Shown here one piece after another: positions 1 to 53,728 of a stretch of 53,728 nt of DNA. The stretch's first letter is position 1. The number at the start of each line of letters is the position of its first letter. The position numbers were made by a program, and so were the translations under genes. The stretch lies in sequence record PV733669.1, one strand, 5' to 3'. Source of the stretch: Escherichia phage ES2-BCU-3. A model generated the notes under the pieces. The model was given only the letters and a program-made list of their open reading frames with translations. It did not search any database and was not told the DNA's origin.

Positions 1-127
1 TACCTATGACAGCCCACCGAATACTGCTGCCGGTGTCTCATTCTATCTTGGCTTCAGAAGGCTACAACAATATAGGTGAGTTGGCAGCAGCACTTGAAGA
101 CCGTGGTTCAGACGTTTGGGTTGTTGG
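1..127. repeat. Terminal direct repeat, copy 1 (identical to 53602..53728)
   Basis: Bases 1..127 match the last 127 bases of the window exactly; consistent with an assembly overlap of a circular or circularly permuted genome. Confidence 0.9.
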
Positions 128-344
128 CGGTGCACAGTTAATACTTGCGGCTCTCGAAGAGCATGCTAAAGGTACACTCCGTGTTGACAACATGTTTATC
201 AGTACAATCAAAGAAGCAGGTCCAAGTGATATATTAATGGACCGTAGCAAATTAATGATGTACATTGATAGCGACTTCACTTATAATGATGAATATGTTG
301 ATAACAAATCTGTGCTGATACAGCGTTACCGGAGTGTAAAATGA
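1..344 (+). CDS. Dihydrofolate reductase, 3' portion (same frame as 53274..53601 across the wrap-around)
   Basis: Frame is continuous with the ORF at the window end; contains VWVVGGAQL resembling the DHFR GGxxxY region; stop TGA at 342..344 overlaps the next ATG (ATGA). Confidence 0.7.
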   Translation, partial: PMTAHRILLPVSHSILASEGYNNIGELAAALEDRGSDVWVVGGAQLILAALEEHAKGTLRVDNMFISTIKEAGPSDILMDRSKLMMYIDSDFTYNDEYVDNKSVLIQRYRSVK

Positions 345-841
345 ATATCATAGTTGAGGGACCTGACAATGCTCGTAAATCTACACTTATTAAGTTCCTT
401 GAACCTCATCTTGGCCGCAGCATTATTCATAATACTGTTGACAAAGATGCCGAATCGGTTCTGGTTAAACAAGCCAAAGAAAACGCGCTCGAAGGCAATA
501 GTATTTACGACCGCAGCGCTGTTATATCTGAGTATATCTATTGCATGGTTCTTCAACGTGCGCCTGTCATCGATATTGATATATATTCTGTAGCTGAGTT
601 GGTAGACAATAGTATCACCATCTTTTGTCTGCCGCCAGTAGCAGAATGCCTGAAGACCACTAAAGACGAAATGCCTGGCGTGGTAGAAAACCTTCAGGCT
701 ATCTATGACGCTTATGACAAGATGGTTGATGAACTGTCTTGCATGGGTAAACAATTCTTCGTATTCGACTGGACTATTGACAGTCAGGAAGAAGTGCTTG
801 AATACATTAACGAACGTATTATGAAGGAGTGGAAAAAATGA
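341..841 (+). CDS. P-loop nucleotide kinase-like protein (thymidylate/dNMP kinase-like)
   Basis: N-terminal IIVEGPDNARKST resembles the thymidylate kinase P-loop (atypical R before K); DRS motif; GGAG 5 nt upstream; sits next to DHFR. Confidence 0.45.
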   Translation: MNIIVEGPDNARKSTLIKFLEPHLGRSIIHNTVDKDAESVLVKQAKENALEGNSIYDRSAVISEYIYCMVLQRAPVIDIDIYSVAELVDNSITIFCLPPVAECLKTTKDEMPGVVENLQAIYDAYDKMVDELSCMGKQFFVFDWTIDSQEEVLEYINERIMKEWKK

Positions 842-1641
842 GCCCAGTATTTAACCAGACAATTACCAAAGAATTGCAAGTTGGTGAACTGCGTAAAGTT
901 GTAACAGTATCATCAACTCGTCCTGACCTCAGCTTTGAAGACCTGGTGGCTTTTGCTAACCTGGCTCTCGAAGAGAACTCAATCTCCAGCTGTGAAGGCG
1001 TCAGTATTGAGCTGAATGTTGAAGGCATTCCTGCCAGACCCTTTGTGGGTGCAGTCGCTAAGCCAACGCGAGACCCGTTTGCTGAAGTACTTGTGGCCGT
1101 ATTTGGCCCTTCTCGTGGTACTGACCTTTATGACCGCCTGAAAAGAGCAGACTCACAGGCCGAGCGTGCTAGTAAGGAAGCACGTGAAGCTGAGAAGTTC
1201 AACAGTGAACTCGAATGCCGTACCAGCCAAATGGAAGTCAATGCTTTTGACTGGTTCAACGCAAAAGTAAACGGCACTAAGTGTGACCGTGACGGTATGG
1301 AAAAGGTATTGCATACCGGTGCACGTGAAATTGCAAAAGGCTGGGCTCATGTGCAGATGCTGCAAGAAAAGATTGTTCATATGGAAAAGAACCATCTTGA
1401 CGGCGTAGAGCTAATCAACGCCTATAAAGCCCAGATTAATGAGCTGCAGCAATTAATGGGCAAACGTGCTGAAGAACATGAAGCACAAATCCGTGAGCTG
1501 CATGGTACGTCTGTTGCTGCTAATCGTGCCTTTGACCGTGAGCGCGAAGCACGTATTGCAGCAGAAAAAGAGCTTGAAGAAGTTAACCGTAAAATCAAGC
1601 GCATGAAAGATTATGCCGTACGTTTGAATAGTGTTTGCTAA
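838..1641 (+). CDS. Hypothetical protein with C-terminal coiled-coil region
   Basis: ATG at 838 overlaps the upstream stop (ATGA) with AGGAG 8 nt upstream; track ORF begins at an upstream GTG (829). Confidence 0.55.
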   Translation: MSPVFNQTITKELQVGELRKVVTVSSTRPDLSFEDLVAFANLALEENSISSCEGVSIELNVEGIPARPFVGAVAKPTRDPFAEVLVAVFGPSRGTDLYDRLKRADSQAERASKEAREAEKFNSELECRTSQMEVNAFDWFNAKVNGTKCDRDGMEKVLHTGAREIAKGWAHVQMLQEKIVHMEKNHLDGVELINAYKAQINELQQLMGKRAEEHEAQIRELHGTSVAANRAFDREREARIAAEKELEEVNRKIKRMKDYAVRLNSVC

Positions 1642-1928
1642 TGGACCTCTTCGAACAGCTTGACAAGCCAGAAATTAACAGTATGGCAGAAGAAAGGCCG
1701 TTCGACTGGGAAGCTTTCAAGGCCGGTGAACCGGCCTTAACGTTTACCGGTGAAGTGGCTTATTACGGTGGACCTTGTACACATCCTATGTGTTTAGAAA
1801 GGTTCATAGCTATCGTTACTGTTCCGGACCATGCTATTATCAAGTATGGCAAGGATGTAATGCCGTACATTATCAATGAAGAAGGCTTATTTGAAGGCAG
1901 AAGCCCTTTTCTGGTAAAAATGGCGTAA
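1635..1928 (+). CDS. Hypothetical protein
   Basis: 97-aa ORF overlapping the upstream gene end; no recognisable motif. Confidence 0.45.
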   Translation: MLMDLFEQLDKPEINSMAEERPFDWEAFKAGEPALTFTGEVAYYGGPCTHPMCLERFIAIVTVPDHAIIKYGKDVMPYIINEEGLFEGRSPFLVKMA

Positions 1929-2043
1929 AACCGGATAAATATAAAGGCGTCTAGGTAGTCCTTATATAGATGTAAGCTACTTATTCGCCTTCCTACTGTA
2001 GACCTCCTCCTTATCTCTTTAGACATCCCAGATTCATCTCTTG

Positions 2044-2072
2044 TTTACATATCCTTTCTACCTCGTTATAAT
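2044..2072 (+). promoter_or_regulatory. Sigma70-like promoter (TTTACA-17-TATAAT)
   Basis: TTTACA at 2044..2049 and TATAAT at 2067..2072 with 17-nt spacer; -10/start region flanked by inverted repeat cctcgt(2061)/acgagg(2091). Confidence 0.55.
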
Positions 2073-2104
2073 CCGAGCTATCCGGATTGACGAGGACAAT
2101 ATCC

Positions 2105-2401
2105 ATGGCAAAATTGAAAAGTACCCGTGACGCAACAGAAGAACTGTTGAGCACGATGCGTCGTATTAAACTCGAACCTCTGGAGATAATGCAACGGGCT
2201 ATTACACAGGCTGAAGCCGAAAGTGATTATAAAGCCATGATGGACGGCGCTCTTGGTATCATGCCATACATGTACCCTAAACTGAAAGAGTCTGTTGTTA
2301 AAGCAGACATCGACCAGACACTTAACGGTAACGGCGTAAACCTGAACATTACTATCGGCGACCAAAAAGTTAACGTCGACGATGAGGATAAGGAAGAGTA
2401 A
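2105..2401 (+). CDS. terS: Putative terminase small subunit
   Basis: Small ORF immediately upstream of the large terminase with TAATG junction; ATG 2105 preceded by GAGGA (track ORF starts at TTG 2087). Assignment by position only. Confidence 0.35.
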   Translation: MAKLKSTRDATEELLSTMRRIKLEPLEIMQRAITQAEAESDYKAMMDGALGIMPYMYPKLKESVVKADIDQTLNGNGVNLNITIGDQKVNVDDEDKEE

Positions 2402-3849
2402 TGAATCTCGACTTCCACCTGCACGACAGACAAGGTGCCGCTCTGCAGTCTCAGGCAACTGAGATTCTGTACGGCGGTGCTGCAGGTGGTGGCAAGTCCC
2501 ACCTTATGCGTGTAATGTCCATCATTATGTGCTGCATGATTCCTGACTTGCAGATTTATCTGTTCCGACGCAACTATAATGACTTGACGGCTAACCATAT
2601 GGTTGGACCCACAAGTTATCCTGCCTTGCTGGATGGCATGTGTAAAGCCGGCAAGTGTAAGATTAACTATTCCAGTAACACAATCAAGTTCTGGAATGGC
2701 GCAAACATCAAGCTGTGTCACCTGCAGTATGAGAAAGACATCTATACCTACCAGGGTGCTGAGATTCACGTTCTGCTGATGGATGAGCTTACTCACTTCT
2801 CAGAAACGATGTATCGATTCCTTCGTAACCGTGTTCGACTCGGTGCACTGAAGGTACCTGAGAACTTCTTCCGGCCGCTGCCTCTCATCTTTTGTGGGTC
2901 GAACCCCGGCGGTGTAGGACACAACTGGGTTAAGCGTACGTTTGTAACTGCTGCTCCTCCAATGAAGATTGTTAAGCAGGACAAACGTGAAGGTGGTATG
3001 GCTCGACAGTACATCCCAGCTAAAATGACTGATAACCCGACGCTGATGGAAAACGACCCTGACTACGGCGACCGTCTTGAAGGTCTGGGTGACCCTGCTC
3101 TTGTGTCTGCAATGAAAGAAGGTGACTGGGATATTGTTGCTGGTGGTGCACTTGACGATGTATGGTCGACTAAATGTATCATACCTCGTATGCGTATACC
3201 TCGCGGATGGACAATTGAACGTTCTCTTGACTGGGGTTCTACTCACCCGTTCTCTGTCGGCTTCTGGGCAATTGCTAACGGCGCGCCTCTTATGGACGAC
3301 GAAGGCAATGAGTACTATATACCGCGCGGCTCTATTATCCGTATTGCTGAGTGGTATGGTTGTTCTGAAAAAGAAGCTAACAAAGGTATTAAGCTGTCCG
3401 CCGTAGAAGTTGCTGAAGGTATTCTCCGAATCCAGGAGAACCTGCAAGCTGGCGGATGGATAGATAGTAATGTCAACGCAGGTCCTGCTGATGGTCAAAT
3501 CTACGCGAGCAAAGAGAAGGACGTGGAGACTATTGCGAAGAAAATGGAAGACGCCGGAGTAACCTGGGTCAAAGCCGATAAATCGCAAGGGTCGAGAATA
3601 AATGGCCTCGAGCTATTCCGTCAGCTCCTGAAAAATGTTAAGATGGACGAAACGGAAAAGCCGGGTATTTATTTCATGGAAAACTGTCCGGCAGCAATAA
3701 ACACGTTGCCAGTTCTTCCTCGTGATAAGAACAACACTGAGGACGTAGATACCAACTCGGAAGACCACGTATATGATGATTGTCGTTACATGGTTGTAAG
3801 AGGTATCAACCGTTATACTACATCAATCAAGATTAATATGGGACGGTAA
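2401..3849 (+). CDS. terL: Terminase large subunit
   Basis: Walker A GGAAGGGKS near the N-terminus and Walker B-like VLLMDE; 482 aa; followed directly by a portal-sized gene. Confidence 0.8.
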   Translation: MNLDFHLHDRQGAALQSQATEILYGGAAGGGKSHLMRVMSIIMCCMIPDLQIYLFRRNYNDLTANHMVGPTSYPALLDGMCKAGKCKINYSSNTIKFWNGANIKLCHLQYEKDIYTYQGAEIHVLLMDELTHFSETMYRFLRNRVRLGALKVPENFFRPLPLIFCGSNPGGVGHNWVKRTFVTAAPPMKIVKQDKREGGMARQYIPAKMTDNPTLMENDPDYGDRLEGLGDPALVSAMKEGDWDIVAGGALDDVWSTKCIIPRMRIPRGWTIERSLDWGSTHPFSVGFWAIANGAPLMDDEGNEYYIPRGSIIRIAEWYGCSEKEANKGIKLSAVEVAEGILRIQENLQAGGWIDSNVNAGPADGQIYASKEKDVETIAKKMEDAGVTWVKADKSQGSRINGLELFRQLLKNVKMDETEKPGIYFMENCPAAINTLPVLPRDKNNTEDVDTNSEDHVYDDCRYMVVRGINRYTTSIKINMGR

Positions 3850-3850
3850 A

Positions 3851-5413
3851 ATGTCAATACCTTCAGCGACTACTCCGAATGTTGGTTACCAACGTCCTGA
3901 GTTAACGAAGAATTCTGGCAAATACAATATGATTAAAGATTGTATTGAAGGCCAGCAGGCTGTTAAACGTCGTAAAACGTTTTATCTTCCGCAGCCAGAC
4001 CCTACTAACTGTACGGCGGAAAACATTCGCCGTTATGAACAGTACCTTGAGCGTGCTGTATTCTATAACGTGCTGCAGCGTACCCTGTCAGGTATGACTG
4101 GTCTTGTTTTCCAGCAGCCACCTGAGATGCTCATGCCGGATGATATGGAAGTCCTGCGTGTAAATATCGATGGTGCTGGTATTGGTGCAATCCAACAGAT
4201 GCGCCGTTGCTTTAAATCTGTATTGGCCTTTGGTCGCGCAGGTATACTTACTGACTTCCCGCCGGCTCGTGTCGACAGCGAAGGCAAGCAACTTGGTTTT
4301 ACTCGCCAAGAGCTGATGGATGGTACAGTACAACCTACCGTTACACTGTACATGCCGTGGCAAGTCATTAACTGGCGTGAAGAGTATCGCGAAGGTAAAG
4401 TTGTACTGACTCAGGTAGTTATCTGTGAGCAGATTCCTGGCGTTACAGACGGATTCCAGCAGGACTACACTCCTGTGTGGCGCCACCTGTTCCTTGACAG
4501 CAATGGTGATTGCACACAAACAATCTGGGTTAACAAGGGTGACCCCAAAGCTGATAACGTTTCTGGCGGCGCACTGTACGTTGCACAGCAGACTGCGGTT
4601 ATGAAAGACTCGAACGGTAAGCCTCTCAAGTTTATCCCGTTCAAGTTCATTGGTTCTGAAACCAACAGTGCTGAGATTGACCCGCCGCCAATGTATGACC
4701 TGGCTGTGCTGAACATCGCGCACTATCGTAACTCAGCTGACTACGAAGAATCATGCTTTATCACAGGTCAGCCCACAGTATGGGCGTCTGGTCTGACAGA
4801 AGCATGGGTCGAAGATGTTCTCAAGGGTGAACTGCGCCTTGGTTCTTACGGCGGTATTCCGCTGCCAGCTAATGCTGCTGTGGGCATGATTCAGACGAGC
4901 CCTAACACCCAGCCGTTCGAAGCAATGAAACAGAAAGAAGCGCAGATGATTGCTATCGGTGCTCGACTGATTCGTGAGAATGGTAAAGTAGAACGTCGTG
5001 AAGTTGAAATTAAAAACGAAGCAGCATCTGAAGCCTCGTTAATCGTAACTGTTGCGCAAAACGTTGAAGCAGCATATCGTGAAGCACTTGGTTGGTGCGC
5101 TCTGTTCTACGGGCATGACCCCAAAGAACTGACTATCAACCTGAGCTATAACTTCATCTACAGCCAGATGACATATCAGGAACGTCAGCAGCTGGTAAAT
5201 GAATGGCTCGCAGGTGCAATCACCTTCACCGAAATGCGTAGCAACCTGAAACAAGCTGGCATTGCTAAACTTACTGATGATGAAGCTAAGAAAGCCATTG
5301 ACGAAGAGATGGCTGAACGTGACGCACGGGAAGTAGCAAAAGAAGCTGAAAAGAATGCTCAAGCAGCTAAGAACAACAATGTGGAAGAAAATAATCCAGA
5401 AAAAGTTGAGTAA
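3851..5413 (+). CDS. Portal protein (putative)
   Basis: 520-aa ORF directly downstream of terL, the conserved position of portal genes; acidic C-terminus. Confidence 0.55.
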   Translation: MSIPSATTPNVGYQRPELTKNSGKYNMIKDCIEGQQAVKRRKTFYLPQPDPTNCTAENIRRYEQYLERAVFYNVLQRTLSGMTGLVFQQPPEMLMPDDMEVLRVNIDGAGIGAIQQMRRCFKSVLAFGRAGILTDFPPARVDSEGKQLGFTRQELMDGTVQPTVTLYMPWQVINWREEYREGKVVLTQVVICEQIPGVTDGFQQDYTPVWRHLFLDSNGDCTQTIWVNKGDPKADNVSGGALYVAQQTAVMKDSNGKPLKFIPFKFIGSETNSAEIDPPPMYDLAVLNIAHYRNSADYEESCFITGQPTVWASGLTEAWVEDVLKGELRLGSYGGIPLPANAAVGMIQTSPNTQPFEAMKQKEAQMIAIGARLIRENGKVERREVEIKNEAASEASLIVTVAQNVEAAYREALGWCALFYGHDPKELTINLSYNFIYSQMTYQERQQLVNEWLAGAITFTEMRSNLKQAGIAKLTDDEAKKAIDEEMAERDAREVAKEAEKNAQAAKNNNVEENNPEKVE

Positions 5414-5418
5414 AGCTA

Positions 5419-5447
5419 TTTACTTTATGCTTACTGGGTTATATAAT
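5419..5447 (+). promoter_or_regulatory. Sigma70-like promoter (TTTACT-17-TATAAT)
   Basis: TTTACT 5419..5424, TATAAT 5442..5447; followed by the structured GC-rich leader 5455..5529. Confidence 0.45.
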
Positions 5448-5591
5448 CCGTTTTGTCAACCGCGCAACAGCCGGCCACGAGAGTCTGCAGGGCTCAGTGG
5501 ATTTCGGATGGCTGGCTGCGCGGTTTGACCCAAACCTGTTCGGAGCCCACTTGAGTGGATTGAGCCCCTCTCATATAGGATTGAAAATATT

Positions 5592-6308
5592 ATGGCACTT
5601 AAAACAGTTGTAACTGACCTGAACGAAATTGACGAAGGCTTCCGTGGCCTGTACGTCAAAGACGATGCTTCTGGTGCGTACCGTCTGGACGTTGAGCCTG
5701 ACGAGAAAACCACCAAAGAGCTGGAAGAGCTGCGCAAAGAAAAACAGCGTATGGAACAGCACACCAAAAAGCTTCTCGAAGAAAAGAAAAAAGAAGCTGA
5801 ACGTGCTCGTCTGGCTGAAGAAGAACGTGCTCGCCGCGACCGTGACGTTGAGTCGCTGGAACGTTCTCTGCGTGAAAAGCACCAGGCTGACATCGAAAAT
5901 GCGAACAGTCGCACAGCATTACTGCAGGCGCAACTCGAAAGCCAAATGGTTGATAACCTGGCAATGCGTCTGGCAAACGAACTCTCTGACACACCAGCAC
6001 TGATTATGCCGCACATCAAATCTCGACTGCGCGCTCAAGAGATTGATGGTAAGTGGCGTACCTCTGTTGTTGATGTCATGGGTAACCCGACTGCTACCAC
6101 GCCGGATGAGCTCGTTGAGCACATGCGCGCTGATAAGCAGTTTGCACCTCTTGTGCGTGGAACCAAGGCTGGCGGTGGCGGTGCCAACGGCGGCGGAGCT
6201 AATCCTGGTGGGAACGGCAATGGTGAACAACAGCACTCCTTTGGGGGCGGGGACGACCGCGTAGCACGTGCTCGTGCTAAAATTCAAAATACTCAATGGG
6301 GCAAATAA
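5592..6308 (+). CDS. Scaffolding protein (putative)
   Basis: Charged, coiled-coil-rich 238-aa protein between portal and capsid genes; Gly-rich C-terminal segment. Confidence 0.5.
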   Translation: MALKTVVTDLNEIDEGFRGLYVKDDASGAYRLDVEPDEKTTKELEELRKEKQRMEQHTKKLLEEKKKEAERARLAEEERARRDRDVESLERSLREKHQADIENANSRTALLQAQLESQMVDNLAMRLANELSDTPALIMPHIKSRLRAQEIDGKWRTSVVDVMGNPTATTPDELVEHMRADKQFAPLVRGTKAGGGGANGGGANPGGNGNGEQQHSFGGGDDRVARARAKIQNTQWGK

Positions 6309-6311
6309 AAT

Positions 6312-7289
6312 ATGTCACTGTATATCTTTAACGAACAGGTACGTTCCACAGCTACCGAGCTGGTCGACCAGGACGTACAGAAGTTTAACGAAGCTTCCGC
6401 CGGCACCCTCATCCTGGGTAACCAGTACGTAATCGGTGATTACGTTGAGCAGGCCATGTGGCAGCTGGTTGATGGTATCGCTAACCGCCGTAACGCGTAT
6501 GCTGGTACCAACAAAGTTAGCGCTCAGACTCTGGGTCAGATTCTGGACCGCTCTGTTAAAATCGACGGCCGCGTTGGTCCTCTGAACATCACCTCTACCA
6601 TGATGCGTCGCATCGGTGCTGGTGACTCTGAGCCGGCTGCTGTTGTTGCTGCGCAGGCTTCTGCCGCAATGTTCCAGGATTACCTGAACACCACTGCTGC
6701 GTGTCTGGTAGCTTCTATCGGTAACAACGCCGATGTTGTTCTGGACGTTACTTCTGCTTCTGGTACCGCTGCAAACGTTACCATGCAGAACCTGAACAAA
6801 GTCAACGCGAAGATGGGTGACCGTTCTCAGCAGATTCGTGCGTACATCATGCACTCTACTGCGTTCCACTCCCTCATCGACCAGGCTATCAACAACACGG
6901 AACACCTGTTCCAGATTGGTGACCTGAACGTGTACAAAGACTTCCTGGGTCGTCGTTATGTCATCTCCGACATTCCGTCCCTGGTTGATGGTTCTGGCGC
7001 TACCGCTAAGTACCATGTTCTGGGCCTGACTCCGTCGGCTGCTATCGTTCAGGTTGGTGGCCTGTACGACATGGTGACCTCTGAGCAGACTGGTGGTGAG
7101 AACATCCTCCGTCAGATGCAGGGTGAATACGACTTCAACGTGTCGCTGAAAGGCTACAGCTGGGTCGGTCACAAAGCTGGTCAGTCTCCGACTGATGCAG
7201 ACCTGGCAGATGCTGCTTCCTGGTCTAAAGTTGCGACTTCCAACAAAGACACCGCTGGTGTTATGTTGACTGCGAAGTCTGCAATCTAA
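6312..7289 (+). CDS. Major capsid protein (putative)
   Basis: 325-aa ORF after the scaffold gene; followed by a strong intrinsic terminator, typical of a highly expressed capsid gene. Confidence 0.6.
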   Translation: MSLYIFNEQVRSTATELVDQDVQKFNEASAGTLILGNQYVIGDYVEQAMWQLVDGIANRRNAYAGTNKVSAQTLGQILDRSVKIDGRVGPLNITSTMMRRIGAGDSEPAAVVAAQASAAMFQDYLNTTAACLVASIGNNADVVLDVTSASGTAANVTMQNLNKVNAKMGDRSQQIRAYIMHSTAFHSLIDQAINNTEHLFQIGDLNVYKDFLGRRYVISDIPSLVDGSGATAKYHVLGLTPSAAIVQVGGLYDMVTSEQTGGENILRQMQGEYDFNVSLKGYSWVGHKAGQSPTDADLADAASWSKVATSNKDTAGVMLTAKSAI

Positions 7290-7308
7290 ACCCACAAACG
7301 GGACTAAC

Positions 7309-7340
7309 AAAAGGCGTGCTGACGAGCACGCCTTTTTTAT
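7309..7340 (+). terminator. Rho-independent terminator
   Basis: Stem ggcgtgct(7313..7320), loop gacg, stem agcacgcc(7325..7332), then TTTTTTAT. Confidence 0.8.
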
Positions 7341-7368
7341 TTACAGCAATAAAGTTCTGGTGTATAAT
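7340..7368 (+). promoter_or_regulatory. Sigma70-like promoter with extended -10 (TTTACA-17-TGtTATAAT)
   Basis: TTTACA 7340..7345; TG at 7361..7362; TATAAT 7363..7368. Confidence 0.55.
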
Positions 7369-7396
7369 CGGACTAAACTTGCTGGAGGATTGGTTG

Positions 7397-7897
7397 ATGG
7401 CTTACAACATTATTGTCGAAGACGGTACAATCGTCCCAGGCGCAAATTCATATGTTAACACTCAAGAGATTGATGAGTTCATCACAAACGAAGGCATCAT
7501 TCTTGAACCAGGTGTTGACCCGTATTACCAGGCAACTAAAGCAGCAATCAAACTTGATACTCAGTACAACTGGATTGGTTTCAAGGTAAGTAAGACACAA
7601 CCTATGTCATGGCCTCGTACAGGTCTTGGTTGCTGTAATATCGATATTGCTGAAAACGTTATACCACGTGAGGTCAAGCTAGCACAGCTTTACTTGCTCG
7701 CAGATAAGCTTACAGCAGCAAGTGAAGAAGGTGTTCGTGGCGACCAGGCGTTGCGTCGTAAGAAGGTCGGTAACCTGGAGATTGAATACTTCGACTCCAA
7801 GTCTGGTGTAACTGGTGCTTCATCAGACTGGATTACAGATACTCGCGCTCTGCTTAAACACCTTGTGGGTGCAATGCTGAGAACTCGGAGGGTGTAA
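7397..7897 (+). CDS. Hypothetical virion protein (head completion region)
   Basis: ATG 7397 with GGAGGA 7384..7389; the track ORF (7316) begins inside the terminator/promoter region. Confidence 0.5.
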   Translation: MAYNIIVEDGTIVPGANSYVNTQEIDEFITNEGIILEPGVDPYYQATKAAIKLDTQYNWIGFKVSKTQPMSWPRTGLGCCNIDIAENVIPREVKLAQLYLLADKLTAASEEGVRGDQALRRKKVGNLEIEYFDSKSGVTGASSDWITDTRALLKHLVGAMLRTRRV

Positions 7898-8397
7898 TGT
7901 TTCGCATACGCCTTGAACGTCGCGACAAACAGAAGTTCGAATTTACCTACCGAGCATTCAAGTCGTTCAACGGACAAGGTGTGACGGTAGGTGTTCACCC
8001 AGATAAGAACCGTCGAAGCGACCCTAAAGACGGTATAGGTAATGCTGAGCTTGCAATGGTTCACGAGTATGGCTTGAACAACGTACCTGAGCGTAGCTTC
8101 CTGCGTTCAGCGGTAGGTGGACGAGGCAAAGGTCGTAAGGCAATCAACAGGGCGTTTAAAGAAGGTGTTCCTGCTGTACTGCGAGGTGACATGACAGCCG
8201 AACAGCTTAACGACCAGATAGGTCAAATGCTTGTAGAAGCTGTACGCGCCAGGATGCGCGAGAACATACCGCCACCGCTCAAACCAGAAACAGAACGAAA
8301 GAAAACTGGACCAGGTACCCTCCGCGAATCTATGGAGTTGTACGAATCCATAGGATACAAGGTTGGTAGAAACTGGAGGCTAGTAAATAATGCTTAA
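7897..8397 (+). CDS. Putative head-tail joining / virion morphogenesis protein
   Basis: TAATG junction with the upstream gene; basic 166-aa protein in the head-to-tail gene block. Confidence 0.4.
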   Translation: MFRIRLERRDKQKFEFTYRAFKSFNGQGVTVGVHPDKNRRSDPKDGIGNAELAMVHEYGLNNVPERSFLRSAVGGRGKGRKAINRAFKEGVPAVLRGDMTAEQLNDQIGQMLVEAVRARMRENIPPPLKPETERKKTGPGTLRESMELYESIGYKVGRNWRLVNNA

Positions 8398-8767
8398 GAT
8401 TACCTCTCTGCTGAAAGACAAGTTGTTTGTTACGAAGACTGACGTGCTGCTTCGTAATGACACACGTAAGCCCAATGGTGACTTTGAGGACGAATACGAG
8501 CCCAAAGTATACCTTTGTAACATTCAGCCAGGTGCAGCTACTAACCAGCCTAACCTGCTGACAAAAGATGATGGTGAGCATGAGTTCCCACGAATTGCTG
8601 TTTACAGCAATCAAGAGCTTAAGCTAGGTGACTTTGTTATATATGAGTCACAGCCATATCGTGTATTCCGAATCGACCCATGGAGTCGTCATGGCCACTA
8701 CTACGTTACAGCAGTTCTCCATATTGGACCTCAGGGAGCTCGTGCGACAGCTTTTACAGTTACCTGA
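8390..8767 (+). CDS. Hypothetical structural protein
   Basis: ATG 8390 with GGAGG 8375..8379. Confidence 0.45.
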   Translation: MLKITSLLKDKLFVTKTDVLLRNDTRKPNGDFEDEYEPKVYLCNIQPGAATNQPNLLTKDDGEHEFPRIAVYSNQELKLGDFVIYESQPYRVFRIDPWSRHGHYYVTAVLHIGPQGARATAFTVT

Positions 8768-9218
8768 TGGTTCCTGTATTGTTGGCGAAGAGTCTGGCAC
8801 AGTAGATGGCCAGCCATACATCTACCTTAAACCTGGTGATGCTGACGACTTTGGACCTGCTCGTACATATCAAGACGACCAGGGCATGGAGACAGTTGTA
8901 CAGCCTATGGTGATTGACGTTAAGGTCACAGCTGTAGGCAAGAACTCAGACGCTATCATGCGCAAACTTCGTGTAGCACTTGGTAGTTCACCAGCCAAAC
9001 AATTTAATAGACTGCGCCACTTTGCAATAACTAAAATGTCGCCACTGAAAAACGTAGGCGGTGCAATAGGTGCAGGCTATGCTCAAAAGACTTTATTGAC
9101 TCTTGAGATTACTTACGTGCACAAAGTTATTATTAATCAGCCGTACATTTACAAGGTTGATATTACTTGTGTTGATGATAACGGCGGGAAAGCCACTGGA
9201 ACAGTTGAGGTGCCGTAA
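8691..9218 (+). CDS. Hypothetical structural protein
   Basis: ATG 8691 preceded by GGAG; overlaps the upstream gene by 77 nt in another frame (track ORF starts at 8628). Confidence 0.4.
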   Translation: MATTTLQQFSILDLRELVRQLLQLPDGSCIVGEESGTVDGQPYIYLKPGDADDFGPARTYQDDQGMETVVQPMVIDVKVTAVGKNSDAIMRKLRVALGSSPAKQFNRLRHFAITKMSPLKNVGGAIGAGYAQKTLLTLEITYVHKVIINQPYIYKVDITCVDDNGGKATGTVEVP

Positions 9219-9838
9219 TGGCAACAGCAATCGACCCGGATTTGCAAGCACAGCTTGATAAGCTAACTGTTGCGGTTCAGCTTATCCATGACTTCGGTAT
9301 GTCTGACGACCCGAGCATACCTAACCCAGAAGGCGGTGTAATCCGTACGCTGGAAGGTATTAACGAAGCAATCAACGAAGCTATTCCAAACTTCGAAGAT
9401 GCTAACCAGGCAGCTATTGAAGCACGAGCAGCCAGGGACGCAGCTCAGTTAGCACAGCAAAAAGCAGAAGACGCGGCTGCATCTGCTTCCAACTCTTCTA
9501 CTTCAGCACTGTATGCTTTTGGTAATGTAGCAAGTGCGCCTACTGTTACTATACCTGCTTCATCTAAAACTGTTGTTGACGTTACACTCAATGCTGTAAC
9601 TACTCAGATTAATATTGGTGCTGTAACTGACCCAGCTACTATAGCCCGTCAGATTACTATTGCTGTGAAGCAGGGCACAGGTTCCAACAAAGCTACCTGG
9701 GACTCACGTATCAAATGGGCAAACAACAGAAAGCCTGTGCTTTCATTCCTTGTGGGTTACGAGGACTTTGTTACGCTTATTACCCGTGACTCCGGTAACA
9801 CATGGACTGGCTTCTTTAACGGTGGATGGGTTGGCTAA
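9218..9838 (+). CDS. Hypothetical structural protein
   Basis: ATG 9218 with GAGG upstream; 206 aa. Confidence 0.5.
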   Translation: MATAIDPDLQAQLDKLTVAVQLIHDFGMSDDPSIPNPEGGVIRTLEGINEAINEAIPNFEDANQAAIEARAARDAAQLAQQKAEDAAASASNSSTSALYAFGNVASAPTVTIPASSKTVVDVTLNAVTTQINIGAVTDPATIARQITIAVKQGTGSNKATWDSRIKWANNRKPVLSFLVGYEDFVTLITRDSGNTWTGFFNGGWVG

Positions 9839-12795
9839 TGCATACATTGATAATGAAGAATGCTGACCATCGAGCTAATGTTGAAAGCATTATCGAAGGT
9901 CACCATCACTTCTTAGAACGCAATACGGGCAGAACTGACGACGCTACAAAACAACACTATGTCTTTAACCCAGAAGGCATAGTGTCAAACAACCGTCACT
10001 TCATTGCCCATACAATGATGGAGTATCAACCTAATGGTGATGCTCCGTCTGAGAGTCAGTCTCTGCTGATTCTGGGAGAAGTCCATGCTTACCTGGCTAC
10101 TAAGGAACAGCGATACCTCGATAAAGCTATTGAGTACTTCGACGCATACGTTAAGTATTATTACGAGGGCGACCCTATTCCAGATACACCAAGGCGCTGG
10201 ATTGCTAACTGGCTTTGTAACGGCAAAGAACCAGTGCTTGCTAATTTCCCTATTAATGATTCGCAGCCAACTCAGGGCGGCTACAAGAACGTACCAATAC
10301 GTTTTGTTAATGGGAAGGCTATGGTGCCTCAGGGCTCTCCTTTTTGGGGCGAGTATATGGATGTGGCGACATGGGCTCACCGCGGACACATGGCGTGGCC
10401 TGCTATTAACGGTGGCGTACGTGCTATACAAGATACCGTAGACTGGGATGATATTTACGATAACTATCGTATAACCACTATGCCTGCTAATCCTGCAGAC
10501 CAGTTAGCATGGATTGATTGGCCGCGCTATCTTGGTAAACCGTCGTACACAGTCGACTGGTCTTCTCCTGAACCTCCGTTGCAGCTGATAGAATATATTG
10601 TTGCATGGACTGGCGACAGAATCGGTGTACTGCCAGGTAAGAACGACGAGCTATGGGGTGGTGAGATTCTGGAATCTGGTTTACCTGACTCACGTAAAGG
10701 TGAGATTCAGCTTCGTGACCATACTGTCAATGGGGTTTACCTGCTCAACTACTCTGTTAAGCTGCCAGTCGATAAAGGTGGTTACTTACTGAAGCGTAAT
10801 GAGGTATGGCACAACCGTCCTATTAACGTTCCGCTTCATGGCGAACTGCAACGTGGTAACGCTGCTGACGCCGAGCTCTGGTTCTGTGACTGTTGCTATA
10901 TGCTGTGGCGCATTACTAACGAGCAAAAGTATTATAACGCATGGCAAGCTGTACTATTTACTTTGGAGGAATATCTTGACATCGACAGACAAGACCAGTT
11001 CTTCCGACAAGACCCGTCTGCGTCTTCGCCATTCACTGATGGCATTTCTTACGACTGGTCTTATCCAGAAGAAGCACAAGCTCTGTACTCTCGCGATGCT
11101 AATGGGTATATTGATTTACGTCAAAATGAGATTGCTCAGTCATCACTTGAGCAGCAAGCTGTCTGGTTTAAAGTAAAACCAAGTGCGAAGATTCGTACTG
11201 AAACAGGCGGTCTTGACGATGCTGGTGGTAACATTAGCGTTAAGGTTGAGATGTACATGAACCGTGAGAAAGTCGATGTCGATGCAAACATCTATCGTTT
11301 TGTGGCTCAGCTTCCACCTCTGGCAGCTACACCCACAAACTATGACATTCCGCTCAGTGACTTCGTTGCTGGACAGAAAGGTGATGGTTCTGAGTATATC
11401 CTTGCTGATATACGAGCTGCTGTTGATTATGGGAATACAGTAGTCCGTCAGGTATATCGCACTGACATTCTCGATAATCGTCGCGGTAACACTATTCAGT
11501 TCACTATCCCAGACGGTTCGTCTGGTGGTATTATCGGTTTCTGGTTGCTGGAGTCTTCACGTTCTCCTTTAACTGGTTTAACCTATACATCCACAGGTCC
11601 GCTGTTGCTTAAAGCGACTGACGACCAGGGTTGGAACTGGGAACGTCCATTACCTGCCGCAGGTGGCTGGACAAGTATAACTATCAAGAACAGCGACTTT
11701 ACTTTGGCGTCATACCAGGAGAATCCTGGTACACCTGGTAAAGACCATCCTACGTGGACGGACATACCGCAGTTCTCTTTTGTACTGCCTGACGGAGTAG
11801 AGACTAGCACAATGCTAAGCTACTACTGTGTCAACGATGTTCCTCCTCGTTATGACTGGGACATTGGCTACACAATCAAGTATCGCTTAACGTTCTCTGC
11901 TGAGCATCCATACTTGGTTAAACTTGGTGACTGTACAGTTATTGATTATGAGCCTGACAACCTGGCGTACGTGCCTGGGTTAGTTCCGTTCTCAAACATC
12001 TATAACACGGAATCACAGCAGTTCGATGGCTGGCATGGTATGCCTTACCCTGGCTACCAATACCCATTCATCTTTACGCATGATGATACAGCTGTTGGTG
12101 CTAAGCGAATGGAGAACATGACTAACTTCTTGTACGACTCTCAGCAGTGGTACTTTAAGCGGTTTGGTCAGTTAGGTCCTGGCGCCTCAGCTTACATCTG
12201 GAACCGTTGGGATAACTTCAAGTATGGCGTTGCTGATACTTTCACTATGTATCACTGGGGGAACGGTAGTGCTTGGTCTGGTTATCAGCCTCGTGCTTAC
12301 TTCAGTGCTGCACGTGCTGTTTACGAGATGAAGAATCGCGGTAAGACACCACCTGCGAAACTTGTCAAGTACGTAGAGAACTGGACAACTTGGTTACTCG
12401 ACTTTATGGAACGGTCTGGCGGTGTGTCACCTACTAACTTCCCTCAGGAAGGTGTAGCAATGCCTGACCCTACTGACTTCACTGGTCACATGTGTGGCTT
12501 GTGGCTGGCAGGCGCATCTATGGATGCCCTTTGTGGGTCGAGTGTTAAAGGCGTTGAACGACTGATGGACCTGCTTGTTAATGAGCTGGAAGACCATTAT
12601 GATATTACCGGAGTACCTGGTCATATTATGGATGGCGGATGGTCGCCAGCTTTACGACTGAGTACTGGTTCAGGTCCTGAAAGCAATGCGATGTATTTCG
12701 GATTCTATTCAGGTGAGATTCTTCGCGGGTTAAGTTTGTACCTGCTGTACAAAAATAAAGGCGTCGGGGCAGATATTTACGACCTGGGCAAATAA
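9826..12795 (+). CDS. Large virion-associated protein of unknown function (989 aa)
   Basis: Longest ORF in the window, between head-completion and Ig-like genes; Trp/Tyr/Asp-rich; an alternative in-frame ATG at 9838 makes a TAATG junction. Confidence 0.6.
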   Translation: MGWLMHTLIMKNADHRANVESIIEGHHHFLERNTGRTDDATKQHYVFNPEGIVSNNRHFIAHTMMEYQPNGDAPSESQSLLILGEVHAYLATKEQRYLDKAIEYFDAYVKYYYEGDPIPDTPRRWIANWLCNGKEPVLANFPINDSQPTQGGYKNVPIRFVNGKAMVPQGSPFWGEYMDVATWAHRGHMAWPAINGGVRAIQDTVDWDDIYDNYRITTMPANPADQLAWIDWPRYLGKPSYTVDWSSPEPPLQLIEYIVAWTGDRIGVLPGKNDELWGGEILESGLPDSRKGEIQLRDHTVNGVYLLNYSVKLPVDKGGYLLKRNEVWHNRPINVPLHGELQRGNAADAELWFCDCCYMLWRITNEQKYYNAWQAVLFTLEEYLDIDRQDQFFRQDPSASSPFTDGISYDWSYPEEAQALYSRDANGYIDLRQNEIAQSSLEQQAVWFKVKPSAKIRTETGGLDDAGGNISVKVEMYMNREKVDVDANIYRFVAQLPPLAATPTNYDIPLSDFVAGQKGDGSEYILADIRAAVDYGNTVVRQVYRTDILDNRRGNTIQFTIPDGSSGGIIGFWLLESSRSPLTGLTYTSTGPLLLKATDDQGWNWERPLPAAGGWTSITIKNSDFTLASYQENPGTPGKDHPTWTDIPQFSFVLPDGVETSTMLSYYCVNDVPPRYDWDIGYTIKYRLTFSAEHPYLVKLGDCTVIDYEPDNLAYVPGLVPFSNIYNTESQQFDGWHGMPYPGYQYPFIFTHDDTAVGAKRMENMTNFLYDSQQWYFKRFGQLGPGASAYIWNRWDNFKYGVADTFTMYHWGNGSAWSGYQPRAYFSAARAVYEMKNRGKTPPAKLVKYVENWTTWLLDFMERSGGVSPTNFPQEGVAMPDPTDFTGHMCGLWLAGASMDALCGSSVKGVERLMDLLVNELEDHYDITGVPGHIMDGGWSPALRLSTGSGPESNAMYFGFYSGEILRGLSLYLLYKNKGVGADIYDLGK

Positions 12796-12801
12796 CGACT
12801 A

Positions 12802-12830
12802 TTTACATGGTTGAAGCGCCAGCTTATAAT
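12802..12830 (+). promoter_or_regulatory. Sigma70-like promoter (TTTACA-17-TATAAT) with -10 inside a palindrome
   Basis: TTTACA 12802..12807, TATAAT 12825..12830; 8-bp perfect inverted repeat gcgccagc(12816..12823)/gctggcgc(12833..12840) brackets the -10. Confidence 0.55.
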
Positions 12831-12864
12831 AGGCTGGCGCACATCCAATAAGAGGATTCTCCAG

Positions 12865-13506
12865 ATGGCAAATCGCACAACCGCTAACCGTCCTATCGAA
12901 GACGCAGACCTGCGTCAGGAAGAGGTTACGCAGTTCCCGCCAGCTAAACCGACTAAGCTCGATGAGAATGGCAAGTTCATTCCTACGCCGGTTACTGGCA
13001 TCACTGTAACACCTGATACCGCCAGCTTGCTGGTAGGTGAGTTCAAAACTCTTACCGGTACCATTGCGCCTGCTGACGCAGACGATGTTACTGTGCTGTG
13101 GTCGTCTGACGACGAAACCATCGCGACTGTTGACGGCTCAGGTCGTGTGCAGGGTATTAAAGTTGGCTCTGCAACTATCACGGCTAAGTCCAAACTGGAC
13201 CCAACCAAAACTGATACTGCAGCTATCACCGTTACAACTCCGCCTGTTGCAGTTACCGGCGTTACTGTTGCTCCTAAGACCGCCACGCTTTCCCTGGCAG
13301 GTACTAAGACTCAGCAGCTGACTCCTACCATTGCACCGGCTAACGCTACCAACAAAGCCGTGACCTATACCTCCAGCGACGCGACAGTAGCATCTGTCAA
13401 CTCTTCTGGTCTGGTAACTGGTCTGAAAGAAGGTACAGCGACCATCACTGTTAAAACCACTGATGGCAACAAAACTGATACCTGCGCTGTAACCGTTACC
13501 GCGTAA
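12865..13506 (+). CDS. Ig-like (BIG2-type) domain protein
   Basis: Repeated ~80-aa units with TVTP...A...TxTA...P..A....V.W.SSD..(I/V)ATVD pattern; ATG 12865 with AGAGGA 8 nt upstream. Confidence 0.6.
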   Translation: MANRTTANRPIEDADLRQEEVTQFPPAKPTKLDENGKFIPTPVTGITVTPDTASLLVGEFKTLTGTIAPADADDVTVLWSSDDETIATVDGSGRVQGIKVGSATITAKSKLDPTKTDTAAITVTTPPVAVTGVTVAPKTATLSLAGTKTQQLTPTIAPANATNKAVTYTSSDATVASVNSSGLVTGLKEGTATITVKTTDGNKTDTCAVTVTA

Positions 13507-13518
13507 CAGGAGCATACG

Positions 13519-15393
13519 ATGTCGCTTCCACTTAATGAGGTTGTCGACGTCCAGTTCAGCAAAAGCAACGGGGGTAAAGGTTTTACCCCCGAAGTAAAGC
13601 TGAAGGGTATATGGGCGAGCAGATACCTTTACGAAATGCTGTCGAATGATAGCCGCGTATTAATCGGTATCATGTACGACCCTGCTGATGCAACTAACAA
13701 GGGCATGACCTGGAAGTCAAGTAAGCCTCTTGTCGTAACTGTAGATGCCGAAGGCTATGTTACACCAGTGTCTGCTGGTGAAGCATTTGTAACTGGCACA
13801 TCAGACGATGGTGGTTTTACTGTTGTGATTCGGTTTATTATAACCAAAGCACCTGTGCCTGTTACTGATGTTACTGTTACACCCACAAGTCTCTTGCTTG
13901 AGGTAGGTGCTACCGGTCAACTCAGTTTCACTTACTTGCCAGCTGACGCAGACGACCTCAACTTCTCATGGCAGACTGATAACCCTGCGATAGCTACTGT
14001 TGATACAAACGGTAAAGTTACAGCTGTTGCGCCTGGGTCTACTGTCGTAACCCTTTTCTATTCTGCAAGCGTATATGATACGTGTGCAGTAACTGTGATT
14101 CCGCCTACTGTGCATGTTACCAGCGTACAGTTTGATACTCAGGAACCACTAAACGTAAACATCGGTAACACTGAAGAAACCGAGATAACTGTTTTACCGG
14201 CTAACGCTACTGACAAATCTGTTACGTACAAAAGCAGTGACACGGCTATTGCCACTGTCGATGCTGATGGCAAGGTAACAGGTGTAGCAGCAGGTAACGC
14301 AACAATAACTGTGACTACTACTGACGGTGCGAAGACTGACACCTTGGCTGTTGTTGTTAAGGTTCCTGTTGTTCCTGTCACTGGTGTTACTATTGACGAA
14401 GGTTCTACAGCTAGCATGACTGTTGGAGACACTCTTCAACTTCACGCAACTGTTGCACCTGCTAACGCAACAAACAAAAACGTGTCATGGCAATCGTCAG
14501 CACCTTCTGTGGCTACTGTAGGTTCTGCTGGTTTGGTAACAGCAGTTGCAGGCGGAAGTGCTAACGTAACTGTTACGACAGAAGATGGTAGTTTTACTGC
14601 TACTATCGGAATAAGTGTTGGTGTTCCTGTAGTTCATCCTACAGGTGTAACCATCGACCAGGGTGATGCTGCAGATGTTGTTAAAGGTACAACCTTACAG
14701 CTAACAGCCACAGTCGCCCCGGCTGATGCAACCAATAAAGCTGTCACTTGGTCTTCTGCCACACCTGCCAATGCGACAGTAGATTCAAATGGACTTGTGA
14801 CTGGTATTGCTTTTGGTACCTCTGTCATTACTGTCACTACTGTTGACGGTGGAAAGACAGATACCATTACAATTACTGTACCGTCACCCGCTAGCTTAAC
14901 GACGGACTCGTTCCCGAGTAACCTACTTGTGGGTAACAAGGTACAACTGACGTATACGACAAACCCGCCAAACTCGCCGTTGACTGATATTGCTTACTCA
15001 TCGTCAGATGAGACTATTGCGACTGTCGACTCTACGGGTCTGGTAACCATGTTAGCAGAAGGAAGTGCCACTATTAACATGAGTGCTAAGTCGTATGGTG
15101 AGGCAGTTAGTGACGGGTCTGGTATGTACCCTGTAACATTAAGTGTGCACACCGATTCGTTACCTTCGTTGGCAGTAGGTGCAACACAAAGTCTTGTTGT
15201 TTCAACTACTCCATCCTGGGCCTTAACTGACCCAGCAAGTACGGTCGAGTATACTACGACAGACGCCACTGTGGCAACTGTCGATACTACAGGCCTGATA
15301 ACTGGCGTCGCCTCCGGTGGTTGTAGGATAGGTGCGACAGTAAAAAATGGACTGGTAGAAGCATCTGATAGTTCCTATCAATCAGTTGACTAA
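13519..15393 (+). CDS. Ig-like domain repeat protein (about five tandem BIG2-like domains)
   Basis: Same domain pattern repeated; AGGAG upstream of ATG 13519. Confidence 0.6.
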   Translation: MSLPLNEVVDVQFSKSNGGKGFTPEVKLKGIWASRYLYEMLSNDSRVLIGIMYDPADATNKGMTWKSSKPLVVTVDAEGYVTPVSAGEAFVTGTSDDGGFTVVIRFIITKAPVPVTDVTVTPTSLLLEVGATGQLSFTYLPADADDLNFSWQTDNPAIATVDTNGKVTAVAPGSTVVTLFYSASVYDTCAVTVIPPTVHVTSVQFDTQEPLNVNIGNTEETEITVLPANATDKSVTYKSSDTAIATVDADGKVTGVAAGNATITVTTTDGAKTDTLAVVVKVPVVPVTGVTIDEGSTASMTVGDTLQLHATVAPANATNKNVSWQSSAPSVATVGSAGLVTAVAGGSANVTVTTEDGSFTATIGISVGVPVVHPTGVTIDQGDAADVVKGTTLQLTATVAPADATNKAVTWSSATPANATVDSNGLVTGIAFGTSVITVTTVDGGKTDTITITVPSPASLTTDSFPSNLLVGNKVQLTYTTNPPNSPLTDIAYSSSDETIATVDSTGLVTMLAEGSATINMSAKSYGEAVSDGSGMYPVTLSVHTDSLPSLAVGATQSLVVSTTPSWALTDPASTVEYTTTDATVATVDTTGLITGVASGGCRIGATVKNGLVEASDSSYQSVD

Positions 15394-15419
15394 CCAGGCA
15401 ATAAACATTTTCTTGGCCA

Positions 15420-15448
15420 TTTACACAGACTTTATTCCTGTGTATAAT
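15420..15448 (+). promoter_or_regulatory. Sigma70-like promoter with extended -10 (TTTACA-17-TGtTATAAT)
   Basis: TTTACA 15420..15425; TGTGTATAAT 15439..15448. Confidence 0.55.
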
Positions 15449-15480
15449 GGCCGGAAAGTCCACCCCATGAGGTAAACAAG

Positions 15481-16620
15481 ATGCCGTTGAATGTCAACCA
15501 GATTGTCAACGTTCAACTGAACAACACGCCGACTGGTATCAGCAAAGGTGACTTCGGTAAACTGGCTCTCCTGACTCAGGACCCAGGCACTGCATTCCCT
15601 GATGGTGACAATGGTCACTATGTTGAAATCTCTCAAATCTCAGAAGCTAATGCTTACTGGGGTACAGGCTCTGTTGTCATTGAAGCGTTAAAAGTATTCT
15701 TTGCACAAAGCCCGCGTCCTAAGTCGGTAGTCATCGGCTCATGGGACCCGGACGGTACTCTCGAAGACGCGCTGAACTCGTTCAACGACGCTTACCCTAA
15801 CTGGTACGTTGTTCGTCCGCTTCCGCCAACTGCTCAGCTCACTGCTGACGAGCTTACCGCACTGGCCGGCGCAGTAGCTGCATACGACAAAAAGCGTATG
15901 AGCTATACCACGCTGAACGCTGCAGACATCGAAAACTCTGACACCAACAAGATTAAAATTCTTGCTGGCAAAGGTTACGATAATATGTGGCTGCAGTACG
16001 ACAAGAACAACCAGAAGTACGCTGACATCTCCGCGATGGCCCGCGCACTGTCTGTTAACTTCTCAGGTAACCGCACAACGATTACCATGAAGTTTAAACA
16101 AGAGCCTGGCATTACGCCGAACAACACTCTGACGCTGACTGAAGCGAATAAGTGTAAAGCTCTGGGCATTAACTGGTACACCTACTACAGCACGTTTGCG
16201 ATGCTGGCTGAAGGTACTGTTCTCGGTACTTCCAACCCGCCACGCTTCTGGGATGAAGTGCACGGCCTGGACTGGTTCTGTAACGCTGTTCAGACCTATG
16301 TCTTCAACGCCCTGGCTACGTCACCCACGAAGGTGCCGCAGACTAACAAAGGTCACGAGCGCCTTACTGGTGCTGCAGCTGTTGCATGTCAGCAGGCTGT
16401 GGACAATGGTCTGGTTGCACCTGGCATCTGGTATGGCGATGAGTTCGGTACGCTGTCTTATGGCGACCGTCTGGAAACTGGCTTCTACATCTATATCCCT
16501 GATGTTGATGACCAGCCTCTGGAAGAGCGTGAGAAACGTGAAGCAGTTGTGATGCAGATTGCAATCAAACTGGCTGGCGCTATCCACTCTAGCGACATCC
16601 TCATCAACTTCACACGTTAA
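15481..16620 (+). CDS. Tail sheath protein (putative)
   Basis: 379-aa ORF with its own promoter, directly upstream of a tube-sized gene, chaperone and tape measure. Confidence 0.45.
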   Translation: MPLNVNQIVNVQLNNTPTGISKGDFGKLALLTQDPGTAFPDGDNGHYVEISQISEANAYWGTGSVVIEALKVFFAQSPRPKSVVIGSWDPDGTLEDALNSFNDAYPNWYVVRPLPPTAQLTADELTALAGAVAAYDKKRMSYTTLNAADIENSDTNKIKILAGKGYDNMWLQYDKNNQKYADISAMARALSVNFSGNRTTITMKFKQEPGITPNNTLTLTEANKCKALGINWYTYYSTFAMLAEGTVLGTSNPPRFWDEVHGLDWFCNAVQTYVFNALATSPTKVPQTNKGHERLTGAAAVACQQAVDNGLVAPGIWYGDEFGTLSYGDRLETGFYIYIPDVDDQPLEEREKREAVVMQIAIKLAGAIHSSDILINFTR

Positions 16621-16630
16621 GGAGTTATCA

Positions 16631-17062
16631 ATGATCATCGATTCTTCTGAATGCGTGCTGAGCCTTAACGGTGTCCAGTTGTCAGACTGGGCTGATGGCG
16701 CCGATGTAATCGACGTTCAATGGGTGGACCCTGCGTCCACCTACCTGGCTGGCGCAGATGGTAACGGCATTCAGATTATGAACCCGTCGAAAGCCATCAA
16801 GCTGACCGTTAAGGTTAAGCAGTCTGGTCCTGACGCCAAATGGCTGAACGACCAGTACAACCTGCAGCGTAACAACATCCGTGGATTCGTCCCGTTTGTT
16901 CTGCAGGCTAAAGACCTTCTGAACCAGGACCTTGCCTGGGGTAAGAAAGGTTACTTCACTGACGGTTCCCCTTGGACCCGCGGTAATGGCCACAACCCAA
17001 CTACATTCGCGATTGTCTTCCACAACGGTGGTATGACTCTGACCGAAGGTTTTGACGCTTAA
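16631..17062 (+). CDS. Tail tube protein (putative)
   Basis: 144-aa ORF after the sheath candidate; ATG 16631 preceded by GGAG (track ORF starts at 16559). Confidence 0.45.
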   Translation: MIIDSSECVLSLNGVQLSDWADGADVIDVQWVDPASTYLAGADGNGIQIMNPSKAIKLTVKVKQSGPDAKWLNDQYNLQRNNIRGFVPFVLQAKDLLNQDLAWGKKGYFTDGSPWTRGNGHNPTTFAIVFHNGGMTLTEGFDA

Positions 17063-17078
17063 TAAAAGGAACTGACAA

Positions 17079-17507
17079 ATGACTGAGCCCAAATCATTTG
17101 ACATCGACGGTGTAACGTATAACATGAACCTGGCAAACGCACTACCTGCCTGGGCAGTCCTGAAGAAAGCAGGGAAACTGTTCAAAGGCATCGGTAATGC
17201 TGACATTGTGGGTAAAGACAATAAGGTCGACGGTAAGAAGGCCATGTTGGTTATCCTTGACGCTGTGCTCGACAACGCAGGCTCTGATGAAGTGACTGCG
17301 ATTGAAGACCTCATCTTCAAGAACACCGTTGTTGTTGTAAATGGAACCCCGCGAAAACTCGGCGATGTAAAAGACCAGCACTTCAACCAGTATCGCAGTC
17401 ACATCTTGCCGATTCTGAAAGAAGGTCTGCTCTTCCAATTCGCGGATTTTTTCAAAGGGAATGGCCTGTCAGGAATAGCGGGTCTAGCCATGCCCTCGAC
17501 GAAATAG
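17079..17507 (+). CDS. Tail assembly chaperone (putative)
   Basis: Small ORF between tube and tape-measure candidates; assignment by position only. Confidence 0.35.
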   Translation: MTEPKSFDIDGVTYNMNLANALPAWAVLKKAGKLFKGIGNADIVGKDNKVDGKKAMLVILDAVLDNAGSDEVTAIEDLIFKNTVVVVNGTPRKLGDVKDQHFNQYRSHILPILKEGLLFQFADFFKGNGLSGIAGLAMPSTK

Positions 17508-17517
17508 AGCGTAAACG

Positions 17518-17560
17518 AAACCAGTCAGGGACGCAAGAAACTGACTGGTTTATTTGGTTG
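17518..17560 (+). terminator. Hairpin / possible intrinsic terminator
   Basis: 11-bp perfect stem aaaccagtcag(17518..17528)/ctgactggttt(17541..17551) with 12-nt loop, followed by a T-rich tract. Confidence 0.5.
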
Positions 17561-17672
17561 CCAGTTATCAAAGGCCATATAAAGCTGGAGGAGCTGAAGA
17601 CCAGTTACACTCTATGCGAATTGTGTGACCTGCATATAGCTATTCTCGACTATGCCGAGTTAGAGGAAATCC

Positions 17673-19334
17673 ATGGCGACAATAATCGATAGCTTCCTGG
17701 TATCGCTAGAGAGTAAGGCCGATAGTTCTGGCTTTGACCTCTTCGACCAGCTGTCTCGCCGTTTTGTGATTACCCTCGGTGACGTAATCAATCTGGCTGA
17801 GCGTGCCGCAAGTGCGCTCGGCAAGATGTTTGCGCCCGCGTTAGAAGCGGATGTAATTGGTGCCAAGATTCGAGGCTTCGGTTACGACGTAGAATCGACG
17901 TGGAAAACGCTGATGGATATGTCTCTGCAAATGGGTACACCATTCCAGGAGGCACTCGACGGCTTTACCAAATTAAAAGCATATGGCGTTGACCCGTTAA
18001 ACGGTTCACTTCAGATGCTCAAAACTATCACTGCCGCAACAGGCGGTGACTTGGCACGTACCATTATTGCGTATGGCCAGGCTACTGCGATGGGTTCATT
18101 GCAGGGCCAAGAAAAGAACCAGTTCATTAACGCCGGTGTCGACATCTGGGGTGCCCTGTCTCGCTACCTCGATAAACCACTTGGTGAACTGCAAGACATG
18201 ATGCGCAAGAAGCAAATCACGTCTGACATTCTTACCAGCGCTCTGAAAAAAGAAGCTGAGCGTTTAAAACCAATTGCAGAACAAGTTGCTAACACGCTGA
18301 AAGCTCAGCTTACCAACTTGAGTACAATCTGGTATGCTGCACGAGCTAAGTTCTCGCAGACCAGAATCTGGAGTGAAGCAACCAAAGGTGCTATCTCTCT
18401 GGTTAAGACGTTGACATCTGTTCTTAACGATGCAACGCTTACTGCAGCGTTTAAAAAGTTTGATGACCTTGTATTCGGCTTAATTGAAGACGTTAAGCGT
18501 CTGGTATACGTAGTCGGTGATAACTTCCCACTGATGGTCGCCATAACTACCTTTGCATTGATGCAGCTTATTCCTGTGCTTGCTCGTGTAGGTAATGCGT
18601 TTATGGCGCTTGCAGCCAAAATACTGATGAACCCGTTAACCTGGCTGATTCTCGGTATTGCTGCAATCATCTCACTGCTTGCTGACCTTGATGATGCGTT
18701 AGCAGGCCGTGAGACAATGGTCAACTGGTCCAAGGAAGCTGTTCAGGCTTGGAGCCTTGTTAAGCAGTATGTACTTATCATCGCTGATGCCATACTGGCA
18801 ATCTTCGATGGCAGGGCATGGGACAAGCTGACAGGTTGGTGGGACAACCTGATGGTCAAGATTAAGAAAGGCATCGAAGACATTAAGCTTTGGATTACTG
18901 AAGCTATTGCTCAGTTGCCTGGTGGTCAATACCTGCTGAACATGTTTAGCAAGATGCCGAACATGAATAACCCTCAGGCTATTGCTGACGGTTATGGTAC
19001 AGGACCTTTGCCGCCGCAACAACCTAAGCCGCAAGGTGGTGGATTCAGTTTCAGCGACTTGCTTAACTGGTCTGCCCGTAATTTCAACCCTATTACGGGT
19101 GAGCTTACTCCTGGTGGTCAGGCGATGCGTGCAGCAATGAATAGTGCAAACCAGTCTGCTAACAACAGCGGCGCACCTACGGTTATCCACCAAGATAACA
19201 GCGTCAAGGTCGATGCAACTATTACAGGTGTTGAGAACCCACAACAGGTAGGCAAGGAAGTTGCAGACCAGACTAAGCTGGCGCATCAGAATGCTTCGTC
19301 TAAATCTAACTCGCAGACGGCGGTGAAACAATGA
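17673..19334 (+). CDS. Tape measure protein (putative)
   Basis: 553-aa protein with helical N-terminus, central hydrophobic segments and Gly/Gln-rich C-terminus; sits between chaperone and baseplate genes. Confidence 0.55.
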   Translation: MATIIDSFLVSLESKADSSGFDLFDQLSRRFVITLGDVINLAERAASALGKMFAPALEADVIGAKIRGFGYDVESTWKTLMDMSLQMGTPFQEALDGFTKLKAYGVDPLNGSLQMLKTITAATGGDLARTIIAYGQATAMGSLQGQEKNQFINAGVDIWGALSRYLDKPLGELQDMMRKKQITSDILTSALKKEAERLKPIAEQVANTLKAQLTNLSTIWYAARAKFSQTRIWSEATKGAISLVKTLTSVLNDATLTAAFKKFDDLVFGLIEDVKRLVYVVGDNFPLMVAITTFALMQLIPVLARVGNAFMALAAKILMNPLTWLILGIAAIISLLADLDDALAGRETMVNWSKEAVQAWSLVKQYVLIIADAILAIFDGRAWDKLTGWWDNLMVKIKKGIEDIKLWITEAIAQLPGGQYLLNMFSKMPNMNNPQAIADGYGTGPLPPQQPKPQGGGFSFSDLLNWSARNFNPITGELTPGGQAMRAAMNSANQSANNSGAPTVIHQDNSVKVDATITGVENPQQVGKEVADQTKLAHQNASSKSNSQTAVKQ

Positions 19335-20227
19335 CTGACATCTTTACAGGTATTGTTGACTCGGCTACGCAGTTGGCGAATGACGCTCGTAACACACTCA
19401 TGGGCGATGGTACCGCCACACTCCGTTTCAGGAACTGTGGCGGTATTAAGATGGATGCAGTCACCAACGAAGAGCACTCCTCTGAGTTGGAGATTGCAGA
19501 CAACGAACTTGAGTCTGGTGCTAAGGCGTCAGACCATGCTGCTATCCAGCCAAAGGTGATAACTGTCACAGGCGTGGTTGTGGGTTACCTGGACACATCA
19601 ATTCAGGAAGACACAATCAGTGATATTACCGGCCTGAGAACGCTTGATTTCTTGGATGATATAGAGCTTCCTAAAGTAGTGTCTACTGTCCTCGAAAGTA
19701 CAAGGGACTTAGCAGTAAACAAGCTAGCTTCCTTTATAGACTGGGGTGGTTTAGACGCTACCATTTCTAGTTCTTTAGTTCCTTGGTTGCCTGACTTTAG
19801 TATAGCGGAACAGCTGAAGCCTTCGGACAACTTACGTATTGAATCTGTGTACCGTAAGTTACTGGACTTCCAGAAAAACGTTATCTACTGTGACGTTGAC
19901 ACTGGTATTTTTAAATACACGAATATGCTTCTGAAGTCTGTTCGTGTGGTACAGGAAAAAGATGGTTCTGCCACTTTTACCTTAACCTTCCGTGAGATAC
20001 TGGAAGTACCAATTGTTGTTACCAATGCTGTAGCCGCTAAGTCAACTGGCAGACCTGCTAACACAGGCTCAAAGAAAAGCGGACGAGCGCAAGCTCAGGG
20101 TGACGCAACGACGAAGAAAGATATTAACACAACTACATCTATTAGTGATAAGAAGGCGAACGATAACCGAGGCTTTAACGTTACGCTAGGTGACATCTTC
20201 GGCGTTAACCTGCGAGGTCTGTTCTGA
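19331..20227 (+). CDS. Hypothetical tail/baseplate protein
   Basis: ATGA overlap with tape-measure stop; 298 aa. Confidence 0.5.
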   Translation: MTDIFTGIVDSATQLANDARNTLMGDGTATLRFRNCGGIKMDAVTNEEHSSELEIADNELESGAKASDHAAIQPKVITVTGVVVGYLDTSIQEDTISDITGLRTLDFLDDIELPKVVSTVLESTRDLAVNKLASFIDWGGLDATISSSLVPWLPDFSIAEQLKPSDNLRIESVYRKLLDFQKNVIYCDVDTGIFKYTNMLLKSVRVVQEKDGSATFTLTFREILEVPIVVTNAVAAKSTGRPANTGSKKSGRAQAQGDATTKKDINTTTSISDKKANDNRGFNVTLGDIFGVNLRGLF

Positions 20228-20619
20228 TGATTATGACAACCACACACTTCCTTGATATTATCGGGAATGACGGTTCTGGTATTTACGACCTTGAACCGAC
20301 TAGTGCTGGACGTCAGTCAATCTCAATTCAGATTGCAGGTTATACCTACCAGGTTGACCTACGGTTCAATACCATAGGTCAGCTCTGGCAGGCAACAGTA
20401 ACCGACGTCTCATCTAACAATGTACTTTGTTCCAGTTATGCTTTACAATATGGCCGAGTAGCTTTTGGTGGCTGGGACACTCGTATTGCGCTGATAGTCA
20501 GCGATAAGTCCTCAAGCCGTATTGGTCCCATGACCGCTGATGATATGGGAGGACGTTGCAGTGTCTTCATCGTCGACAAAACAGCCTACCCGTCAGTTTG
20601 GCCGAGCGTTAAAGCTTGA
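20227..20619 (+). CDS. Hypothetical tail/baseplate protein
   Basis: ATGA overlap with the upstream stop. Confidence 0.5.
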   Translation: MIMTTTHFLDIIGNDGSGIYDLEPTSAGRQSISIQIAGYTYQVDLRFNTIGQLWQATVTDVSSNNVLCSSYALQYGRVAFGGWDTRIALIVSDKSSSRIGPMTADDMGGRCSVFIVDKTAYPSVWPSVKA

Positions 20620-21511
20620 GGTCAGTAACGGGAAAGAAGGTATAATCATTTCCAACCTTCGCGTTACCTTTGATATTCAAAAAGGTAATGCGAAGCATCC
20701 CAATAAAGCAACAATCACTGTATTCAACCTGACTGAATCCAACCGCTATAAACTTGCTTCTGGTGAATGGGATTACGTCCGTCTCTCTGTGGGTTATGGT
20801 CTTACAGATGTTGTGTACCGTCAAATTTTCGAAGGTGACATAACCAGGACTAACGACCAGCGTAACGGTATGGACATACAGACTGTGCTTGAATGTGCAG
20901 ATGCTCTCAAGTCATATACAACTGGATTCATGTCTGCCACCCTGACTAAGGGTTCAACGCACGACGACCTTGTTGATATGTGTCTTGCCAGTATGCCGAA
21001 GGTTGATGAAGGCTTTATCTGTCTTGATAACAACATCAAACCGTTTATGCGTGCCCGTACTATGTTTGGCCAGACTCACCAGATTCTGGACCAGATAGCT
21101 GGGGCTAATAACGCCACGTGGTCAATTCAAGACAACAAGCTAAACATCATTCCTAACAACGGATATACTGATGCCGAGGTAATCGTGCTGTCAGTGTCGT
21201 CAGGTATGGTTGGTGCTCCTCGCGGTACAGACAAAGGTCTTGAGGTAACGTGTAACCTCAATCCTACTCTTTCTGTCGGTGGACTCGTGCAGATAAATTC
21301 TATGTTTACACAGTACGACGGACAGTATAAAATCGACACAGTAAGATTCCGAGGTGACAACAAACCGAAAGGACCGTGGCTGGCTGATTTGACGTTACTT
21401 GGCGGTGACTTCGCCAAGAAAGTACGTCGACTCAAGAAGCCGCGTAAGAAGTCTGAAATCCAGTACGACTATGTAACCGAGCCAGGAGTTAACAATACAT
21501 ATGGCCGTTAA
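20561..21511 (+). CDS. Baseplate hub-like protein (putative)
   Basis: GTG 20561 preceded by GGGAGGA (7-nt spacer); track ORF begins at ATG 20540 without an RBS; position before V/W/J-like genes. Confidence 0.4.
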   Translation: MSSSSTKQPTRQFGRALKLEVSNGKEGIIISNLRVTFDIQKGNAKHPNKATITVFNLTESNRYKLASGEWDYVRLSVGYGLTDVVYRQIFEGDITRTNDQRNGMDIQTVLECADALKSYTTGFMSATLTKGSTHDDLVDMCLASMPKVDEGFICLDNNIKPFMRARTMFGQTHQILDQIAGANNATWSIQDNKLNIIPNNGYTDAEVIVLSVSSGMVGAPRGTDKGLEVTCNLNPTLSVGGLVQINSMFTQYDGQYKIDTVRFRGDNKPKGPWLADLTLLGGDFAKKVRRLKKPRKKSEIQYDYVTEPGVNNTYGR

Positions 21512-22145
21512 CGACTTTAAAACAGCAACGCTTGACGAAGCGCTTGAAGCTGCTTTGTTTGCTGCTGCTATCGGCAAGCGTCATTGCTTACCTGGTAGGG
21601 TAATGTCATTTGACAAAGACACACAGACCATAACTGCTGAACCGATGATTAGTGCAGAACGCCCTGACGGTTCAATGCTTCGCTTACCGCCTATCGCTGA
21701 TGCTCCTTTATTCCAGCTAGGTGGCGGTCTGTTTGTTATCACTGTTGAACCTAAAGAGAATGACCCATGCCTGTTACTCGTAGCCGACCGTTGCATTGAC
21801 AACTGGTACGAGACTGCTGAGAACAACGTACCTGGCGACTTCAGACAAAATGATTTGTCCGACTGCTTCGTACTTGTGGGCTTCAGACCTAGACCGATGA
21901 AGATAACCAACTGGATGGAAGGTATCACAATTCGTAAGGTTGACGGTTCGCACTATATCAACATTAACAACAGCGGCAAAGTAAGTGTTAAAGCAACTGA
22001 GCTTGACCTTACTTCAACACCTACTTTAACCGCACCAAACACGTCTGCAACGTTCAAAGAAGCAACGATAGGTGGTATTAAGTTCAGTACCCACAAACAC
22101 AAAGAGAACGGCGACGGTGGCGGTATTACAGACGGTCCACAATAA
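21501..22145 (+). CDS. Baseplate spike / assembly protein V-like (putative)
   Basis: 214-aa ORF ahead of W-like and J-like genes; Gly-rich C-terminus. Confidence 0.4.
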   Translation: MAVNDFKTATLDEALEAALFAAAIGKRHCLPGRVMSFDKDTQTITAEPMISAERPDGSMLRLPPIADAPLFQLGGGLFVITVEPKENDPCLLLVADRCIDNWYETAENNVPGDFRQNDLSDCFVLVGFRPRPMKITNWMEGITIRKVDGSHYININNSGKVSVKATELDLTSTPTLTAPNTSATFKEATIGGIKFSTHKHKENGDGGGITDGPQ

Positions 22146-22153
22146 GGTGGCTT

Positions 22154-22525
22154 ATGAGAACCAGACGACTTGATTCAAACTGGGACTGGAACTTCGGACG
22201 TGGTCGTCTGGACTACGCCGAAGAGTCTGAGTCCATTGAACAACGCATCAAACAGATTCTGCAGTGTTATACAGCAGACTGGGTTCATGACCTGGAGTAT
22301 GGCATAGACTGGTTCGGTCTCATGGATAAGCCTGTTCAATGGGCTGAGCTTGAGGCGGCAATCAAGACTGCTATACTGTCAGAATATGGCGTTGTATCTA
22401 TTGACAGCTTTACCCTTAACTTCGACCCTGACTCACGTCATGCTACTTACACGGTAGAAGTTAATGACATTTATCATAACCCAATTAGTGTTAACAGAAG
22501 TGTTAACCTGGCAACGGCGAGGTAA
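22154..22525 (+). CDS. Baseplate wedge protein (gpW/gp25-like)
   Basis: 123-aa protein immediately upstream of the J-like gene; AAGGTGG RBS. Confidence 0.5.
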   Translation: MRTRRLDSNWDWNFGRGRLDYAEESESIEQRIKQILQCYTADWVHDLEYGIDWFGLMDKPVQWAELEAAIKTAILSEYGVVSIDSFTLNFDPDSRHATYTVEVNDIYHNPISVNRSVNLATAR

Positions 22526-22528
22526 TCA

Positions 22529-23692
22529 ATGGGCTCGGTAACTCAAACCGGTTACACGCCAGTAATGCTTGACGACTGGATTTCCAGATTCGAGACATTA
22601 TTCCGTCGCGTGTATGGTGCTGACATCGACCTGTCAGCTAAGTCCGCAGACGGACAGATGGTCGGCATACTGGCACAAATCTTTGCAGACCAGGACGAGC
22701 AAGTTGCTATCCTGTTCTCTATGCTTGACCCTAACCAGGCATCAGGCGTTTATGTTGACCAGTTCCTTGCTTACCTCAAGCTTTCTCGTAAGTCTGAGCA
22801 GGTTACACTGCTGACTAAAGTTAAGATTGAAGGCAGCAAGAACTTAATCGTACGTGTGCCTTATATCGTAGCTGATGCTGCTGGTAATGAATATCAGCTC
22901 AACTCTACTGTAGCGCTTGACGATACAGGTGTTGTTGAAACTAGCTTCAGCTCCACTAAGACTGGCCGCTTTGTCGTGCTAGCTAACGATGTGCTGACAC
23001 CAAAGACTATCCTGCCTGGCGTTACTAAGGTTACTAACCTGCAGGTATCTTCTGGCGGTGCATCCACTGAGCTCGACTCTGAAGCTGTCGACCGGGCATA
23101 TGACTCTTACGGTATTACGTCACAAAATACAGTGGACGGTATCGTGGCTGAGATTCGTCAAATGCCAGATGTAATCGCCGCTGCTGGCTACGAGAACGAC
23201 GAAGATACTACTGACCCGTTAACAGGTCTGCCTGCTAAGAGTATGCAGATTGTAGTTGATGGCGGTACTCCTGCTAAGATTGCAGACTGTATCTTCAGAC
23301 GTAAATCTACAGGCTGTAAGCAGATTGGTACACAGTCATATAACGTAACAGATAAGACTGGCAAACCTCGTACAATGAAATGGAGCCAGCCGACTTACGT
23401 CAATATGTATGCGTCGATTGTTGTTGCTCGTAAAGAGCTGTTTACTGATGTGTCTGAGGACTTGATTAAAAATGCAATCTTGTCCAAAGTGTTTAACATC
23501 GGTGAAGAAGTATCTACTTACGAACTGGGCCAGTTGGTTCAAGGTGCAAACCCGAACTTCTACATTCAGTCCTTCTTTGTGGGTACAACAGCAAATCCGA
23601 CGTCTGGCACTATACAGAAGATTACTGCATTACAGCGAGCAATCTTCTCAGCAGACAGAATCACTATTGCGGTGGTAAACGCTGATGGCTAA
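22529..23692 (+). CDS. Baseplate J-like protein
   Basis: 387-aa ORF in the conserved W-J-I order. Confidence 0.5.
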   Translation: MGSVTQTGYTPVMLDDWISRFETLFRRVYGADIDLSAKSADGQMVGILAQIFADQDEQVAILFSMLDPNQASGVYVDQFLAYLKLSRKSEQVTLLTKVKIEGSKNLIVRVPYIVADAAGNEYQLNSTVALDDTGVVETSFSSTKTGRFVVLANDVLTPKTILPGVTKVTNLQVSSGGASTELDSEAVDRAYDSYGITSQNTVDGIVAEIRQMPDVIAAAGYENDEDTTDPLTGLPAKSMQIVVDGGTPAKIADCIFRRKSTGCKQIGTQSYNVTDKTGKPRTMKWSQPTYVNMYASIVVARKELFTDVSEDLIKNAILSKVFNIGEEVSTYELGQLVQGANPNFYIQSFFVGTTANPTSGTIQKITALQRAIFSADRITIAVVNADG

Positions 23693-24338
23693 TTACAAGC
23701 AACTGTTAATCCAACAGTATGCTGACAAACCAAAAGCCCTGGCAACAATCCAGGGTTTTGACGATGCGATTCAACCTATCTGGGACGGTGCACAACAGGT
23801 TGTTGATAGTCTTAATATCGACAAAGCTTTTGGCAAAGGCCTGGATAATGTTGCTGCTCGTGTAGGTGCGTCACGCGTACTGAAAAAAGGTGTTGACCGT
23901 AAGTTCTTCGGCTTCACCAATAAGATTCCTGATGTACTGGGCTTTGGTGGTTCTTCTGGCAAAAAGGGTGGACCATTCTATCGTTACGGTGCATCACTGT
24001 TTGACCCAGTTGTTCTTGATGATGTTGACTTGCGTACATACATCAAGATGAAAATCTGGAAGAACTTCCAGGAAGGTACAATGCCTTACTTGATTGACTT
24101 CCTGATTGAATTCTTTGGTGAGAACAACTTTGTTGTTACTGACAACGAAGATATGTCTCTCACGTTAGAAATTTATGGTACACTCACGCCATTGAAACAG
24201 GTGCTCATCCAGAACTATGACATCTTGCCGAGACCGATGGGTGTTAAGATTAACCTGAACACAAGCGTAGATGCGACAGATGCATTGTATCGTTACGCTA
24301 CTGTAAACTTACCAGCACAGGTGAACGTATATGGCTGA
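23685..24338 (+). CDS. Baseplate / tail fibre-associated protein
   Basis: Overlaps the J-like gene end; precedes the fibre gene. Confidence 0.4.
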   Translation: MANYKQLLIQQYADKPKALATIQGFDDAIQPIWDGAQQVVDSLNIDKAFGKGLDNVAARVGASRVLKKGVDRKFFGFTNKIPDVLGFGGSSGKKGGPFYRYGASLFDPVVLDDVDLRTYIKMKIWKNFQEGTMPYLIDFLIEFFGENNFVVTDNEDMSLTLEIYGTLTPLKQVLIQNYDILPRPMGVKINLNTSVDATDALYRYATVNLPAQVNVYG

Positions 24339-25680
24339 TGTACAGACTAGACCGGATAATGACATCTTCGCGAGTGCTGCAGGCACTGGTGAACTGTTAC
24401 CATTCGGCGACCTTGCCCGTGGTTGGGGTGCGACCCTGGGTTACTCAGACGGTATTCCGCCTATGGAGTGGTTCAACTTCATTGGTAACCGTACTGACAA
24501 AGGCATCCACTATATTCTGCAGCAAGGCGTTGACGTCTGGGTTGCCACTGAGACTTATCCTGTTGGTGCTCTTGTTAAAGTGCAAGCAAGCAACATGCTC
24601 TATCGTTGCCTTGTACAGAACATTAACATGGCGCCAGCTAACAACCCAACTCAGTGGCGTCCTGTTCTAGACCTTACTGCTGCAACTGCTGCAGCAAGAC
24701 AGGTCGGCAAGAACTCAGGCAACCTGATTCAGGTTGGTGCGTTTGGTCTAGGTGGTAATGCTGAAGTTGTTACTAACGCATCGTCAATTACCAACGATGG
24801 CTTGTATCAGCTTACACCCACAGGGGTAGGTGGTCCAGAGTCAGGCGTTGCATGTGAGCTGGTTCATATCCAGATTGATGCTAATAACGCTACTCAATGG
24901 GCTAAGCCTGCTAACAAACGAATCCTGTACCTGCGCGATAAGATTAACGGTACCTGGAACTCATGGGAAGGTCAGTACGGTCCTAGCAACAAGCCGTCCG
25001 CTGCAGACCTGAACATTGACCAGGACTTCATCCCTATGGATGGTTCTGATTCAATCCGTGGTAATCTCGGTACAGTAGGTTGGGTTCATATTGCACGCAA
25101 TACTTCTGACCTGTTCCGTGCTGCTAACTCTTCTGGTGTTGCAGTTCACGAGGTATCTGGTAACGTAGCAGGCGGTACGGCAGTTACTGAGTACATGACC
25201 TCCGTATCTGTTTCGGCCAACAGTAACTTGATTACTGCGGCACGCTGGGGTTCAGTACCTATGACGCACATCCAGCACATCCTGGTGTCTGGTGGTGCAA
25301 CCCAGATTAACCTGGCTGTGTCTCGTGCTGGTGGTATTGCTGACAGACGTATTGCCGCATTGTCTGTAGATGGTGCAAATAACCGAGTCACCACACTAAA
25401 TAGCTTTACTTTATGTGAAAATGGAACTAGAGTATATTCACCAAATAACCCTCAGCCTGTTGACTTATCGAGTGTCGTGAATAGCGTCCGTTGGGGTTCT
25501 GAAGTAACTAACCCAAGAACTGGCGGCGAATCCTTTGTGCTACGCGTCCCGTCGGGTCACGCAGCAACTGGCTTCGATATTCATTCTAAGAGTGGTCGTG
25601 AAGATGAATTCCGTAATGTCTTCTCTCGTCCGCTTCAGATTCTCGTTAACGGTAGCTGGTTCACTGTAGGACAAATTTAA
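24331..25680 (+). CDS. Tail fibre protein (putative)
   Basis: 449-aa Gly/Ala/Asn-rich protein at the distal end of the tail block. Confidence 0.5.
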   Translation: MADVQTRPDNDIFASAAGTGELLPFGDLARGWGATLGYSDGIPPMEWFNFIGNRTDKGIHYILQQGVDVWVATETYPVGALVKVQASNMLYRCLVQNINMAPANNPTQWRPVLDLTAATAAARQVGKNSGNLIQVGAFGLGGNAEVVTNASSITNDGLYQLTPTGVGGPESGVACELVHIQIDANNATQWAKPANKRILYLRDKINGTWNSWEGQYGPSNKPSAADLNIDQDFIPMDGSDSIRGNLGTVGWVHIARNTSDLFRAANSSGVAVHEVSGNVAGGTAVTEYMTSVSVSANSNLITAARWGSVPMTHIQHILVSGGATQINLAVSRAGGIADRRIAALSVDGANNRVTTLNSFTLCENGTRVYSPNNPQPVDLSSVVNSVRWGSEVTNPRTGGESFVLRVPSGHAATGFDIHSKSGREDEFRNVFSRPLQILVNGSWFTVGQI

Positions 25681-26222
25681 TGAAGATTGCCAAAACGTTC
25701 GGTCCCTTTACTCCTCGCTTACCTGCGAGTGAAAGCGAAGAACATATGGCAAACACCCTCGGCGTCGCCTATCTTGGCGCGCCGGATGGGCGTTGCTGGT
25801 ATGATGTTATCCCTGAACTTGAAACTGAATGTAAAGGGATGCACTTCGTTACTGTGAATGACGATAAAGCTGTTACAGCTGTTTCTGCGGATGCGTCAAC
25901 GTTGTTCCCGTCTGGCTGCTATGTGATGGCTGTTACAGGTGCACCTGACGCTATGGTGCAACGCGTAGGTACGTGGCTGTTTAACGGCAAAGGCTTCGAG
26001 CTCGACCCTTCTGTGGGTATCGAACAAGCAAGACGTCGTAAAGCGTCGGCGCTGGAAGAAGCTACTTTGCAGGTTTCTATTCTGCGCGATGCAGTTGATT
26101 CAGGTAAAGCAACTGACAACGAAAAACGTCTGTTTGAGTTGTGGCGTGATTATCGTATTGCTGTTAACCGCCTTGACATCAACGAAGGTACTGTAATGAA
26201 GTTACCTGCTAAACCGGAGTAA
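25680..26222 (+). CDS. Hypothetical protein (possible tail fibre assembly)
   Basis: TAATG junction with the fibre gene. Confidence 0.4.
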   Translation: MKIAKTFGPFTPRLPASESEEHMANTLGVAYLGAPDGRCWYDVIPELETECKGMHFVTVNDDKAVTAVSADASTLFPSGCYVMAVTGAPDAMVQRVGTWLFNGKGFELDPSVGIEQARRRKASALEEATLQVSILRDAVDSGKATDNEKRLFELWRDYRIAVNRLDINEGTVMKLPAKPE

Positions 26223-26224
26223 CT

Positions 26225-26734
26225 ATGGAACTTGCACAGTTTAATAACTTTACCGAATATCGCCCACAAAGGACGGCTGTCAACTTAGCTAAGTTTAAAG
26301 CTGGCTGCACGTTCATTCGTGATGTAGGCGGTAACGACTGGTACGAGGTTGTAAGGCTAATAGCCCGTCAGTACAAAGACGCATGGTTTATTACTGTGGA
26401 TGAGTACAATGTCGTTGTTGCTGCAACCAAACTGCCTGGTCAGATGTTCCCTGTTAACGCCAGTGTTTATGTTGTTGACGAGGTTCCTGACGTTAAGAAC
26501 TTCTCTGAAGTATGTCATCAATGGCTGTACTTCAATGGCAAGTTTATGCTGCACGCTGACAAGCTAAAGGAAGATGCTTCATACAAACTTAAGTCTGAGT
26601 TAGCTTGGGTTGGTGATGAGATTGATAAGGAAGAGGACCCGACACGCCGTGTGCTGCTGAGTAAATATCGAGCAGCTCTTACAGTTCTTGACATGTCAGC
26701 CGCACCTCATATCGACTGGCCTGAGCGACCATAA
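26225..26734 (+). CDS. Hypothetical protein (possible tail fibre assembly)
   Basis: 169-aa ORF; last gene before a terminator. Confidence 0.4.
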   Translation: MELAQFNNFTEYRPQRTAVNLAKFKAGCTFIRDVGGNDWYEVVRLIARQYKDAWFITVDEYNVVVAATKLPGQMFPVNASVYVVDEVPDVKNFSEVCHQWLYFNGKFMLHADKLKEDASYKLKSELAWVGDEIDKEEDPTRRVLLSKYRAALTVLDMSAAPHIDWPERP

Positions 26735-26742
26735 GTTATTGA

Positions 26743-26780
26743 TGCCAGCAAGCTTAATCAGTTGCTGGCATATTTCTTTT
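26743..26780 (+). terminator. Rho-independent terminator
   Basis: Stem tgccagcaa(26743..26751)/ttgctggca(26762..26770), 10-nt loop, then TATTTCTTTT. Confidence 0.65.
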
Positions 26781-26801
26781 GGCAAACAATCGTGCTATAA
26801 T
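26773..26801 (+). promoter_or_regulatory. Promoter with extended -10 (TGcTATAAT), weak -35
   Basis: TG 26793..26794 and TATAAT 26796..26801 about 30 nt upstream of the holin RBS. Confidence 0.4.
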
Positions 26802-26835
26802 CCACTCTGAGTGTACAACCAACCGGAGCTAAGGG

Positions 26836-27099
26836 ATGCACGACTTATTCGAGCGCTGGTGCTATACAATTGGCCAGTTCATTGCCTGGCTTACAATAAC
26901 AGTTAGTACATTGTCTTTAAGCGATTGGGGTACTATCATTGGTATTATCTCATCCCTTATAATGTTAATTGTTGTTACCTATAACCAGACACGTCGAACC
27001 AAAATTATGTCGGACTATTACAGACGTAAGAAGCCGGTGGAAGATGAGGTAGCTTCCGAAGAAGAGGTGTTGCGTGAGTCTAAAATCAACAGCGACTAA
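26836..27099 (+). CDS. Holin (two predicted TM helices, pinholin-like)
   Basis: 87 aa with two hydrophobic helices (IGQFIAWLTITVSTLSL; WGTIIGIISSLIMLIVV) and charged C-terminus; directly upstream of the lysozyme. Confidence 0.55.
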   Translation: MHDLFERWCYTIGQFIAWLTITVSTLSLSDWGTIIGIISSLIMLIVVTYNQTRRTKIMSDYYRRKKPVEDEVASEEEVLRESKINSD

Positions 27100-27619
27100 A
27101 GGTGGTTGTTCCGTACTTGCTATTATTGGTCTGGTACTATCAATGACCAGTACGCATGTACGGACTAACCAGGAAGGTCTTGAAATAATCGGCAATGCAG
27201 AAGGTTGTATGCGCAACCCATATGTTTGCCCTACTGGCTATCTTACCGTTGGTATTGGTAGCCGCATCTACGAAGATGAACCGGCAGTGCGTAAAGCAGG
27301 TTTGACTGACCAGGAGATTGCTGACCGCTGGGTCAAGAATATCCAGGAAGCTGAGACCTGTGTTAATAACTGGTTCCACGGAAAGGAAATGAACGACAAC
27401 CAGTTTAGCGCAATGACCTCGATGGTATTTAACCACGGTTGCACTAAGTTGCGTCGTAATAAAGATGGTTCTCCAACCCGCATCTATACTGCAGCTCGCT
27501 ACCAGAACTGGACGGAGATGTGTAACCGTATTACTGACTGGGATATGGGCGGCAAGTACAGAGGCTTGACTATACGTAAGCAGAAGGAAAAAGCCTTATG
27601 TCTAAAACCGGTGCAGTAA
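27074..27619 (+). CDS. SAR endolysin (T4-type lysozyme, GH24-like)
   Basis: N-terminal weakly hydrophobic Gly/Ala-rich SAR-like segment (GGCSVLAIIGLVLSM), then EGLEIIGNAEG...YLTVGIG resembling the lysozyme catalytic region; GTG start with GAAGAGG RBS. Confidence 0.7.
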   Translation: MSLKSTATKGGCSVLAIIGLVLSMTSTHVRTNQEGLEIIGNAEGCMRNPYVCPTGYLTVGIGSRIYEDEPAVRKAGLTDQEIADRWVKNIQEAETCVNNWFHGKEMNDNQFSAMTSMVFNHGCTKLRRNKDGSPTRIYTAARYQNWTEMCNRITDWDMGGKYRGLTIRKQKEKALCLKPVQ

Positions 27620-27927
27620 TAATCACGTTGTTCGGAATTGCCATTGTTCTGCTGTGTTTGTGGGTTAAGTCACTCAAGCAGGACATTCAAATCAAGGATG
27701 ATACTATTGAGCAGATTACAAAGGACAACAAAGAATTGTCCACTGCCAATACTGAGCTGCGCGGTCAGATAGCTGTTGAGCGCAATGCTTCTGCTGACAT
27801 GGCCCTTAAGAATAAAGAGCTTGAGGACAAGCTCAAAGAAAGGAAACCAAAGTATGACGCAGCTACAAAGAATGATGCTTGTGCCAATACTAATGCTCCT
27901 GACGGTGTTATCGACCTCATGCAGTAA
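27598..27927 (+). CDS. i-spanin (Rz-like)
   Basis: N-terminal TM helix (AVIITLFGIAIVLLCLWV) then coiled-coil periplasmic domain; overlaps endolysin stop. Confidence 0.5.
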   Translation: MSKTGAVIITLFGIAIVLLCLWVKSLKQDIQIKDDTIEQITKDNKELSTANTELRGQIAVERNASADMALKNKELEDKLKERKPKYDAATKNDACANTNAPDGVIDLMQ

Positions 27928-28132
27928 CAAGCCTGAGGTTATTTACAAGGACAGAATCGTCAAGCAGTACCCGCCTCAGGCTTATCTTGTTACGTGTAAA
28001 AAGCCTGTGTTACAGGGTAAGACCTGGAAGGATATAGGTCAGTTGGCAATAGACAGGGGAGTGGCTCTTGAAGATTGTACTTACAAGATAGATAAGATAA
28101 TCGAATGGAGTAATGGAAAGGGCCCCGAGTAA
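27854..28132 (+). CDS. o-spanin lipoprotein (Rz1-like), overlapping the i-spanin in another frame
   Basis: ATG 27854 with AAGGAAA RBS; signal-like MTQLQRMMLVPILMLLTVLSTSC with Cys as candidate lipobox; begins inside the i-spanin gene. Confidence 0.45.
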   Translation: MTQLQRMMLVPILMLLTVLSTSCSNKPEVIYKDRIVKQYPPQAYLVTCKKPVLQGKTWKDIGQLAIDRGVALEDCTYKIDKIIEWSNGKGPE

Positions 28133-28147
28133 GGGCCCTTTATTTTA
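28118..28147. terminator. Bidirectional rho-independent terminator between convergent genes
   Basis: Stem aaagggccc(28118..28126)/gggcccttt(28133..28141), 6-nt loop, flanked by A- and T-runs; the o-spanin stop codon (28130..28132) lies in the loop. Confidence 0.75.
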
Positions 28148-28369
28148 TCGCTTGGCTTTGCGTTCGTTAAAGTTGGCGCAGTGAGAACAAAGTACTGTAC
28201 CGGCAATCAGCTCACGACGCTTTGACTCAATAGGTTCGCCACACTGATAACAATCAATAGGACTCACACCTTTATATTGCACGCGACTTGCTATTGCTGC
28301 ATCACGTGCAATCTGCTCAGCATCCGATGCCATATCGTTAACGTCTGAAGTGCGGGTAGTCTCAATCAT
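28145..28369 (-). CDS. DksA/TraR-type C4 zinc-finger protein
   Basis: 74 aa with CYQC...(17)...CSHC near the C-terminus, the TraR/DksA zinc-finger spacing. Confidence 0.5.
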   Translation of the reverse strand: MIETTRTSDVNDMASDAEQIARDAAIASRVQYKGVSPIDCYQCGEPIESKRRELIAGTVLCSHCANFNERKAKR

Positions 28370-28641
28370 TTACATTCTTCTTCACAGTAGATAGTTTCTA
28401 ACTCGTCGCATAGCTTCTGTGTCCATGCGTCGTCCTCGCCTCGTATCTCAAAACACAGGGCGGTAATATCATAACCGTTGATACCGCTTTTGTAAAGCTT
28501 TTTGGCAACATCTTCCGGTTCTTCCTGGAATATCCGCATAAACCAGTCCAGTCCCGTCTTACATTCTGAGGCGTCTAGTATCTCCTTCGCCCTTGCCTTA
28601 AGCGTTTCATCTACTGGGTATTCTAAACCTATATTAGACAT
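28366..28641 (-). CDS. Hypothetical protein
   Basis: 91-aa acidic ORF, ATGA-coupled to the downstream gene. Confidence 0.45.
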   Translation of the reverse strand: MSNIGLEYPVDETLKARAKEILDASECKTGLDWFMRIFQEEPEDVAKKLYKSGINGYDITALCFEIRGEDDAWTQKLCDELETIYCEEECK

Positions 28642-28652
28642 ATAATAGACCT

Positions 28653-30623
28653 TTAGTGTGCCTCATCCCAGTTCATACCTATTTGCGCATCTGTAAGAAC
28701 AGGAACACGGAGTGGTAATACAGTTTCCATGACCTTTACAAAGTCTTTAAATCCTGCTTCTGCACTCTTAGTGTTTGGGATAGAGAAGTTTAATTCATCG
28801 TGTACTGTAAGACGTGGAACACCAATCTCGTCAAAGTACCCGTCCTCGTAACCTTTCAGCATACTGGCTTTCATCTGGTCCGCAGAAGAACCTTGAAGGA
28901 CTCGGTTGATTGCTTTGTGGGTGTTAGCCAGTTTAATGTTACCACGGTTGTAGGTAGCAAGAGCTTCATCTTTCGGAAGCGGAGTAAAGCCTTGTCCGCC
29001 CCATTCAGGCACCCACAAATCAAACCACGTTTTGCGGCCCATTATAGTTTCAACGTAACCCTGTGAGTAACATAGCTCTTCATAGTGTTTCATTGTTGCA
29101 CCGATGAATGGTGCACCTTGGTGGTAAGCCGCAAGGATTGGTTCTGCTTCTTCAGGAGTCATAGCCAGCTTACGGGCAAGCGCTTTAAGCATCATGCCAT
29201 ATAACAGACCGAAGTTAATTGTCTTCGCTGGTTTACGTTCTATAATGTGACCTGAGGCTTCCTTAATAATGTCGACCATAACAGCGTGGTAATCTGCTTC
29301 CGGGTTAGCCGCAAAAATTGCTCGTAACTCATCAGCACCCGGTCCGACTGCAAAATGCGCCATGAATCGATACTCGATTTGGGCGTAGTCGGCGGAAGCC
29401 CATCTGTGTCCAAGGTCCGGTACGAAACAAGAACGAACGAGTGGTCCCAATACTTTGTGTCGAGACGGTATATTCTGCAGATTAGGGTCAGATGAGCTAA
29501 ACCGACCACTAACGGTTCCGCCGTCATCACCGCGCATTTGATGGAATTGACCGTGAAGGAAGCCATTTGTATTCATCCCCAAGATGTAGCCACGAATGAA
29601 CGTGGACTGGATTTTCTCATAGGACTTAATCTCGGAAATAAGCTCTGCAAACGGATGATGCAGGCCTGCAAGAAAGTCCGCCGTAAATGATGGGTTACCT
29701 GCTTTAGTTCTGCCATACTCCAGACCTAAATGGTCAAAGGCAAGAGCAAGGTCACTACCCGAGTTGACGTTAACATTGAAACCAAGCTGGTCACGTATCT
29801 GCTTGTGCATCTTCTTAATCTCCTCGGACAATCTGTCGTCGGCGACCTTCGCTGCATCCAAGTCAACACGTACGCCTGCAAAACGCATTTTCAACATTAA
29901 TGGAATGAGCTTGCACTCCATATAAAACACGTCAGTTAAAGCCCAGCGTTGAAGTAAAGGCCACTGGGCTTTCATGATGTGGATTGGTAAGTCCGCATCT
30001 GATTCTGCATAGTAGCCCACAAGACGTGGAGGCGTTTTGTAGATGTACTTACGGGCTTCACCTGTAGGTTTACACCCGTAAGCTTCCGCAATCCACTCAT
30101 ACATTTCTGCTGAGTCTTTGCCTTCACCTACATATTTTCTTCCAAGTCCTTCCAACGCCACACGCGCACCTGGATCGAGAAGAGCTTCTGCATATTGAAC
30201 ATCCATGCACAGTCCTTTGACTTCCACGCCTTCTGCAGAAAGCCAGCCCAGGTCATATGTGATGTTAGCACCGACTTTAGTCTGCTCAGGTCGCGAAAGT
30301 TCCCGTCGTAACCAACCAAATACTTGCTCAACTGGTAGGTTATCCTCTGCTCCGAGTTCGTGTCGTATTGGGTAGTAAGCTTTGAATCCGTTGTCAGTGG
30401 CGACACTAACTCCAACGATATGACCTTCCCGCCTGGCCCAACCAGAACCATTTGTGTCCATCCCTGGGTCCCATGTTTCACAGTCAATACCGATAAGCTT
30501 CGCAGAAGACAAATCCGGGTAATGCGCGCGCGGCCGCCATCCAGTATCCCTGACATGCGGAATAGGACGGTTGATAGGTTTAACATTCTTGACCCCTTCG
30601 AATCCATCAAAAAGAAAACTCAT
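28653..30623 (-). CDS. DNA polymerase I (family A) with 3'-5' exonuclease domain
   Basis: Exo motifs IGIDCETWD, ITYDLGWL, YAESDADL; polymerase motifs A (DYAQIEYR), B (RKPAKTINFGLLYGM), C (VHDELNF). Confidence 0.85.
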   Translation of the reverse strand: MSFLFDGFEGVKNVKPINRPIPHVRDTGWRPRAHYPDLSSAKLIGIDCETWDPGMDTNGSGWARREGHIVGVSVATDNGFKAYYPIRHELGAEDNLPVEQVFGWLRRELSRPEQTKVGANITYDLGWLSAEGVEVKGLCMDVQYAEALLDPGARVALEGLGRKYVGEGKDSAEMYEWIAEAYGCKPTGEARKYIYKTPPRLVGYYAESDADLPIHIMKAQWPLLQRWALTDVFYMECKLIPLMLKMRFAGVRVDLDAAKVADDRLSEEIKKMHKQIRDQLGFNVNVNSGSDLALAFDHLGLEYGRTKAGNPSFTADFLAGLHHPFAELISEIKSYEKIQSTFIRGYILGMNTNGFLHGQFHQMRGDDGGTVSGRFSSSDPNLQNIPSRHKVLGPLVRSCFVPDLGHRWASADYAQIEYRFMAHFAVGPGADELRAIFAANPEADYHAVMVDIIKEASGHIIERKPAKTINFGLLYGMMLKALARKLAMTPEEAEPILAAYHQGAPFIGATMKHYEELCYSQGYVETIMGRKTWFDLWVPEWGGQGFTPLPKDEALATYNRGNIKLANTHKAINRVLQGSSADQMKASMLKGYEDGYFDEIGVPRLTVHDELNFSIPNTKSAEAGFKDFVKVMETVLPLRVPVLTDAQIGMNWDEAH

Positions 30624-31618
30624 TGTCCTGCCCTCACGTACGCAAGTACAACTGTACGCGTGTCGTTCTCCATCTTAAGCGCCTGACTTCCTAGTCCAAT
30701 ACGTTGCATGCCTTTTGCAAGTTTGCTCACTTGACTTATAACACAGTTAAATGGCTTTGTAAACTTAGTTGACTCAAAGTTGATGTCAACAGTCATCTTT
30801 GGAATCACATCGTCTGGAAGGTTAGCCTTTGCCTTGCTTTCGCTTATAACCTGCAAGATTGCTTGACCTTCGTCGTAACCCGTAAGCTGGTCCATAACTT
30901 CCAGGAACTCAGGTGTGATGTCTTCCATGTTCATTTCCATGCTGAAGAACTTGGAGATGTCTGGCCATGTTGCCGCAAGCACAGGTGAATCCATCTGCAC
31001 GTTATCTTCAAACCCGAAGAACATCTGGCCGCGAGTATAACCTACACTTGTGGGTTCCATCTTCAGCTTAACCAAAGCATCAAGCATTGGCTTTGAAATA
31101 GCACATTCAAATTCAAAGTCAACGTTAAGCTTCTCACGAATCATATACTTACCATTTGTCGCGTAAGCATAGCCATCGCGTAAAAGTAATGATGTCGCCC
31201 AGACTTGTGGAGCCTCGCTAGGTACCCATTTTGCGAGAGCTGATAAAACTGGGAGGAGTTCTCCATGTGCGGAGTACCACGTATTGACTGAAGTAACTGG
31301 TGGCAGAACTTCAGATAAGCATTGCATTCTTGTCTTAAGAACTCCTGCTGTGACAGTGAGGTTCCCTCCGGCGGTGATATTGAAAGTAATCTCTTTAGTC
31401 CGTGCAGCATTAACGGCCTTGCGAAATGATTCAGCATCAACTTGTATGTCTGGGAAACCTGGCGATGGTACTCGTAATAATACGTTCTTGTAGAACGAGT
31501 GCATGACTTCCTTGTCCACCCATAGCTTGCCCATAAGACCGCTATCATTGTACTTGACAGGACGAACCCTTTCAACGATTTTCTGTAAGGCTTTGGTGTC
31601 ATAGTTAAATTTGCCCAT
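30620..31618 (-). CDS. Hypothetical replication-associated protein
   Basis: 332-aa ORF ATGA-coupled to the polymerase gene; no motif recognised. Confidence 0.5.
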   Translation of the reverse strand: MGKFNYDTKALQKIVERVRPVKYNDSGLMGKLWVDKEVMHSFYKNVLLRVPSPGFPDIQVDAESFRKAVNAARTKEITFNITAGGNLTVTAGVLKTRMQCLSEVLPPVTSVNTWYSAHGELLPVLSALAKWVPSEAPQVWATSLLLRDGYAYATNGKYMIREKLNVDFEFECAISKPMLDALVKLKMEPTSVGYTRGQMFFGFEDNVQMDSPVLAATWPDISKFFSMEMNMEDITPEFLEVMDQLTGYDEGQAILQVISESKAKANLPDDVIPKMTVDINFESTKFTKPFNCVISQVSKLAKGMQRIGLGSQALKMENDTRTVVLAYVRAGQ

Positions 31619-31650
31619 AGTTAAAAGGGCGACCTAAGCCGCCCGTCTCC

Positions 31651-32535
31651 TTATACAGCCATTGGTAACTTAATGTTTGCCATCGGCGTATATTCCGCCA
31701 TCAGGCCGTTCAAATCATCAACGCGGAAGTTGAAGATTGATTTGTCGTAGATTGCGTTGATTGATGGTCGACGACGTGCGTTAGTGTCATACATCTCATC
31801 AGCGTTCTCTACGATACGCTCAAGAAACTGCTTTGAAGCGTCAACATGGTTTTCGTAGATATGGTAATCACCCAGGGTAACAGTCAGGTCACCAATGGCA
31901 CAACCTACTTCAGCCGCCAACATAATCTGCAGTAACTGATGCAGGAGAATGTCATGTGGCAGGCCAAGAATCACGTCAGCGCTACGCATATGGAACATCA
32001 GCTCAAGCTCATTTGCCCCATTAACAAAACACTGGAAGCCATGATAGCAAGGCGGTAGGGCCATGCTCGGCATCTCTTGTGGGTTCCATGCCGTTACATA
32101 CATACGGCGGTCTGTAGGATTGGTCTTCAGCGTATGCACCAGCTCTTGCAACTGGTCTGTCAGCTCGCCGTTCTTCCAGTACTCTTTAACCCATTGAGCA
32201 CCATATACAGGACCTAAGTCACGGTTATCAGGTGTGCCCCAACGTTTGTTTGCGTCCTGCAGGTTAGCTTCCCACCAGTTACAACCCAACATCTTCAAAG
32301 TATCGACGTTGGTAATGCCGTTGATAAAGCAATAAAGCTCAGCACCTACAGCTTTGATGTTAACAGGCTTGAAGATTGGAACCATCAGCTTGTTGTCTTT
32401 AAATGCCAGTTTGAAAGCAGTGCCAAACAGGCGGCGAGTACCGGTACCGGTGCGGTCACCTGACTGCTCACCCTTATTCAGGATGGTAGAAATCAGGTCG
32501 TCGTACAGTGCGTCAACAGTTTGGTATGTTTTCAT
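31651..32535 (-). CDS. thyA: Thymidylate synthase (ThyA family)
   Basis: Motifs DLGPVYGAQW, RSADVILGLP, DYHIYENH (Asn retained, dUMP-type) and active-site Cys in LPPCY (canonical PCH). Co-occurring DHFR favours a true synthase. Confidence 0.75.
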   Translation of the reverse strand: MKTYQTVDALYDDLISTILNKGEQSGDRTGTGTRRLFGTAFKLAFKDNKLMVPIFKPVNIKAVGAELYCFINGITNVDTLKMLGCNWWEANLQDANKRWGTPDNRDLGPVYGAQWVKEYWKNGELTDQLQELVHTLKTNPTDRRMYVTAWNPQEMPSMALPPCYHGFQCFVNGANELELMFHMRSADVILGLPHDILLHQLLQIMLAAEVGCAIGDLTVTLGDYHIYENHVDASKQFLERIVENADEMYDTNARRRPSINAIYDKSIFNFRVDDLNGLMAEYTPMANIKLPMAV

Positions 32536-33128
32536 TACAGCAGTTCCAGTTGGTTAGGGTTAGTGTGTGCATTGATAATTGCCTGGATGTCAGGTTTGAC
32601 CCAACCTTCTGGCTTAACAATGTCCTGGCCTGATTTGTGCTTACTGTTGCTTGCATCAGGTTTAGCACGTTCTTTCGCCATGTTGGCTTTCTGTACAGCG
32701 TCCCATGCATCATCCAGCGGCCAGTTGTTTGCAGCACACCAGTTGATAAGATGGATGATAAGCTGTGCCAGGCGGTCGCAGTGAGTGTCTTCGGTATCTT
32801 TAACATATACACGAAGACCCTTGGCATCAAACTTCTCCATCCAGCTGCATGGGTCAATGAAATGAATAGGGTATTCAAATTCATTTGAGAACCAGGTAGT
32901 CTGGTCATACAGGTAGAGAGTACCTGCAGCGATATAGATAAGGTCAACAATGCCGTCCAGGAATTCAGCTTTGTCGCCTTCCTTGATGGCTTTCTCAATC
33001 TCATCCATCTCTTCGATGAGACGGTCATAGCGAAGTTTGAACTCAGGCTTACCGCCTTCACTGATAGGTTTGAGGTCAAACTTCTGGTGGAAAGCAGTTA
33101 CACCTGCAGCAATTTTACTGAATCGCAT
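32535..33128 (-). CDS. MazG-like nucleoside triphosphate pyrophosphohydrolase (putative)
   Basis: EEMDEIEKAIKEGDKAEFLDGIVDLIY resembles the MazG/all-alpha NTP-PPase acidic helix; ATG at 33128 with AAGGAG 7 nt upstream (track ORF extends to 33200); TAATG junction with thyA. Confidence 0.45.
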   Translation of the reverse strand: MRFSKIAAGVTAFHQKFDLKPISEGGKPEFKLRYDRLIEEMDEIEKAIKEGDKAEFLDGIVDLIYIAAGTLYLYDQTTWFSNEFEYPIHFIDPCSWMEKFDAKGLRVYVKDTEDTHCDRLAQLIIHLINWCAANNWPLDDAWDAVQKANMAKERAKPDASNSKHKSGQDIVKPEGWVKPDIQAIINAHTNPNQLELL

Positions 33129-33513
33129 CACGGAGCTCCTTACATACAGTTTCGATGAATTTACGTTTGGTCTCAGTAGACCAGATAATATGACGGGCAC
33201 GTTCTACAACGTCGTAACGGTCTTTACCCACAGGAAAGGGAACAATGAAAAGGCCAGTACGGGAGATGCGCTTGATATACGGAAACTTGCAGCGCATGGT
33301 TGTTTCAAATGCTGTGAAGGCACGTTGTACGCCAGCTGTGAATTTTACCTTATCAAACTCATATTCAATGTCTTTGGCATACTGACACACTTTGGCGAAA
33401 GCATCTGCAGGCAGATAGTCTTCACGACCAGTGTTATTGACAAAATCTATTTGACCCTGCAGACGCAGAATCCAGATGTGGTAATATGATTCGGCAACAC
33501 GTTGTAAGTTCAT
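33115..33513 (-). CDS. Hypothetical protein
   Basis: 132-aa ORF with AGGAGAG RBS and its own promoter. Confidence 0.5.
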   Translation of the reverse strand: MNLQRVAESYYHIWILRLQGQIDFVNNTGREDYLPADAFAKVCQYAKDIEYEFDKVKFTAGVQRAFTAFETTMRCKFPYIKRISRTGLFIVPFPVGKDRYDVVERARHIIWSTETKRKFIETVCKELRDAIQ

Positions 33514-33541
33514 TGTACTCTCTCCTAATGAAATATAACTT

Positions 33542-33570
33542 ATTATACTACATCACTCTCTAGGGGTAAA
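33542..33570 (-). promoter_or_regulatory. Sigma70-like promoter (TTTACC-17-TATAAT), minus strand
   Basis: Reverse complement of ggtaaa(33565..33570) and attata(33542..33547). Confidence 0.5.
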
Positions 33571-33600
33571 GCACTTTTTTATATTCGGGTAAAAGAAAAA

Positions 33601-33624
33601 GGACCAGCGCAAACTGGTCCTTTT
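33601..33624 (-). terminator. Rho-independent terminator (works on either strand)
   Basis: Stem ggaccag(33601..33607)/ctggtcc(33614..33620), loop cgcaaa; minus-strand reading is followed by TTTTTCTTTT. Confidence 0.7.
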
Positions 33625-34087
33625 GGCAGGGCTGGATGATTACACAAGGAGTAGAAACAATGCAACTGTCAACGTCATGCACTTCCGGTACACTTGCTGT
33701 GCGCTCTCCTCGGCGAAGTATATAGCGTTACACTTATCACAAGGATTAAGAGAAGAGCACACAGCAAGTAACCAGCTTAGTTGTGGTGTTTCAGCGACCT
33801 GGTGTTATTGTGGATAACCTGCCATCCCGCGAGGATGTCAAAAAGGAAAATGCCAAAACACCACAACTAAATTGGTTGACCGCCATCTACATCCGGCGCC
33901 AGGGTCAAGGTAGCGAGCCAATACCCCTTATGGCGTCCTGGGACTCAAACCCAGGCATCATGGCATTTCCCAAATCTCGGTCAGCGAGCAGAATTGAACT
34001 GCATTCACTGGACACCCTCACTGAACACCAACGCACCAGGCTTAATCAGTTTGTTGAAAAGGAGAGTTGTAAGGATGTCCATTGAAT

Positions 34088-34105
34088 GCACCTCCGAAGA
34101 GGTGC
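34088..34105 (-). other. Stable UUCG-tetraloop hairpin just 3' of the 156-aa gene
   Basis: Minus strand reads GCACCUC-UUCG-GAGGUGC; no U-tract follows, so more likely an RNA-stability or processing element than a terminator. Confidence 0.5.
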
Positions 34106-34123
34106 GTTCGTGATCAGCGCCGA

Positions 34124-34594
34124 TTATTCTGCGTCGTTGTCAACGTCAGTTTCGGTATTACCGCCAGCCAGTGCAGCCGCTTCAGCTTTAGCAGCTTCGG
34201 CTTTCTGACGAGCTTTTTCAGCTTTCTCTTCAGCTTTGCGAATCTGCTCAGCAGCTTTCGCTTCGGCTTTTTCAGCTTTAGCTTTAGCACGCGCTTCAGC
34301 TTTCAGACGCTTCTCTTCGGCTTTAGCCGCATCACGTTCTGCTTTCGCAGTATCGATGCGTTTAGCCAGAACTTTACCGGTCGCTTTACGCCAGTAGGTC
34401 AGCTGAGAAGAAACGGTGCCGCGGGACATTTCGGTTTGTGCAACCACTTTGTCCATAACGTCAGAGCTGGATTCGCCTGCTTCGTGTGCCTGGTCAGCCA
34501 GGTCCCAAACAAAACGCGCACCAGTGCCAGCTGCCGGGTACATAACGCCGTTTACTTCTTCTTTACCAGATACAAAAGTCAGTTTCTCGCTCAT
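34124..34594 (-). CDS. Ala/Lys/Glu-rich low-complexity protein
   Basis: 156 aa; C-terminal half is near-repetitive KAE/AKA helix (AKAEEKRLKAEARAKAKAEKAEAKAAEQ...); GAGGA RBS; own promoter. Confidence 0.55.
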   Translation of the reverse strand: MSEKLTFVSGKEEVNGVMYPAAGTGARFVWDLADQAHEAGESSSDVMDKVVAQTEMSRGTVSSQLTYWRKATGKVLAKRIDTAKAERDAAKAEEKRLKAEARAKAKAEKAEAKAAEQIRKAEEKAEKARQKAEAAKAEAAALAGGNTETDVDNDAE

Positions 34595-34639
34595 AATTTT
34601 TTCCTCGTCTACAGGGCTTAATGTTTGTTTACGTGGTTA

Positions 34640-34668
34640 AGTATAACCCTTTTAAAAAAGTATGTACA
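34640..34668 (-). promoter_or_regulatory. Early-type promoter (GTGTACATA -35 region, TATACT -10), minus strand
   Basis: Minus strand reads GTGTACATAC-N15-TATACT; tgtaca at 34663..34668, agtata at 34640..34645. Confidence 0.5.
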
Positions 34669-34697
34669 CATCTTTTTTAAACTTTTTTCATACGCGT

Positions 34698-34931
34698 CTA
34701 AAAAGGAATGTCATACTCAAAATCTTTACAACCGGATGCTTGTATCTTCGGCGGCGGTAACTTGCCTCCGAACCGTGTACAAACATCTTCCTTATAATAG
34801 AGGCACTGCACACAACTCATATCCTGTAAAAAGATGATGAGTTGTCTACGAGCTTCTGGCGGCAACGTCTTTGCGATTGCTGCCACTTTATTGAATTCAT
34901 CTTGGTTGGCCAAAACCATTCCCCCAGTCAT
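34698..34931 (-). CDS. Small Cys-rich protein
   Basis: 77 aa with CVQC...C...C spacing suggesting a zinc-binding fold; overlaps the 3' end of the helicase gene by 35 nt. Confidence 0.4.
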   Translation of the reverse strand: MTGGMVLANQDEFNKVAAIAKTLPPEARRQLIIFLQDMSCVQCLYYKEDVCTRFGGKLPPPKIQASGCKDFEYDIPF

Positions 34932-36570
34932 AGTTCATGATTTGTGGGTAAGGGCGTTTAATCCATACCTTCAGTTGCTTAGGTACAGCAAGCTCACCCT
35001 TACGTTTGATAAACTCGTCACATGTTGATGGAGGTTCAGTGCCTGCAGCATTCTTCCACCAAGCATCTGCCATATTCTTAGCAGACCCATAAGCTTCAAC
35101 GTTGACCCATGTTGTGTATATCTCCAGGTTAGAATAGTATATTACCTTTATACTATCGGGTCTTCCTGGTTTCTGAAACAACGAATAGTTTACCAGCGTA
35201 ACTGATTTGTCTACAACACGAAGCTGTCCATTCGTCATTACTTCTTCTTCCGAAGATTCCATTGCAATAGCAGGACCTGACGTCTGGAATGTGAATTCAT
35301 GCCCGCAAGCAGGATATACACCGTTTTCATCAGGCTTACTTCCTTTAGCAGGATGCTTACAGAACTTGGCTGCAAATCCACTTACCTGATGGCAGATAGG
35401 ACATTCCTTGCCACCAACAGTCTTTGGTCCGCCTTTCTTTTTCTTCTTGCCAAGACGCGGAGGTACTGCAGGGTCGTCGATAGGACCAAGGTCAATAGTG
35501 TTAGATGTAAAGTCCATTACCAGGCAGTTCTCTTTACCCGGCGCAGTACGTAAACCACGACCCAGAATCTGTACCCACAAAGCGACAGAAGTGGATGGTC
35601 TGAGAATCCCGAGCATATCAATCTCTGGATAGTCAAACCCTGTTGTCAATACGTTTACGTTAACACAGACACGAGCTCTACCACTTGTAAACTCATCAAG
35701 CAGATGCTCTCGCTCTTTCTTACTTAACCCGCCATGTATGACAACTGTCTTCCATCCGCGTATCTCGAACTCATCGGCTACTTCATACGCATGGTCAACA
35801 CTTACTGCAAACACAAGTATGTGATGCCTGTCACTACCATAGTGCATCATCTCACGAATGGCTGCACCGGTTATGTCTGCCTGATTGACTGCTGCTTCAA
35901 GTTCGGAAGGTATGTAATCACCCATACGTGTTCCGACATTCGAAGTGTCAATCTTAGTTAATACTTTCTTATTGACAAGGCGTGACAAGAAACCTTCATT
36001 CACCAGACGAGTGAATGAGTCAGGTGTTGTCAGGTCATAACAAATGTCTGTAAAGATACCGCAATCAAGTAAGTGACCACCGGCTAAACGATACGGAGTT
36101 GCTGTAAGACCAGTAACCTTAATCTTCGGGTTAACTTCCTTGAAGTGCGCAATAACCTTACGATAAGTTGTCTCGGACTTCTCTGGAACAAGATGAGCTT
36201 CGTCAATGAAGATAAGGTTGAACTTACCAGCTTCTTCCAGGTTGTTGATGATGGACTGAATTGATGCTACAACAATACGACCTGATAAGTCTTTACGACC
36301 TACAGATGATGAGTAGATTGAAACTGGTGCATGTGGCCAGTGACGAGTAATAGCCTTGGCATCCTGCTCAACAAGCTCTTTAACGTGTGTCAGGATAAGA
36401 ATACGTTGACGAGGATATTGAGTAAGAATATCCTTCATAAGCATACCGAGTACAGGAGACTTACCTGACCCAGTAGGCATGACAATCAATGGATTGCCTG
36501 AATGTGAATTGAAGTAAGACCACCAAGCGGTGACTGCTTCTTGTTGATACCAGCGAGCTTCAAAAGCCAT
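34897..36570 (-). CDS. DEAD/DEAH-box (SF2) DNA helicase
   Basis: Motif I MPTGSGKS, II FIDEAH, III LTATP, VI QILGRGLR; C-terminal Cys pairs (CPICH...C) suggest a zinc finger. Confidence 0.8.
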   Translation of the reverse strand: MAFEARWYQQEAVTAWWSYFNSHSGNPLIVMPTGSGKSPVLGMLMKDILTQYPRQRILILTHVKELVEQDAKAITRHWPHAPVSIYSSSVGRKDLSGRIVVASIQSIINNLEEAGKFNLIFIDEAHLVPEKSETTYRKVIAHFKEVNPKIKVTGLTATPYRLAGGHLLDCGIFTDICYDLTTPDSFTRLVNEGFLSRLVNKKVLTKIDTSNVGTRMGDYIPSELEAAVNQADITGAAIREMMHYGSDRHHILVFAVSVDHAYEVADEFEIRGWKTVVIHGGLSKKEREHLLDEFTSGRARVCVNVNVLTTGFDYPEIDMLGILRPSTSVALWVQILGRGLRTAPGKENCLVMDFTSNTIDLGPIDDPAVPPRLGKKKKKGGPKTVGGKECPICHQVSGFAAKFCKHPAKGSKPDENGVYPACGHEFTFQTSGPAIAMESSEEEVMTNGQLRVVDKSVTLVNYSLFQKPGRPDSIKVIYYSNLEIYTTWVNVEAYGSAKNMADAWWKNAAGTEPPSTCDEFIKRKGELAVPKQLKVWIKRPYPQIMNYDWGNGFGQPR

Positions 36571-36628
36571 TTAACGTCTCCTCACTTAATATAGACATTA
36601 TATCACTTCCATGTGATAACGTACACTT

Positions 36629-37504
36629 TTACTTTAAGGAGAAGGTGACTGGTTCTTCACTTTGTGGGAAGACGTCTGCAGGTTTATAATCCCCGCATGC
36701 TGCCAGTTGTGTTTGAATTGTTTCAAGGTTATGGTTATGCTTTTTACAGTACCATACCTTGCCCTGTACAGGAGATGAATATGCACAGGTCCGGCAGTTC
36801 TTATCTGGTGCAGCACCTTTGTGGCACAGATGATGGTATTCACACATACCTACACGACACTGCCACCACAACGGCGATTCAGAAAGCTTCGGCATATCAA
36901 GACCAGACTCAGCAGTAATCACGGCTTCTGCTTTTGACAGCTGCATATCACTTTCTAACAGGTCAAGAGTAATCTCTTCATAATACATCTCATCGGTGTT
37001 CTTGTTGATTGCGATGTATAACGCCCTGTCAAGCTTCAGCTCTCGCATATAAACCTGCATCTGAGAATAGTGAACAGGCTTACTTGCTTTAACAGACTTG
37101 TGCTTAATCAGCTCTTTGAATGACTTGTCGCCGTGTGTCTTAAACTCGGTTAAAGCCCATACGCCATTGAACTTGATTACACAGTCACACGAACCAGAAA
37201 AGATGTCGTTGAATTTACTGATTCGCCATTGCTTACCCGTCTTAGGGTTTACAGGCAATACTTCTTCACAAACAGAGCGAAGCCAACCGATAATACGGTC
37301 TTCTTCCAGCGTACCACGGTTAAACAATCGTAACTGCTTAGCTGTGAACTTCTCTTTGTATGACCAGTGCAATACGTGCCACAGGTAACGGTAGCACTCG
37401 TGTCCAATTTGTGAAGCGCCTAAATGTCCGCGACGTTCTTCCTTCTCGTGGGCTTCTACAATAGCAACATCAATACGTTTGCCAATCTTATCCAGCAATC
37501 CCAT
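36629..37504 (-). CDS. PD-(D/E)XK nuclease with Cys cluster (Cas4/RecB-like, putative)
   Basis: D...EFK-type core (DCVIKFNGVWALTEFK), an N-terminal Cys (HECY) and C-terminal C-x4-C-x5-C cluster plus CRTC...C...H; start placed at ATG 37504 with GGAG RBS (alternative ATG 37540; track 37627). Confidence 0.45.
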   Translation of the reverse strand: MGLLDKIGKRIDVAIVEAHEKEERRGHLGASQIGHECYRYLWHVLHWSYKEKFTAKQLRLFNRGTLEEDRIIGWLRSVCEEVLPVNPKTGKQWRISKFNDIFSGSCDCVIKFNGVWALTEFKTHGDKSFKELIKHKSVKASKPVHYSQMQVYMRELKLDRALYIAINKNTDEMYYEEITLDLLESDMQLSKAEAVITAESGLDMPKLSESPLWWQCRVGMCEYHHLCHKGAAPDKNCRTCAYSSPVQGKVWYCKKHNHNLETIQTQLAACGDYKPADVFPQSEEPVTFSLK

Positions 37505-37505
37505 T

Positions 37506-37970
37506 CTAGTCTCCTGCAAGGTCTCCAGGTTCAAACTCATCGTAGATAACTCCTGCTCCCACAACCAGGTGAGAGACGGCGTTTGCCATGCTGTCTTTCC
37601 ACTTGGATTGCTTAGCCTTGTGTACAAAGGCTACAACACGTCTGACGTGTAAATTGGCAGTAAGCATCTTCGCACAATGTTCGCACGGAGGATATGTGAT
37701 GTATACAGTAACCGGGCCTAACGAGGAAGCGTCTAACTCCTTCCTTATATTAGCTAGTGCATTTACCTCACTATGTATAGTGAGAGCGTTCTTAAGCTCA
37801 TTAGGCACCTCCTTTAAGGCGTCTAACTGCTCAGGCAAACCGTTATAACCTGTTGATATAATTCGCTTTTTGGCATCGACGATTACACATCCAACCTGGC
37901 GCTTAGGGTCCTTAGACCAGCTAGCAATCTCCTGAGCCACTCGTAAAAAACGCTTATCCCACTTATCCAT
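37506..37970 (-). CDS. dCMP deaminase
   Basis: Zinc-binding motifs HSEVNA and PCEHC; ATG at 37970 with GGAGGA RBS (track ORF starts at TTG 37988). Confidence 0.75.
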   Translation of the reverse strand: MDKWDKRFLRVAQEIASWSKDPKRQVGCVIVDAKKRIISTGYNGLPEQLDALKEVPNELKNALTIHSEVNALANIRKELDASSLGPVTVYITYPPCEHCAKMLTANLHVRRVVAFVHKAKQSKWKDSMANAVSHLVVGAGVIYDEFEPGDLAGD

Positions 37971-37981
37971 AGTATCCTCCG

Positions 37982-38010
37982 CATACAAAAACAGGAGCCG
38001 AAGCTCCTGT
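37982..38010 (-). terminator. Rho-independent terminator with UUCG tetraloop, minus strand
   Basis: Minus strand reads ACAGGAGC-UUCG-GCUCCUGU followed by UUUUUGUAU; stems at 37991..37998 and 38003..38010. Confidence 0.6.
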
Positions 38011-38030
38011 TTGATTATACCTGGGTTAGA

Positions 38031-38570
38031 TTACTCTTCCCAAGGAGCCGGTTCGTCGGTCTTACCAGACGTTGCACCAGCAGCGGCACTTGCCCCCGCA
38101 CCCGCAGTCACTGTTTGTTTCTGCGAGGTCGTTTGAGATGCACCTTGCGTTGAACCAACAGCAGTAGTTGCTTCAGACGCATTTTTGTATTCTTTAATAT
38201 CGTTGCGGTCGTCGTACTGACCGGTCTTATCAATCTTAATACCGACCTTACCCATTACGATGCGGTTTTCCAACAGGTCAGTGCTGGTAAGTTCAACGAT
38301 ACCAACTGCACGGCACAGCTGAGACAGTTTGCGGTGGCCAATATCAACAGCCTGTTGATTCGGGTTAGAGTAGGTAATCATGTCAAACACGACACGGTTA
38401 GCGAACTCACCTTCATTAACACGCAAACGAAGGGACAGGTATGAACCAGTTCCTGCAGCAGTCGGCTTAAGCTCGACTTCTTCAATCATCAGTTGATACC
38501 AGTTCTTAGGAATTGGGTCAAACGATGCTTGTGGTTCGACTTCTGCAGAGTTAAACTGTAATTCAGCCAT
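38031..38570 (-). CDS. Hypothetical protein, possible ssDNA-binding protein (DUF669-like)
   Basis: 179 aa with Gly/Ala/Thr-rich acidic C-terminal tail ending PAPWEE; adjacent to the RecA-like ATPase gene. Confidence 0.4.
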   Translation of the reverse strand: MAELQFNSAEVEPQASFDPIPKNWYQLMIEEVELKPTAAGTGSYLSLRLRVNEGEFANRVVFDMITYSNPNQQAVDIGHRKLSQLCRAVGIVELTSTDLLENRIVMGKVGIKIDKTGQYDDRNDIKEYKNASEATTAVGSTQGASQTTSQKQTVTAGAGASAAAGATSGKTDEPAPWEE

Positions 38571-38639
38571 GGGTTTTACCTTTTCAATAGTTTAAGTTTT
38601 GGTTTAACGCTTTACCGGCAGCGTTCGGCCGTGGAACAC

Positions 38640-38669
38640 ATTATACGCCACTTTTTATCGCGGCGTAAA
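38640..38669 (-). promoter_or_regulatory. Sigma70-like promoter (TTTACG-18-TATAAT), minus strand
   Basis: Reverse complement of cgtaaa(38664..38669) and attata(38640..38645). Confidence 0.45.
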
Positions 38670-38674
38670 CGTTT

Positions 38675-39565
38675 TTATTCGCCGGATTCTTCTTCGGCTT
38701 TAGCCTGTTCAGCCGCCTTCTTGGCAATCCAAGCCATATGCCTTTCTTTCGATTCATCTGAACCGATTTTGGTAACACCACCTGGGTCAGTGTTATTCGC
38801 TTGTTCTGCTTCACGCCCAGTCATAAGCACATAGCTATCAGACTCAGCATGGTAGTACCAAAGCTGATAAGGATGATACCCCTGCAGCTTGTCGTAAATC
38901 CAGCCGAGGTTAGCAGGTTCACGTGCATCCAGCTCACGGCCTGGTGCGTTACGACACTTAGCTTCCCATTGGAAGTCAGGTTGTGTCTGCAGGTAACGTT
39001 CACAGTTACCATCCTTGTCAGGTGCAGTCATGCGTAAAGCAAGTACAGCATCCATAAGATAAGGAAGTTGTTTCGGTAACTGCTGACCAGGCATGAGAGG
39101 CGAATAAAGCATTGCACCGGTAACTTCATCTTTATTCTTCTCCAGCTTACAAAGGTAAGCAACGCTGAAAGGCAGGTCACGGAACTGACGCATGATATAC
39201 ATCATCTTGTCGTTCGTGTTACCATACGCCTGGCGTTTGTCATTGACCTGAGTCTTCTCATAGTCAAGACATACTTCAGCGACGTCAGAAAGAGAATCGA
39301 AGATAAGGTGCTTGTACTTCTTCGCTTCTTTGCTTTCAGTTAGCCATTTGTACAGGTCCAGAATATCCTGGAACTTACCAATGGGAGTTGAGTCAATGTC
39401 TGCATCAGCTACAGACATCAAGCCACCTTCAGCATCGATGATAAGCACTTCACCGTGAGGCAGTGTTTTAGCCAGGCTGGTCTTACCTACACCAGACTGG
39501 CCGTACACCGCAACCTTTGGCAGTTTGTTTTCAACTGCCGATTTGGTAGAGCGGATTTGTACCAT
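38675..39565 (-). CDS. RecA-like AAA ATPase (Sak4-type recombination protein, putative)
   Basis: Walker A GQSGVGKTS near the N-terminus, Walker B-like LIFDSL; sits beside SSB-like and nuclease genes. Confidence 0.55.
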   Translation of the reverse strand: MVQIRSTKSAVENKLPKVAVYGQSGVGKTSLAKTLPHGEVLIIDAEGGLMSVADADIDSTPIGKFQDILDLYKWLTESKEAKKYKHLIFDSLSDVAEVCLDYEKTQVNDKRQAYGNTNDKMMYIMRQFRDLPFSVAYLCKLEKNKDEVTGAMLYSPLMPGQQLPKQLPYLMDAVLALRMTAPDKDGNCERYLQTQPDFQWEAKCRNAPGRELDAREPANLGWIYDKLQGYHPYQLWYYHAESDSYVLMTGREAEQANNTDPGGVTKIGSDESKERHMAWIAKKAAEQAKAEEESGE

Positions 39566-39795
39566 TAATGATAGTCCTCGTATAACATTTCAGTGTCAGC
39601 GTACATCAGATAAAGTGCCTCGACGGCATCGTCCAGACTCTCGAATTGTTCACCGCAAACGTAGAACTCGGACACTCCGTCTTGTGGGTAACGTTCTTCA
39701 ACTACCCAGTCATGACGAATACCGTAAGTCCAATAGTCACAGGCTTCACCTGCTTTCAGTTTACGGGTGGCTTTGAATTGGTTGAGTGTTAACAT
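39565..39795 (-). CDS. Hypothetical protein
   Basis: 76 aa; GAGGAG RBS; own promoter. Confidence 0.5.
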   Translation of the reverse strand: MLTLNQFKATRKLKAGEACDYWTYGIRHDWVVEERYPQDGVSEFYVCGEQFESLDDAVEALYLMYADTEMLYEDYH

Positions 39796-39821
39796 GGCTC
39801 GCTCCTCATGTGTATAGGAGT

Positions 39822-39851
39822 ATTATACCCCACTTACATGGGGTATGTACA
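39822..39851 (-). promoter_or_regulatory. Early-type promoter (GTGTACATA -35 region, TATAAT -10), minus strand
   Basis: Minus strand reads GTGTACATAC-N16-TATAAT; tgtaca 39846..39851, attata 39822..39827. Confidence 0.5.
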
Positions 39852-39854
39852 CTA

Positions 39855-40280
39855 CTATTTCACACGAGTTGCGTTACACGCCATCGGATGGTGACCAAGT
39901 CTTGTGATAAGACCGTCAAGCAGAATTCCAGCGTGAGTCTCGTTGTATGCTTCTACCCACAATGGCAATTCCATGTTCGGCATGTACACGTTGAACTTGT
40001 ACACTTCTTTGAATGCCTTGCTGACAAGCATAATGGCAAGAGGTTTCGGAAGTTCAATACCTTTGTTCTTCCAGAAGTTATGGAACTCATCACCGTTGAC
40101 AATACCGTGCAGTATACGCTGAGTCAAGTCAGTCTTGAGGTCTGCCCTTGCTCTGGTATTGATATAGAAACGGCAAGAGAAGAACTCATTGACGTTAACG
40201 ACATCAACCGCATAAACCATGTTAGGTTCATCGGTTGTTGGTGCGGTGTATACTACGTGTTTAGTTTTGAACAGTTCCAT
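39855..40280 (-). CDS. Hypothetical protein
   Basis: 141-aa ORF. Confidence 0.5.
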   Translation of the reverse strand: MELFKTKHVVYTAPTTDEPNMVYAVDVVNVNEFFSCRFYINTRARADLKTDLTQRILHGIVNGDEFHNFWKNKGIELPKPLAIMLVSKAFKEVYKFNVYMPNMELPLWVEAYNETHAGILLDGLITRLGHHPMACNATRVK

Positions 40281-40326
40281 CGTACTCTCCTTGGAGGAAG
40301 AGGCGGGATTGCTCCCGCCGTATTGA

Positions 40327-41646
40327 TTATTGCAGTTGGTCTTTCAGTGCAGCGATACCCTGGAGCAGAGAAGCAATCTCAGGATTGGTCTGAGCCAGCT
40401 CCATTACAACAGACTGCTTACGACGGTCCATCTCAGCCTGTACTTCCAGGTCAAGACGTGCAGATGCTTCACGCAGTAACTGTTCAGCTTGCTGACGACG
40501 TTCATACTTCTCGAAGTCAGGTACAGACACAATCCACTTCAGCGTCGCGCTGTTAAAGCCTGACGAGTTGGCTTCAGACACAGACACAACATCAACCAGC
40601 TTAGTACCTGCCAGCTCAGGATAGTTGCTGTTACGAACATCAACAACAGCTTTGTCACCGACTTTAACTTTGCCGATGTATTTGTAAGTATACACACGAC
40701 CGTTAGGTTCAAACTTAACGCCGACATACTTCAGTTTGTCGTCCGCAGTTTCAACACCCTGAGTCAGGTTAATCGACACAGGTGCAGAATGAGTATGGTT
40801 AGCCAGCTGTTGAGCAGACATCATTTTAGATGTCAGGTACTGCTCAGAGAAGATTGGCTTAATAGAGCTGAATACATTTTCATTGTAAGTCAGCCAGTTA
40901 CCAGTCTCGTCGATACAAGCAATCTGGCTTGTACCATCCAGCGAACGAACGCCAGGACGGTTCTTTTCGATGTTGTACAGTTTACCGATGTTCAGGTTAG
41001 CATACTGCTTGCACGCAATACCCCAGTTCTGTTTTTCGGATTTGAACTGTTGGAAACGGTTGGTGCTGAAGTTCTGCTTCAGACCGCGGTCGTCGATAAT
41101 CCAGATGTTCTCATACGCATTATCGGTGGCGCCGAGATTAGCGTACACCTTGCCCTGAGTCAGCAAGCGAGTGTTACCTTCGTCAACACAGATAACGAAG
41201 TTAACTGCATCGTGAGCTTTACCGTTTTTATCGAATACTTTAGCCATTGTCTTTGTTTCCTTTGTCTGATGAACGCTTTTGATACGAGCTGTATATTGAC
41301 CAGGTTTAATTGGTCCGTCTGTTGTAAGTGCCAGCTTAACGCAAACACCTTTACCTATTAATTGTGTTAATTCCACTTGAGTCACCTCAGGTTGTGGGCG
41401 GGAAAAGAACTCAGCCATCTCAAACGAACTCCACCAAAAAGAAGCGTTAAATGGATGTTCGCTCAAATCAAGGATAGGTTTTCCCGCGCTGAAGTGAGCC
41501 GGTGCCTTACCCTGGTAGTTGACGCTCTTACCGATGTTTGAAGCATCCATGGCAATCTGTTCCAGACGAGCGATTGCTGCTTCATACTTACGTTCAAAAG
41601 CTGTAGGACCAAACAGCGCACGACGAATACTGGACAGATTGAACAT
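40327..41646 (-). CDS. Hypothetical protein (439 aa)
   Basis: Long early-region ORF with AAGGA RBS and own promoter; C-terminal coiled coil. Confidence 0.55.
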   Translation of the reverse strand: MFNLSSIRRALFGPTAFERKYEAAIARLEQIAMDASNIGKSVNYQGKAPAHFSAGKPILDLSEHPFNASFWWSSFEMAEFFSRPQPEVTQVELTQLIGKGVCVKLALTTDGPIKPGQYTARIKSVHQTKETKTMAKVFDKNGKAHDAVNFVICVDEGNTRLLTQGKVYANLGATDNAYENIWIIDDRGLKQNFSTNRFQQFKSEKQNWGIACKQYANLNIGKLYNIEKNRPGVRSLDGTSQIACIDETGNWLTYNENVFSSIKPIFSEQYLTSKMMSAQQLANHTHSAPVSINLTQGVETADDKLKYVGVKFEPNGRVYTYKYIGKVKVGDKAVVDVRNSNYPELAGTKLVDVVSVSEANSSGFNSATLKWIVSVPDFEKYERRQQAEQLLREASARLDLEVQAEMDRRKQSVVMELAQTNPEIASLLQGIAALKDQLQ

Positions 41647-41680
41647 GATTGTGTTTCCTTATTGCTTAACCGTTAAAAAG

Positions 41681-41710
41681 ATTATATCACTAGTTAGTGG
41701 TGATGTATAC
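41681..41710 (-). promoter_or_regulatory. Early-type promoter (GTATACAT -35 region, extended -10), minus strand
   Basis: Minus strand reads GGTATACATCA-N-TAGTGATATAAT; gtatac 41705..41710, attata 41681..41686. Confidence 0.45.
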
Positions 41711-41712
41711 CT

Positions 41713-42009
41713 TTATTTTAATAAAGAAGTGCAAATAGCATCACACAAACAATGATGAGGTTGCTCGTAGTCTGCAAACATAAACTGCTTACCATTAGCA
41801 ATGACAAGCTCATCCTCAATGCGCAGTTCAATACCAGCCTTCAGCATTAAGTCAAAGGCTTGCTCTTTGTTCTTGTACGGGTCATAGATAAGATGAAACC
41901 CAGACCCACAAAGAAGACAAGGTTTGCCTTCCAGTTTGTATGCAGCAGACTCTTTGACAGTGACACCTGCAATGTGCGCCAGCTTCGCTAAATCATCTAA
42001 CTTAGCCAT
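41713..42009 (-). CDS. Hypothetical protein
   Basis: 98-aa ORF with Cys/His pairs (CLLCGSGFH; HHCLCDAIC). Confidence 0.45.
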   Translation of the reverse strand: MAKLDDLAKLAHIAGVTVKESAAYKLEGKPCLLCGSGFHLIYDPYKNKEQAFDLMLKAGIELRIEDELVIANGKQFMFADYEQPHHCLCDAICTSLLK

Positions 42010-42077
42010 GTGTAATGTACTCCACTATTTGTGTGGCAAGATAACACCCGTAAACCAGGCAACCAACTACGATAGCA

Positions 42078-42422
42078 TCAAGAATCAGACTTGCTAGTTT
42101 CATCTGGCATCACCTGTATAATAATACGTTCTTTGTCAATCACTTCAATTGAGATACCAACCAGCTCTTTACCTGGTTCAGTGAATGCTTTACATTGTAT
42201 GAACGATGTACCATACAACATAGCCTGGTCGATTGCATGACGAAGCTTGACATTATCCTGGTACATATGACGCACACGAGGTAAGACATTACAAAGAGGT
42301 TCTTTCTCGTCCATACCAATTGAGCGCATAATTGATTTGAGTATGCCCAGATGGTGGTTGTACTTATCTTCCAGCGTATAACGCTGACCAGTCTTATTAT
42401 CCATTACCATGTTAGTCTCCAA
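42078..42422 (-). CDS. Hypothetical protein
   Basis: 114-aa ORF. Confidence 0.45.
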   Translation of the reverse strand: METNMVMDNKTGQRYTLEDKYNHHLGILKSIMRSIGMDEKEPLCNVLPRVRHMYQDNVKLRHAIDQAMLYGTSFIQCKAFTEPGKELVGISIEVIDKERIIIQVMPDETSKSDS

Positions 42423-42455
42423 TAAAGAAGGGGCTTGTGTTAAGCCCCTTGTTAA

Positions 42456-42908
42456 TTACTCGGCGTCGTCCGTTTCAGCCGCAGTGAATGTTACAGTCGG
42501 AATACCTGGTGACACTTTAACGATTGGGTCGACAATCGCAAGCTGTTCAGGAGTCAGGTTACGATATGCTGTAATACTCATATCATACTTGGCTTTGAAC
42601 AGTTTAGCCGCAACAACCTTCGGCAACTTCTTCATGACTTCTGGAACAAGTTTCTGCTCCAGGCTACGGTTGATTTTCTGTTCAACCTTCAGCTTACCAG
42701 GTACACCATGCAAGGAGAAGTCGGTAGTCTGTGTACCTTCTTTACCCTTGCTGATAATCATGTCACGTTCAAGACGAGACTTGATTGTCCGGCGCAGAAG
42801 CTCCTGGTCTTCCTTCGCCTTCGCCATCCACTTGTTCAGGTTGGACAGGTTGTCCAGCAGCTGTTCCGTTGTCAGCTGTTCCATTGCTTCCGGTGTTAGT
42901 TTGGTCAT
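42456..42908 (-). CDS. Hypothetical protein
   Basis: 150-aa ORF with helical charged N-terminus; its 5' end overlaps the 3' end of the next ORF by about 140 nt. Confidence 0.45.
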   Translation of the reverse strand: MTKLTPEAMEQLTTEQLLDNLSNLNKWMAKAKEDQELLRRTIKSRLERDMIISKGKEGTQTTDFSLHGVPGKLKVEQKINRSLEQKLVPEVMKKLPKVVAAKLFKAKYDMSITAYRNLTPEQLAIVDPIVKVSPGIPTVTFTAAETDDAE

Positions 42909-43179
42909 TACTTGTTTCCTCGTCAGGAGTAGATTGAACTGGCAACAGCACAGCCAGATAGTTATTGTATGCTTCCCGGAACAGAGCTATCGCTTTGCTT
43001 CGCTTGAGCTCTATTATACCATTAGTGGTATGCACACGTAAAACATTATTTTTCTGCTTGCCAATCCCCTTAACGAGGAACTCAATCTTGCGAACATCTT
43101 CAAGCATGATGATGTCGATTGTGCCGCCCCATTCGTCACTACCTTCGGGCTTGGCTTGGTGCATGAATGCAAAATTCAA
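42769..43179 (-). CDS. Hypothetical protein (3' end overlaps neighbour)
   Basis: 136-aa ORF whose C-terminal 45 aa are low-complexity and overlap the start of 42456..42908; one boundary is probably wrong. Confidence 0.35.
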   Translation of the reverse strand: MNFAFMHQAKPEGSDEWGGTIDIIMLEDVRKIEFLVKGIGKQKNNVLRVHTTNGIIELKRSKAIALFREAYNNYLAVLLPVQSTPDEETSNDQTNTGSNGTADNGTAAGQPVQPEQVDGEGEGRPGASAPDNQVSS

Positions 43180-43517
43180 AATGGTAACTCCCTGAAGTAA
43201 TACGGTTTAAAGTTAATACGTGCAAGTGCATTCTTCATACTGAGGTCTGTTGCATACAGTTCAGTGAAGCCAAACACAAGTTTGAACTTGTCACCTGCAA
43301 GTATTCCTGACTGGTCGTCATACCACTTCTCAACCAGCTTACGACGTTTACGCCAACGTATATCGACGTAAACACAGATACTACCGTCAGCCATGTCACT
43401 GATAGATTCAACATAACCGATAAGAGGCTTGCTGGTAGGGTCAGCAATAAGTACACGGTCACCTTTAGCAAGCTCATTCAAATTCTCAACGCGCTTGATA
43501 TAGTTCTTAGTTTTCAT
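43176..43517 (-). CDS. Hypothetical protein
   Basis: 113-aa ORF, ATGA-coupled. Confidence 0.45.
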   Translation of the reverse strand: MKTKNYIKRVENLNELAKGDRVLIADPTSKPLIGYVESISDMADGSICVYVDIRWRKRRKLVEKWYDDQSGILAGDKFKLVFGFTELYATDLSMKNALARINFKPYYFRELPF

Positions 43518-43909
43518 CGTTCGTTCCTTACCAGTTCACAAGCACGTTCAAAATTCTTTTCACCGAACTTCTTACGGCAGTCATTAGCAAAATAACCGTC
43601 ACCAACCAGGTAGTTACCTGGTGTGTTAAACTCGCCGACACCCATCAGCTTACGTGCAGCTTGCATACAAGAGTGTGATGGCCTTGACACAGGACGAGTC
43701 AATCCACGTTCAGCTTTTGTGGGTACCTTATGCAGGTTGTTCAATTGCTCAAGCACACCAGGTAAATAGTCGGTGTGGAAGTGTGCAATACATTCAGATT
43801 CTGCTTCGTCAGGTGTACCAAGCCAAAGCTCTACAACACCACCTTCAACACGAGCACGAATACCAAAGTTAGGTTTACGCATATTACCTCCAGCGAGGAT
43901 GGTCGTCAC
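43514..43909 (-). CDS. Hypothetical protein
   Basis: 131-aa ORF with scattered Cys/His residues. Confidence 0.45.
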   Translation of the reverse strand: MTTILAGGNMRKPNFGIRARVEGGVVELWLGTPDEAESECIAHFHTDYLPGVLEQLNNLHKVPTKAERGLTRPVSRPSHSCMQAARKLMGVGEFNTPGNYLVGDGYFANDCRKKFGEKNFERACELVRNER

Positions 43910-44108
43910 AGGTGTACAACCACTCAGTTACAAACATTGGATAACCACCAGTAGGATTACCTTTGCCATCATAGGTAGTAATCCAAGTCATACGCTGGCG
44001 TGACTCCATTGTCTGTTGGCAGTTATGTTTCTTCATATCTGCCCTATCCCAAAAGAACCAGGCAGTTATCCCGGCAATGAACAACACGATTACAATTACT
44101 TTGCCCAT
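43884..44108 (-). CDS. Small membrane-anchored protein
   Basis: 74 aa with N-terminal hydrophobic helix (VIVIVLFIAGITAWFFW). Confidence 0.4.
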   Translation of the reverse strand: MGKVIVIVLFIAGITAWFFWDRADMKKHNCQQTMESRQRMTWITTYDGKGNPTGGYPMFVTEWLYTCDDHPRWR

Positions 44109-44198
44109 GTTAATTTACCATGAAGTAAGCGGTAATACCCCATACCAAACCACAGTACACGACACAGGCGATAGCCATATAACCACGATTAGATAGTT

Positions 44199-44573
44199 TC
44201 ACAGACCTAGCACCTCTTTAATTAACTCCATCATTTCATAATCACGACAAGCATCTTTACGGTCTTCTGGAACAAGAGCCGTCTGCTCTTGTTCACGGGC
44301 AAACTCAATCTCTTTGTCGAGTAAGCCTTTCAGGAAATGCATAGCCGCTTTATGTTTTGACTCAATAACAGCAACACCTACCTCTTCAGGCTCACCTTGC
44401 TCACCTGGGAAGATACGACTAAACACTGCCGGATTATTGAACTTAGTTGCATCATCTATATTGTTGACAGGTACACAACTAGGCTGTTGTTTAAAGTTCA
44501 AATGTCCCATACGTGCGTAACGTTGAGGACGGTTAACCGGTGTAGGTAACTTAAATACAAACATTGTTTTCAT
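44199..44573 (-). CDS. Hypothetical protein
   Basis: 124-aa ORF. Confidence 0.45.
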   Translation of the reverse strand: MKTMFVFKLPTPVNRPQRYARMGHLNFKQQPSCVPVNNIDDATKFNNPAVFSRIFPGEQGEPEEVGVAVIESKHKAAMHFLKGLLDKEIEFAREQEQTALVPEDRKDACRDYEMMELIKEVLGL

Positions 44574-45025
44574 TTGTAAATGTCCATCCAGTTACGATAC
44601 TCGTCATAAAAGTGCGGCCACTCTTCTGTGGGATGCAGTTTAATAGATACACCGTTAACCAGATGCAATGTGTAGGTCTGGCGATTGACGTACATGATGT
44701 TACTGTACGGGAAGATATTGCCTGCAGTGTCGGTGAAGTAAGTTGGTGTGTTGTGTAACACTTCTGCCAACGCAACTAACTGGTCCAGCTCAGCACTGTA
44801 GTGTTCACGATTAAAAGACACAGCAGTATTATCACCTTCAGTTACTGAGTCAGTTGTTAACCAACCACGAATAGGAATACCTGCCGCATCTTTTTCAATT
44901 GTAATGTCCTTAATATCGGACGAACGAAAAGTCATACGGGTTACAAACTCGTCGTCTTCCTTTTTGGTGCGACGAATCACGATTGAATGGTACATTGATT
45001 GTGTCTCCTCGTTGTTAATCTTCAT
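44570..45025 (-). CDS. Hypothetical protein (first gene of the long minus-strand cluster)
   Basis: 151-aa ORF, ATGA-coupled to the downstream gene. Confidence 0.5.
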   Translation of the reverse strand: MKINNEETQSMYHSIVIRRTKKEDDEFVTRMTFRSSDIKDITIEKDAAGIPIRGWLTTDSVTEGDNTAVSFNREHYSAELDQLVALAEVLHNTPTYFTDTAGNIFPYSNIMYVNRQTYTLHLVNGVSIKLHPTEEWPHFYDEYRNWMDIYK

Positions 45026-45066
45026 TTATTATGCATATAAAGGAGGGACATGTACATAGATAATTT

Positions 45067-45119
45067 AGTATAAAATACTTAAAAGTCTATGTACACTGAT
45101 GTCTTTTTGGTTATATAAT
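45067..45119. promoter_or_regulatory. Divergent promoter pair sharing a palindromic TGTACA -35 element
   Basis: TGTACA at 45090..45095; plus-strand TATAAT at 45114..45119 (18-nt spacer); minus-strand TATACT is the reverse complement of 45067..45072 (17-nt spacer); second TGTACA at 45051..45056. Confidence 0.5.
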
Positions 45120-45147
45120 GGAGGTCCGCTAAAAGAGGAGAGTCACA

Positions 45148-45480
45148 ATGATTAAGCCAAAGCTGTTACGGCACATTCGTAACGGTGTTAAACTGCTTGC
45201 CGAAGGAAATGAGTATACTTGCAAGCAACGAGGTATCACAAAAGTCGGTCTATTTAATAAAGAACTGCCAATGCGATATTTCACCAAGTCACCATTGACC
45301 CTGGTTCCTGCAGCAGAGTATTACAAAGACCCCGAAGCAGCACGTGCAAAGATTAAGGATGCACTTGATTTGCTTGTCGAGGAAGGCTACTTGACTATTC
45401 GTCAACACACTGAATCATCTTTCTATTATAAGCCAACCCTCAAGGTAACCAGCAATGACAATGACGAGTCAGCCGAGTGA
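45148..45480 (+). CDS. Hypothetical protein
   Basis: 110-aa ORF with AGAGGAG RBS. Confidence 0.5.
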   Translation: MIKPKLLRHIRNGVKLLAEGNEYTCKQRGITKVGLFNKELPMRYFTKSPLTLVPAAEYYKDPEAARAKIKDALDLLVEEGYLTIRQHTESSFYYKPTLKVTSNDNDESAE

Positions 45481-47983
45481 TATTTTAGGGCTGAAGTTCT
45501 TCAAACCAGAAGGCATCCCTCAAGTCTTCAAAGATATGAAGCGCTGGGGTATCTTCGAATTAACGTACGAAGACGATAAGCTCGAAGTACAATCAAAACC
45601 TAAGAAACCGGCAAGGGCCCCGTCCGGGCGTTCCTTTAGCACCACTGTACCTGAAGAGTGGATGACATTCGACGAAGCATTGAATCGATGCATTCGCAAC
45701 CGTGAGATGAAGATTAAAGCTGTACAGGGTAATATAACCTTTGTACCAGCATTGATTGTTCCTCGCCAATGGTACTTTGTTGACCTGGACAACCATGAAG
45801 ACAACCCAGATATTGAGGCAACCCACAAAGCCATAATTGAAGGGACTCGCGGTGCTTATGCTGAGACATCTATCTCGGGTAAAGGTCAGCACATCGCTAT
45901 ACCATTACCATGGACTGCAGCAACGTCCAAAGAGAAAGACGACCTGCTGGACATCAAAATCCAGAAGGCTGAGATGTTCCTGGTAATGACAGGTAACGTG
46001 TTGAGTGAGTTCAATGCCAACCCTGTATCAGCCAAGCAATGGCATGAAGCTATTGAGCGATTCTTCCGTGATGCTTCAGCTCCTGATATTGATGTACAGT
46101 TTGAGCAAGACCCTGACCTGGGTGAAGAGCATGACAAAGAGCTGTATGCTCAGTTAGCCGAGAATACTCGTTGGGCATTAGAACACCCAATGAATGAGCA
46201 TGCACCTGATGGTGTTGGTGTAAGTAATGATGGTTCCGAACGTCTTAGCCGTATATTGAAAGACTTACTTCGTGTTACCCGTAATTACGAAGTCACACAG
46301 CGCATCTTTATGTCAAGTGCTGCAGCTCAGTACTCAGGACGACGTGCAAGCCGTATCAATTTGAGTGAGACACAATATCTGCAATGGTTCAGCCGTGTAG
46401 GTAAGACTGTACTCAAAGAGATGCAACGTGACGGACTGTTTGTCAAGACTGCATTTGCTCTGGACATTAACAAAGAGCTGATGAAGAAGTCTGGCATTAA
46501 ACTTGCCGACAATGTAGAGTTCAAGGTTGATGAAGACATTCTACCGTCTGAAGAGTTTGTACGTACAGCCCCAACAGGTTTCAAAGCTCTTATCGCCGAA
46601 GTGCAAAGCAATATTGCACCAAGCAAACGAGTGAATGACTACGCCATCGGCACCGCACTCAATATCCTGAGTAACTGTGCAGGACGCAAGTATGTTTGCC
46701 CTGTTGAAGGTCATGCAAACTTCCTGGTGACTAACATCATCCTTGTGGGTGGTTCATCTATCGGTAAGTCACTTTATACCGAGATGTTCCCGCAGATTCA
46801 GGCCGGCCTTCCAGAAGGTTCACCGCTGAGTCTGTTACGCATACCCCGTGAGCAGACGTTTGCAACCAGGACATTCGCCGAGATGATGGCTAACCCGTCA
46901 TTCCACTCGGTACAACTGTTCTACCCTGAATTTGGCCTGGCATTAGGTTCTGGTTTACGCATGAACCCTAACAACCCAGACAACTTCCAGAAGGCTTTAA
47001 TGGATGCTTCAACCAAGCGTAAGGTTGGCGGTATCTTAACAGGCATTAAACGTGCCAATGCTGAGAATGATGTTAAGGCGGTTCACGAACCTTGTTACTC
47101 TATCTTTGGTGACTCGACTCAAGAGCTTATCCTTGACAACACTCGTAAGCAAGACTTCTCATCTGGCTTCTTACCTCGCTTCCTGTTCATTCCGAACTAC
47201 GAACGAGCAGACTTTGCACAACCTGAGAAGGTAGGACGCCGTAAAGAAGTTCGCCGAGTACAGTTCAGCAAGGATATGATTGAACAGCTCGAGGCAATTG
47301 CTTATGTCAATGCTATTCCACCAAACGGACGGCTGAGACACGAACCAATCGCCATTTACGATGAGTCCGACGATGATGACATCTTGTATGAGTACCAATG
47401 CAAGATTAATGACATGCGTCGCTACTATCGTGATAACGAAGTTGCATCAGCCTTTGTGGGTCGTATGGGAGAATATGTCTTCAATATCGCCTCACTAATT
47501 GGCTTGCTTGATAATTGGGACAATCCTGTAATGACTCGTGATAACATTGAATGGGCATACAAATATGTTCTTCGTTGTATCACAGCCTGGGTTAACAATG
47601 CCAGCAAGGTAATTGCTCCACCTACAACTGACGCTGAAGTGGTTGACGGCTTCCTCAAAGTGTATCGGGACCTTTTGGCCCAGTACAACAAGAAAGGCTG
47701 GAAAGGTATTGTCAAGCATTATCCTGATAACATTGTACGCAATCTCAAGGAAGACCACCTCAAGATGAATGGCTTATCAATATATGCTATTCGTCAAAGT
47801 ATGGGCTGGTTTAAGACTTCTTACAACTTTGAGATTAAGAACAAGGCAATTGACGGCATGCTCAAGGATATGATAGACCAGGACTACCTTGCTGTCCAAG
47901 TATATAAGCCACCCACAGGTAAGTCGTCCAATTTGTACTGCTTAACTGAACGCGGTTACTCAGAAGCCAAGAAACTTAAATAA
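45455..47983 (+). CDS. Primase-helicase (AEP-type primase/polymerase domain fused to SF3-type helicase)
   Basis: N-terminal VDLDNH and SGKGQHIAIP resemble the archaeo-eukaryotic primase catalytic core; C-terminal P-loop VGGSSIGKS with downstream acidic motifs typical of D5/SF3 helicases. Confidence 0.6.
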   Translation: MTMTSQPSDILGLKFFKPEGIPQVFKDMKRWGIFELTYEDDKLEVQSKPKKPARAPSGRSFSTTVPEEWMTFDEALNRCIRNREMKIKAVQGNITFVPALIVPRQWYFVDLDNHEDNPDIEATHKAIIEGTRGAYAETSISGKGQHIAIPLPWTAATSKEKDDLLDIKIQKAEMFLVMTGNVLSEFNANPVSAKQWHEAIERFFRDASAPDIDVQFEQDPDLGEEHDKELYAQLAENTRWALEHPMNEHAPDGVGVSNDGSERLSRILKDLLRVTRNYEVTQRIFMSSAAAQYSGRRASRINLSETQYLQWFSRVGKTVLKEMQRDGLFVKTAFALDINKELMKKSGIKLADNVEFKVDEDILPSEEFVRTAPTGFKALIAEVQSNIAPSKRVNDYAIGTALNILSNCAGRKYVCPVEGHANFLVTNIILVGGSSIGKSLYTEMFPQIQAGLPEGSPLSLLRIPREQTFATRTFAEMMANPSFHSVQLFYPEFGLALGSGLRMNPNNPDNFQKALMDASTKRKVGGILTGIKRANAENDVKAVHEPCYSIFGDSTQELILDNTRKQDFSSGFLPRFLFIPNYERADFAQPEKVGRRKEVRRVQFSKDMIEQLEAIAYVNAIPPNGRLRHEPIAIYDESDDDDILYEYQCKINDMRRYYRDNEVASAFVGRMGEYVFNIASLIGLLDNWDNPVMTRDNIEWAYKYVLRCITAWVNNASKVIAPPTTDAEVVDGFLKVYRDLLAQYNKKGWKGIVKHYPDNIVRNLKEDHLKMNGLSIYAIRQSMGWFKTSYNFEIKNKAIDGMLKDMIDQDYLAVQVYKPPTGKSSNLYCLTERGYSEAKKLK

Positions 47984-47989
47984 ATACAA

Positions 47990-48027
47990 GGGCTTAGGTG
48001 TTATATGCATCTAAGTCCTTCTTTTTT
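47990..48027 (+). terminator. Rho-independent terminator
   Basis: Stem gggcttag(47990..47997)/ctaagtcc(48011..48018) with one G-U pair, 13-nt loop, then TTCTTTTTT. Confidence 0.55.
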
Positions 48028-48034
48028 AAGCTCT

Positions 48035-48342
48035 TTTTTCCGGCGGAGGCAATGCATATAATCATATATTTGAATATATATCACTTAAACCTTTGTTTTA
48101 TATACTCTTTTCGAATCCATAATCCATATAGCTTTCTTTAAATAATTAAGGGGGTAATAAGGGTACACAAGACCAGATAAAGGGGTAGATATTATTATTT
48201 ATTTATTATATATATTATATATATTTATATATTAGATAAAGAGTAAGTAAAACAGCTACTTAGAAGGCTAGAATCCATATTCACGGGAATATAGTTATAT
48301 GGATTACAGACCGGATAAAGAAAATCCTCCGCCGGCGGAAAA
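48035..48342. other. AT-rich block bounded by inverted repeats (candidate replication origin)
   Basis: Inverted repeats tttttccggcggagg(48035..48049) and cctccgccggcggaaaa(48326..48342); a 45-bp run of only A/T (48191..48235); internal aatccatat/atatggatt inverted repeats; two AGGGGTA direct repeats. Confidence 0.45.
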
Positions 48343-48379
48343 TTTAAAAAAGTCGGATTGCTAAATAAATTCGTAGACG

Positions 48380-48408
48380 TTTACACTGTGATTAATATGT
48401 AGTACAAT
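48380..48408 (+). promoter_or_regulatory. Sigma70-like promoter (TTTACA-17-TACAAT)
   Basis: TTTACA 48380..48385; TACAAT 48403..48408. Confidence 0.45.
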
Positions 48409-48458
48409 AATCACCAATATCCCAAATTAGCAGAATTTTCAACAGGATTGAATACAAT

Positions 48459-48887
48459 ATGGTTAACATTCGAGTAAAAGGCCAAAACTTTGAGCGTAAA
48501 ATGGCAAAAAAATTCAATGAATCATTTGGATTGAGTGTTGAACGCAATCTTCAACAGTCTATTAATGGCGGGGATGACTTACTCGGGGTACCGTTTTTCA
48601 GCGTTGAGCTTAAAAAACACAATACAAAAGCCATCGGTACGTGGTGGCGTCAATGTGAGGAGTCAGCAAAGCGTCATGATAAGACGCCTGTACTAATATA
48701 CGAACTTCCACGCCAAAAGCCAGTCGTTGTAATGCGACGCAGTGACGTGGATGTTGGTATATTACCACTTGGTACAACTTTCAAAGAGGCAACTAACAGG
48801 CTCTTTGTGGGCTTGGTAGAGCTAACATGGGAACAATTTTGCCAGGTCTACAACTTTTACGTTGCGCCTGGCGTTGATGTCAGTTAA
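48459..48887 (+). CDS. Hjc-like Holliday junction resolvase (PD-(D/E)XK), putative
   Basis: KGQNFERKMAKKF...G and DDLLGVPFFSVELKK parallel archaeal Hjc motifs KGxxxER and D...ExK. Confidence 0.5.
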   Translation: MVNIRVKGQNFERKMAKKFNESFGLSVERNLQQSINGGDDLLGVPFFSVELKKHNTKAIGTWWRQCEESAKRHDKTPVLIYELPRQKPVVVMRRSDVDVGILPLGTTFKEATNRLFVGLVELTWEQFCQVYNFYVAPGVDVS

Positions 48888-49068
48888 CAGGTTTTAGCTC
48901 GTCGCAGATAACACGCTGGTTTTGTGCAGGCACTAATCCCAGTTCTAACAAAGTGTATGGACTATCGGCAGCACATTGTTCTACGGTAGTCCATTCAGGT
49001 TTCGCTTCGACAACTTTGTATTCACAGTCGTGTGCAGCGATACAAGTAGCAAGAATCAAACCAATCAT
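48880..49068 (-). CDS. Hypothetical small protein
   Basis: 62-aa ORF with hydrophobic N-terminus. Confidence 0.4.
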   Translation of the reverse strand: MIGLILATCIAAHDCEYKVVEAKPEWTTVEQCAADSPYTLLELGLVPAQNQRVICDELKPVN

Positions 49069-49314
49069 TTATTTACTCCTGATGCCAAGTTTATTGAACA
49101 ACCAAATACACATATCAACCCAGGTTACTGGTACAGTTTTCGGGGGTTGATAAGACCATGCTTTTGCAGCTCGCTCCGCATTTTCTTCTCGCCTGCGCGC
49201 TTGGCGTAATACTTGACTGTCAGTAATGCCGGCAGAAAAAACATCGGCAATGTGAGATAAATCGCGTCGATGAACACGTCCAACCAAATCATTCAGTTGC
49301 TCCTCAGAAAACAT
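49069..49314 (-). CDS. Hypothetical protein
   Basis: 81-aa ORF; GGAG RBS. Confidence 0.45.
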   Translation of the reverse strand: MFSEEQLNDLVGRVHRRDLSHIADVFSAGITDSQVLRQARRREENAERAAKAWSYQPPKTVPVTWVDMCIWLFNKLGIRSK

Positions 49315-49426
49315 AACTCAACACCATACATACGATAACAATACCAATTACAATCCGCCACATGCTACGATTAACAGCATATACCGGATTCTCAGTAGTA
49401 TACTCAACAACATGTTTACGGACCAT
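49304..49426 (-). CDS. Small hydrophobic peptide (40 aa), not in the ORF track
   Basis: ATG at 49426 preceded by AAGGAGG (6-nt spacer); encodes MVRKHVVEYTTENPVYAVNRSMWRIVIGIVIVCMVLSYVF with one TM-like helix; stop TGA 49304..49306. Confidence 0.4.
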   Translation of the reverse strand: MVRKHVVEYTTENPVYAVNRSMWRIVIGIVIVCMVLSYVF

Positions 49427-49448
49427 AATCGGCCTCCTTGTGGGTTAA

Positions 49449-49493
49449 TTCAATCATGAGGACTTTCATCAAATCCTCATTGTTGAATTACTC
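49449..49493 (-). promoter_or_regulatory. Conserved-flank intergenic hairpin (early operon element 1)
   Basis: Minus strand reads GAGTAA-TTCAACA-[ATGAGGA...TCCTCAT]-GATTGAA; 7-bp stem between the upstream stop and the next RBS. Confidence 0.5.
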
Positions 49494-49793
49494 ATCATCA
49501 GCAGTATAATTGGAAATATCTTCCGCCAATGTTTCAATGTCAAACACCGCATTCAAGAAAGAATGCTCAACAACAGCTTTATCAAGTTCATCATCATAAT
49601 AAAGCTCAATGTAACTACCATACAACTCTTCTACACTTTCAATTGCAGGATAAATCTCATGCACTGCAGCATAGAAATCATCAAAATTATCAAAACAACG
49701 ACAATTTGTCAACTCTTGACCTTGCATCATTTCAACTAACTCATTAGTCAGATAAAAATAGCAATTGTGCTGGTTAATAATGAATGGTGTCAT
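49488..49793 (-). CDS. Hypothetical acidic protein
   Basis: ATG at 49793 with GAGGAGAG RBS (track ORF starts at TTG 49820); strongly acidic. Confidence 0.5.
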   Translation of the reverse strand: MTPFIINQHNCYFYLTNELVEMMQGQELTNCRCFDNFDDFYAAVHEIYPAIESVEELYGSYIELYYDDELDKAVVEHSFLNAVFDIETLAEDISNYTADDE

Positions 49794-49818
49794 GTTTCTC
49801 TCCTCAGTGATATTAATC

Positions 49819-49839
49819 AAGTCCCGGATACCGAGACTT
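49819..49839 (-). promoter_or_regulatory. Intergenic hairpin (early operon element 2)
   Basis: 9-bp stem aagtcccgg/ccgagactt with 3-nt loop; lies upstream of the 49793 start. Confidence 0.4.
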
Positions 49840-49847
49840 TGTTAATT

Positions 49848-50048
49848 TCACTCAATCATCACCTGAGCTACTATTATACACTCTTTATTGAATCTGGTAA
49901 ACACTTTACCTGCATTGGTACGTTTTGCACCAGCTTTTAATGCAGTTTGTGTCCAGACATTCCACTCTTCAGTTGTCAAAAATTGTTGGTCAACTTTTGG
50001 AGGTAACTGTTGAGCTATATGAACTGTAGTAAATTTGATTAATGGCAT
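49848..50048 (-). CDS. Hypothetical protein
   Basis: ATG at 50048 (MPLIKF...), 10-nt overlap with the upstream gene; track ORF starts at 50078. Confidence 0.4.
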   Translation of the reverse strand: MPLIKFTTVHIAQQLPPKVDQQFLTTEEWNVWTQTALKAGAKRTNAGKVFTRFNKECIIVAQVMIE

Positions 50049-50275
50049 ACACCACCATAACTTTGGATTTGTACACAAAAACTTCTGAAATTGTGAAGAG
50101 GAATATCGTCACAATTAATGAAGTATTGACCAGTTAAAGATTTCAAACCAAACCGCACATAACCTTTGTTAAGGTTGAGACGCACAATCTCACAAAATAA
50201 ATCATATGCGCCCAATTCCTGAACTTTTGGATGATTGATGTCTGGGTTAAAGTCAATCAGCATTTCTACTTTCAT
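50039..50275 (-). CDS. Hypothetical protein
   Basis: ATG at 50275 with AGGAG RBS (track ORF starts at TTG 50302). Confidence 0.5.
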   Translation of the reverse strand: MKVEMLIDFNPDINHPKVQELGAYDLFCEIVRLNLNKGYVRFGLKSLTGQYFINCDDIPLHNFRSFCVQIQSYGGVCH

Positions 50276-50296
50276 GTTTCTTCTCCTGTTGAATAA

Positions 50297-50347
50297 TTTC
50301 AATCATGAACTATCGCAACTTTGATAGTTCATTGTTGAAACTATTGC
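50297..50347 (-). promoter_or_regulatory. Conserved-flank intergenic hairpin (early operon element 3)
   Basis: Minus strand reads TAG-TTTCAACA-[ATGAACTATC...GATAGTTCAT]-GATTGAAA; 10-bp stem 50305..50314/50323..50332. Confidence 0.5.
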
Positions 50348-50529
50348 AATTTTGTACTAATTTGAATCGTGAGTCTGAATTGTTCAAGTAAGTCGCTAAC
50401 GCGAGAATTATCTTCAACACTAGACTCAATTTGATCACTAACAATTTGAGCATTTGATTCAAGAAGTTCAATCAAGTGCGCCAATTCGTCTGCTGTCAGT
50501 TTAAGTTCTTTCATAATTTTAACAACCAT
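50341..50529 (-). CDS. Hypothetical small protein
   Basis: 62-aa acidic ORF. Confidence 0.45.
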   Translation of the reverse strand: MVVKIMKELKLTADELAHLIELLESNAQIVSDQIESSVEDNSRVSDLLEQFRLTIQISTKLQ

Positions 50530-50774
50530 CCCATTACCAGTCCAAGGTCAGCAATATCATCACTGTCACGTTCACCGTCTTTGAATTCAGTACAGAACAT
50601 TCGCATGATTTGTGCCAAATTCATATTGATGACATACGCATGAATTTTCAAGTCTTCAAGAGGAGTGTCAAGTACTAATTGACCAAACTCCTGAAAACTT
50701 TCGTCCCAATTCAAGAACCATTCACGTGCGTAATGATGCAACTTGTCCATCAGGTCTTTGTCGTCAAGTGTCAT
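50511..50774 (-). CDS. Hypothetical protein
   Basis: 87-aa ORF; RBS AGGAG upstream of ATG 50774. Confidence 0.5.
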   Translation of the reverse strand: MTLDDKDLMDKLHHYAREWFLNWDESFQEFGQLVLDTPLEDLKIHAYVINMNLAQIMRMFCTEFKDGERDSDDIADLGLVMGWLLKL

Positions 50775-50796
50775 GTTTTTTACTCCTGTTGATTAA

Positions 50797-50842
50797 TAAT
50801 TTCAATCCAGACCTCTCGTAAGAGGTCTGTCAGAAATTACTC
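50797..50842 (-). promoter_or_regulatory. Conserved-flank intergenic hairpin (early operon element 4)
   Basis: Minus strand reads GAGTAA-TTTCTGAC-[AGACCTCT-UACG-AGAGGTCT]-GGATTGAAA; 9-bp stem 50808..50816/50821..50829. Confidence 0.5.
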
Positions 50843-51403
50843 TTCAGTTTCTTGTTCCGGAGCTTTATCATCAGCTTTATCATCAGTTTTTACAACTGAT
50901 TTACCGTCAGTGATTTTACCGGATTTTACATCATTACGGTAGTATGACATATAAGACTGTACAACACGTTTTGCCTTAATATCATCATCTGCCATTTCAC
51001 AAGCTTTCATTGCATCTGCAAGTGCCAGCTTGGAATCTTCTTTGTCCAGCAAGTTGTAATCTTTGAACACGGTATAGCATGTGTCCTTAGTTGATGGACC
51101 AGTTGAAGTTTTACGGGTGCCACCAGTGCTGGATTTTTGTTTGACTGCAACATGCTGAACTTCAAGCTGATTGAGTTCATCAAACAATGCCTTCATCATC
51201 ACTTCTTTGGAATCTTTGATTGTGCAGGTAGTCTCATCATTGAGACTTTTAATCATTTTCAACAGTTGATTGCGTTCAAAATGCTGGAGAGCATTCTGCT
51301 GCACAATCATTGACGCCATAGTGTCGTCAGTTGTCAGACCGTCCATCACAGCTTCAACAGAAAACGCGGAAGTAATGTAAACGTAGTTGATTGCAGTAGT
51401 CAT
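50837..51403 (-). CDS. Hypothetical protein (188 aa)
   Basis: ORF with GAGAGGA RBS; Lys/Asp-rich C-terminus. Confidence 0.5.
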   Translation of the reverse strand: MTTAINYVYITSAFSVEAVMDGLTTDDTMASMIVQQNALQHFERNQLLKMIKSLNDETTCTIKDSKEVMMKALFDELNQLEVQHVAVKQKSSTGGTRKTSTGPSTKDTCYTVFKDYNLLDKEDSKLALADAMKACEMADDDIKAKRVVQSYMSYYRNDVKSGKITDGKSVVKTDDKADDKAPEQETEE

Positions 51404-51455
51404 GTTTGTATCCTCTCATTGATAGATTTTTGATTGTCAATCCTTGACAAGTAAG

Positions 51456-51501
51456 TCCAATCATGACAACTTTGGTAAGTTGTCATTGTTGGAAATTACT
51501 C
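51456..51501 (-). promoter_or_regulatory. Conserved-flank intergenic hairpin (early operon element 5)
   Basis: Minus strand reads GAGTAA-TTTCCAACA-[ATGACAACTT-ACCA-AAGTTGTCAT]-GATTGGA; stem 51464..51472/51477..51485; a second palindrome ttgtcaa/ttgacaa lies at 51433..51451. Confidence 0.5.
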
Positions 51502-51645
51502 TTGATATTTGACTACTTGTGACTGGATAAAATCAACACAATCGTCCACGTCCATTGACTCAAAGTCTGGAACTGGTCCATTGTTAATGTTGACACACCA
51601 CAGTCCCTCATTGTCATCATACCAAAGTGTATAATTGTCTTTCAT
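51496..51645 (-). CDS. Hypothetical small protein (first gene of the early minus-strand operon)
   Basis: ATG at 51645 with GAGGTGA RBS 6 nt upstream; track ORF extends to GTG 51699 through a hairpin. Confidence 0.45.
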   Translation of the reverse strand: MKDNYTLWYDDNEGLWCVNINNGPVPDFESMDVDDCVDFIQSQVVKYQE

Positions 51646-51675
51646 AATAGTCACCTCATGTATTAGTTTCCAGGT

Positions 51676-51699
51676 GTGACTACTGTTACCAATAGTCAC
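51676..51699 (-). promoter_or_regulatory. Leader hairpin with the same 5' flank as the intergenic hairpins
   Basis: Minus strand reads GTAATAGTTTCAACCA-[GTGACTA...TAGTCAC]; 7-bp stem 51676..51682/51693..51699. Confidence 0.4.
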
Positions 51700-51886
51700 T
51701 GGTTGAAACTATTACTTGTGTTACTATCAACAAGAAACATGTTAACCAGATTGTTAAAGAGCAAAAGACACCATTGACCATCTACCAGATGTGTCTGTTG
51801 ACTGGTTGAGTACTAACAACATAAGTAACTACATAAATCCTCCTGAACCATTCTTGTGTTGAATTGTTCAACACATTCAATAAATA

Positions 51887-51916
51887 TATAATAGTCCAAT
51901 CGCTATTGATTGTACA
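51887..51916 (-). promoter_or_regulatory. Candidate early promoter for the minus-strand small-gene operon
   Basis: TTGTACATAAA at 51910..51920 matches the recurring GTGTACATA -35 region; TATATA/TATTAT -10-like hexamers 17-18 nt away on the minus strand. Confidence 0.35.
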
Positions 51917-51966
51917 TAAAAGAATTGCAAGTTAGTGCAAGTATTTAGAAACGATAATCACTTGCG

Positions 51967-52226
51967 GTTGATAGTGGTTCTCGATTACAATTGATATAGT
52001 TACTCGAGTAATCACTTCGTTTGAAATGGTCGGCAGGGGTTATAGTTACATAGGGGTGCTATCTAATAGGGCCGGCGAAATTATTTATAAAAATATAATT
52101 TCAATCTGAATTGTAGACGCTTTGAACTACTTCGGCCGAAACTGCTACACGGGTAATAGTTACTCTGGTAATGATTGCGTTGGTAATAGTTCACAACGAA
52201 ATAGGGTGCGGGGGGTATAATCACTC
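51967..52226. repeat. Iteron-like array of about 13-bp direct repeats (consensus GGTAATAGTTACTC)
   Basis: Copies at 51993..52005 (gatatagttactc), 52039..52049 (gttatagttac), 52152..52165 (ggtaatagttactc), 52182..52194 (ggtaatagttcac); degenerate copies at 51967, 52006, 52167, 52214; inverted copy at 51707..51715; AT-rich tract 52081..52100. Confidence 0.55.
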
Positions 52227-52412
52227 TGTGTGACCAATTTTAAGCGCCGACGGATTTTTTTATTTTTTGCTCCTTTTTAGACTCCTAGTACTCAATCATC
52301 ATCATATCAATCACGATTGTGTTACCATAAAGCCTTTTGTACAGAAATTGGAGGCCCCTCCAAAAATTTTTTATATTTTTCTGGAATTGTGTAGACATCT
52401 GTTAAAAAGTGG

Positions 52413-52441
52413 TGTACTTTTTTCTCACCACGCGCTATCAT
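52413..52441 (+). promoter_or_regulatory. Early-type promoter (GGTGTACT -35 region, TATCAT -10)
   Basis: TGTACT 52413..52418, 17-nt spacer, TATCAT 52436..52441; -35 inside inverted repeat gtggtg/caccac. Confidence 0.45.
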
Positions 52442-52505
52442 TAATTATCATCAACAACGACGTGTCAACGGACTTGCCTTGACCGTCCCTACTTGTGGGT
52501 TACAT

Positions 52506-53015
52506 ATGGAACTAGTCACTTTGACTCCGTATCCTCCGCAATTAGCTGTTGTGCTGAGTAAAAAACAGCATGATGAGCTGATTAAAGAGATGGATTTGCC
52601 TCCTTTTGGCCACTGGGAGGATGAATTTCCTGTCGCTGCAACAACTTTTACCTTCAACCGTAAGAGCTATCCCTATTGCTTTATAGTCGTAGAGCTCTAC
52701 CTCCCGGACGACCTCCGCTACAATACCATATCCCACGAAGGCATCCATGTCATGTCGTCATTAATGAAGTATGTCGGTCTTAAGTACGACGCAGATAACG
52801 ACGAATGGTATGCTTATCAGCATGATTTTATCGTAAACGCCATTTGTAAGGCTCATGACGAGTATATAAAGGCCAAAAAAGAGCAAGAAATTGCTCCAAA
52901 ACGCATAGAAACGGGCAATCATCCGTCTCTTGATGACACTCCACCTTGGCCTGAGCATGACCCAATGAAGGCCTTACTTTCCGAACCATCATCACAGGAT
53001 TTTTTAAATGACTGA
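52506..53015 (+). CDS. HExxH zinc metallopeptidase-like protein (putative)
   Basis: Contains HEGIH, a zincin-type HExxH motif; ATG at 52506 (track ORF starts at TTG 52479). Confidence 0.45.
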   Translation: MELVTLTPYPPQLAVVLSKKQHDELIKEMDLPPFGHWEDEFPVAATTFTFNRKSYPYCFIVVELYLPDDLRYNTISHEGIHVMSSLMKYVGLKYDADNDEWYAYQHDFIVNAICKAHDEYIKAKKEQEIAPKRIETGNHPSLDDTPPWPEHDPMKALLSEPSSQDFLND

Positions 53016-53277
53016 AGCAAACATCCTCGACCTGCCAGTAATCGAAAAAGGCAAACATCTCGAAGTTACTGTTGCGTATGACGCAAAATGCCGTTTACGC
53101 AAGCTTCGTGGCGGCTTTATCACGCGAAACATACAGGCAACGGCCAAATTTGGCTGTTACGGTGAGTTGGATATTGATTCAGCTAAACATCAGCTTGAAC
53201 ACTTGCTTGCCAATAAGTATGGCGCTCGTCGTATTCGCTGGGAAATGTTCAAAATCGTTTCGGAGGTAGAGCTGTGA
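53008..53277 (+). CDS. Hypothetical protein
   Basis: 89-aa ORF overlapping neighbours at both ends. Confidence 0.45.
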   Translation: MTEANILDLPVIEKGKHLEVTVAYDAKCRLRKLRGGFITRNIQATAKFGCYGELDIDSAKHQLEHLLANKYGARRIRWEMFKIVSEVEL

Positions 53278-53728
53278 TTAATATCATGTTTGCAATGGGT
53301 CAGGAAGGCGAATTTGGCCGCTCGCTTGAACTGCACCGTAAGCTGGTTAGTGAAGCCAAAACCGCAGAAGAGGTCCGTCTGCTTCCATTATCCGGTCTCC
53401 CATGGAAGTGTCCGAGTGACATGCTGTTTTTCAGGACTATGACTAATTCAATCGCAACAGAACCAGGCTATAATGCCTTTGAGCAACTCCGGGGTCTCTT
53501 CCCACAGGAGCATCTGCTCAATATGATTCGCGATGTGACAAGCAGAATGGTCGGTCATAGTGTATTGTTAGCCGGTGTGAAAACGTATCAGACTATGAGC
53601 TTACCTATGACAGCCCACCGAATACTGCTGCCGGTGTCTCATTCTATCTTGGCTTCAGAAGGCTACAACAATATAGGTGAGTTGGCAGCAGCACTTGAAG
53701 ACCGTGGTTCAGACGTTTGGGTTGTTGG
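53274..53728 (+). CDS. Dihydrofolate reductase, 5' portion (runs off the window end; continues at 1..344)
   Basis: GTG 53274 overlapping the upstream stop (GTGA) with GGAGG 7 nt upstream (alternative ATG 53286); LPWKCPSDMLFFRTMT matches the DHFR PWxxPxDxxxF region. Confidence 0.7.
   Translation, partial: MINIMFAMGQEGEFGRSLELHRKLVSEAKTAEEVRLLPLSGLPWKCPSDMLFFRTMTNSIATEPGYNAFEQLRGLFPQEHLLNMIRDVTSRMVGHSVLLAGVKTYQTMSLPMTAHRILLPVSHSILASEGYNNIGELAAALEDRGSDVWVV
53602..53728. repeat. Terminal direct repeat, copy 2 (identical to 1..127)
   Basis: Exact 127-bp match to the window start. Confidence 0.9.

What the first reader, a model, noticed from the sequence alone, without database searches (positions are those of the whole stretch)
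1..127. 127-bp exact terminal duplication with DHFR reading across the junction
The identical ends and an uninterrupted reading frame across them indicate the contig represents a circular or circularly permuted genome of about 53,601 bp. A true direct terminal repeat inside a coding sequence would be unusual, so the duplication is more likely an assembly overlap. The physical termini are therefore not defined by this sequence.
Basis: seen in the sequence. Interest (0 to 1): 0.35.

Follow-up and report, generated by a model that had tools for sequence, protein, structure and literature searches.

The report
Assembler overlap on a closed phage contig
The identical 127-base ends are almost certainly an assembler's k-mer overlap on a closed contig of a known Salmonella phage species (Loughboroughvirus ZCSE2), not a biological repeat; the real DNA ends probably lie about 1.4 to 5.3 kb upstream of where the contig was opened.

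Summary
Bases 1-127 equal 53,602-53,728 exactly, and no other exact direct repeat of 16 nt or more exists in the 53,601-bp unit.

With one copy removed, the junction encodes an intact 223-aa DHFR-like protein. It is 221/223 identical to gp03 of Salmonella phage S144, with no gaps. Nine GenBank phage records (eight phages) and ten independent public assemblies carry this gene uninterrupted, and those assemblies break at scattered positions. Keeping both copies would frameshift the gene, because 127 = 3x42+1. An overlap of 127 bp is the published SPAdes end artefact.

The window is a complete unit genome of species Loughboroughvirus ZCSE2, 97.8% identical to and colinear with S144.

Two relatives deposited with both end copies (fHy-Eco03, 3,699 bp; vB_SalM_Sz, 4,263 bp) start and end in the same alignment columns, which map to window 48,334 and 52,248. 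That interval is 3,915 bp, exactly the repeat length PhageTerm gave for the 98.7%-identical phage AEV23.

The likely virion DNA is therefore linear, about 57.5 kb, with fixed ends and a 3.9-kb direct terminal repeat that the assembler collapsed. This is inferred from relatives, and S144 gel data partly disagree. Low interest.

The parts
1..127 (+). Left copy of the 127-bp contig-end overlap. It lies inside the DHFR-like gene, covering codons 110-152.
   Evidence: Exact match to 53,602-53,728; codon span.
53602..53728 (+). Right copy of the 127-bp overlap. One of the two copies should be trimmed.
   Evidence: With one copy, the junction aligns in a single piece over 99-100% of its length at 90.9-99.3% identity to internal positions of nine GenBank phage records representing eight phages.
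53274..53728 (+). N-terminal part of the DHFR-like gene. It has a GTG start with GGAGG upstream and runs off the contig end.
   Evidence: It corresponds to S144 ORF03, record positions 46,990-47,661.
1..344 (+). C-terminal part of the same DHFR-like gene. Bases 128-344 are the non-duplicated remainder, and the stop codon is at 342-344.
   Evidence: the joined product is 223 aa and 221/223 identical to S144 gp03 with no gap.
2087..2401 (+). Candidate small terminase subunit, assigned by position only.
   Evidence: PHROG 38712 of unknown function. The equivalent S144 ORF07 is annotated as putative TerS from its position (PMC7432712).
2401..3849 (+). Large terminase subunit.
   Evidence: Pfam Terminase_3 at 3.3e-7 and PHROG 979 at 2.2e-38.
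48334..52248 (+). Predicted direct terminal repeat region of the virion DNA, 3,915 bp. It holds a RusA-like resolvase gene and about ten small minus-strand genes, and is present once in this collapsed assembly.
   Evidence: The boundaries are homologous to the record starts and ends of fHy-Eco03 and vB_SalM_Sz. The equivalent AEV23 interval is 49,979-53,893, which is 3,915 bp and equals the PhageTerm repeat length in PMC12918118. This is inference by homology, not read evidence.
48322..48345 (.). Predicted left end. The cut would fall between 48,333 and 48,334, at the centre of the palindrome TCCGCC|GGCGGA.
   Evidence: The core YGCC|GGCG is conserved in both genera even where the upstream sequence has been replaced. 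The AEV23 record has foreign DNA fused exactly here.
52246..52262 (+). Predicted right end. The cut would fall between 52,248 and 52,249 in GCC|GACGGA followed by a T-run.
   Evidence: It lies in the gap between S144 clusters E and A, where the restriction analysis in PMC7432712 placed a physical end.
52071..52087 (+). Third copy of the motif GCCGRCGRA followed by an A/T run, 175 bp inside the predicted right end. Its role is unknown.
   Evidence: the pattern occurs only three times in the window, but it was derived after seeing these sites. An equivalent internal copy is present in fHy-Eco03 and Sz.

Best explanation
The 127-bp terminal duplication is a by-product of de Bruijn-graph assembly. 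The reads formed a closed path, and the assembler wrote it out as a linear contig whose last k bases (k = 127, the largest SPAdes k) repeat its first k. The opening point fell by chance inside a DHFR-like gene. Trimming one copy gives the true 53,601-bp non-redundant genome of a phage of species Loughboroughvirus ZCSE2.

A second layer is inferred from relatives. The packaged DNA is probably not circular or permuted. It is probably linear with fixed ends and a 3,915-bp direct terminal repeat spanning window 48,334-52,248, for a virion length of about 57,516 bp. Terminase would cut concatemers at the conserved GCC|GRCG sites at both boundaries. Short-read assembly collapses the two repeat copies, which is why the graph closes.
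For: Shown here for the artefact:
- The ends match exactly over 127 bp and are bounded only by the contig ends.
- There is no other exact direct repeat of 16 nt or more.
- The one-copy junction aligns in one piece over 99-100% of its length at 90.9-99.3% identity to internal positions of ZCSE2, SA173, S144, S1, AEV23, PK3 and SE4.
- The window unit is colinear with S144 at 97.8% identity, and the contig ends map to adjacent S144 bases 47,317 and 47,318.
- The junction protein is 223 aa and 221/223 identical to S144 gp03 with no gap.
- Keeping two copies frameshifts the gene.
- Ten independent assemblies of 52.3-53.7 kb carrying the identical TerL have that gene at widely different offsets, and all have an intact 223-aa DHFR gene.

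For the long terminal repeat:
- fHy-Eco03 carries an exact 3,699-bp repeat and vB_SalM_Sz an exact 4,263-bp repeat.
- Both records begin and end in the same alignment columns.
- Those columns give 3,915 bp in the window and in AEV23, equal to the published AEV23 PhageTerm value.
- The AEV23 record breaks at the predicted left end: foreign DNA abuts it on one side, and the record's other end stops 8 nt inside it.
- S144 digests place an end in the gap between clusters E and A. The predicted 5.66-kb SspI and 8.06-kb PacI terminal fragments fall in the reported size ranges.
Against: No reads and no assembler metadata are available, so k = 127 is an inference and coverage cannot be checked.

For the terminal-repeat layer, the S144 paper reports two new SspI bands of 5-7 kb. 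That fits a short repeat at the right boundary (5.66 + 6.94 kb) better than the 5.66 + 10.86 kb predicted by the long-repeat model. One Rosemountvirus paper reports 'COS' from PhageTerm. The boundary motif was defined after seeing the sites.
Confidence: 0.93

Rival explanations
1. The 127 bp are a genuine short direct terminal repeat of the T7 or N4 type, with the physical ends at window positions 1 and 53,728 inside the DHFR-like gene.
For: The identical ends formally satisfy the terminal-repeat criterion used by completeness tools. The S144 authors favoured 'short direct repeat ends' for this species.
Against: S144's physical end maps to the gap between clusters E and A, about 1.4 kb upstream, not inside ORF03. 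No relative has ends here. Independent assemblies break elsewhere and keep the gene intact. The length equals the known SPAdes artefact. The site has none of the boundary motif seen at the determined ends of relatives. Each virion would carry two truncated gene fragments.
Confidence: 0.02
2. The genome is packaged by a headful mechanism and is circularly permuted and terminally redundant. Under this reading there are no fixed ends and the closed assembly reflects the real population.
For: The assembly closes. A 127-bp overlap was interpreted this way for another phage in PMC8104045.
Against: In S144 the 12.6-kb SspI fragment is absent and replaced by discrete bands. fHy-Eco03 has PhageTerm ends confirmed by ScaI digestion. 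AEV23 has a PhageTerm terminal repeat. Two deposited relatives share identical boundary columns.
Confidence: 0.05
3. The ends are fixed but carry only a short repeat, or none, at a single site near window 52,248. This is the S144 authors' model. The 3.9-kb 'repeat' in relatives would then be a PhageTerm or annotation artefact.
For: The two new S144 SspI bands of 5-7 kb match 5,662 + 6,942 bp from a single site at the right boundary. The PacI band of 7-10 kb matches 8,056 bp.
Against: The mapped interval (3,915 bp) agrees exactly with AEV23's PhageTerm repeat length. The fHy-Eco03 repeat model reproduced its ScaI pattern. The left boundary is conserved, and foreign DNA is fused exactly to it in AEV23. 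I could not inspect the S144 gel.
Confidence: 0.15
4. The ends are cohesive (cos), as reported for the Rosemountvirus vB_SenM-1.
For: PhageTerm called 'COS' for vB_SenM-1.
Against: Fast versus slow cooling of S144 digests gave no difference, which excludes cohesive ends. The vB_SenM-1 record opens beside the DNA polymerase genes, next to a CDS that lacks a stop codon, which casts doubt on that end assignment.
Confidence: 0.02

Closest known systems
SPAdes-type k-mer overlap at the ends of circular contigs (the '127 bp artificial overlap', PMC5923482)
   Same: The prefix and suffix are exactly identical, the length is 127, the position is arbitrary (mid-gene), and removing one copy restores the sequence seen in independent genomes.
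   Different: The assembler and its k value for this contig are not documented. The match to the artefact rests on length and behaviour only.
Salmonella phages S144 and ZCSE2 (genus Loughboroughvirus, species Loughboroughvirus ZCSE2)
   Same: The window is 97.8% identical to and fully colinear with S144, and 98.0% identical to ZCSE2 over a 25-kb segment. The gene order is the same, including Ku-like, hypothetical, DHFR-like, thymidylate kinase and TerL genes.
   Different: It is a distinct isolate with about 2% divergence and a mosaic, hypervariable stretch just upstream of the predicted left end. The deposited records are opened at other arbitrary points.
Escherichia phage vB_EcoM_fHy-Eco03, a Rosemountvirus-like phage with a 3,699-bp direct terminal repeat determined by PhageTerm and ScaI digestion
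   Same: The repeat has the same gene content (resolvase plus small minus-strand genes) and the same boundary columns. Both boundaries have a CC|GG-type core followed by an A/T run, and there is an extra internal motif copy about 175 bp before the right end.
   Different: It is only about 75% identical in this region, its repeat is 216 bp shorter, and it has an extra small gene (gp01). Its termini were measured, whereas here they are inferred.
Short-terminal-repeat phages such as T7 (160 bp)
   Same: The identical ends are of a similar size.
   Different: T7-type repeats lie at defined terminase sites outside genes and are supported by read pile-ups. This one lies inside a conserved gene, and no relative has ends there.

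Membership tests
Assembler k-mer overlap on a closed contig | The prefix and suffix are exactly identical and bounded by the contig ends. | tested here: met
   127 of 127 bases match and it is the only match length.
Assembler k-mer overlap on a closed contig | The overlap length equals the assembler's k (127 for SPAdes). | tested here: inconclusive
   The length is 127, and PMC5923482 and PMC8104045 report the same figure for SPAdes contigs. The assembler used for this contig is unknown.
Assembler k-mer overlap on a closed contig | Removing one copy reproduces the sequence found uninterrupted in independent genomes. | tested here: met
Assembler k-mer overlap on a closed contig | Reads span the junction, with no coverage doubling or read-start peaks at the overlap. 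| not testable with these tools
   No reads are available.
Species Loughboroughvirus ZCSE2 | At least 95% nucleotide identity over the full genome length to a member of the species. | tested here: met
   97.8% identity over the whole 53,601 bp and colinear with S144, whose record is classified in that species. Identity to ZCSE2 is 98.0% over 25 kb.
Phages with fixed ends and long direct terminal repeats | Defined termini with doubled read coverage between them. | not testable with these tools
   Known only for relatives: fHy-Eco03 and AEV23.
Phages with fixed ends and long direct terminal repeats | The boundary sequences are homologous to those of relatives with determined termini. | tested here: met
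   The fHy-Eco03 and Sz starts and ends fall in the same columns. The resulting interval of 3,915 bp equals the AEV23 repeat length.
Phages with fixed ends and long direct terminal repeats | The terminal restriction fragments have the sizes predicted by the repeat model. | tested here: inconclusive
   In-silico S144 digestion gives 5,662 bp and 8,056 bp, which fit the published bands. The predicted 10,857-bp fragment does not match the second reported 5-7 kb band.
Genuine short terminal repeat at the contig ends | The physical ends coincide with the repeat boundaries. | tested here: not met
   The relatives' ends map 1.4-5.3 kb upstream of the contig opening point. Other assemblies break elsewhere. 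Direct read evidence is lacking.
Dihydrofolate reductase (Pfam PF00186) | The profile match is above the curated cut-off. | tested here: met
   28.7 bits against a cut-off of 25 and PHROG 316 at 4.6e-22. The PW..P.D..F and VxGGAQ segments align to the solved DHFR 2w3v. Enzyme activity was not tested.
Headful, circularly permuted packaging | No fixed ends; the restriction map looks circular apart from a sub-molar pac fragment. | tested here: not met
   This rests on the literature for close relatives only. [quoted passage not shown] Fixed ends were found in fHy-Eco03 and AEV23.

The most novel reading that the evidence does not exclude
The conserved site YGCC|GRCG followed by an A/T run, found at both boundaries of a repeat of about 3.9 kb plus a third unused copy 175 bp inside the right end, may be the terminase cleavage signal of the whole Loughboroughvirus/Rosemountvirus group. 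If so, the published 'short repeat' assignment for S144 and the 'COS' assignment for vB_SenM-1 would be mis-assignments, and nearly all deposited genomes of the group would lack about 4 kb of their true virion sequence.
Probability: 0.5. Interest if true: 0.25.

Novelty: not a real feature. Interest (0 to 1): 0.08.

Why it matters
The practical consequences are modest:
- One 127-bp copy should be trimmed before annotation. Otherwise the DHFR-like gene is split into two fragments and the genome length is overstated.
- The contig is a complete non-redundant genome of a known phage species.
- 'Closes into a circle' should not be read as circular permutation. This group most likely packages linear DNA of about 57.5 kb with a 3.9-kb terminal repeat, so 11 early-region genes are present twice per virion and the natural start of the genome is at window 48,334.

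This has minor value for correct deposition and for reconciling the conflicting packaging claims in the literature.

Tried and rejected
- I scanned IMG/VR and the metagenome collection for contigs that start at the predicted left end. This returned only two GenBank-derived contigs and one 1.7-kb contig with an internal match, so it was uninformative.
- A sequence search of TerL against PDB to type the terminase gave only spurious pentatricopeptide-repeat hits. I did not type the terminase clade myself. The S144 paper's tree places TerL near phage 9g, from which its authors inferred terminal repeats.
- The motif search finds exactly the three sites it was built from and nothing else. It shows uniqueness, not independent significance.
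- A 10,987-bp Logan contig starts 26 nt upstream of the predicted left end, and the PEA2-3 record ends 11 nt inside it. These are suggestive but not exact, so I gave them little weight.
- I rejected a genuine short terminal repeat at the contig ends and a tandem duplication retained in a circle, because the latter would frameshift the gene. I also rejected cos ends and headful permutation.

Full report
**Observation.** The first 127 bases of the window are identical to the last 127 (1-127 = 53,602-53,728). No other prefix/suffix length matches, and the seed occurs nowhere else. The 53,601-bp unit contains no other exact direct repeat of 16 nt or more, so chance is excluded.

Neither copy has an outer flank, because both are cut off by the contig ends. 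The length of the repeat is therefore set by how the contig was written out, not by sequence divergence.

An ORF starting at GTG 53,274, with GGAGG upstream, runs off the right end. It continues in frame from base 128 to a stop at 342-344 when the two copies are overlapped, giving 223 aa.

The DHFR label holds at family level:
- Pfam DHFR_1 scores 28.7 bits against a cut-off of 25.
- PHROG 316 matches at 4.6e-22.
- Many solved DHFRs match weakly. The PW..P.D..F and VxGGAQ segments align on either side of an insertion of about 35-40 aa.

**What the window is.** The junction with a single copy of the 127 bp aligns in one piece over 99-100% of its length. Identity is 90.9-99.3% to internal positions of Salmonella phages ZCSE2, SA173, S144, S1, PK3 and SE4 and of Klebsiella phage AEV23.

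The whole unit is colinear with S144 at 97.8% identity. The two contig ends map to adjacent S144 bases 47,317 and 47,318. S144's record is classified as Loughboroughvirus ZCSE2, and a further 25-kb segment gives 98.0% identity to both S144 and ZCSE2. The window is therefore a complete non-redundant genome of a new isolate of a known species.

**Why the duplication is an artefact.**
1. With one copy, the junction protein has the same length as S144 gp03 and is 221/223 identical with no gap. gp03 was detected by mass spectrometry in S144.
2. Because 127 = 3x42+1, keeping both copies head to tail shifts the frame and terminates the protein about 24 codons later.
3. The exact TerL protein of the window occurs on at least 24 public contigs. 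In the ten shown (Logan assemblies of sequencing runs and NCBI assemblies, 52.3-53.7 kb), the gene sits at offsets ranging from about 8 kb to about 45 kb from the contig start, so each assembly was opened at a different arbitrary place. All ten have an intact 223-aa DHFR-like gene.
4. 127 bp is the figure reported for artificial end overlaps of SPAdes contigs (PMC5923482; another example is PMC8104045). That SPAdes' largest k is 127 is my own knowledge, and the assembler of this contig is not documented.

**Where the real ends probably are.** A closed assembly does not imply a circular or permuted chromosome, because short-read assemblers collapse terminal repeats. The literature on relatives gives four results:
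- fHy-Eco03 is linear, 57,011 bp, with a 3,699-bp direct terminal repeat holding 11 genes. This was found with PhageTerm and is consistent with ScaI digestion.
- AEV23, a Loughboroughvirus, has a direct terminal repeat of 3,915 bp (PhageTerm is named in the paper's methods).
[quoted passage not shown] No cohesive ends were found, and a physical end was placed in the gap between clusters E and A.
- vB_SenM-1 was called 'COS' by PhageTerm, a claim at odds with the others.

I confirmed that the fHy-Eco03 record carries an exact 3,699-bp repeat. A third relative, vB_SalM_Sz (57,020 bp), carries an exact 4,263-bp repeat.

Both records begin in the same alignment column (GGCG.AAAA...) and end in the same column (...GCC or ...CCC, followed in the internal copy by an A/T run). 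In the window these columns are 48,334 and 52,248, an interval of 3,915 bp. The equivalent, gap-free AEV23 interval (49,979-53,893, 98.7% identical) is also 3,915 bp. That exactly matches the published AEV23 repeat length.

Three further observations fit this placement:
- In the AEV23 record, unrelated DNA carrying an IS5 transposase and a methyltransferase is fused exactly to the predicted left end. The other end of the record stops 8 nt inside it. This is the structure expected when a physical end interrupts an assembly.
- The predicted left end lies at the centre of the palindrome TCCGCC|GGCGGA. It sits between an intrinsic-terminator-like hairpin after the primase gene (47,988-48,020) and a promoter-like site (48,380-48,408).
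- The core at the left end is conserved in both genera even where the upstream sequence has been replaced by unrelated DNA. The right boundary with 60 nt on each side is 97.5-100% conserved among Loughboroughvirus sequences.

The pattern GCCGRCGRA followed by eight A/T bases occurs only three times in the window, at 48,331, 52,071 and 52,246. This pattern was written after seeing those sites.

The predicted virion DNA is 53,601 + 3,915 = 57,516 bp, close to the 57,011 and 57,020 bp of the two relatives with resolved ends. The mechanism is inferred from established long-terminal-repeat phages and was not tested here: terminase would cut concatemers at both boundary sites, and the repeat would be regenerated for each packaged genome.

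**Conflicting evidence.** I digested S144 in silico. The long-repeat model predicts SspI terminal fragments of 5,662 and 10,857 bp and a PacI terminal fragment of 8,056 bp.

The paper reports a PacI band of 7-10 kb and two new SspI bands of 5-7 kb. The PacI band and one SspI band fit. The second SspI band fits a short repeat at the right boundary (6,942 bp) better than the long-repeat prediction. The 500-bp band in the double digest is simply the 481 bp between the PacI site and the neighbouring SspI site.

I could not inspect the gel. I therefore hold the long-repeat model at about 0.7-0.75 and the short-repeat-at-52,248 model at about 0.15. Either way, the contig ends at 1 and 53,728 are not physical ends.

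**Verdict.** The 'circular or circularly permuted' reading is probably wrong, and the termini can be predicted from conserved boundaries. The feature itself is not biological. What surrounds it belongs to an already described phage species. Interest is low.

Noticed in passing
L005 25,894-27,637 (AEV23 record OR810919.1, positions 53,894-55,637): The deposited AEV23 genome ends with about 1.7 kb unrelated to its relatives, annotated as an IS5-family transposase and a methyltransferase. This DNA is fused exactly at the predicted left genome end. It is likely a chimeric assembly that inflates the reported 55,637-bp length. The record does not contain two repeat copies.
   Followed up: partly
window 48,040-48,316: There is an AT-rich, low-complexity stretch with TA and TTA runs just upstream of the predicted left end. 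It is mosaic: ZCSE2, S1 and one NCBI contig carry unrelated sequence here, and homology resumes only about 17 nt before the boundary.
   Followed up: partly
window 53,274-53,728 plus 128-344: The DHFR-like protein has two insertions relative to canonical DHFRs, about 20 aa at the N-terminus and about 35-40 aa after the PW..D..F motif. Its S144 and fHy-Eco03 orthologues were detected in purified virions by mass spectrometry.
   Followed up: no
L026 4,953-5,453 (Logan SRR27732228 contig, 54,429 bp): A related contig carries an HNH endonuclease gene (Pfam HNH_3) inserted between the predicted left end with its promoter and the resolvase gene, which places it inside the putative terminal repeat.
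   Followed up: no
L014, L016, L023 (NCBI assemblies GCA_022081115.1, GCA_041320715.1, GCA_034862665.1): Contigs of about 53 kb encoding a TerL identical to the window's occur inside what appear, from their WGS-style contig names, to be bacterial genome assemblies, and in many sequencing runs. The phage therefore appears to turn up often in isolate or sample sequencing.
   Followed up: no
window 31,651-33,200 and 37,506-37,988: The window encodes thymidylate-synthase-like, NTP-pyrophosphohydrolase-like and dCMP-deaminase genes. S144 and fHy-Eco03 DNA resists nearly all tested restriction enzymes except those with AT-only sites (PMC7432712, PMC8145870), which suggests an uncharacterised base modification.
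   Followed up: no
literature on the group (PMC7432712, PMC7503781, PMC8145870, PMC12918118): Packaging assignments for this phage group disagree: short terminal repeat for S144, COS for vB_SenM-1, and long terminal repeat for fHy-Eco03 and AEV23. Most deposited genomes of 52-54 kb are opened at arbitrary points and lack the second repeat copy.
   Followed up: partly
window 28,653-31,618 (minus strand): The family-A DNA polymerase is split into two adjacent ORFs of 656 and 332 aa. In S144 these are annotated as alpha and beta subunits.
   Followed up: no

What the first reader, a model, noticed from the sequence alone, without database searches (positions are those of the whole stretch)
5455..5529. 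Long GC-rich hairpin in the leader of the scaffold/capsid operon
Between the promoter at 5419..5447 and the scaffold gene start (5592), arms gtcaaccgcgcaacagcc (5455..5472) and ggctggctgcgcggtttgac (5510..5529) can form an imperfect ~18-bp stem enclosing ~37 nt. The element is GC-rich in an otherwise ~45% GC genome and has no coding potential. It could be a regulatory leader structure or a DNA site such as a packaging signal.
Basis: seen in the sequence. Interest (0 to 1): 0.45.

Follow-up and report, generated by a model that had tools for sequence, protein, structure and literature searches.

The report
Pseudoknotted leader RNA of capsid operon
The GC-rich hairpin is real, but it is only the largest arm of a ~120-nt conserved, pseudoknotted RNA leader that starts at the transcription start of the scaffold/major-capsid operon and ends in the ribosome-binding site. 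It matches no described RNA family and probably tunes production of the head proteins.

Summary
The hairpin at 5455-5529 exists. It folds far better than shuffled sequence (-42.2 kcal/mol, z = -5.8) and sits directly after a conserved sigma-70 promoter.

Fifteen distinct versions from related phages (Loughboroughvirus, Rosemountvirus and metagenomic relatives with portal identity down to 63%) keep it. Compensatory base changes support helices P1 and P2.

The conserved element is larger than reported, about 5455-5579. The hairpin's invariant 8-nt loop (AGGGCUCA) can pair with UGAGCCC at 5561-5567 to form a pseudoknot, with one compensatory change. A small 3' domain (P4, P5, P6) ends in the Shine-Dalgarno sequence.

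G·U wobbles and a large strand asymmetry in model scores show selection on the + strand RNA, not on DNA. The genome ends of the near-identical phage S144 were mapped elsewhere, so a packaging site is not supported.

There is no Rfam match and no copy in host genomes. The other four late promoters have 22-30 nt leaders.

Best reading: a new cis-regulatory leader RNA that protects the mRNA 5' end and controls scaffold translation. The effector is unknown; feedback by a head protein is one possibility. The function is inferred, not shown.

The parts
5419..5447 (+). Sigma-70-type promoter: -35 TTTACT at 5419-5424, 17-nt spacer, -10 TATAAT at 5442-5447. The predicted transcription start is at 5454/5455.
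   Evidence: Consensus scan, 10/12 match. TTTAC and TATA(A/T)T are invariant in all relatives and present in L014. Annotated as a promoter in the S144 record. The transcription start is inferred from the spacing and has not been mapped.
5455..5529 (+). P1 is 5455-5466/5517-5529 (12 bp, U5524 bulged). An ACA bulge lies at 5467-5469. P2 is 5470-5477/5509-5516 (8 bp). A variable internal loop follows, then P3 at 5484-5488/5497-5501, closing the 8-nt loop A5489-A5496.
   Evidence: MFE -42.2, z = -5.78. In the 12-sequence alignment, P1 has 7 pairs and P2 has 2 pairs with changes on both sides. P3 is 100% paired, and C5488-G5497 changes to U-A in three sequences.
5490..5496 (+). 5' strand of the pseudoknot (GGGCUCA), inside the apical loop. 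In an alternative fold it pairs locally with GAGUCU at 5481-5486 ('P3alt').
   Evidence: All 7 pairs with 5561-5567 are standard in all 15 sequences. C5493-G5564 becomes U-A in L014, L016 and L017. Duplex energy is -14 kcal/mol. The alternative P3alt is 98.5% paired with 3 covarying pairs, but it is 0.4-7.2 kcal/mol less stable than the loop-presenting fold.
5535..5579 (+). 3' domain. P6 is 5535-5539/5575-5579 (CCUGU/AUAGG). P5 is 5542-5545/5568-5571 (GGAG/CUCU). The P4 hairpin is 5547-5550/5555-5558 (CCAC-UUGA-GUGG). The 3' strand of the pseudoknot, UGAGCCC, lies at 5561-5567 directly before the P5 3' strand.
   Evidence: Manual segmentation checked against all 15 sequences.
- P5 changes AGAG/CUCU to UUUAG/CUAAA.
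- P4 changes CCAC/GUGG to CGC/GCG or CUAA/UUAG, but has A·C and G·G mismatches in the fHy-Eco03 group.
- P6 changes CCUGUU/AAUAGG to CUUGUU/AAUAAG (L014) and CCAAUUAAC/GUUAAAUUGG (L017).
- P6 is weak: -4.8 kcal/mol, and per-sequence shuffle fractions are 0.03-0.17, not significant for L015.
5577..5594 (+). Shine-Dalgarno AGGA at 5577-5580, of which A5577, G5578 and G5579 lie in the P6 3' strand, and the scaffold start codon at 5592-5594.
   Evidence: The ribosome-binding site is annotated at the same place in S144, and AGGA is conserved before the ATG in all relatives. In L014, L016 and L017 the P6 3' strand lies 1-5 nt upstream of a separate SD.
5592..7336 (+). The regulated transcription unit: scaffold gene 5592-6308, major head protein gene 6312-7289, and an intrinsic terminator at 7309-7336, followed at once by the next promoter at 7340.
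   Evidence: PHROG matches phrog_206 and phrog_247. Terminator with a 12-bp stem plus a T-run, and the next promoter. S144 gp10 and gp11 were detected by mass spectrometry (PMC7432712).

Best explanation
Region 5455 to about 5579 encodes a structured 5' leader RNA of the scaffold/major-capsid mRNA. It acts in cis.

Proposed sequence of events:
1. Host RNA polymerase starts at the conserved sigma-70 promoter, and the first transcribed nucleotide is already the base of helix P1. The mRNA therefore has a fully paired 5' end. From the known role of 5'-terminal stem-loops, this is expected to protect it from 5'-end-dependent decay (RppH/RNase E).
2. The long arm P1-P2-P3 presents an invariant 8-nt loop.
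3. This loop pairs with UGAGCCC in a small 3' domain (P4-P5-P6), giving a compact pseudoknotted fold.
4. The 3' edge of the fold (P6) overlaps the Shine-Dalgarno sequence or directly abuts it.

Formation or stabilisation of this fold most likely limits 30S binding and so sets how much scaffold protein, and possibly how much of the closely following capsid protein (starts 3 nt after the scaffold stop), is made. The stabilising factor is not identified. One candidate is a phage head protein, by analogy with the post-transcriptional autoregulation of P22 scaffolding protein.

What is shown: the structure, its conservation, its strand, and its position relative to the promoter and the ribosome-binding site. 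What is inferred: the transcription start, the stabilising and translational effects, and the identity of any effector.
For: - Fold significance: z = -5.78.
- Distribution: the element is found between portal and scaffold in every clade member with portal identity of at least 63%. It is absent from the 47%-identity relatives, which have a MuF-like gene there and gaps of only 15-34 nt.
- Conservation: the leader is more conserved than the flanking coding DNA in near relatives.
- Whole-structure counts: 93.9% of cells are paired against 35-39% when the partners are slid. Twelve pairs change on both sides against 1-3 slid and 5.5 +/- 1.5 shuffled, with 0 of 500 shuffles reaching the observed value.
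- Pseudoknot and P3: 100% paired, with 2 covarying pairs.
- Strand: G·U intermediates in P1 (C-G/U·G/U-A and A-U/G·U/G-C), and 92-130 bits on the + strand against 17-32 bits on the - strand.
- 5' end: P1 begins 5-8 nt after the -10 hexamer in every lineage.
- 3' end: P6 overlaps the SD in 12 of 15 sequences.
- Uniqueness in the genome: the four other TTTACA-17-TATAAT promoters have 22-30-nt leaders.
- Operon boundary: a strong terminator closes the two-gene unit.
Against: - No experimental data exist. The transcription start, the RNA structure and any regulatory effect are all predictions.
- The sampled diversity is small: 15 distinct sequences in about 6 lineages. The pseudoknot rests on one covarying position, probably a single evolutionary event.
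- P6 is weak and not individually significant.
- In L014, L016 and L017 the SD lies outside P6, so plain SD sequestration cannot be the universal mechanism.
- P4 is mismatched in seven sequences.
- A competing local hairpin (P3alt) is equally compatible with the alignment, so the fold of the apex is not settled.
- Most conserved unpaired-looking nucleotides can be explained by the alternative pairings, so there is no clear sign of a ligand or protein pocket.
Confidence: 0.6

Rival explanations
1. It is only a 5'-terminal stabiliser hairpin or an RNase III processing site. The long P1+P2 duplex (20 bp) protects or processes the very abundant late mRNA, and the remainder has no regulatory role.
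For: P1 starts at the predicted +1 in all lineages. P1+P2 form a 20-bp near-continuous duplex, which is the length class of RNase III substrates. No terminator lies between the portal gene and the leader, so read-through transcripts from the promoter at 2044 may need processing.
Against: A stabiliser needs structure only. It does not explain the invariant 8-nt loop, the invariant UUGAGCCCCU 60 nt downstream, their complementarity with a compensatory change, or the conserved P5/P6 arrangement next to the SD. The two roles are not exclusive, and the best explanation includes stabilisation.
Confidence: 0.15
2. It is a riboswitch-like bistable switch. The strand GGGCUCA alternates between a local hairpin with GAGUCU (P3alt) and the pseudoknot with UGAGCCC. 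A small molecule or another signal selects the state and so turns scaffold translation on or off.
For: Both pairings are 98.5-100% compatible with all 15 sequences, and both show covariation. Every substitution of L014, L016 and L017 in the otherwise invariant apex keeps pairing in one fold or the other. The size and pseudoknot architecture resemble riboswitch aptamers, with the SD in the closing helix.
Against: There is no Rfam match even at E <= 10. P3alt is 0.4-7.2 kcal/mol less stable than the loop-presenting fold in all seven lineages, before the pseudoknot is counted. Its covarying columns have other possible partners: column 47 also pairs with column 38, and column 28 can extend P2. There is no candidate ligand and no conserved unpaired pocket.
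Confidence: 0.12
3. It is a transcription-level element, such as an HK022 put-like RNA that modifies RNA polymerase for antitermination, or it is a separate trans-acting small RNA or ribonucleoprotein component released from the leader.
For: It is a promoter-proximal structured RNA at the head of a late operon, which is the position of put sites. Its high conservation and compact fold would also suit a stand-alone RNA.
Against: The operon is only two genes long and ends at a strong terminator followed by its own promoter, so there is no evident need for antitermination. The architecture is not the twin stem-loop of put. No terminator or U-run follows the structure that could release a small RNA. 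No second copy or target-like complement was found in the window.
Confidence: 0.06
4. It is a DNA-level site, such as a pac or cos packaging signal, a protein-binding palindrome or a cruciform.
For: It is a GC-rich inverted repeat close to the terminase and portal genes. Several GenBank records of relatives are linearised exactly at window position 5415.
Against: The pairing is strand-specific, with G·U wobbles and + strand scores far above - strand scores. The loop pairs with a distant single strand. S144 genome ends were mapped experimentally between clusters E and A, with short direct repeats (PMC7432712). The record starts are most simply an annotator's choice.
Confidence: 0.03

Closest known systems
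Autogenous translational operators with pseudoknots (T4 gene 32 leader; E. coli rpsO/S15 and alpha-operon/S4 leaders)
   Same: A structured 5' leader in which a hairpin loop pairs with a downstream strand close to the ribosome-binding site. It lies on the mRNA of an abundantly needed structural or assembly protein.
   Different: There is no sequence or Rfam similarity. Here the pseudoknot 3' strand lies 10-30 nt upstream of the SD and the fold is larger (~120 nt, six helices). No binding protein is known.
Post-transcriptional autoregulation of P22 scaffolding protein (Casjens & Adams 1985; Wyckoff & Casjens 1985; titles as listed in PMC5529062; content from my own knowledge)
   Same: The gene class is the same (phage head scaffolding protein), and its synthesis is known to be controlled after transcription by the unassembled protein.
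   Different: To my knowledge no RNA operator has been defined in P22. P22 is unrelated to this phage clade. A link between this leader and scaffold feedback is pure inference.
5'-terminal stabilising stem-loops (E. coli ompA 5' UTR type)
   Same: The hairpin begins at or within 1-2 nt of the mRNA 5' end, on a highly expressed message.
   Different: This element carries invariant loop and downstream sequences and a pseudoknot, which a stabiliser does not need.
Pseudoknot riboswitches whose fold includes the SD (SAM-II, preQ1-II/III, ZTP two-domain architecture)
   Same: Two sub-domains are joined by a loop-strand pseudoknot, and the expression platform is merged with the fold.
   Different: It matches none of these models. 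There is no ligand candidate, and the element is restricted to one small phage clade.

Membership tests
Any Rfam 15 family (4227 models) | Match to a family covariance model at its gathering score | tested here: not met
   The whole window gave 0 matches at gathering thresholds. The 301-nt region at E <= 10 gave only a chance snoRNA hit (E = 8, 15 bits against a gathering score of 50). The leaders of four relatives gave no hit.
Riboswitch (generic) | Conserved aptamer fold supported by covariation | tested here: met
   93.9% of cells are paired, and 12 pairs change on both sides, with 0 of 500 shuffles reaching this.
Riboswitch (generic) | Expression platform: alternative pairing or SD sequestration coupled to the aptamer | tested here: inconclusive
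   P6 overlaps the SD in 12 of 15 sequences but not in L014, L016 or L017, and P6 is weak. The alternative P3alt exists but is less stable.
Riboswitch (generic) | Direct binding of a small-molecule ligand | not testable with these tools
   This needs in-line probing or ITC.
Autogenous translational operator (gene 32 / S15 type) | Structured element, often a pseudoknot, adjacent to or including the RBS of the regulated gene | tested here: met
   The fold ends at 5579, the SD is at 5577-5580 and the ATG at 5592.
Autogenous translational operator (gene 32 / S15 type) | Binding of the encoded protein, or a protein from the same operon, and repression of translation | not testable with these tools
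   This needs gel shift, toeprinting or reporter assays.
5'-terminal mRNA stabiliser hairpin (ompA type) | Stem-loop with no more than a few unpaired nucleotides at the 5' end of the transcript | tested here: met
   P1 begins 5-8 nt after the -10 hexamer in all seven lineages. The transcription start itself is predicted, not mapped.
5'-terminal mRNA stabiliser hairpin (ompA type) | Increase of mRNA half-life | not testable with these tools
   This needs rifampicin chase experiments with and without the hairpin.
HK022 put-type antiterminator RNA | Two adjacent stem-loops directly after a promoter, acting on downstream terminators within the operon | tested here: not met
   The architecture is one long arm plus a pseudoknotted 3' domain. 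The operon ends at the first strong terminator and a new promoter follows.
RNase III processing site | About 20 bp or more of near-continuous dsRNA | tested here: met
   P1 (12 bp) plus P2 (8 bp) are interrupted only by a 3-nt bulge and one bulged U. Cleavage itself is not testable here.
Intrinsic terminator | GC-rich hairpin followed by a U-run | tested here: not met
   The sequence after 5529 is CCAAACCTG, and the terminator scan does not list this site.
pac/cos packaging site | Genome termini or the series-initiation cut map to the site, and the DNA-level symmetry is conserved | tested here: not met
   S144 ends were mapped between clusters E and A (PMC7432712). The pairing is strand-specific.

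The most novel reading that the evidence does not exclude
The leader is a new class of phage regulatory RNA. It would be a bistable, pseudoknot-forming sensor that reads either the assembly state of the head (free scaffold or capsid protein) or a cellular metabolite, and sets scaffold/capsid translation accordingly. If the effector is the scaffold protein, this would be the first defined RNA operator for scaffold autoregulation, a phenomenon known from P22 since 1985 without, to my knowledge, a defined RNA target.
Probability: 0.2. Interest if true: 0.75.

Novelty: new member of a known kind. Interest (0 to 1): 0.55.

Why it matters
Scaffold and capsid proteins must be made in large and balanced amounts. 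How tailed phages set that balance after transcription is largely unknown.

This leader is a compact element that can be tested by mutation, in phages already being developed for Salmonella and E. coli biocontrol. It would add a family to the short list of structured cis-regulatory RNAs known from phage late operons. It could also serve as a portable expression-control or mRNA-stabilising module.

On the practical side, genome annotators repeatedly call spurious small ORFs over this region. Describing the RNA would correct that.

Tried and rejected
- **Rfam.** Gathering and permissive searches on the window and on four relatives found nothing. ARAGORN found no tRNA or tmRNA.
- **Collection scans.** I scanned with the loop pattern GANTCTGNAGGGNTCANNGGA. 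A complementarity filter and covariance model R1 showed that only members of this phage clade are real (L010, L047, L155). All others score 24 bits or less and match only the loop pattern.
- **More relatives from IMG/VR.** Portal and scaffold queries returned only the five clade genomes already held.
- **Host copies.** The E. coli genome and plasmid collections hold no host copy. They hold only two ~53-kb 'plasmid' records that carry this leader.
- **Model R2.** This model, built from the main group and including P6, aligned the distant sequences poorly in the 3' domain. I therefore checked P4, P5 and P6 by manual segmentation.
- **Second GAGCCC at 5543-5548.** I rejected it as the pseudoknot partner because it is not conserved in L014-L017.
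- **Direct repeat AGTGGATT.** It is not conserved in distant relatives.
- **K-turn at the ACA bulge.** I rejected this by eye because no G·A pairs follow the bulge.
- **Small-ORF reading.** I rejected it because of frame-breaking indels and inconsistent annotations.
- **P22 papers.** The two 1985 papers are not held in the library.

Full report
**What the window is.** The window is a Loughboroughvirus-type Salmonella myophage, 99-100% identical in this region to ZCSE2, S144, PK3 and others. The finding lies in the 178-nt gap between two genes:
- the portal gene, 3851-5413 (phrog_145);
- the head scaffolding gene, 5592-6308 (phrog_206), which is followed after 3 nt by the major head protein gene, 6312-7289 (phrog_247).

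**The observation.** The inverted repeat is present as described.
- As RNA, 5455-5529 folds to -42.2 kcal/mol. Shuffles average -25.9 +/- 2.8 (z = -5.78), and 0 of 200 shuffles fold as well.
- GC is 60.8% in 5460-5579 against about 43-48% in most of the flanking windows.
It is one of five near-identical sigma-70-type sites in the first 20 kb, and the S144 record annotates it as a promoter.

**Conservation.**
- All 60 phage records that cover the intergenic region keep it. Rosemountvirus genomes keep it at 93-94% identity, although the flanking genes are only about 82% identical.
- Measured directly, the leader is 97.6% identical between the window and BP63, against 82-86% for the flanking 300 nt. 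For fHy-Eco03 the figures are 87% against 72-78%.
- More distant relatives came from portal homologues at 63-76% identity. All of them have a gap of about 170-220 nt between the portal and scaffold genes that holds the same element.
- Portal homologues at about 47% identity have a MuF-like gene between portal and scaffold, gaps of only 15-34 nt, and no element.
- Pattern scans of viral, metagenome and genome collections, filtered with a covariance model, found the full element only in this phage clade.
- No copy exists in E. coli chromosomes.
- No Rfam family matches, in the window or in relatives.
- The S144 paper predicted the promoter computationally; term searches of its text turned up no mention of a leader RNA or hairpin (PMC7432712).

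**Structure of the long arm.** I aligned fifteen distinct sequences representing about six lineages (A8).
- P3 closes an invariant 8-nt loop, AGGGCUCA.
- P1 shows textbook RNA covariation. Two positions run through C-G / U·G / U-A and A-U / G·U / G-C. Others switch CCGCGCA/UGCGCGG to CAGCACA/UGUGCUG, CCGUACA/UGUACGG or GGCUCC/GGAGUC.

**Whole-structure statistics.** On the model-based alignment:
- 93.9% of cells are standard pairs, against 35-39% when the 3' partners are slid by 1-3 columns.
- Twelve pairs change on both sides, against 1-3 when slid and 5.5 +/- 1.5 in column shuffles. None of 500 shuffles reaches the observed value.

**The strand under selection.**
- The G·U pairs would be A·C mismatches on the other strand.
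- The model scores 92-130 bits on the + strand and 17-32 bits on the - strand.
- Selection is therefore on the + strand RNA.

**The element is larger than the hairpin.**
- The loop GGGCUCA (5490-5496) is perfectly complementary to UGAGCCC (5561-5567), which lies in a second invariant stretch, UUGAGCCCCU.
- In L014, L016 and L017 the loop C becomes U and the partner G becomes A. All 7 pairs are therefore standard in all 15 sequences. The duplex is worth about -14 kcal/mol.
- Around the 3' strand lies a small domain, checked by manual segmentation against every sequence:
  - P5 (GGAG/CUCU, changing to UUUAG/CUAAA);
  - a short hairpin P4 (CCAC/GUGG, changing to CGC/GCG or CUAA/UUAG, but mismatched in the fHy-Eco03 group);
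  - an outer helix P6 (CCUGU/AUAGG, changing to CUUGUU/AAUAAG in L014 and CCAAUUAAC/GUUAAAUUGG in L017).
- P6 includes the A, G and G of the Shine-Dalgarno AGGA (5577-5580) in 12 of 15 sequences. In the other three it ends 1-5 nt before a separate SD.
- P6 is weak (-4.8 kcal/mol), and its per-sequence significance is modest, with shuffle fractions of 0.03-0.17 and no significance for L015. I treat P6 as probable, not established.

**An unresolved alternative at the apex.**
- RNAalifold prefers a local hairpin in which GAGUCU (5481-5486) pairs with GGGCUC, with a GCA triloop. This fold excludes P3 and the pseudoknot.
- It is 98.5% compatible with the alignment and has three covarying pairs.
- It is 0.4-7.2 kcal/mol less stable than the loop-presenting fold in all seven lineages tested, even before the pseudoknot is counted.
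- Some of its covarying columns have other possible partners.
- It may be a folding intermediate, the second state of a switch, or a coincidence.

**Genomic logic.**
- P1 starts 5-8 nt after the -10 hexamer in every lineage. The transcript is therefore predicted to begin with a fully paired 5' end.
- The unit ends at a strong intrinsic terminator (7309-7336) directly after the capsid gene, and a new promoter follows at 7340.
- The other four promoters of the same type (2044, 7340, 12802, 15420) have leaders of only about 22-30 nt.
- The long structured leader is therefore specific to the scaffold/capsid unit.

**Interpretation.**
- Shown: a conserved, strand-specific RNA structure with a probable pseudoknot, bounded by the promoter's +1 and the ribosome-binding site of the scaffold gene.
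- Inferred: it protects the 5' end of an abundant late mRNA, from the established role of 5'-terminal stem-loops against RppH/RNase E. It also controls 30S access to the scaffold start, either by SD pairing in P6 or by occlusion through a bound factor.
- An autogenous loop through a head protein is attractive. P22 scaffolding protein regulates its own synthesis post-transcriptionally (references listed in PMC5529062; the content is from my own knowledge). Nothing here tests that idea.
- Rivals are listed with their confidences: a pure stabiliser or RNase III site, a metabolite riboswitch or bistable switch, a put-like or trans-acting RNA, and a DNA site.
- The DNA packaging-site reading is the least supported, because the pairing is strand-specific and S144's physical ends were mapped elsewhere.

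**Verdict.** This is a real and non-trivial feature. It is a new RNA family of a known general kind, the cis-regulatory mRNA leader. It is confined to a small phage clade, and its mechanism is still open. Interest is moderate (0.55).

Noticed in passing
window 2044-2072, 5419-5447, 7340-7368, 12802-12830, 15420-15448; terminator 7309-7336: Five near-identical TTTAC(A/T)-17-TATAAT promoters sit directly in front of packaging and morphogenesis genes on the + strand. A 12-bp-stem terminator after the capsid gene abuts the next promoter, so the late region appears to be cut into short, separately promoted units.
   Followed up: partly
window 5415; records MT074434-MT074446: About ten GenBank genomes of relatives (birk, brunost, ciri, emiel, rivia, triss and others) are linearised exactly at the first bases of this intergenic region. 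This is probably an annotator's choice, since S144 ends map elsewhere, but I did not check it against reads.
   Followed up: partly
window 5456-6019 (-), 5355-5528 (+); L002, L003, L005, L008: Four GenBank records annotate 'hypothetical protein' ORFs across the leader, on different strands and in different frames (XSB44677, XCH40687, XAG95430, XUL01379). They are almost certainly spurious calls over a non-coding RNA.
   Followed up: yes
window 5499-5503, 5557-5561, 5578-5582: Three GGAUU motifs occur, the last one in the SD. Two of them lie within the direct repeat AGTGGATT found. They are reminiscent of CsrA-type GGA sites, but only the first and the SD copy keep GGA in L014, L016 and L017.
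   Followed up: partly
window 5543-5548: A second GAGCCC could also pair with the loop GGGCUC. It is conserved only in the main group (L015 has GAGCGC, L014 has UAGCUA). It may offer a further alternative pairing.
   Followed up: partly
H131 NZ_JBVNBN010000003.1 (52,771 bp), H132 NZ_CP067310.1 (53,474 bp); L155 (JAEWER010000021.1, 'Bacillota MAG'); PP583539 'Listeria phage'; PQ800152 and OR810919 'Klebsiella phage': Two E. coli 'complete genome' assemblies list ~53-kb 'plasmids' that carry this leader at 98.5-99.3% identity and are the size of these phage genomes. A Bacillota MAG contig and records labelled Listeria or Klebsiella phage carry near-identical sequence. The host or replicon labels look doubtful, or they may reflect carrier states or contamination.
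   Followed up: no
L235 3924-4979, L236 4001-5089: Relatives with about 47% portal identity have a Mu F-like minor head gene between portal and scaffold. The clade that carries the leader lacks this gene at that position, so gain of the promoter and leader coincides with a gene-order change.
   Followed up: partly

What the first reader, a model, noticed from the sequence alone, without database searches (positions are those of the whole stretch)
9826..12795. 989-aa protein of unknown function in the middle of the structural module
This is the largest gene, placed between head-completion genes and the Ig-like/tail genes. No polymerase, tape-measure or tail-fibre repeat signature is visible. 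It is rich in Trp, Tyr and Asp/Asn, as carbohydrate-active enzymes often are, so a virion-associated depolymerase or an ejected internal protein is plausible. Both are speculation.
Basis: inference. Interest (0 to 1): 0.5.

Follow-up and report, generated by a model that had tools for sequence, protein, structure and literature searches.

The report
Sugar-enzyme-like accessory tail protein of phage
The largest gene of this Salmonella phage encodes a virion tail protein whose core has the shape of a sugar-cutting enzyme; it belongs to a family already annotated in many phages, so it is an ordinary but biochemically untested host-surface tool.

The parts
9826..12795 (+). Gene for the large tail protein (989 aa from ATG 9826; likelier start ATG 9838 = 985 aa). 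Member of PHROG 2871 / the phi92 gp141 family.
9859..10200 (+). Residues 12-125: barrel helices 1-3 (helices 16-32, 75-92, 95-112). Includes the motif NGD-x3-E76-S-Q78-S ('TTEGQS' in the family consensus) at the start of helix 2. The E76 codon is 10051-10053.
   Evidence: Model DSSP; conservation E76 97%, Q78 95%; motif is the best local hhalign match to BcsZ TSEGQS but not significant
10201..10845 (+). Residues 126-340: insert A, a mixed beta-rich domain placed in the loop between barrel helices 3 and 4. Well conserved (9.3% invariant columns).
10846..11025 (+). Residues 341-400: barrel helices 4-5 (347-364, 367-384) with the motif N-A-A-D348-A-E350-x-W352 at the start of helix 4. The D348 codon is 10867-10869.
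   Evidence: D348 conserved in 219 of 222 members, W352 in 216 of 222
11026..11955 (+). Residues 401-710: two beta-sandwich (CBM-like) domains inserted between helices 5 and 6. This is the most variable part (2.9% invariant columns; 31-42% identity to distant members). Residues 523-682 also occur in a separate 502-aa tail protein family (phrog_23426).
   Evidence: (CBM11/CBM22 hits, probability 1.0)
11956..12063 (+). Residues 711-746: the most conserved stretch (PGxxPFSNIY...WHGMPYPGYQYP), 64-81% identity even to distant members. It leads back into the barrel.
12064..12792 (+). Residues 747-989: barrel helices 6-12. Conserved residues include W792, R794, W795, D796 (codon 12211-12213), W817, Y820, Q821, R823, H888 and E964.
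9218..9838 (+). Upstream partner gene: a 206-aa small fibre/adaptor-like protein (S144 ORF16, also found in virions). It has N-terminal helices (7-28, 45-55, 59-93) and a conserved C-terminal beta-sandwich (about 100-206; motif QGtGsNKvtW...KW...P.LS...D...G.tW.G). Its stop overlaps the likely start of the large gene.
7340..7368 (+). Promoter-like site TTTACA-N17-TATAAT (11 of 12), just after a terminator hairpin at 7309-7336. It is the probable start of the transcription unit that ends with the large gene.
   Evidence: consensus scan only
12802..12830 (+). Identical promoter-like site immediately after the stop codon of the large gene. It would start a separate unit for the Ig-like genes.
   Evidence: consensus scan only
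12811..15393 (+). Two downstream Big_2 Ig-like virion protein genes (12811/12866..13506 and 13519..15393). In some siphovirus relatives a homologous Big_2 array is fused to the C-terminus of the large protein (1687-1694 aa), which hints at a functional link.

Best explanation
The gene encodes a virion-borne accessory tail protein. Its core is an (alpha/alpha)6 'six-hairpin' glycoside-hydrolase-type barrel, interrupted by two beta-rich inserts: insert A and a pair of CBM-like sandwiches. I propose three steps. (1) The protein is mounted on the outside of the tail by the small protein encoded just upstream. That protein's conserved C-terminal beta-sandwich would hold the large protein, and its lineage-specific N-terminus would plug into whatever virion it rides on. 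(2) The barrel binds, and probably cleaves, a surface glycan that is conserved among Gram-negative hosts. The candidate catalytic pocket is lined by E76 (the likely general acid, GH8-like position), D348, R823 and H888, possibly with D796. (3) This helps the phage reach or hold onto the cell surface, as an accessory and conditionally dispensable function alongside the Mu-type tail fibre at 24331..25680. What is shown: the gene, family membership, virion presence (in a 99.9% identical protein), the fold (as a prediction) and the conserved gene pairing. What is inferred: catalysis, the docking partner, the substrate and the position (baseplate periphery or neck) in this particular phage.
Against: No glycoside hydrolase family is detectable by sequence. 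Pfam and NCBIfam give nothing, even with the inserts spliced out. hhalign against BcsZ profiles gives probabilities of 0.15% and 1.3%. The exhaustive profile search finds only 376 clusters, with no tail of cellular enzymes. The motif match spans only 6 columns (P=0.04). The position that pattern-matches the BcsZ base Asp243 (SSYD) reads SGYQ821 here, so a canonical GH8a acid/base pair is not evident (my own pattern alignment, not a superposition). I had no model coordinates, so the clustering of conserved residues in space is inferred from helix topology only. No activity has been reported for any member; phi92 gp141 is called a 'glycosidase' on bioinformatic grounds only. The 2026 phi92 cryo-EM study does not place gp141 in the virion. 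Contact between the small and large proteins is inferred from synteny only. In this phage the gene appears to be co-transcribed with connector genes, and one relative carries a C-terminal collar-type domain (PF23148). A neck location therefore cannot be excluded.
Confidence: 0.55

Rival explanations
1. It is a non-catalytic glycan-binding receptor-binding protein. The hydrolase-type barrel is kept as a lectin-like or purely architectural scaffold, and the protein only binds a conserved surface sugar, or none, without cutting it.
Against: An acidic Glu/Asp/Asp set plus Arg, His, Tyr and Trp is 89-99% conserved across about 240 diverged members, at helix starts that form the catalytic end of this fold. 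That pattern is more typical of an active site than of a binding surface. The barrel is more conserved than the CBM-like domains.
Confidence: 0.2
2. It is mainly a structural scaffold or branching hub of a composite side fibre, for example the unassigned 'arm' of phi92 fibre I. It would carry other fibres, spikes or the Ig-like proteins, with the enzyme-like fold being incidental.
For: In phi92, rV5-like and phAPEC8-like phages the gene lies at the head of the multi-fibre locus, directly before the large variable fibre or spike genes. The phi92 study left the fibre I arm and fibre II unassigned. Some relatives are fused to Big_2 arrays homologous to the proteins encoded downstream here.
Against: The window phage, the T7-like Atoyac15 and the P2-like prophage have no such battery of spikes to carry. 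A scaffold role does not explain the conserved polar pocket. The Bas54 homologue is dispensable for forming infective virions on K-12.
Confidence: 0.12
3. In this phage it is a neck or collar appendage, mounted at the head-tail junction rather than on the baseplate. It would act as a first-contact adhesin or enzyme, like whiskers or head fibres.
Against: In every other lineage examined the cassette is in the baseplate, tail-tip or fibre slot, or is fused to a wedge protein. The published TEM description of S144 mentions only short baseplate fibres.
Confidence: 0.25
4. It is an ejected internal protein or a tail-lumen cell-wall hydrolase that digests peptidoglycan during DNA delivery.
For: It is large, present in the virion and enzyme-like. 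GH8-type barrels act on beta-1,4 glycans, a linkage also found in peptidoglycan (general knowledge).
Against: The genomic slots and fusions are all external: the fibre slot of a T7-like phage, after gpJ in a siphovirus, between gpI and gpH in an HP1-like prophage, and fused to gpI. The window has its own tape measure and spike genes elsewhere. There is no similarity to lysozymes or lytic transglycosylases.
Confidence: 0.03

Closest known systems
phi92 gp141 / S144 ORF17 / rV5-like 'lateral tail fiber protein with glycosidase domains' (PHROG 2871)
   Same: It is the same family. It is 99.9% identical to S144 ORF17, 42% to phi92 gp141 over the full length, and 28% to the rV5-like proteins. It is preceded by the same kind of small fibre gene (gp140 in phi92)..
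   Different: Nothing essential differs. Here the cassette lies between the connector and sheath genes instead of inside the baseplate or fibre locus, and the phage has no battery of extra tailspikes. The family has no solved structure, no assay and no assigned place in a virion map.
GH8 endoglucanases/chitosanases (E. coli BcsZ, C. thermocellum CelA, CPF_2247 3ren), clan GH-M
   Different: No significant sequence or profile similarity exists. Two inserts of about 215 and 345 residues interrupt the barrel. The BcsZ base position seems to be Gln. GH105, GH48, GH76 and GH88 score almost as well, so fold alone does not pick GH8.
Branched tailspike adaptor systems (CBA120 TSP4-N, G7C gp66, K1-5/SP6 gp37-type adaptors, T7 gp17 N-domain)
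   Different: The cargo is not a trimeric beta-helix spike but a globular barrel enzyme fold. Docking is inferred, not observed, and the structural similarity is weak.
Classical trimeric beta-helix tailspike depolymerases (P22 TSP, phi92 EndoN gp143, colanidase gp150)
   Same: They are also virion-borne proteins with a carbohydrate-enzyme fold on the tail periphery.
   Different: There is no beta-helix and no sign of a trimeric spike architecture in the model. The protein is far more conserved across hosts than serotype-specific depolymerases.
SSV19 tail protein VP4 (PDB 7xdi_F)
   Different: It comes from an archaeal fusellovirus, shows no sequence relationship and scores much lower than the bacterial glycosidases.

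Membership tests
PHROG 2871 / phi92 gp141-like tail proteins | Full-length sequence homology to family members | tested here: met
   PHROG 2871 matches at E=0 and 1360 bits over residues 6-985. Identity is 42% to phi92 gp141 over 984 columns and 99.9% to S144 ORF17.
PHROG 2871 / phi92 gp141-like tail proteins | Structural component of the virion | tested here: met
   By literature: ESI-MS/MS of S144 virions found gp17 with 25 peptides and 33% coverage (PMC7432712). The protein here is 99.9% identical. No experiment was done on this exact phage.
PHROG 2871 / phi92 gp141-like tail proteins | Encoded directly downstream of a small fibre-like gene with the conserved C-terminal domain | tested here: met
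   Window gene 9218-9838 fits. The same pairing occurs in six other lineages. The shared domain is shown.
Six-hairpin (alpha/alpha)6 glycosidase-type fold superfamily | Twelve-helix (alpha/alpha)6 barrel | tested here: met
Six-hairpin (alpha/alpha)6 glycosidase-type fold superfamily | Conserved acidic catalytic residues at the N-terminal end of the inner helices | tested here: inconclusive
   E76, D348 and D796 are conserved at 97%, 99% and 93%. E76 and D348 are the second residues of helices 2 and 4. No coordinates were available to verify that they face one cleft.
Glycoside hydrolase family 8 (Pfam PF01270) | Significant match to the family profile | tested here: not met
   There is no Pfam hit for the full protein or for eight barrel-only spliced sequences at E<=10. 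hhalign against BcsZ and against a 57-sequence BcsZ profile gives probabilities of 0.15% and 1.3%.
Glycoside hydrolase family 8 (Pfam PF01270) | Catalytic Glu in the [ST]-E-G-Q motif and Asp in the A-[ST]-D-[AG]-D signature | tested here: inconclusive
   Look-alike motifs TTEGQS (ESQS in this protein) and AADAE occur at topologically equivalent helix starts. They give the top local hhalign match but it is not significant (6 columns, P=0.041).
Glycoside hydrolase family 8 (Pfam PF01270) | Inverting hydrolysis of beta-1,4-linked glycans | not testable with these tools
   This needs enzyme assays with purified protein.
Trimeric beta-helix tailspike depolymerases | Right-handed parallel beta-helix catalytic domain | tested here: not met
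Tape measure proteins | TMP profile match and position after the tail chaperone genes | tested here: not met
   There is no TMP profile hit. The window's tape measure is the separate gene 17673..19334 (= S144 ORF23).
Tailspike-adaptor proteins (CBA120 TSP4-N / T4 gp10-type), for the upstream 206-aa partner | Fold similarity of the docking domain, and a virion anchor at the N-terminus | tested here: inconclusive

The most novel reading that the evidence does not exclude
The family is an unclassified glycoside hydrolase family, absent from Pfam's GH models and not detectably related by sequence to any. Together with its small docking partner it forms a 'plug-in' enzyme cassette that has moved between myo-, sipho- and podoviruses of many Gram-negative hosts. 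It would attack one broadly conserved envelope or matrix glycan rather than a serotype-specific one.
Probability: 0.3. Interest if true: 0.6.

Novelty: new member of a known kind. Interest (0 to 1): 0.35.

Why it matters
If the barrel is active, the family would be a widespread, conserved phage enzyme aimed at a common Gram-negative surface or matrix sugar. That would be useful for understanding how broad-host-range phages such as S144, phi92 and rV5-like phages get past glycan barriers, and possibly as an anti-biofilm or diagnostic reagent. The adaptor-plus-cargo arrangement would also be a ready-made handle for engineering tails. It would help assign the still unplaced densities in the phi92 fibre network. 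As things stand this is an annotated but untested family, so the finding refines an annotation rather than revealing a new kind of system.

Tried and rejected
(1) Sequence searches against PDB chains gave nothing useful. The single sequence gave only a 0.6 E-value hit. The profile gave only a GH76 helix-hairpin motif at E=0.039.

(3) I tested GH8 membership four ways: Pfam on the full protein, Pfam on spliced barrels, hhalign against BcsZ, and hhalign against a BcsZ alignment. All were negative or non-significant. The BcsZ homologue search returned only close relatives (60-99% identity), so the GH8 profile was shallow.

(4) The Bas51 'glycosidase R87*' mutant in a retron paper looked like genetics on a homologue. 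However, bas51_0026 has no Arg87, so it is a different gene.

(5) The Bas63 (Felixounavirus) cryo-EM paper has no such protein. Among the Ounavirinae hits I inspected, the cassette was in the Kolesnikvirus SeKF_13.

(6) The Rosemountvirus 'gp38 RBP' paper concerns an unrelated 123-aa protein.

(7) The 'Campylobacter phage' hits are 98% identical to rV5-like coliphages, so I did not count Campylobacter as a host.

(8) A literature search for 'six-hairpin' phage tail proteins returned nothing relevant. Schwarzer et al. 2012 is not held in the library.

(9) Model coordinates are not exposed to scripts, so no superposition or pocket analysis was possible.

Full report
**Observation.** The ORF at 9826..12795 (+) exists as described and encodes 989 aa. 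It is the largest ORF in the window; the next is 842 aa. Reading the start region shows that the upstream gene ends with TAA at 9836-9838. An ATG at 9838 overlaps it (TAATG), with GGTGGA about 11 nt upstream. The database representative of this protein is 985 aa, so 9838 is the likelier start. S144's depositors chose Met10. Trp, Tyr and His are 2.2-2.5 times more frequent than in the other structural proteins of the window. Asp and Asn are not enriched. Pfam and NCBIfam give no family.

**What the window is.** Megablast shows 97-99% nucleotide identity to Salmonella phages ZCSE2, S144 and PK3, genus Loughboroughvirus, which are 53-kb myoviruses. The protein is 99.9% identical to S144 ORF17. 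In the S144 paper, ORF17 ('putative tail protein 2') was found in purified virions by ESI-MS/MS with 25 peptides and 33% coverage. The neighbouring ORF16 and ORF18 were found too. The authors noted an HHpred hint of hydrolase activity but no resemblance to a fibre or spike (PMC7432712).

**Family.** PHROG 2871 ('tail protein') matches at E=0. tblastn finds full-length relatives in 534 phage records:
- Rosemountvirus, about 80% identity
- Kolesnikvirus and SPN3US-like jumbo phages, about 45%
- Asteriusvirus, phAPEC8-like and phi92-like phages, about 40-43%
- Vibrio phages, 31%
- rV5-like phages, 28%
- a T7-like Aeromonas podovirus, 41%

phi92 gp141 is 42% identical over the full length. A review lists gp141 as a 'glycosidase', citing Schwarzer 2012. 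The BASEL collection annotates the rV5-like homologue as a 'lateral tail fiber protein with glycosidase domains'. An exhaustive profile search of 1.84 billion representatives finds only 376 clusters at E<=1e-3 and 169 at E<=1e-30. The family is compact and has no detectable cellular enzyme relatives.

**Structure.** With an 81-sequence alignment, AlphaFold2 gives a confident model with pLDDT 90.4 and pTM 0.87. Twelve helices are interrupted by two inserts:
- Helices: 16-32, 75-92, 95-112, 347-364, 367-384, 756-780, 795-800, 820-837, 844-863, 887-902, 910-923 and 959-978.
- Insert A: residues 126-340.
- Beta-sandwich region: residues about 401-710.

- YteR/GH105, 28.2
- GH48, 27.2
- GH76, 26.7
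- GH88, 25.9
- cellobiose 2-epimerase, 25.9
- CelA (GH8), 25.7

Foldseek picks out CBM11/CBM22-type sandwiches for the insert. The fold is that of a carbohydrate-active enzyme with attached binding-module-like domains, not a beta-helix spike, a fibre or a tape measure.

**Is it an enzyme?** Conservation argues for a functional pocket. Invariant columns make up 9-13% of the barrel and insert A but 2.9% of the beta-sandwiches. Over about 240 members, including distant ones, conservation is E76 97%, Q78 95%, D348 99%, W352 97%, Y744 97%, D796 93%, W817 98%, R823 98%, H888 89% and E964 94%. E76, D348, Y820/Q821/R823 and H888 are among the first four residues of helices 2, 4, 8 and 10. In this fold the starts of those parallel helices form the catalytic end (established knowledge).

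The consensus motifs TTEGQS and NAADAExW resemble the GH8 motifs seen in E. coli BcsZ (TSEGQS with Glu55; SASDGD), which I retrieved for the purpose.

The formal tests failed, however. Pfam shows no GH family even for barrel-only spliced sequences. hhalign gives probability 0.15% against BcsZ. Against a BcsZ alignment the top local hit is exactly the TEGQS motif, but over only 6 columns (P=0.041, probability 1.3%). The position that pattern-matches the BcsZ base Asp243 is Gln821 here.

I therefore file the protein under the six-hairpin fold, not under GH8. I treat catalysis as likely but unproven, and the substrate as unknown.

Identity across phages of Salmonella, E. coli, Erwinia, Vibrio, Aeromonas, Pseudomonas and Acinetobacter is high at 41-50%. 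This argues against a serotype-specific depolymerase and for a conserved target. The BASEL authors made the same general point for the conserved parts of the Vequintavirinae fibre locus.

**Where it sits and how it is attached.** The strongest new evidence is comparative. The gene is always immediately preceded by a small 'tail fiber protein' gene:
- window, 9218-9838
- Kolesnikvirus SeKF_13
- phAPEC8-like ESCO13 and phi92 gp140/gp141, inside the baseplate module
- rV5-like CarlMeissner, MaxBurger and WalterGehring
- a lambda-like siphovirus, right after the gpJ-type tip protein
- the T7-like podovirus Atoyac15, in the fibre slot between the gp16-like protein and the holin
- an HP1/P2-like Pseudomonas prophage, between gpI and the tail fibre

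These small proteins share only a C-terminal domain of about 100 aa. Their N-termini are lineage-specific. In two lineages they are recognised virion anchors: Phage_T7_tail (E=1.5e-11) and Tail_spike_N (E=2e-10).

In a P2-like prophage the module is fused directly behind the N-domain of baseplate wedge protein gpI. Other relatives carry C-terminal Big_2 arrays or a GP4 gp77 collar-type domain. The Big_2 arrays are 39-42% identical to the Ig-like proteins encoded just downstream in the window.

Together this indicates an external, modular host-interaction cargo docked by an adaptor, analogous to branched tailspike systems. The contact itself is inferred.

For this phage the exact site is open. 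Three identical promoter-like sites lie at 7340, 12802 and 15420. They suggest the gene is the last in a unit with the connector genes, which is compatible with a neck position. All other lineages point to the baseplate or tail tip. The published description of S144 micrographs mentions only short rigid baseplate fibres. The 2026 phi92 cryo-EM paper does not place gp141 and leaves the fibre I arm and fibre II unassigned.

**Function in infection.** A transposon study of the rV5-like phage Bas54 reports that bas54_0026 tolerates disruption on E. coli K-12, and that some fibre genes become conditionally essential on other strains (preprint 10.1101/2025.11.20.689424). I verified that bas54_0026 is the homologue. 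This fits an accessory, host-conditional role. The window phage has a separate Mu-type tail fibre with chaperones at 24331 onward, which the S144 authors regard as the main receptor-binding protein.

**Verdict.** A virion-associated protein with a carbohydrate-enzyme fold is supported, an ejected internal protein is not, and 'depolymerase' is unproven. The protein is a new member of a known but biochemically untested family (phi92 gp141 / PHROG 2871). This analysis adds three things: a confident fold assignment, a list of candidate catalytic residues, and the finding that the gene travels with a small adaptor gene across myo-, sipho- and podoviruses. Interest is modest. It would rise if the family proved to be a new glycoside hydrolase family acting on a conserved Gram-negative glycan.

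Noticed in passing
window 7340-7368, 12802-12830, 15420-15448 (+); hairpin 7309-7336: Three identical promoter-like sites (TTTACA-N17-TATAAT, 11 of 12 matches) divide the structural region into units. The first sits just after a 12-bp-stem terminator downstream of the major capsid gene, the second right after the 989-aa gene, and the third before the sheath gene. They may be the phage's middle or late promoters.
   Followed up: partly
GenBank MG065635, MG065653, MG065646 and others: Records named 'Campylobacter phage' (about 137 kb, host C. jejuni) are 98% identical in this locus to rV5-like E. coli phages. The host labels are probably wrong, so they inflate the apparent host range of the family.
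   Followed up: partly
window 12811-13506 and 13519-15393: Two Big_2 Ig-like proteins follow the gene. The first more likely starts at ATG 12866, which has an AAGAGG ribosome-binding site. Its S144 equivalent (ORF18) had 80% peptide coverage, so it is an abundant virion protein whose location is unknown. Homologous Big_2 arrays are fused to the large protein in some siphoviruses.
   Followed up: partly
window residues 523-682 of the protein (nt about 11392-11871); L002 4119-5627: One beta-sandwich domain of the large protein also occurs in a separate 502-aa 'tail protein' family (phrog_23426, E=4.5e-21), encoded two genes upstream in the Kolesnikvirus SeKF_13. The domain seems to be mobile among tail proteins.
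   Followed up: no
window 9218-9838: The small partner protein has an Ala/Glu/Gln-rich long helix (residues 59-93) with weak alanine-zipper matches, suggesting a coiled-coil oligomer. Close homologues with this N-terminus were found almost only on contigs of about 47-54 kb.
   Followed up: partly
L004 (P2-like prophage contig) and L012 (Pseudomonas fluorescens HP1-like prophage): The family also occurs in temperate P2/HP1-like prophages. In one it is fused to gpI; in the other it is a separate gene between gpI and the tail fibre. It is therefore not restricted to virulent phages.
   Followed up: partly
window 7316-7897: The mechanically listed GTG start at 7316 of the adaptor gene lies upstream of the promoter-like site at 7340-7368. 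The S144 annotation's 166-aa version, which starts near 7397, is more plausible.
   Followed up: no
whole window: No tRNA genes were found in the 53.7-kb window, in line with the S144 description.
   Followed up: yes

What the first reader, a model, noticed from the sequence alone, without database searches (positions are those of the whole stretch)
12802..12840. Late promoter family TTTACA-N17-TATAAT, one with its -10 inside a perfect 8-bp palindrome
Near-consensus promoters precede the packaging, head and tail blocks (2044, 5419, 7340, 12802, 15420, 48380), several with extended -10 TG. At 12816..12840 the -10 hexamer is the loop of gcgccagc/gctggcgc, and at 2061..2096 a 6-bp inverted repeat brackets the -10 and start site. 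These may be operator or attenuator structures controlling late timing in a phage that lacks its own RNA polymerase.
Basis: partly seen in the sequence, partly recalled or inferred. Interest (0 to 1): 0.4.

Follow-up and report, generated by a model that had tools for sequence, protein, structure and literature searches.

The report
Conserved hairpin wrapped around a phage promoter
A Salmonella phage's structural genes carry five conserved host-type promoters that were already annotated, and the palindrome around one -10 box is a real, evolutionarily maintained stem-loop that most likely acts on RNA read through from upstream rather than as a repressor site.

Summary
The window is a Loughboroughvirus myophage (99.6% ZCSE2). 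TTTACA-N17-TATAAT occurs exactly 4 times against 0.02 expected, and the 8-bp palindrome at 12816-12840 is real. The claimed extended -10 TG is absent at all six sites. Site 48380 precedes a resolvase gene near the genome end, not a structural block.

The promoters are not new: the S144 GenBank record annotates all six as predictions, and the BP63 record three. Five sites (2044, 5419, 7340, 12802, 15420) persist as TTTAC[A/T]-N17-TATAAT in every relative down to Erwinia phage SOI901.

What is new is that the P4 palindrome is under selection:
- Six stem variants keep pairing through compensatory changes.
- The loop is always 9 nt.
- 94% of cells pair, against at most 45% in slid controls.
- It is unique in the genome and followed by no U-tract, and no DNA-binding regulator was detected.

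So operator and attenuator readings are disfavoured.

Best reading: stem-loops that form only in read-through RNA. The P4 function remains unproven. Modest interest.

The parts
2044..2072 (+). P1: TTTACA-N17-TATAAT promoter before the small-terminase-like gene (ATG at 2105)
   Evidence: Exact match. Kept as TTTAC[A/T]-N17-TATAAT in BP63, SE4, SOI901, fHy-Eco03, KE26 and SE1_KM. Annotated as a predicted promoter in S144.
2061..2095 (+). P1 anti-SD stem. CCTCGT (2061-2066, directly 5' of the -10) pairs with ACGAGG (2090-2095, which overlaps the Shine-Dalgarno GAGGA). The stem encloses the -10, the predicted start site and a small inner hairpin.
   Evidence: RNAalifold consensus in 5 lineages. 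92% of cells pair, against at most 55% in slid controls, with U-G variants but no double changes. P about 0.024 per site from the window alone.
5419..5447 (+). P2: TTTACT-N17-TATAAT promoter before the scaffold and major capsid genes
   Evidence: Conserved in all lineages. Annotated in S144.
5454..5592 (+). Conserved structured leader downstream of P2
   Evidence: Nearly identical in phages whose coding DNA is about 75% identical. MFE -54.7 kcal/mol, z = -3.1. No Rfam match at E<=1. The core 23-mer occurs only in this clade in IMG/VR.
7309..7336 (+). Intrinsic terminator after the major capsid gene. Its T-tract runs directly into the -35 of P3.
   Evidence: 12-bp stem plus T-tract. Five pairs carry double compensatory changes across lineages.
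7340..7368 (+). P3: TTTACA-N17-TATAAT promoter before the head-tail adaptor gene
   Evidence: Annotated in S144 and BP63.
12802..12830 (+). P4: TTTACA-N17-TATAAT promoter before the Ig-domain tail protein gene (ATG at 12865)
   Evidence: The -35 and -10 are invariant while the spacer varies in 14 distinct sequences. Annotated in S144 and BP63.
12816..12840 (+). P4 palindrome or stem-loop: arms 12816-12823 and 12833-12840, with a 9-nt loop that holds the -10 hexamer
   Evidence: Six stem variants retain pairing. Pair 7 is C-G, U-A or A-U and pair 3 is A-U or U-A. 93.8% of cells pair, against at most 45% in slid controls. 0 of 500 shuffles reach the covariation score. RNA fold of the gap: -26.8 kcal/mol, z = -5.1. 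Unique in the genome.
15413..15454 (+). P5 hairpin: a consensus 15-bp imperfect stem-loop that encloses the whole P5 promoter. In the window it extends to 15407-15459, about 21 bp.
   Evidence: RNAalifold consensus. 92.8% of cells pair, against at most 43% in slid controls, and 4 pairs carry double changes. The sense fold is more stable than the antisense fold in 9 of 9 lineages. z = -3.75.
15420..15448 (+). P5: TTTACA-N17-TATAAT promoter before the tail sheath gene
   Evidence: Annotated in S144.
48380..48408 (+). TTTACA-N17-TACAAT promoter before a RusA/PDDEXK-type resolvase gene. It is not part of the morphogenesis set.
   Evidence: Conserved promoter, non-conserved inverted repeat. Next to the fHy-Eco03 left terminal repeat start. 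Pfam PF24608 on the downstream ORF.
26742..26801 (+). Terminator (26742-26771 plus T-tract) followed by an extended -10 promoter (TG at 26793-26794, TATAAT at 26796-26801) before the lysis cassette
   Evidence: Sequence. Same layout with a different stem in SE1_KM.
28145..28369 (-). 74-aa DksA/TraR-type zinc-finger protein. It is the only recognisable transcription factor candidate.
   Evidence: PF01258, E = 1.2e-6, above the gathering score. Annotated as ORF38 in S144.

Best explanation
The morphogenesis block is read from a chain of five conserved promoters for the host sigma-70 polymerase: P1 2044, P2 5419, P3 7340, P4 12802 and P5 15420. A sixth, extended -10 promoter sits before the lysis genes. 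All of these lie on one strand, so polymerases started at one promoter can transcribe across the next. The sequence that is a promoter in DNA is then also an intercistronic segment in the longer RNA.

Evolution has placed an RNA element in each such segment:
- P3 and the lysis promoter: a true terminator directly upstream.
- P1: an anti-Shine-Dalgarno stem.
- P4 and P5: stable stem-loops with no U-tract.

The P4 palindrome is the stem of one of these. In read-through RNA it forms GCGCCAGC/GCUGGCGC, with UAUAAU in the loop, 20 nt after the upstream stop codon. RNA started at P4 begins inside the 3' arm (predicted start about 12837) and cannot form it.

The most likely role is post-transcriptional. 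It would act as a 3' exonuclease barrier or processing boundary that sets the stability of the upstream tail-gene message. It may also act as a 5' cap-like hairpin on the processed downstream message.

At P1 the same geometry sequesters the ribosome-binding site, so the terminase gene would be translated only from P1-started RNA.

Shown: the promoter motifs, their conservation, the covarying stems, the strand bias at P5, and the absence of a U-tract and of other copies of the palindrome.

Inferred: the start sites, the existence of read-through transcription, RNA rather than DNA as the acting molecule at P4, and the stabiliser function.
For: Promoters:
- 4 exact matches against 0.02 expected.
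- All five sites are kept as TTTAC[A/T]-N17-TATAAT in 7 or more lineages, down to 75% sheath identity.

P4 stem:
- Compensatory changes at two pairs, a constant 9-nt loop, and 93.8% of cells paired against at most 45% in slid controls. 0 of 500 shuffles reach the covariation score.
- The arms are invariant in 10 Rosemountvirus genomes whose flanks vary.
- z = -5.1.

P5:
- An independently predicted 15-bp consensus hairpin in which U-G is the commonest pair at three positions.
- The sense fold is more stable than the antisense fold in 9 of 9 lineages.

Other gaps:
- P3 terminator with 5 covarying pairs.
- P1 anti-SD pairing in 5 of 5 lineages.
- Both hairpins start 14-20 nt after the upstream stop codon, clear of a terminating ribosome.
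- T4 precedent for a promoter inside a hairpin specific to read-through RNA (PMC3014915).

Against the DNA-protein alternative: the site is unique and no DNA-binding regulator was detected.
Against: - The P4 stem is almost purely Watson-Crick and shows no strand bias: sense -16.0 against antisense -16.7 kcal/mol. Nothing at P4 itself separates RNA from DNA.
- The constant 9-nt spacing, despite a 1-nt shift relative to the -10, is what a DNA-binding dimer would also require.
- The P4 stem does not touch the Shine-Dalgarno sequence, so the T4 mechanism does not transfer to it.
- Why the -10 should always be the loop is explained only by gap compaction.
- No transcript data exist for this phage group in the held library. 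Read-through, start sites and 3' ends are therefore all unmeasured.
- Only six independent stem variants exist, so the covariation rests on roughly three substitution events.
- In SPHG1 the hairpin is lost together with the promoter and the downstream gene, not kept with the upstream gene.
Confidence: 0.45

Rival explanations
1. DNA-level operator. The palindrome binds a dimeric phage or host protein that occludes the -10 and holds P4 off until late in infection.
For: - A perfect inverted repeat straddles the -10.
- Symmetric, two-sided changes are what a co-evolving dimer site would show.
- The 9-bp spacing between arms is constant despite the register shift.
- There is no strand bias.
Against: - Only one copy exists in 53.7 kb. 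The next-best matches have 2 or more mismatches and lie inside genes.
- None of the other four late promoters carries it.
- Pfam found no DNA-binding domain in 30 small early or middle proteins, and the S144 annotation lists none.
- The half-site cores are 16 bp apart, about 1.5 turns, which places them on opposite faces of the helix (from the sequence).
Confidence: 0.13
2. DNA structural switch. Under negative supercoiling or during replication the palindrome extrudes as a cruciform or hairpin. This puts the -10 in a single-stranded loop and so couples P4 firing to DNA topology.
For: - The palindrome is centred on the -10 and both strands can fold: DNA hairpins of -11.2 and -10.8 kcal/mol.
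- Pairing is conserved on both strands.
- An engineered E. coli promoter with a palindromic -10 region has been described as regulated by cruciform extrusion (Horwitz and Loeb 1988; from memory, not checked).
Against: - Arms of 8 bp with a 9-nt loop are short and loop-heavy for extrusion. This is an inference from general cruciform energetics and was not computed here.
- The phage DNA is packaged as a linear molecule with long terminal repeats in fHy-Eco03, so torsional constraint is uncertain.
- P5, the companion element, is biased to the sense strand through G-U pairs, which argues for RNA.
Confidence: 0.1
3. Attenuator or terminator. The hairpin stops or pauses polymerases coming from P3, so that the downstream tail genes depend on P4.
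For: - A GC-rich 8-11 bp stem lies 20 nt after a stop codon.
- Real terminators sit in the equivalent place at P3 and before the lysis genes.
Against: - No U-tract follows the stem in any of the six lineage variants. The following sequences are ACAUCC, ACCCAA, GCAACC, CUUAAC and CAACUA.
- The terminator scan does not call it.
Confidence: 0.1
4. Promoter-kinetics element without structure. The two GC-rich blocks act as clamps around the AT-rich -10, that is, a GC-rich spacer end and a GC-rich discriminator. They would tune open-complex lifetime, possibly in concert with the phage TraR/DksA-like protein. On this reading the symmetry is incidental.
For: - All five late-block promoters have G/C-rich first discriminator bases (CCG, CCG, CGG, AGG, GGC), whereas ten other candidates are more AT-rich.
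- The phage encodes a TraR/DksA zinc-finger protein.
- GC-rich discriminators mark promoters inhibited by DksA/ppGpp, and TraR mimics that effect (PMC9304144).
Against: - Incidental symmetry does not predict complementary double substitutions (C-G to U-A to A-U; A-U to U-A) or 94% pairing across lineages.
- The other four promoters lack a GC-rich spacer end.
Confidence: 0.07

Closest known systems
T4 genes e, soc, 49 and I-TevI: a late promoter embedded in an RBS-sequestering hairpin (review PMC3014915)
   Same: The promoter lies inside the DNA that encodes the 5' strand of an RNA stem. Long upstream-started RNAs can therefore fold, while promoter-started RNAs lack the 5' arm. P1 (2061-2095) matches in geometry, with the Shine-Dalgarno sequence in the 3' arm.
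   Different: The promoters here are sigma-70 type (TTTACA-N17-TATAAT), not the gp55-dependent TATAAATA. At P4 and P5 the stems do not include the Shine-Dalgarno sequence or the start codon, so translational masking cannot be their function.
Intercistronic mRNA stem-loops acting as 3' exonuclease barriers or processing boundaries in polycistronic bacterial and phage mRNAs (general knowledge)
   Same: Stable GC-rich hairpins without a U-tract, placed 14-20 nt after a stop codon and between cistrons with different expression needs. Conserved by pairing rather than by sequence.
   Different: Here the hairpin shares its nucleotides with a functional-looking promoter. At P4 the -10 hexamer is the loop. 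At P5 the -35 pairs with the -10 region.
Predicted host-type promoters annotated in the Salmonella phage S144 (MT663719) and BP63 (NC_031250) records
   Same: The same sites. S144 annotates all six, and BP63 annotates the homologues of 7340, 12802 and 48380. PMC7432712 reports 18 predicted host promoters and no phage RNA polymerase.
   Different: Those annotations are software predictions. They make no comparative analysis and do not mention the palindrome, the P5 hairpin or the P1 anti-SD pairing.
Cruciform-regulated promoter with a palindromic -10 region (Horwitz and Loeb 1988; from memory, not checked here)
   Same: An inverted repeat centred on the -10 hexamer of a sigma-70 promoter.
   Different: That case was an engineered or mutant promoter with a palindrome suited to extrusion. 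Here the arms are 8 bp and the loop 9 nt, and no structural probing exists.
Phage N4 early promoters: DNA hairpins recognised by the virion RNA polymerase (from memory)
   Same: Promoter function tied to a short GC-rich hairpin.
   Different: N4 hairpins have 5-7 bp stems with 3-nt loops and need a virion RNA polymerase. This phage has none, and its motif is a standard -35/-10 pair.

Membership tests
Sigma-70 (host housekeeping) promoter | -35 hexamer close to TTGACA and -10 hexamer close to TATAAT | tested here: met
   TTTACA or TTTACT (5 or 4 of 6) and TATAAT (6 of 6) at P1-P5, scoring 10-11 of 12.
Sigma-70 (host housekeeping) promoter | Spacer of 17 +/- 1 bp | tested here: met
   Exactly 17 bp at all five sites in all lineages examined.
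Sigma-70 (host housekeeping) promoter | Intergenic position, co-oriented with a downstream gene that has an RBS | tested here: met
   All five lie in gaps of 70-180 bp upstream of an SD and a start codon.
Sigma-70 (host housekeeping) promoter | Hexamers conserved while spacer and flanks diverge | tested here: met
   Alignments A1 and A4 and the tables: the hexamers are invariant and the spacers differ.
Sigma-70 (host housekeeping) promoter | Transcript 5' ends about 7 nt downstream of the -10, and holoenzyme-dependent initiation | not testable with these tools
   No transcript data for this phage group in the held library.
Extended -10 (TGn) promoter | TG at -15/-14, one base upstream of the -10 hexamer | tested here: not met
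   The TG column reads 'no' for all six sites. It is met only at the lysis promoter, TGCTATAAT at 26793-26801.
Temporally 'late' promoter class | Sequence signature restricted to late genes | tested here: inconclusive
   TTTAC[A/T] with exactly 17 bp and a GC-rich discriminator is restricted to the morphogenesis block. TTTAC[C/G]-N17/18-TATAAT also occurs before replication and early genes. The sample is small.
Temporally 'late' promoter class | Delayed activity during infection | not testable with these tools
   Needs time-resolved RNA data.
T4-type promoter-in-hairpin translational gate | Stem sequesters the Shine-Dalgarno sequence and/or the start codon | tested here: met
   P1 only: CCUCGU pairs with ACGAGG, which overlaps the SD, in 5 of 5 lineages. 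Not met at P4, where the stem ends at 12840 and the SD is at 12850-12856. Not met at P5.
T4-type promoter-in-hairpin translational gate | Promoter-started RNA lacks the 5' arm | tested here: inconclusive
   True if transcription starts about 7 nt after the -10, since the 5' arms lie upstream of the -10 at P1 and P4. The start sites are predicted, not measured.
T4-type promoter-in-hairpin translational gate | Upstream-initiated transcripts read through the site | not testable with these tools
   Upstream genes are co-oriented and no canonical terminator was called between 1928 and 2044. There are no RNA data.
Intrinsic (Rho-independent) terminator | GC-rich stem followed directly by a U-tract | tested here: not met
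   The stem is present, but no lineage has a U-tract after the P4 or P5 hairpin. The feature is met at 7309-7336 and 26742-26780.
Palindromic operator of a dimeric repressor | Inverted repeat overlapping core promoter elements | tested here: met
   12816-12840 straddles the -10.
Palindromic operator of a dimeric repressor | Cognate DNA-binding protein encoded, and usually more than one site | tested here: not met
   Single site. Pfam found no DNA-binding domain in 30 small ORFs. A novel fold cannot be excluded.
Cruciform-forming inverted repeat | Long arms and a short spacer that allow extrusion at physiological supercoiling | tested here: inconclusive
   Arms 8 bp (11 of 12 if extended) and loop 9 nt (or 1). 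DNA hairpins about -11 kcal/mol each.

The most novel reading that the evidence does not exclude
The P4 palindrome works in DNA, not RNA. It would be a conserved, covarying hairpin or cruciform that exposes or hides the -10 hexamer in a single-stranded loop. A host-type promoter would then fire only when phage DNA reaches a particular topological or replicative state. That would be a protein-free timing switch for late genes in a phage with no polymerase or sigma factor of its own.
Probability: 0.1. Interest if true: 0.7.

Novelty: new variant of a known kind. Interest (0 to 1): 0.35.

Why it matters
The promoters themselves add nothing, because they are already annotated as predictions in S144 and BP63.

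The useful result is comparative. In this group of therapeutic-candidate Salmonella and E. coli phages (Loughboroughvirus, Rosemountvirus and relatives), every internal promoter of the structural block is fused to a conserved RNA-level element: a terminator, an anti-SD stem or a plain stem-loop. This gives a concrete, testable map of how a phage without its own polymerase could separate read-through messages from promoter-started messages.

If the P4 and P5 stems prove to be stability or processing boundaries, the result extends the T4 'promoter inside a hairpin' idea from translational masking to message partitioning. If instead they act in DNA, it would be a rare natural case of a structure-gated sigma-70 promoter.

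Tried and rejected
1. Family-wide '-10 in a palindrome': tested on 15 promoter candidates against genome background. Only P4 stands out.
2. Inverted repeat at 48380 (GTGATTA/TAATCAC): not conserved in BP63, SOI901, KE26 or fHy-Eco03. Rejected as chance.
3. Operator regulon: no second copy of the palindrome at 1 mismatch or fewer. The only other GCCAGC...GCTGGC stem is the lysis-gap terminator. Its stem differs in SE1_KM, so there is no shared recognition motif.
4. Search for a phage DNA-binding regulator: three Pfam scans of 30 small ORFs found only a TraR/DksA zinc finger.
5. Rfam: no family hit in the whole window at gathering score, nor in the P2 leader at E<=1.
6. Metagenome scan with a sheath-protein profile: only one close relative was added. 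IMG/VR added one more. Below about 75% sheath identity the next relatives are at 39% and lack the promoter motif altogether.
7. SPHG1 as a natural deletion: the promoter, the hairpin and the Ig gene are all replaced together, so it is uninformative.
8. Literature search for transcriptomes of this phage group: none found.
9. RNase III site idea for P5 (about 21 bp in the window): the consensus stem is only 15 bp and no test was possible, so it remains a sub-possibility.
10. Strand-asymmetry test: informative for P5, uninformative for P4.

Full report
**Identity of the window.** Region 12000-16000 is 99.6% identical to Salmonella phage ZCSE2 and 99.1% identical to S144 (Loughboroughvirus). It is about 75% identical to the many Rosemountvirus phages such as BP63. 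Window coordinates equal S144 coordinates plus 6311. The plus-strand block from about 2.1 to 28 kb encodes packaging, head, tail, baseplate and lysis functions. The minus-strand block encodes replication functions.

**Check of the observation.**
- TTTACA-N17-TATAAT occurs exactly at 2044, 7340, 12802 and 15420. That is four matches against 0.02 expected, and no shuffle reaches four.
- 5419 is TTTACT-N17-TATAAT and 48380 is TTTACA-N17-TACAAT.
- At 12816-12840 the sequence is GCGCCAGC-TTATAATAG-GCTGGCGC, as reported. The repeat finder extends it to 12+12 nt with one mismatch.
- The 6-bp repeat at P1 is CCTCGT 2061-2066 and ACGAGG 2090-2095.
- Two sub-claims fail. None of the six sites has a TGn extended -10. 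Site 48380 precedes a RusA/PDDEXK-type resolvase gene, not a structural block.

**Not new as promoters.** The S144 GenBank record annotates all six sites as promoters predicted by PhagePromoter. The BP63 record annotates the homologues of 7340, 12802 and 48380. The S144 paper reports 18 predicted host-type promoters and no phage RNA polymerase. It suggests that a DksA-like protein may control later genes (PMC7432712). No transcriptome of this phage group is in the held library.

**The five morphogenesis promoters are strongly conserved.** I examined these relatives:
- BP63, SE4, Erwinia phage SOI901, fHy-Eco03, KE26 and SE1_KM, where all five gaps were fetched;
- a viral contig (L009) and a metagenome contig (L025), where only some of the gaps were available.

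In every gap examined, the site carries TTTAC[A/T], exactly 17 bp of spacer, and TATAAT, while spacers and flanks diverge. The third base of the -35 is T in every case and never the consensus G. Below about 75% sheath identity the next relatives are at 39% and lack the motif. The five sites also share G/C-rich first discriminator bases (CCG, CCG, CGG, AGG, GGC), unlike ten other candidate promoters. Similar TTTAC[C/G]-N17/18-TATAAT sites stand before minus-strand genes. The family is therefore the phage's general host-type promoter, with a possible late sub-signature rather than a distinct late class.

**The P4 palindrome is under selection.** Fourteen distinct P4 sequences reduce to six stem types:

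| Lineage | 5' arm | 3' arm | Paired |
|---|---|---|---|
| window, Rosemountvirus | GCGCCAGC | GCTGGCGC | 8 bp |
| SE4 | ACGCCAGC | GCTGGCGC | 7 bp |
| fHy-Eco03, L009 | GTGCCTGC | GCAGGCAC | 8 bp |
| KE26, SE1_KM | TGCCAGC | GCTGGCA | 7 bp |
| SOI901, L025 | AGCCAGT | GCTGGCT | 6 bp plus one T-G |

- Pair 7 is C-G, U-A or A-U. Pair 3 is A-U or U-A.
- The loop is 9 nt in every type, although the hairpin shifts by 1 nt relative to the -10.
- On alignment A3, 93.8% of cells pair, against 19-45% when the partner is slid. Five cells carry double changes, and 0 of 500 shuffles reach the covariation score.
- The arms are invariant in ten Rosemountvirus genomes whose neighbouring positions vary.
- Caveat: the alignment was set in structural register by hand, and the independent substitution events number about three.

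**What the P4 palindrome is not.**
- It is not a family-wide feature. A tight repeat around the -10 occurs at 0.15% of background positions, and only at P4 among 15 candidates.
- It is not a terminator. No lineage has a U-tract after it, and the scan does not call it.
- It is unlikely to be an operator. It is unique in the genome. The conserved half-site cores are 16 bp apart, which puts them on opposite faces of the helix. Pfam finds no DNA-binding domain in 30 small early or middle proteins. The only hit is a 74-aa TraR/DksA zinc finger, a family that binds the polymerase secondary channel (PMC9304144).

**The neighbouring promoters give the context.**
- **P3:** immediately preceded by an intrinsic terminator whose stem shows five double compensatory changes. 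Its T-tract runs into the -35.
- **Lysis cassette:** preceded by a terminator plus an extended -10 promoter, a layout conserved with a different stem in SE1_KM.
- **P5:** lies inside a hairpin that RNAalifold predicts independently. It has 15 consensus pairs, 92.8% of cells paired against at most 43% in slid controls, and four pairs with double changes. U-G is the commonest pair at three positions. The sense strand folds better than the antisense strand in 9 of 9 lineages, at -21.6 against -16.8 kcal/mol. That points to sense RNA. Part of this stem is the built-in complementarity of TTTAC with GTA-AA of the -10 region, so not all of its pairs are independent evidence.
- **P1:** the six bases just 5' of the -10 pair with the Shine-Dalgarno region in 5 of 5 lineages. 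92% of cells pair, against at most 55% in slid controls, with U-G variants but no double changes because the SD side is fixed.
- **P2:** followed by a 140-nt leader that is almost invariant across the clade. Its MFE is -54.7 kcal/mol with z = -3.1, and it has no Rfam match.

**Mechanism.** In each case the 5' arm lies upstream of the predicted start site of the local promoter. The structure can therefore form only in RNA that reads through from an upstream promoter. For P1 this reproduces the T4 arrangement at genes e, soc, 49 and I-TevI. There, long early transcripts mask the ribosome-binding site, and late transcripts start inside the structure and are translated (PMC3014915). For P4 and P5 the SD is outside the stem, so masking is not the function. 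Both hairpins begin 14-20 nt after the upstream stop codon and lack U-tracts. That fits intercistronic stability or processing elements that share their sequence with the next promoter.

I put this reading at about 0.45. The P4 stem shows no strand bias, so DNA-level readings remain open: operator 0.13 and structural switch 0.10. An attenuator or pause role is at 0.10, and a pure promoter-kinetics role for the GC blocks is at 0.07.

**Other points.**
- The 48380 promoter is conserved, but its inverted repeat is not.
- It sits about 50 bp from the start of the 3.7-kb terminal repeat annotated in fHy-Eco03. It is therefore more likely an early promoter at the genome end.
- SPHG1 lacks the P4 promoter, the hairpin and the Ig gene together.

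**Verdict.** The promoters are already annotated. The palindrome is a real conserved stem-loop of uncertain function. The operator and attenuator interpretations are disfavoured for P4, while the P1 repeat fits a known late-gating device. Interest is modest.

Noticed in passing
window 5454-5592 (+): A 140-nt leader between P2 and the scaffold gene is almost invariant across phages whose coding DNA is about 75% identical. It folds into a long hairpin (MFE -54.7 kcal/mol, z = -3.1), has no Rfam match even at E<=1, and its core 23-mer is confined to this clade in IMG/VR. It is a candidate uncharacterised cis-regulatory RNA before the scaffold and major capsid genes.
   Followed up: partly
window 28145-28369 (-): A 74-aa DksA/TraR-type zinc-finger protein (PF01258) is the only recognisable transcription factor. 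The five morphogenesis promoters have G/C-rich discriminators, unlike other candidate promoters. This hints at class-specific control through the polymerase secondary channel.
   Followed up: partly
window 26742-26801 (+): Before the lysis cassette there is an intrinsic terminator (ATGCCAGCAA/TTGCTGGCAT plus a T-tract), followed by the only true extended -10 promoter of the block (TGCTATAAT, poor -35). The layout is conserved in SE1_KM with a different stem.
   Followed up: partly
window 48322-48345 and 48380-48408; L054 1-120: The annotated left physical end of fHy-Eco03 (start of a 3699-bp terminal repeat) falls inside the conserved CGCCGGCG palindrome, about 50 bp upstream of the 48380 promoter. 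Several relatives' records also start there. The genome termini of this phage probably lie near 48.33 kb of the window.
   Followed up: partly
window 1930-2040 (+): The gap upstream of the terminase promoter is conserved and contains repeated TAGAC/GTCTA motifs and an AAGGCG...CGCCTT stem, seen also in BP63, SOI901 and fHy-Eco03. It may be a packaging (pac-like) recognition region.
   Followed up: no
window 33597-33624 and 33570 (-): A minus-strand terminator (AAAAGGACCAG/CTGGTCCTTTT) has a T-tract that leads straight into a TTTACC-N17-TATAAT promoter. This is the same terminator-to-(-35) fusion as at P3.
   Followed up: no
window 259 (+), 45090 (+), 39851 (-), 34668 (-), 45095 (-), 51916 (-): TGTACA-N17/18-TATAAT (or TATACT) recurs on both strands. 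It may be a second -35 variant of the phage's promoters, or a chance effect of the palindromic hexamer.
   Followed up: no
window 17518-17551 (+): An 11-bp perfect inverted repeat (AAACCAGTCAG/CTGACTGGTTT, 12-nt loop) followed by TTATTTGGTT, in the 166-bp gap after the tail assembly chaperone gene. It could be terminator-like, or related to the chaperone frameshift region.
   Followed up: no
window 50078-50345, 51456-51493, 51984-52027: Several long imperfect inverted repeats (17-24 nt arms) lie in the AT-rich small-gene region and at the divergent promoter zone. They could be origin or regulatory sites.
   Followed up: no
L050 (Salmonella phage SPHG1) 1440-1880: In SPHG1 the P4 promoter, the palindrome and the Ig-domain protein gene are replaced by a 348-nt reverse-strand ORF directly after the tail protein stop codon.
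   Followed up: partly
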